Under the pieces are notes generated by a model that did no database searches, was not told the DNA's origin, and saw nothing but the letters and a program-made list of their open reading frames with translations. From NCBI GenBank assembly GCA_044352465.1, contig JBILDU010000093.1:1-11400 (forward strand): a DNA stretch of 11,400 nt. The letters run 5' to 3'. Both the position numbers and the translations under genes were made by a program. Shown here piece after piece: positions 1 to 11,400 of this stretch (positions are counted from its first letter, which is position 1; each line of letters starts with the position of its first letter). Origin of the DNA: Bdellovibrionota bacterium (lineage in GTDB: Bacteria; Bdellovibrionota_C; UBA2361).

Positions 1-156
1 CCGCCGCTGTCCGGAGCTAATGCCGCTCGAGGTTTTCAGCGCTGCTAAGTTAGCGGAGTAACCAGGGGTTCAGGCGGAACTATTCCCACCGCTGTCGCGA
101 AAAAGGTGGGTGACGCGATATCGGCGCGTTCCTTGAAGAGGTCGCGGCGAGGCGGC

Positions 157-726
157 TTACTTGCCCGCCCGCCACAGATATTCAGGGGTGTTGCTCCGCT
201 TGGATTCGTAGCGCGCCATCGCGAACAGGAGGTCGCTCAATCGGTTAACGTACACGAGAAGGGTTTGCGAGACCGTCTCTCGGCGGCTCAAGCGCAAGAT
301 CGCTCTCTCGGTCCGACGACAGACGGTGCGAGCGATATGGAGCGCTGCATTCAACTCAGTCCCCCCTGGTAGAACGAATGAGCGGAGCTCTGGAACGTCA
401 GCGATGAGTTCATCGATCCATCCCTCGAGTTGTTTGACCTGAGGCTCAGAGACGACGATCATCCCGGGCCATCCCGCACCCGGAGGGGTGGCGAGCTCAG
501 AGCCAAGATCAAAGAGCGCTTGTTGGATCTCAGCGAGTTTGACGACAAGCTCCGAGGCTCCCCCTTTTCCCGCCAGCGTGCGGGCCCAGCCGATAAGCGC
601 GTTCAGCTCGTCCACTTCGCCGTAGGCCTCAACTCGAGGGGAGTCTTTCTGGACCCGCGCCCCACCAACGAGGCCGGTCTCTCCGGTATCACCGGTTCGG
701 GTGTATATTTTATTTATTTTGACCAT
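157..726 (-). CDS. pduO: ATP:cob(I)alamin / cob(I)yrinic acid a,c-diamide adenosyltransferase, PduO type
   Basis: Family signatures KIYTRTGDxGET, RVEAYGEVDELNA, QxxLFDLGSELATP, FVLPGG, LHIARTVCRRTER and YVNRLSDLLFAMAR. Start moved to ATG at 726 (MVKINKIYTRTGD), because the ORF-track extension to 831 lies upstream of the conserved N-terminus. Confidence 0.95.
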   Translation of the reverse strand: MVKINKIYTRTGDTGETGLVGGARVQKDSPRVEAYGEVDELNALIGWARTLAGKGGASELVVKLAEIQQALFDLGSELATPPGAGWPGMIVVSEPQVKQLEGWIDELIADVPELRSFVLPGGTELNAALHIARTVCRRTERAILRLSRRETVSQTLLVYVNRLSDLLFAMARYESKRSNTPEYLWRAGK

Positions 727-890
727 CGTGCCGGTCACCATACACCGCGCCGAGGAGAGTGCCAACATTTCGGGTGATGGAAGAACGTTTGTGTGTTTAA
801 AATAGGGGTCAGCCGTCTCGCTCCCGTGCAATCACGTGATTATCGTTGTTGTGGGAGGGCCAAGGCACGGTTGTTTTTATTGCGAAGCTT

Positions 891-1352
891 ATGAGTTGGT
901 CCGGTTGGATTATCCTTGGGTTGGCGTTGCTCGTGGGGGAGGTGACCCTTTCGGCGTCATTCTTCCTCCTGTTTTTTGGATTAGGCGCTGTGTGTGTGGG
1001 AGGTCTGGTAGCCCTCGGAATGCCGCTGCCGCTCTGGGGCCAGTGGGTTGCTTTCCCCGCCCTTTCGCTCGCGCTGCTCGCCCTTTTTCGGAGCAAACTC
1101 CGCTCGAAGATAGGCACGAGTGTGCGGGGTGCTGATTCCGATTCAATGGTTGGTCTGCGTGGAGTCGCTGTAGGAGCGGTGGCGCCGGGCGAGCGTGGGC
1201 GGGGTGAGTTTCGGGGAACAAGTTGGGAGATCCAAAACGTTGGTGTTAGCGGGATCGGTGCCGGGGAGGCGTGTGAGGTGAAGGCGGTGCGAGGGCTGCT
1301 ATTCGACGTAGCCCCATGCGAGGAGCCGGAGGGGGATGCGCCCCATTCTTGA
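891..1352 (+). CDS. Short NfeD-family (NfeD1b/YbbJ-like) membrane protein, partner of SPFH protein
   Basis: Hydrophobic N-terminus (WIILGLALLVGE..FFLLFFGLGA..QWVAF) followed by an OB-fold-like C-terminus (MVGLRGVAV..GRGEFRGTSW..GEACEVKAVRGLLFDV). Lies directly upstream of an SPFH gene, the classic arrangement. ATG at 891 preferred over 846. Confidence 0.9.
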   Translation: MSWSGWIILGLALLVGEVTLSASFFLLFFGLGAVCVGGLVALGMPLPLWGQWVAFPALSLALLALFRSKLRSKIGTSVRGADSDSMVGLRGVAVGAVAPGERGRGEFRGTSWEIQNVGVSGIGAGEACEVKAVRGLLFDVAPCEEPEGDAPHS

Positions 1353-1377
1353 AGCGACTTTGAGGTCTGGAGTCGCT
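1353..1377 (+). other. Intercistronic stem-loop immediately after the nfeD stop
   Basis: AGCGACT(1353-1359)/AGTCGCT(1371-1377) form a perfect 7-bp stem, extended by 2 G-U pairs, with a 7-nt loop. No U-tract follows, so an mRNA stability/processing hairpin is more likely than an intrinsic terminator. Confidence 0.35.
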
Positions 1378-1465
1378 AGAGGCTCGTGGGCTGCGGATTT
1401 GGATCCATGAAGACGGTTTAAGCAATTCGAACGTAAATTTCATTATTGGAATCAGGAGTAGGGAT

Positions 1466-2389
1466 ATGACGTCGGCTTTAGTAGTTTCATCGCTCATTGC
1501 GGTATTCATTATTTTCGTCGTTGCGAAGACCGCGATCGTCGTGCCCCAGCAGAGCGCCTATGTGGTAGAGCGGCTTGGCAAGTACAGTAAGACGCTTGGT
1601 GCGGGGTTCCACATACTCTTTCCCTTTATTGATGTGATTCGGTATCGCCACTCCTTAAAGGAAATGGCTCTCGATATACCCGAGCAGGTGTGTATCACCC
1701 GGGATAACGTGCAGGTTTCGGTCGACGGGGTGCTCTACCTCAAGGTCATGGACGCAGAGCGGGCGTCGTATGGGATCGACAATTACGTTTTTGCGATAAC
1801 CCAGCTCGCTCAGACGACGTTGCGGAGTGAGATCGGTAAGATCGAGCTTGATCGCACGTTTGAGGAGCGCACCCACATCAACACCCAAGTCGTCAGTGAG
1901 CTCGATAAAGCCTCCGAACCGTGGGGTGTCAAGGTCTTACGGTACGAGATTAAGAATATTACCCCACCGCACGACGTGATCGCGGCGATGGAGAAGCAGA
2001 TGCGCGCTGAGCGTGAAAAACGGGCGGTTATTTTGACATCGGAGGGGGAGCGTGACGCCGCGATCAATTCCGCTGAGGGTAAGAAGCAAGAGGTTATCAA
2101 AGCCTCCGAGGCGACGAAGCAGCAGCAGATGAACGAAGCCGAGGGTGAGGCCGCGGCGATCTTGGCGGTTGCCACGGCCACAGCCGAGGGTATTACGCGG
2201 GTAGCTCAGGCGATCTCAGCTCACGGTGGTCTTGAAGCTACCCAGCTCCGCGTCGCCGAGCAGTACATTACGCAGTTCGGTAATCTCGCCAAGTCGAATA
2301 ACACCATGATCATTCCGTCGAATCTTACGGATGTCGCCTCAATGGTTGCCGTGGCAACCTCGGTCATCCATCGAGACAATCGCTCGTAG
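1466..2389 (+). CDS. qmcA: SPFH/band 7 stomatin-like protein (QmcA/paraslipin, SLP-2 type)
   Basis: N-terminal TM; VPQQSAYVVERLGKY, ITRDNVQVSVDGVLY, QLAQTTLRSEIG, WGVKVLRYEIK, AMEKQMRAEREKRA; C-terminal Band_7_C-like LRVAEQYITQFGNLAK..TMIIP. AGGAG Shine-Dalgarno upstream of ATG. Confidence 0.95.
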   Translation: MTSALVVSSLIAVFIIFVVAKTAIVVPQQSAYVVERLGKYSKTLGAGFHILFPFIDVIRYRHSLKEMALDIPEQVCITRDNVQVSVDGVLYLKVMDAERASYGIDNYVFAITQLAQTTLRSEIGKIELDRTFEERTHINTQVVSELDKASEPWGVKVLRYEIKNITPPHDVIAAMEKQMRAEREKRAVILTSEGERDAAINSAEGKKQEVIKASEATKQQQMNEAEGEAAAILAVATATAEGITRVAQAISAHGGLEATQLRVAEQYITQFGNLAKSNNTMIIPSNLTDVASMVAVATSVIHRDNRS

Positions 2390-2397
2390 AGAGCCGA

Positions 2398-2421
2398 AGG
2401 GGTAGCTCAAGAACTATCCTT
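2398..2421. terminator. Possible weak hairpin between convergent genes
   Basis: AGGGGTAG-ctcaagaa-CTATCCTT gives an 8-bp stem with two G-U pairs in the 44-nt gap between convergent stops (2389 and 2434). No U-tract. Confidence 0.2.
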
Positions 2422-2433
2422 GAAGGAAGGGCG

Positions 2434-2730
2434 TTACCGCGAGGAGCCGCTCTCGCTATCGTTCAGAAGATTTTCAATGTCCGCGAGGTCGCGCTTCTCG
2501 GGGGAGAGGGGCCGTTGCGAGGGGAGTGGGCTAGCACCACCATGCAGCTCACCCGAGGGGGGAGCGCCGGAGGGCCGGGTTACAACACGCCGCCGGGCGG
2601 GCTCTCGGGGGGCCTCGAGCGTTGACTGGTCCAGTGGGGGTGAAGTCAGAAGGTGCACTCCAACGTATGGCCCTAAAAGGGCGAGACTGAATGCGACAAA
2701 TATGATGAGCGCGATGCTTCGGGAATTCAT
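2434..2730 (-). CDS. Hypothetical protein: N-terminal TM/signal anchor, Pro-rich linker, short C-terminal amphipathic helix
   Basis: MNSRSIALIIFVAFSLALLGPYVGVHLL hydrophobic segment. Its start overlaps the stop of the upstream ORF as ATGA (2730-2727), which indicates translational coupling. Confidence 0.7.
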   Translation of the reverse strand: MNSRSIALIIFVAFSLALLGPYVGVHLLTSPPLDQSTLEAPREPARRRVVTRPSGAPPSGELHGGASPLPSQRPLSPEKRDLADIENLLNDSESGSSR

Positions 2731-3038
2731 CGGGGCTTTGATGTGGAGACGTTTAGTCTCTCTTGGGCTTCGTTGAGGATGCTCTCAAGGTGGGTGTTAA
2801 TCAATGTCCGGATTTGCTCGCGCACCAACGAAGCTTCCTCGTTGACGAGCTCAGAGCTTTGGTCGGCCATGGCTTGGACCAATTCGTGGGTGTCGACTCG
2901 TCCCAAATCGACGCTGATTCCCACTTCCGGGGCGTAGCTCAGGGACAGCTTGTTGTGGCTCAGCAGCCAGACGATGGCCGAGTCGGAAAGGCGCGTGATT
3001 TTCTGGAACTCGGCTAGTGGAACGAAGGGGCGGCTCAT
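2727..3038 (-). CDS. Hypothetical 103-aa protein, putative N-terminal excisionase/MerR-like HTH plus helical C-terminus
   Basis: ATG at 3038 (MSRPFVPLAEFQKITRLSDSAIVWLLSHNKL). Natural-looking composition, amphipathic C-terminal helices, ATGA-coupled to the next gene. The HTH call is pattern-based only. Confidence 0.7.
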   Translation of the reverse strand: MSRPFVPLAEFQKITRLSDSAIVWLLSHNKLSLSYAPEVGISVDLGRVDTHELVQAMADQSSELVNEEASLVREQIRTLINTHLESILNEAQERLNVSTSKPR

Positions 3039-3127
3039 CGTATCTGTTTCAGGGATAAATACATTTTTCCGGCCTTGCCAGAGCGATTCCAGCGGTGCGG
3101 CCACACCGCTTCGTGGCACCACCCCGA

Positions 3128-4666
3128 TTATTTTTCCGGAGGACCCCCGTGCTTGATCTTCTTCAGCGGAGCGACCTCCGCAAATAGTCGCATGAGCTCA
3201 GGCTGATCGTCAATTAAATCAGCCGCGCGTTGCCAATCTCCTCCGCATGCTTCCAACGCAAGCTGCCGGGCCATTTCGTGAAACCGCTCGCTCTCAACCT
3301 CGAGGCGCCCCTCGCTCGCCAGTGCGGCGTGTTCCCCGACAGCGAGAGCCGCCTGGGCGATCACCTCCGGGCCGGTGATCACCGAACGGAGGAGGCGTGT
3401 GCGGAATACTTCGTGTACCGCGCGTTCGTCGATGATCGACCCATCGTTAATGTCGGTGACTTCACAGAGCTGCGCGACGACGTTTTCCAGTTGGCGGAGG
3501 TTCCCCGGCCACCGTTGGGCGAATAACATCCGGTATGCTCCGCTCGTCAGGCCGTGAACGGGGCGGGCGTGGGGGCGTTGCCGTGTGACCTTGGCGAGCC
3601 CAAAGGCGAGTGCTGCGGCGATATCGAGCCGACGCTCGTGCAGCGGCTTGAGCTCCAGCTGAACCCTTTCAAGCCGATACGCAAAGTCGTCACGTAAAAT
3701 GTCCGAGGCCATCATGTCGTAGAGGCTACGGTTCGAGGCAAAAACAAAGCGGACATCAGCTTCCACCGTGTCAGCACTGCCGACGCGGCGATAGACTTTG
3801 TTCTCGATGAACGTGATGAGTTTCCCCTGCAACTCTTTGTCAATGCTCTGAAGCTCGTCGATAAACAAGGTGCCTTTTTCGGCTTTCTTTACGAGGCCCC
3901 ACTTTTCAACTGCGCCGGTATAGGCACCGGCAACAGCCCCGAAGAGTTCGGCTTGAACGAGCTCAGAGGAGGAGAAGTCGCGTGGGGTGATGCTCACGAA
4001 CTGGCCGGAGCGTCCTGAGAATAGATGGAGTGCCTGGGCGAGATTGGTCTTGACGGTGCCGGTGGCACCGATGATGAGGGGATTCTCGTTTGTGTAGGTG
4101 GCGTAACGAGGGAGCCACCGGCACCAGAGGTCGCGGCTCATCGGATCAGCCATCGACTGAACCCATCCCGAGGTCCCGAGCGGTGGCAGCGGTCGCTTCC
4201 CCTCCGACCGTCGGGTTGCTTCGTGGTGCGCGGTTTGAACGACGCTCCAGAGCTGCTCACGGAGGTCGGGGAGCGAGGGCATACCTGCAGGCGGCGCGAC
4301 GACAAAAGTATCGAGGAATCCCGAGGGCGCCAAGTCATCTCCGTCGGTGAAGAGAAGATCGCCGCCAAACCAGAGCTTTTCACTCGCGTTCAGAACGCCG
4401 ACAATCGAGATATCGCTACCCAGCCGGTCGCGACTTTGCGCGAGCACACGCCTGAGGAAAGAGTGTTGCCGTTCATTGTAGTGCAGACCGATCTCGACGA
4501 GCAGAAGCTGGGGGCGATGGGTCAGCACCAGTTCCCATCCATCGCTGACGCGCCCGTGGACGACGGAGAGGGGGACTCCGGTTGCCGTGAGGATAGCTTC
4601 GAGTCTGCGGCTCGCATCGGGTGAACCGATGATCCCGACCGATAGTTGTGGTGGCGCGGTTCTCAT
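3128..4666 (-). CDS. Sigma54-interaction (bEBP) AAA+ protein with pseudo-receiver N-terminus and degenerate Fis-like HTH
   Basis: Walker A-like GATGTVKT (4069-4046), AELFG..GAYTGA (3928-3911), GTLFIDE, LQGKL, RRVG..DVRFVFASNR, YRL, LKPLHERRLDI, WPGNLRQLENVV, ALEACGGDWQRAA. GGAG RBS; ATGA overlap with upstream gene. Confidence 0.9.
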   Translation of the reverse strand: MRTAPPQLSVGIIGSPDASRRLEAILTATGVPLSVVHGRVSDGWELVLTHRPQLLLVEIGLHYNERQHSFLRRVLAQSRDRLGSDISIVGVLNASEKLWFGGDLLFTDGDDLAPSGFLDTFVVAPPAGMPSLPDLREQLWSVVQTAHHEATRRSEGKRPLPPLGTSGWVQSMADPMSRDLWCRWLPRYATYTNENPLIIGATGTVKTNLAQALHLFSGRSGQFVSITPRDFSSSELVQAELFGAVAGAYTGAVEKWGLVKKAEKGTLFIDELQSIDKELQGKLITFIENKVYRRVGSADTVEADVRFVFASNRSLYDMMASDILRDDFAYRLERVQLELKPLHERRLDIAAALAFGLAKVTRQRPHARPVHGLTSGAYRMLFAQRWPGNLRQLENVVAQLCEVTDINDGSIIDERAVHEVFRTRLLRSVITGPEVIAQAALAVGEHAALASEGRLEVESERFHEMARQLALEACGGDWQRAADLIDDQPELMRLFAEVAPLKKIKHGGPPEK

Positions 4667-5949
4667 GGTGACTCCGTCGTTCGGGAGGCGGAGAGCCCGA
4701 GCATCTGGCGAATCGCGGCGACATCACAGCCGAGGCGGGCGGCTGTGCGGCGATAGTTTCTCCCGGTCAATTCGAAAGTTGCTGCGATCGTGAGTGGATC
4801 AAGGGTAACCGTTGCGCCATTGGCGGCGTCTCCGCTATTCGAGAGTTCGTAGTGGAGCATGAATAATTCGTGCGGTGGGATGGTGTGGGTAAGGGAGTCG
4901 AAGGCGATGTTCATCGTCACGAGACGGAGTTGGCGCACGTTGCCGGGCCATTGGGCTGAAGCCATTTTGAGGGTTAGTTCGCTATCGAACGGCGCAATAC
5001 GCTTGCCGCTTAAGGTCTCCGCCTCGCGGACGAACCGTTGGACGAGCGCTCCGATGTCGCTCCGGCGTCCCTCAAGAGAGGGGAGGGAAATCATCTCCCC
5101 TTGGGTAGCGCGGGTGAATGCACCCGCAGTAAGGGCATCAGTGGTGCATGCTAGGATCGTGCCGCCATGGTGCGGATCGCGGGAGGTGCCCTCGGCGAGC
5201 GCTGCGGCGATCTCTCCGTCGTCGGCCTCGACATTATCAAGGATCACCAGGTGCCCGCGGCGCGGCCTGATCCCTCCGCGGGGATCCACCGTGATACCGG
5301 GAATCTTCGTTGGAGCGTGGGCAAACGTGGTGATGTCCACGTAGCTCCACGCGGTTGGATTTTCGCACACTCGGCAGGCACCGTACGCAAGGACGGTGCG
5401 GCCTGTTCCCGGTTGTCCATACAAAACGATCCCGGCGCTGTGTCGAGTGATCGCGTGATTGAGCTGTGCGAGGGCGTGTTGCATCGTCGGAGCGCCGGCC
5501 ACGAGCTCCTGGAGGCTCAGGGGGCGTGGGCGGACGGCTGGTTTGACGGCGTGTTGCTCGGCCAGCGCGCGTTCGATAATCGACGTGGCGGTCTGGAGCG
5601 ATTGGGGTGAATCGATCTCAAGGTAATCGAGCGCTCCACCCTTAAGGGCCTGAACGACGACGTGGATACTCGGTTCATCGGTGAGAAAAATGACCTGGGG
5701 ACGCTTCTCCGGGGGGAGCTCGTTGAGCAGGGTCAATACGTCGAGTCCCGTCGTGAAATCCCCCAAGAGGTAGTCGAGCACGACGAAGCGGGGGGCTCGA
5801 GCAGCTACAACTGCTCCAACGTTTTTGTCCACGCCCACGCGAGACGACGTTATATTGAGGTCGGCAAAGCGCAGTTCGAGTATCTCGGCGATCTTCGCCT
5901 TCGCCGGCTCGCGTTCGTTTAAAACGATACAGACATCGTGGCGCAGCAC
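4663..5949 (-). CDS. Degenerate NtrC/Fis-family response regulator (atypical REC, eroded sigma54-type AAA+, HTH)
   Basis: REC: VVLD59YLLG..GLDVL..VIFLT..GALDY. AAA remnants: IVLYGQPGTGRT, VILDNVE, ISLPSLEGRRSDI, WPGNVRQL. HTH: TGRNYRRTAARLG. GTG start at 5949 has no clear SD, so the exact start is uncertain. Confidence 0.85.
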   Translation of the reverse strand: MLRHDVCIVLNEREPAKAKIAEILELRFADLNITSSRVGVDKNVGAVVAARAPRFVVLDYLLGDFTTGLDVLTLLNELPPEKRPQVIFLTDEPSIHVVVQALKGGALDYLEIDSPQSLQTATSIIERALAEQHAVKPAVRPRPLSLQELVAGAPTMQHALAQLNHAITRHSAGIVLYGQPGTGRTVLAYGACRVCENPTAWSYVDITTFAHAPTKIPGITVDPRGGIRPRRGHLVILDNVEADDGEIAAALAEGTSRDPHHGGTILACTTDALTAGAFTRATQGEMISLPSLEGRRSDIGALVQRFVREAETLSGKRIAPFDSELTLKMASAQWPGNVRQLRLVTMNIAFDSLTHTIPPHELFMLHYELSNSGDAANGATVTLDPLTIAATFELTGRNYRRTAARLGCDVAAIRQMLGLSASRTTESP

Positions 5950-6058
5950 TAAAACTCAGAAAAAACTAAAAAATACCGCCCGATCACCGCATCCAATAAG
6001 ATGACAGCTCGGGGCCACAGGTTCCATCAAGTCGGTCCGGGGAGAGGCATGGGTTTCT
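5950..6058. promoter_or_regulatory. Divergent promoter region with A-tracts
   Basis: 109-bp gap between head-to-head genes; A4, A6 and A6 tracts at 5951-5954, 5960-5965 and 5968-5973 in an otherwise GC-rich window. No confident -35/-10 or -24/-12 assignment. Confidence 0.5.
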
Positions 6059-6658
6059 ATGAAGGATATCCTGATAGTCGAAGATGGTACGCCCGAGAGA
6101 GAGAGGCTGATGAAGCTTTTTTCTGCAGAGGGATATTCCGTCCACGGCTGTGAAAGTGTGAAGGAGGCGGAAGAGGCACTTCGCAACGAGCCGTATCGTC
6201 TGGCGATACTCGACATCGGTTTGAACGATAAGTCTGGTTCGGTCCTCTTTGGGGTGATTAAACGCACCGGGCGGGTTCCATTTGTGGTGATTTTCACCGG
6301 AAATCCGTCCGTCCATCTCAAGCAGCGATTTATGGAGGAGGGAGCTGTCGACTATGTCGTCAAAGGGTCGCCCCAAGCGCAAAGTGAGAATTTCTTGAAT
6401 CGGGTGCGGGAGATCCTAGGGGCAGTGCAAGCTGCGCCGGTCGAAGGAGCTCCGCTGGAAGAGTTTCTACTCCGTCATGTTACTCCGGCTTCGCGGAAAT
6501 TGTTTCTCGATAGCGATAATTCCCTCCCCGAGTGTGCGGTGTGTCGCGCCAAGAATTATGTCGTCACTTTTTTGCGGCGCCCGCAGGTGCCTCCGGAGCT
6601 GGTCGGGGAGGTCGTTTGCGCCGGGTGCGGTACGCCCATGGATCCGAAGATAAGTTAA
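6059..6658 (+). CDS. Response regulator: canonical receiver plus C-terminal CxxC-x24-CxxC putative zinc-ribbon
   Basis: ILIVED (E8,D9), AILD52IGL, VIFT80, DYVVK102 are all intact. CAVC (6533-6544) and CAGC (6617-6628) near the C-terminus. GGAGAGG upstream. Confidence 0.9.
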   Translation: MKDILIVEDGTPERERLMKLFSAEGYSVHGCESVKEAEEALRNEPYRLAILDIGLNDKSGSVLFGVIKRTGRVPFVVIFTGNPSVHLKQRFMEEGAVDYVVKGSPQAQSENFLNRVREILGAVQAAPVEGAPLEEFLLRHVTPASRKLFLDSDNSLPECAVCRAKNYVVTFLRRPQVPPELVGEVVCAGCGTPMDPKIS

Positions 6659-6809
6659 CTGCGCCGGCTATGTGCTTCGTGAGCAAGGTGGTAACGCGGG
6701 GGGAGATCAACGGCGTTCGCCGAACCCCTCAGGTGTATCACCATCAGTGTGTGGGGAATCACGGCTTTCTTCCAGCGGTGATACTCCTGTCTCGGCTGCC
6801 GGAGCGCGT

Positions 6810-9596
6810 ATGATTTTTGAGCAACGTTGCGCGGCCGTTCGAGTCTGTCTGAGGCAACGCCGGGAGGCCGCCGGGCGTCTATTCGATAGTACGCTCGGAC
6901 GATCACGCGAGTTTCTCCGTAGCGTGCTCATCCCCCAAGCTTTCGGGTTCGTGCTTCTCCTTGTGGCTGGGGCTATTCTCTTGCAAGGAATCGACTCCCT
7001 CACGACGCGACTCGCCGCGCTCGCATTTCTTCTCATCATCGGTCTGCTTGTCTCCTCCTCACGCGAGTATGTGTCGCATCGATTTGTGGTTGGGTACGTG
7101 CTCGCTCTTTCGAGCGTTCTCACCGTCGCGGCCCTCCTCCTGAGGCTCGAGCTCACGACTCATGTGTTTCTACCCCTGGCCGGACTGCTCCTTCCCTTTC
7201 TGGGCTTGCGGTTGCCTCGCGTTGTGGGGGGCACGTTGGTTGGGGGAGGACTCACCCTCGGCGTGCTCTCTCTTCTTTGCGCCGTGGACGGGTGGGGGAG
7301 CCGGAGCGGCTCGCTCGGGGGGCTTAGTGTCCTCCTCCTCGTTGGCGGGCTTGTCTTAGTCCGGTGCGAGCGAGACCGTGCCAGTTCCTCCCGCCCGGTG
7401 CAAGTCGGCGCTGGGGAGGCACGTCAAAACCGATCCGGTGAGACCGCCGACGAGGCACCCGAAGCGGGGGAGGATCTACTACAGCGTGACCTCCAGGTTC
7501 TGTGGAATCGCACCGCCCGGGGGGAGTTTCTCGGCGAGGCGTTGTGGCGACTCACCGTCCTTAGTCTGGTGAGTGGTGCGTCTGTTGTTGGCCTCATTTT
7601 TCAGCTTGAGCCTGTCCAACGGCTTTTGGCAGCGAGCTGGATCGCTCTCGCGGTTATTTATGGGGGCGTGTTGATTCAGTTTGTCCGGGCGCGTGATTTC
7701 GAACGGGTTGTCACCGCTGCATTTCTCAACGCTCTTGTCGTCGTGGTTTGGTGGGTTGTTCTCGCCGCTGAGTCGCGCATCGAGGGCCCGCTCCCCGAAT
7801 TTCTCTTTGTCTTCGTCGCGCTGTCGCTCGGCTCGCTCCCGTGGCCGCGGCGTTTCGGGGTAGCTCTTGGTGGTCTGCTTCTGGGGGTGAGTAGCGTGCG
7901 GTTTCTCAGTGGCGCGGAGCCACTGCTCTGGGGGGGCGCGTTGATGGCTCTCATCCCGATCTATGTGCGACTTCTCTCCATGAGTGCAATCAACGCCCAG
8001 ACTCGGGTTGCGCTCCACTTTCTGCGCCGTTTCGGCGAGAGCGCCCCAACGTCGCTATCAGCTTGCCGAGCGCTGGCATGGCAGCTTGGCTGCGTCGTCG
8101 AAGCGGAGCGGGTACTGCTCCTTATCGGCGAGCGGCGGCATGAAGTCATCGAGCGCGGTAGCGCGAGGGGTTCAAAGGTCGATTCCGTCTTTGCCCGGGG
8201 ATTACATCACACCATCGTCTCGTTTAATCGCGATGACGGATCTCTCTTTTTCAGAGATCTCAGTCCCCAGTACCTCGCACCGTGTCTCGATTGGTTCGGA
8301 TTGGTGCCGACCGAGTTTTTTTTCCAGCGCTGTAGCGCTGTCATCGAAGGACGAGAGGAGACGCTTGTGGTGGTAATGCCATGCACGTTCACGGCTCGAG
8401 TGTGTGGTCGGGGACGGGTAATGCGGGCCCTTGGTGGATTGGCCGCGATTGTGCGCAGTTGGCTGGGAGCCGCGCGGGGGCGCTTGGTCTCCTCTGATGT
8501 GATTATGGCGACCCAGCAGTCGATCTCAGCACGGGAGGAGGACCTTAATCACCTTGTCCACCTCGTCAATAATACAGCCCAGGATATCGCCGCCGAATGC
8601 GATGATGTGCGCCAGCTCGCCGCGGCGGGAGAGGTGGAAGTTGAGCCAGCGATCGCGGCACGGCTCGATGGGATCGAGCGGCTTGCGCGGAGCCTCTCAG
8701 CGGGTGCTTCCGACGTGAAGTTACTGAAGGAGCTGCTCCGTGTCCGGGTGCTCACGTCGCGGGACACGGTGGATGTGGCGTCGCTCCTCGAGGATGTCGC
8801 GATGTTTGGCCGGTTTCGTGCTGGGCGAGCTGGTAAATCCTTCCGGGTGGAAGTGGGGGAGGCCACGGATTTACGCTTGACCGTCGCCAGTCGTGAGTTT
8901 CTGAGTATGGTGTTACGAATGCTGGTGCGGTTGGCGGAGGGGCGTTCACCGCGCGGCGGTGAGATCGTCTTAGAAGCTGGTGCGGAAGGGGAGATGATCC
9001 GTTTGGTGGTTCGCGATACGGGTGGGCCGATCGATGGGCCGCGGATTGAGTATCAGTTAGCCCATCTCGAGGAAGAGGAGAGTGGGGATCGGGCTCTTGA
9101 GGTGTATCGAGCCGCTACCAATCTGACTCGACTGAGCCGCGGCGGGGTGTCGTTTGGCGCGGGAGAGGATCTCTCTGCAGTCGCCTTGCACTTTCCCCGC
9201 GCTGCAGCCGTACCCATGCACGCCCGGGTGTACGGGTGGATATTACTTGTCGATGATAATGTGCAGGTTACCGGTTTTTACGCTCGGGTGGCCGAAGCCT
9301 TAGAGCATCGGTATCACACCGCGGCGTCGCTTGGGGAAGCTCAAGCGATCATCGCCCGTGAGGGGCGCCCCCGATTGGTTGTCAGCGATCTCCAGTTGGG
9401 GGACGGGAGTGGGCTCGATTTGGTGCGCGACTTGCGCCAGCGTTTCGGTGGAGATCTGCCCATCGTTGTGGTGAGCGGTAATACGGGTGCGGAGTTGGTC
9501 GACGAGGTGCGGGCAGCCGGTGTAACGTCATACCTCGCAAAACCGGTTGGACGGAGTAAGTTGTTAGCAGAGATGCGCTCTTTGTTACGTGGGTGA
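6810..9596 (+). CDS. Polytopic membrane hybrid histidine-kinase-like protein (about 12 TM, GAF-like, HisKA-like, degenerate HATPase, REC); probable pseudokinase
   Basis: Two clusters of ~6 hydrophobic helices; H-box-like HLVHLVNNTAQDI; HATPase-like GGEIVLEA..IRLVVRDTG; intact C-terminal REC (ILLVDDN, VVSDLQLGDGSG, VVVSG, YLAKPV). ATG 6810 chosen because GGAG lies 5 nt upstream; the ORF is open from GTG 6672. Confidence 0.85.
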   Translation: MIFEQRCAAVRVCLRQRREAAGRLFDSTLGRSREFLRSVLIPQAFGFVLLLVAGAILLQGIDSLTTRLAALAFLLIIGLLVSSSREYVSHRFVVGYVLALSSVLTVAALLLRLELTTHVFLPLAGLLLPFLGLRLPRVVGGTLVGGGLTLGVLSLLCAVDGWGSRSGSLGGLSVLLLVGGLVLVRCERDRASSSRPVQVGAGEARQNRSGETADEAPEAGEDLLQRDLQVLWNRTARGEFLGEALWRLTVLSLVSGASVVGLIFQLEPVQRLLAASWIALAVIYGGVLIQFVRARDFERVVTAAFLNALVVVVWWVVLAAESRIEGPLPEFLFVFVALSLGSLPWPRRFGVALGGLLLGVSSVRFLSGAEPLLWGGALMALIPIYVRLLSMSAINAQTRVALHFLRRFGESAPTSLSACRALAWQLGCVVEAERVLLLIGERRHEVIERGSARGSKVDSVFARGLHHTIVSFNRDDGSLFFRDLSPQYLAPCLDWFGLVPTEFFFQRCSAVIEGREETLVVVMPCTFTARVCGRGRVMRALGGLAAIVRSWLGAARGRLVSSDVIMATQQSISAREEDLNHLVHLVNNTAQDIAAECDDVRQLAAAGEVEVEPAIAARLDGIERLARSLSAGASDVKLLKELLRVRVLTSRDTVDVASLLEDVAMFGRFRAGRAGKSFRVEVGEATDLRLTVASREFLSMVLRMLVRLAEGRSPRGGEIVLEAGAEGEMIRLVVRDTGGPIDGPRIEYQLAHLEEEESGDRALEVYRAATNLTRLSRGGVSFGAGEDLSAVALHFPRAAAVPMHARVYGWILLVDDNVQVTGFYARVAEALEHRYHTAASLGEAQAIIAREGRPRLVVSDLQLGDGSGLDLVRDLRQRFGGDLPIVVVSGNTGAELVDEVRAAGVTSYLAKPVGRSKLLAEMRSLLRG

Positions 9597-9637
9597 GTGA
9601 GCTGTAACTTGTAGCGTCGTGGGAGGAAGGTGCGGTT

Positions 9638-10111
9638 ATGAGTGATCAAAGAGATGATTCTCCACGTCAGGGCCGTGTGGCCCCCGAGGTCATCCGGAGC
9701 TTAGTCGAGCGCAGCACAGACTGTTATCTCAAGCTTGTGCAGGAAGTCCTCATTGAGGAGCACGACATCCTCGTTGCTGAGGTCGCGCGGCGATTCCGCG
9801 GCGGCGGCTGGGCTGATTCGGGGGCTAGCGCTGCTCTCGTCGCACCTCATCAAGGTTGGGTTGAGATTGAGTCGTTGTCGCGATTACGGAGTATCGTGGG
9901 GGGACGGTTCCAAAATCTGCGTGACCGCTGGGTGGGCGCGGGGTTCCCTTTACGGGAACACCGCGGAGACAAAGATGGTGCATTTGTGCTGAACGAGGCT
10001 GGTTGGATCGAGCTTTCCAATTGGATCGCTAAGCAGGGATTCGAGTCCCGTCTTACCCCCGATAAATCGGGTTGCCTTTTTGAGCTGAGGGCGTTGAGTC
10101 GAGCCGGATAG
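9638..10111 (+). CDS. Hypothetical 157-aa soluble protein
   Basis: GGAGGAAGG SD-like sequence upstream of ATG; 41 bp after and co-directional with the hybrid kinase gene; globular-looking composition with several Trp residues. No family recognised with confidence. Confidence 0.75.
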   Translation: MSDQRDDSPRQGRVAPEVIRSLVERSTDCYLKLVQEVLIEEHDILVAEVARRFRGGGWADSGASAALVAPHQGWVEIESLSRLRSIVGGRFQNLRDRWVGAGFPLREHRGDKDGAFVLNEAGWIELSNWIAKQGFESRLTPDKSGCLFELRALSRAG

Positions 10112-10591
10112 CATCTGACATTCGGAGTCGTGCGAATTCTGAGCTTCCGTTTCTATCGATATGGCCCGGAAAGCGCCTCTCTCAGAGATTTTCTTAGAGG
10201 CTGTCCAATCTGGTCGAAAGACCTCCCGGCGAAGATTACTGGGAAGGACGCTCCGTCAACAGCCGTTTGATCGGGGTGAGCTAACTACGGGTTGTCGCGT
10301 TGAGGTTGATTTATTCAACGACGGTATCGCTTGCACCCAGCCGTTTCCGCGCCATTCGAGGAGTAATTTCTCATAGATGCGTCACGATGTGCCGACACTA
10401 CCCTCGTATCAGAGTATTTCGGATTGCTCGCTACAAGGGGGAGCCGCCTGCTGTTGATGCCAAGCCCCCGATTCGATTGGAGTAATCCGATCGGTTGAGC
10501 TCACGAAGGGGAGCGAACTGGGATTTGGCGTAGCCGCGGGTATCGTCGCGGATAGCCCGCGCAACAGACGGTACGGGGTGGGAGAACAGGC

Positions 10592-11400
10592 ATGTTGCTG
10601 GACGGTGGAGAAAAGGAACGGCGCGACGAATCGGCAGGTGAAAACCGGTCTGTCCCGGCGGCTATCACCGATACCGGCTGCGAGCGTGAGCTCAACGAGG
10701 ACCGGTACGCGGTTGTCGAGTCTCAATCCGGTCTCGCTTGGCTTGTCTGCGACGGCATGGGTGGTACGGCCGGCGGTGAGCTCGCCGCCCAACTTGCGAT
10801 CGAGGCGATTCGCCGCGACCTTGAAAATCTACCGGAGCGTCCCGCGGATGGGGCGTTAAAGTCCGCTATCCTCGAGGCCAATCGGGTCATCGTTTTGCGG
10901 CGGCAGAATCAAGCGTTCGCCGAGATGGGGACCACGATCGTTGCGCTTATGTTCAGCGGCGCTGAAGTGGTGGTGAGTCACGTGGGCGATTCGCGCGCGT
11001 ACCTCGTACGGGATGGCGCGATTCAGCAATTGACTACCGATCACACCCTCGTTCAGACCCTCGTGGATCGAGGGGAGATCCGCGCGGATGAGGCGCTCTC
11101 CCATCCGCAAGCGCATATTCTTACCCGGGCGATCGGCTCAGAGCCAGGGCTGCAAGTCGAGGTTCAACGCTACTGGGTGTGGCAGGTAGGGGAAGGTGAG
11201 CCGGTCGATCATCTGATCTTGTGTACGGACGGTCTGTATAGCCTCGTGACTGAGGGAGAGATCGCGAATCTCGTCTCGCAAGAGGGGCCGCAGCGAGCGT
11301 GTGTCAAGTTGGTTGAAATGGCGCGGTCCCGTGGTGGCTTCGATAATATCACGGTAGCGGTGATTCCACTCGCCGGACAGCTCCGCCAAGAGGCGCCGGA
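10592..11400 (+). CDS. PP2C/PPM-family Ser/Thr protein phosphatase (Stp1/PrpC-like), truncated by window end
   Basis: My translation from ATG 10592 (GGAG at 10581-10584): MLLDGGEK..TDTGCERELNED..LVCDGMGG..GGELAA..MGTT..HVGDSRAY..QLTTDHT..HPQAHILTRAIG..LILCTDGL..GGFDNITV. No stop before 11400, so it is absent from the ORF track. Confidence 0.95.
   Translation, partial: MLLDGGEKERRDESAGENRSVPAAITDTGCERELNEDRYAVVESQSGLAWLVCDGMGGTAGGELAAQLAIEAIRRDLENLPERPADGALKSAILEANRVIVLRRQNQAFAEMGTTIVALMFSGAEVVVSHVGDSRAYLVRDGAIQQLTTDHTLVQTLVDRGEIRADEALSHPQAHILTRAIGSEPGLQVEVQRYWVWQVGEGEPVDHLILCTDGLYSLVTEGEIANLVSQEGPQRACVKLVEMARSRGGFDNITVAVIPLAGQLRQEAP

Follow-up and report, generated by a model that had tools for sequence, protein, structure and literature searches.

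The window analyzed here is the whole stretch of 11,400 nucleotides, in which a first, sequence-only reading had recognized seven uninterrupted open reading frames in two divergent runs around a 109-bp gap. All of these were present when the coordinates were re-derived (Table 1), and so were both of the ATGA couplings that had been claimed, one at 4666-4663 where the g4 stop overlaps the g3 start, and one at 2730-2727 at the g2/g1 junction. Translation of g2 probably starts at the ATG at position 3038, giving 103 aa, and not at the GTG at 3122, which would give 131 aa; the g2 orthologues at 16 loci are 93-107 aa long. Upstream of g5 a -10-like TAAGAT element (5997-6002) is conserved, the TA(A/G)GAT-like element having been picked out by eye from an alignment of the relatives' intergenic sequences. 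A sigma-54 promoter consensus is absent from the divergent region, a sigma-54 pattern scan gave one match in the window (inside g4) where 3.84 are expected by chance, and at no locus examined did the cluster or its flanks yield a sigma-54 promoter or a shared operator.

Table 1 Coordinates of the genes and the control region of the cluster within the window.
Feature	Position	Strand	Description
g1	2434..2730	-	ORF; 98-aa protein
g2	2727..3038	-	ORF 2727-3122 with alternative GTG start at 3122; ~103 aa from ATG 3038
g3	3128..4666	-	ORF; 512-aa sigma-54 activator
g4	4663..5949	-	ORF; 428-aa g3 paralogue
Divergent control region	5950..6058	no strand	109 bp between g4 and g5
g5	6059..6658	+	ORF; 199-aa receiver protein
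g6	6672..9596	+	ORF; 974-aa membrane protein, ~927 aa from internal ATG
g7	9638..10111	+	ORF; 157-aa orphan protein

The genes g2 to g7 constitute a conserved six-gene regulatory cassette of uncultured freshwater bacteria. Gene order was the same in 18/18 fetched loci, where tblastn detected all six genes in ten and five of them in three, the remaining five loci being cut by contig ends, and it was kept in six of six further loci, of which five belong to other orders of the class and the sixth to the order of the window. Of 41 same-order genomes, the own genome counted, 19 have a full-length g3 orthologue, and the g7 marker is present in 43 of the 124 genomes of the phylum. The seventh gene, which had been counted with the set, falls outside it: g1, with a single N-terminal membrane helix (a hydrophobic segment at residues 6-24), a Pro/Ser-rich tail and no match in Pfam or NCBIfam, was found by tblastn only in the same-genus locus L021 (39% identity), and is a genus-specific accessory gene.

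Comparison with a same-genus genome gave dN/dS values of 0.05-0.26, which are rough because dS was saturated at 1.7-3.0. Together with the fixed gene order they uphold the earlier proposal of a dedicated module as opposed to decay, and show it to be syntenic and under selection. One could still suspect a functionless relic decaying in this lineage, since catalytic motifs are lost in two proteins, many genomes of the order are without the cluster, and the window carries a P-loop variant. We consider this extremely improbable, and it is already contradicted: the frames are open in all loci examined and the dN/dS values point the same way, numerous non-catalytic residues are invariant, the same degenerate state is common to at least 12 families of the order, loss of the cluster, where seen, is a clean removal, and the P-loop variant is confined to one assembly.

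That variant lies in g3, which matches Pfam Sigma54_activat (4.9e-37) and AAA_lid_14. Its orthologues carry Walker A (25/26), GAYTGA (26/26), Walker B (26/26) and sensor II (25/26). The odd Walker A of the window, GATGTVKT, goes back to a single-base change seen in this assembly only, a private Gly206Val at codon 4052-4054; the Gly is found in 25 of the 26 orthologues, in a 98%-identical protein and on contigs of 4/4 other runs. Of the two non-canonical Walker A motifs reported earlier, the one in g3 thus has to be withdrawn, and by its motifs g3 is otherwise an intact sigma-54 activator with an invariant GAYTGA; the check for rpoN located the gene in 40 of 41 same-order genomes. The N-terminal domain (residues 1-165) has no family assigned; a receiver could be shown there neither by hhalign against a receiver profile, which gave no match, nor by a profile search of PDB sequences, which came back empty. 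This leaves three demonstrable receivers where four receiver-type domains had been counted, namely the canonical ones of g5 and the g6 C-terminus and the atypical one of g4. Judged by conservation loss alone, the g3 C-terminus seems to be the decayed remnant of a Fis-type HTH.

The second non-canonical Walker A motif, that of g4, is a class-wide feature. Walker K[ST] is present in 2/25 members of the g4 family and a GAFTGA-like motif in 0/25, and from these counts g4 appears to be a true pseudo-ATPase across the class. Pfam recognizes AAA_lid_14 (2.9e-11), and Response_reg at 25 bits, under the cut-off of 30.2. The atypical receiver shows the motifs LNERE (22/25), LDY (24/25) and TDEPS, and with the conserved Lys and an acidic residue missing it is possibly not open to phosphorylation. 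The C-terminal HTH is conserved (YR.AA.RLG). Aligned with hhalign, g4 and g3 are homologous from Walker A to the HTH (98.7% probability, E 1.7e-16), the sigma-54 loop being deleted in g4 relative to g3.

The two genes always co-occur and their stop and start overlap. Prediction of the g3-g4 complex gave an ipSAE of 0.56 (runs 0.57, 0.54 and 0.56) against 0.00 for the best of three controls, with run agreement of at least 68% and partner pLDDT of at least 78. Of 157 solved complexes 116 pass the mark applied, as do 2 of 215 mismatches; scores up to 0.60 account for just 18 of the solved complexes that pass and for both of the mismatches, which places the g3-g4 score in a weak band; since AAA+ rings have been solved, the pass may also reflect likeness to known structures. 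The two-subunit activator-like complex suggested earlier is hence plausible as a pairing, given the homology, the ATGA overlap and the weak prediction, but not with g3 as a non-canonical partner.

Immediately downstream, g2 in most loci starts directly at the g3 stop or overlaps it, and at 5/6 sister-order loci a g2-like ORF lies within -3 to +8 of that stop. The g2 protein has a helix-turn-helix-like N-terminus and a helical C-terminus; Atlas feature matches to HTH and HTH_17-like clusters (score 0.92) serve as a lead only, and no PDB sequence match was obtained. This raises the alternative that g4 and g3 act separately, g4 as a sigma-70-type regulator or repressor resembling VpsR, FleQ or TyrR whose dead AAA+ domain binds a ligand, and g3 as homo-hexamers brought to DNA by g2. 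Atypical AAA+ regulators acting without sigma-54 are known, g4 lacks any sigma-54-specific motif yet keeps its HTH, and the HTH-like g2 is coupled to g3. We nevertheless regard separate action as unlikely, as g4 and g3 overlap and are always found together, the decayed HTH of g3 would be complemented by g4, and the complex prediction passed, if weakly, where the controls gave nothing.

A mixed g4/g3 activator would resemble HrpR/HrpS of Pseudomonas syringae, which form a hetero-hexamer (PMC3105312). Each pair consists of AAA+ activator paralogues that are encoded in tandem and co-transcribed, have partly degenerated and, as predicted for g4 and g3, divide the labour. In both pairs GAYTGA sits on the active partner, g3 here and HrpS there; it is the natural motif of HrpS, a protein that works with sigma-54 (PMC3105312). 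HrpR and HrpS each have nucleotide binding, sigma-54 contact and an HTH, and no receiver domain (PMC3105312), whereas g4 has neither the Walker Lys nor any of the GAFTGA loop, no conserved HTH is left in g3, the N-terminal domain is receiver-like in g4 and unassigned in g3, and the hetero-oligomer is only predicted, and weakly. With the NtrC family (NtrC, NtrX, LuxO and others) g4 shares the order receiver, AAA+, HTH, and the AAA+ core of g3 matches many NCBIfam activator models at 1e-36 to 1e-46, although all scores are far under every equivalog cut-off (e.g. 156 vs 795 bits) and functions united in a single NtrC protein are here split over two or three polypeptides.

On the other side of the control region, g5 carries a receiver at residues 4-106 (Pfam Response_reg 1.3e-15) and belongs to a family of 254 proteins. 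Invariant are D9, D52, T80, K102 and four Cys. Its C-terminus (residues 128-199) is zinc-ribbon-like with CxxC...CxxC in 22/23, the zinc-ribbon matches being weak. The orphan g7 has a helical hairpin at its N-terminus and, at its C-terminus, a conserved alpha/beta domain (invariants SLS.LR..VGGRF...W..AGFPL..H.GD..GW; AlphaFold2 pLDDT 81.9); there was no match in Pfam or NCBIfam and no convincing one in the structure search, and only 114 representatives exist among 1.84 billion proteins.

Between them, g6 combines about 11 hydrophobic helices (from hydropathy) and a cytoplasmic domain with a DHp hairpin in which His630 (codon 8559-8561) is conserved, a CA-like domain that has degenerated (nt 8763-9200) and, at nt 9240-9590, a canonical receiver (Pfam Response_reg 2.6e-14). 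The C-terminal alignment shows no variation at the His, N49, N50 and Q53 of the motif H.VNN..Q. The AlphaFold2 model has a pLDDT of 85.7 and the fold of a hybrid histidine kinase, and Foldseek returned ShkA (1.9e-12) and DivL (4q20, 1.3e-10), followed by HK853, WalK and RetS. Among 13 same-order orthologues HATPase_c is above cut-off in none (sub-threshold in two) and HisKA matches none, the L049 g6 likewise has no HATPase_c above cut-off (0/1), a conserved Asn, DxGxG and GxGxG are found nowhere in the CA-like domain of the 13, and the N-box helix carries an invariant Arg. Alignment, model, Foldseek and Pfam thus agree with the sequence-only reading on a core that resembles a histidine kinase but is devoid of the N, G1 and G2 boxes; no intact kinase lies in the window either, with HATPase_c above cut-off in 0/12 scanned ORFs. 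The description of the cluster as built largely from pseudo-enzymes was overstated, as g3 is intact as an activator across its family and the receivers of g5 and g6 are canonical, but g4 and the kinase domain of g6 are true cases.

In the sister orders g6 scores above cut-off for HATPase_c in 5/5 (E 2.8e-11 to 3.8e-21), and the boxes are canonical (NNA, DxGxG, GGLGxGL) except in L047, where G2 is lost. By this comparison the ATP-binding boxes appear to be lost only in the order of the window. As the sister orders have an intact hybrid kinase in what is otherwise the same cluster, the lack of a kinase is probably a derived state; this polarity presumes that consensus boxes are not regained, on a tree that is midpoint-rooted only. 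At its root the cluster would then be a conventional two-component/activator module, its oddity being a lineage-specific conversion. That g6 is still a kinase, holding ATP through migrated or non-canonical residues in an ordinary self-contained two-component system, gains something from a modelled CA-like domain that is well folded (block mean pLDDT mostly 80-95) and under selection, and from the existence of pseudoenzymes with migrated residues (PMC10211241). We find it improbable, given the motifs missing from all 13 orthologues and the Arg in the N-box helix; moreover, the standard boxes of the sister orders mean that the fold had no need for alternatives.

A more serious competitor is that g6 signals without passing phosphate through its His, as a DivL-like scaffold or sensor, or as a pure phosphatase or phosphate sink, binding g5 or g5~P and relaying by protein contacts, possibly via g7, to g4/g3. 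DivL, the Caulobacter pseudo-histidine kinase, is a top Foldseek match with a kinase fold in a non-kinase signalling role, the Asn at His+4, a position linked with phosphatase activity in kinases of the HisKA type, is invariant, the receiver of g4 is atypical, and g7 is strictly co-conserved. DivL lacks the His (Tyr instead) and keeps its CA domain, whereas g6 has its His conserved in the aligned same-order orthologues and has lost the ATP boxes, which makes the DivL analogy of the earlier reading poorer than one to ChpT, Spo0B or PhyT. Both canonical receivers also retain every phospho-chemistry residue, and a phosphatase role need not exclude a transferase role, PhyT being an example (PMC5898713). 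We therefore hold a role without phosphotransfer to be possible, though clearly the lesser prospect.

The g6 of this order probably serves instead, by analogy, as a hub of the ChpT/PhyT kind, with phosphotransferase or phosphatase activity and with its input coming from kinases encoded elsewhere. ChpT adopts the fold of a kinase and makes no use of ATP (PMC3433190), and PhyT is a membrane-bound degenerate kinase passing phosphate from a single-domain regulator of the adjacent pathway to an output regulator (PMC5898713), much as g6 may pair with g5. ChpT (Caulobacter), Spo0B (Bacillus) and PhyT (Sphingomonas) share with g6 a DHp hairpin, the conserved His and a Bergerat fold without ATP-binding features. 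They differ in that g6 is far larger, with its membrane helices, extra cytoplasmic domain and fused receiver, has an intact-kinase form surviving in sister orders, and plays a role that is predicted here; at sequence level no relation was detected, 1/13 members matching SPOB_ab at E 0.07, i.e. chance level. The check for partner kinases yielded about 23 other ORFs of the own genome with a kinase-core match and both G1 and G2 motifs; none was consistently adjacent to the cluster in the loci compared, and none could be assigned as partner.

That the gene set is not a described system, as first stated, agrees with NCBIfam, which gave sub-threshold generic matches only, with the source databases, which name the proteins just "response regulator" or "sigma 54-interacting transcriptional regulator", and with a literature search that found nothing resembling the module. 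Our best reading is a two-component module, so far uncharacterised, that drives an activator split between g4 and g3. In its full form, to which we give about even credence, g2-g7 would be a lineage-restricted two-component/sigma-54 cassette with a mixed g4/g3 activator and, in this order, a g6 acting as phosphotransferase and/or phosphatase. Signal would enter through g5-g6-g7. The ancestral g6 would have been a membrane-embedded hybrid histidine kinase; with the N, G1 and G2 boxes gone, g6 most likely does not autophosphorylate, while its phospho-accepting His, DHp bundle and receiver are conserved. The g5 receiver would be phosphorylated by one of the intact kinases encoded elsewhere, and g6, in the manner of ChpT, Spo0B or PhyT, may shuttle phosphate in a direction we infer among g5, its own receiver and perhaps g4, the absence of an HPt domain from g6 counting against a path from its receiver to g4. 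On the translationally coupled output side, g4-g3-g2, g4 (ATP binding and sigma-54 loop lost, receiver-like domain and HTH kept) would tether and regulate the activator, and g3, with its ATPase and sigma-54-contacting GAYTGA loop and decayed DNA-binding helix, would remodel, g2 presumably serving as an additional DNA-binding or control subunit.

The components are thus of known kinds, while the module itself is uncharacterised and has a lineage-specific kinase loss inside it. With g6 intact in some orders and degenerate in another, the change from kinase to relay becomes directly comparable.

The window is one complete contig of 11,400 bases, and ORF listing and translation reproduced the seven genes of the sequence-only reading, g1 to g7, in two divergent runs. 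Both claimed ATGA overlaps and the 109-bp divergent gap are real in the sequence. The annotated GTG start of g6 yields an N-terminal extension of approximately 47 residues (6672-6812) that is missing in the orthologues (910-938 aa), and translation more probably begins at the internal ATG, residue 48. The NfeD/SPFH pair and g1 constitute an insertion between the PduO gene and the remaining six genes, present in the window's genus only, with an SPFH protein that is 93% identical in a same-genus genome. At the other end the spacer between g7 and the PP2C gene (10112-10591) is 480 bp in the window and 187-536 bp in relatives; it holds a 71-codon ORF (10161-10376) without family match, and no conserved motif was identified in it.

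Features of the window, with positions in nucleotides.
Feature	Position	Strand	Basis
PduO-type cobalamin adenosyltransferase (flank)	157-831		Pfam scan
NfeD/SPFH (band 7) gene pair (flank)	846-2389		Pfam scan
g1	2434-2730	minus	ORF listing, translation
g2	2727-3122, likelier 2727-3038	minus	ORF listing, translation
g3	3128-4666	minus	ORF listing, translation
g4	4663-5949	minus	ORF listing, translation
Divergent gap, 109 bp	5950-6058		
g5	6059-6658	plus	ORF listing, translation
g6	6672-9596	plus	ORF listing, translation
g7	9638-10111	plus	ORF listing, translation
PP2C phosphatase, truncated by contig end	10592-11398		Pfam scan

Genes g2 to g7 form a unit. Synteny had been proposed as a check of the gene set, and it came out clearly in its favour: the order g2-g3-g4 <> g5-g6-g7 was constant in 18/18 fetched loci, where tblastn detected all six genes in 10 and five (g2 undetected) in 3, and where 5 loci are interrupted by contig ends. 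The g1 gene was found among the fetched loci in the same-genus genome only. Full-length orthologues of g3, the sigma-54 activator of the set, are present in 19 of the 41 same-order genomes, own genome included (46-100% identity), and the remaining genomes of the order gave generic AAA+ matches only. With g7 as marker the cassette was found in 43/124 genomes of the phylum. Six further loci, five from other orders of the class (the sister orders) and one (L049) from the window's own order, all showed g4-g3 <> g5-g6-g7, and a g2-like ORF was coupled to the g3 stop in each of the five loci from other orders. The proposed dN/dS comparison pointed the same way, with values against the same-genus genome of 0.14 for g2, 0.075 for g3, 0.18 for g4, 0.05 for g5 and 0.26 for the N-terminal part of g6, which are rough because dS is saturated. 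A scan of genome contigs gave two true relatives only; relatives come from uncultured “Deltaproteobacteria”, “Oligoflexia” and “Bdellovibrionales” MAGs, and their protein names are generic.

In most loci PduO borders the cassette at one end, and genes for PP2C, an FHA protein and a Ser/Thr kinase border it at the opposite end. These flanking genes were considered as obligate parts of the cassette and ruled out, since they directly adjoin each other, divergently, in all four cluster-less genomes examined (L040-L043, from genomes G013, G024, G030 and G002); a fifth (G011) gave weak PP2C matches only and was left out of this count. The flanks are thus independent of the cassette, which is a unit inserted into or deleted from a conserved site. 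On the far side of PduO, cluster-less genomes frequently carry genes for a SpoIIE-type phosphatase and a DUF2231 protein.

The membrane protein g6 resembles a hybrid kinase, with approximately 11 membrane helices in two blocks according to hydropathy. An AlphaFold2 model of residues 585-974 (pLDDT 85.7) consists of a helical hairpin, an alpha/beta sandwich and a receiver, where the DHp hairpin is formed by helices 2-67 and 73-106 of the model, and Foldseek matched the model to the kinase cores of ShkA (1.9e-12) and DivL (1.3e-10), followed by HK853, WalK and RetS. The aligned same-order C-termini (13/13) all share His630 and the NN..Q that comes after it, and the C-terminal receiver (Pfam PF00072, 2.6e-14) has invariant DD, D, S and K residues. 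No conserved N, G1 or G2 box was found in the same-order g6 proteins, which carry an invariant Arg in the N-box helix. Pfam HATPase_c was above cut-off in none of the 13 same-order orthologues (2 sub-threshold) and not in L049, and HisKA matched none of the 13.

The sequence-only reading had taken the cluster to be kinase-less, and for the window's order this stands in that the ATP-binding boxes are absent, but it is probably a derived state of that one order. All five sister-order g6 orthologues have HATPase_c above cut-off (E 2.8e-11 to 3.8e-21), and they carry canonical NNA, DxGxG and GGLGxGL boxes together with an HDINN H-box, with L047 (genome G058) as a partial exception. In L047 the N and G1 boxes are kept and the G2 box is lost; our motif rule scored it as degenerate although Pfam finds HATPase_c at 2.8e-11, and it may be degenerating in the same way, in part and independently. 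In a quick, midpoint-rooted tree the sister-order g3 sequences group as one fully supported clade. Since regain of consensus ATP-binding boxes is implausible, the sequences argue for an ancestral g6 that was an intact hybrid kinase, and the window's order would have lost ATP binding once while the rest of the protein was kept under selection.

With such a loss and the rest conserved, the best parallels in function would be ChpT, Spo0B and PhyT for g6, which has the kinase fold and the conserved His of this type and lacks ATP-binding features. ChpT is folded like a kinase but makes no use of ATP (PMC3433190), and PhyT, a degenerate kinase bound to the membrane, hands phosphate on from a single-domain regulator to the output regulator (PMC5898713). 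A search for partner kinases had also been suggested, and approximately 23 other ORFs in the own genome match a kinase-core profile and have both the G1 and the G2 motif, so that candidate kinases acting in trans are available.

The g3 protein matches Pfam Sigma54_activat (PF00158) at 4.9e-37. It had been read as having a non-canonical Walker A motif, which does not hold for the family: GxxxxGK[ST] is canonical in 25/26 orthologues, with the window as the sole exception. The P-loop of the window reads GATGTVKT with Val at the last Gly (codon GTC, minus strand, 4052-4054). A 98%-identical protein has Gly at this position, and contigs from 4/4 further lake-water runs depart from the window sequence at exactly one base of 2,822, position 4053, where their base restores Gly. 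The Gly206Val change is therefore private to the window; it reflects either an error in the consensus or, in one population, a true loss-of-function variant. The remaining ATPase elements are conserved, with Walker B LF[IF]DE in 26/26, sensor II WPGNLRQLEN in 25/26 and an RxDFAYRL stretch (the arginine finger region) that is invariant in the aligned orthologues. The sigma-54 contact loop reads GAYTGA in 26/26, a variant of GAFTGA that g3 shares with HrpS; HrpS carries this variant naturally and functions with sigma-54 (PMC3105312).

At the C-terminus of g3 Pfam gave no HTH_8 match for a Fis-type HTH, and 'AL E..GD...A' alone is conserved as traces of an HTH, with variable recognition-helix positions. 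The N-terminal 165 residues are conserved; as a receiver they gave no match in Pfam or to the g5 profile in hhalign, and no PDB sequence was matched in a profile search.

The upstream paralogue g4 is homologous to g3 from Walker A through the HTH with the sigma-54 loop deleted (hhalign, 98.7% probability, E 1.7e-16), and Pfam matched AAA_lid_14 and not PF00158. Walker K[ST] is found in 2/25 g4 orthologues, Arg occupies the Lys position in the sister orders, and a GAFTGA-like motif is found in 0/25; g4 does not show the set of features that marks a sigma-54 enhancer-binding protein, namely the Lys of Walker A, the DE of Walker B and the GAFTGA loop. From these counts g4 is predicted to be a pseudo-ATPase throughout the family, a state that is ancestral to the class. 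Its receiver-like domain is marked by LNERE (22/25), LDY (24/25) and TDEPS (23/25) and lacks the conserved Lys, and the C-terminal HTH 'YR.AA.RLG' is conserved.

The g3 and g4 genes are tandem paralogues with an ATGA overlap, they always co-occur, and their losses are complementary; the simplest reading is that they form one mixed activator. HrpRS would be the nearest precedent, with the difference that HrpRS is an obligate mixed hexamer whose two kinds of subunit both contact sigma-54; contact by both cannot hold for g3 and g4 since g4 has no sigma-54 loop. Prediction of the g3-g4 complex gave an ipSAE of 0.56 (runs 0.57, 0.54 and 0.56; best of three controls 0.00), with contact agreement between runs of at least 68% and partner pLDDT of at least 78. 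The mark used is reached by 116/157 solved complexes and 2/215 mismatches, and it is reached at 0.60 or below by 18 of the 157 solved complexes and by both passing mismatches. Because AAA+ rings have been solved, the pass may reflect likeness to known structures, and the prediction leans weakly towards a g3-g4 assembly.

The g5 protein has a canonical receiver (Pfam PF00072, 1.3e-15) with invariant D9, D52, T80 and K102, and a C-terminal 72-residue CxxC...CxxC domain in 22/23 orthologues, which matches zinc-ribbon models sub-threshold only. Its family counts 254 members, none specifically named. For g2, an N-terminal pattern and Atlas feature matches (score 0.92) point towards an HTH, which we treat as a lead only, and no PDB sequence matched g2 below E 0.14. 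The g7 model has a pLDDT of 81.9. Searches for g7 relatives gave a best E of 0.16 by profile against PDB sequences, no match at E <=0.001 for the whole protein in Foldseek against pdb, a best Z of 4.8 confined to the N-terminal helices in a wide VIA search, and TM <=0.36 in an Atlas structure search that used a poor model. The g7 family has 114 representatives in 1.84 billion proteins, all short and stand-alone.

With an activator of this kind in the cassette, the presence of rpoN had been proposed as a check, and it is upheld for the order, where rpoN is present in 40/41 genomes (37 over cut-off). In the own genome the first 64 residues only are found, at the end of contig C152 (G000:C152:50-238), and no stretch of the assembly was found to encode its core-binding and DNA-binding domains. 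No sigma-54 promoter was found in or beside the cassette (1 match in the window, 3.84 expected), and the g3-g2, g2-PduO and g7-PP2C spacers of relatives gave scattered matches with 2-3 mismatches only. Neither the sigma-70 scan nor the terminator scan rose above chance. A -10-like TA(A/G)GAT is found upstream of g5 in relatives, from which the cassette itself looks sigma-70-driven. Elsewhere in the own genome sigma-54-like promoters precede flagellin, FlgK, MotA, FlhB, pilin-like and lytic transglycosylase genes, as well as another activator and several unknown genes (contigs C22, C151, C117, C16, C28 and others; loci L050-L067). This promoter set is a candidate sigma-54 regulon of the genome; with about nine activators encoded there, none of the promoters is attributed to g3.

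The original proposal of a divergent signalling cluster was thus largely right, as was that of a dedicated, undescribed module with pseudo-enzymes, but the wording “built largely from pseudo-enzymes” was too broad. Literature on GAYTGA, on Bdellovibrio enhancer-binding proteins and sigma-54, on ChpT/Spo0B and on pseudokinases combined with enhancer-binding proteins, as searched, did not describe the gene set. The module joins known kinds of system, namely a two-component phosphorelay, a kinase-derived phosphotransferase and a paralogue-pair activator, and its mechanism beyond the domain identities is what we infer. A further-reaching reading, which we hold to be less likely than not, is one where a hybrid kinase is caught becoming a kinase-less phosphotransfer/phosphatase hub, with both states in sister orders, and where the cassette drives an undescribed split sigma-54 activator in which g4 is the DNA-binding pseudo-ATPase, g3 the DNA-blind ATPase and g2 the HTH adaptor, accompanied by a receiver-zinc-ribbon protein (g5) and an orphan (g7) without described relatives.

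The hosts are uncultured, and the value of the finding is mechanistic and evolutionary, and not physiological until the targets are known. The g4/g3 pair would be an extreme case of HrpRS-style specialisation among the subunits of a sigma-54 activator, with g4 having lost ATPase activity and sigma-54 contact and g3 the conserved DNA-binding helix. Phosphotransferases of the ChpT, Spo0B and PhyT type are thought to be derived from degenerated kinases, and we know of no intact precursors at hand. Here orthologous g6 proteins in identical gene context are extant in both states, and the steps of the conversion and its consequences, including partner rewiring, are testable by side-by-side biochemistry.
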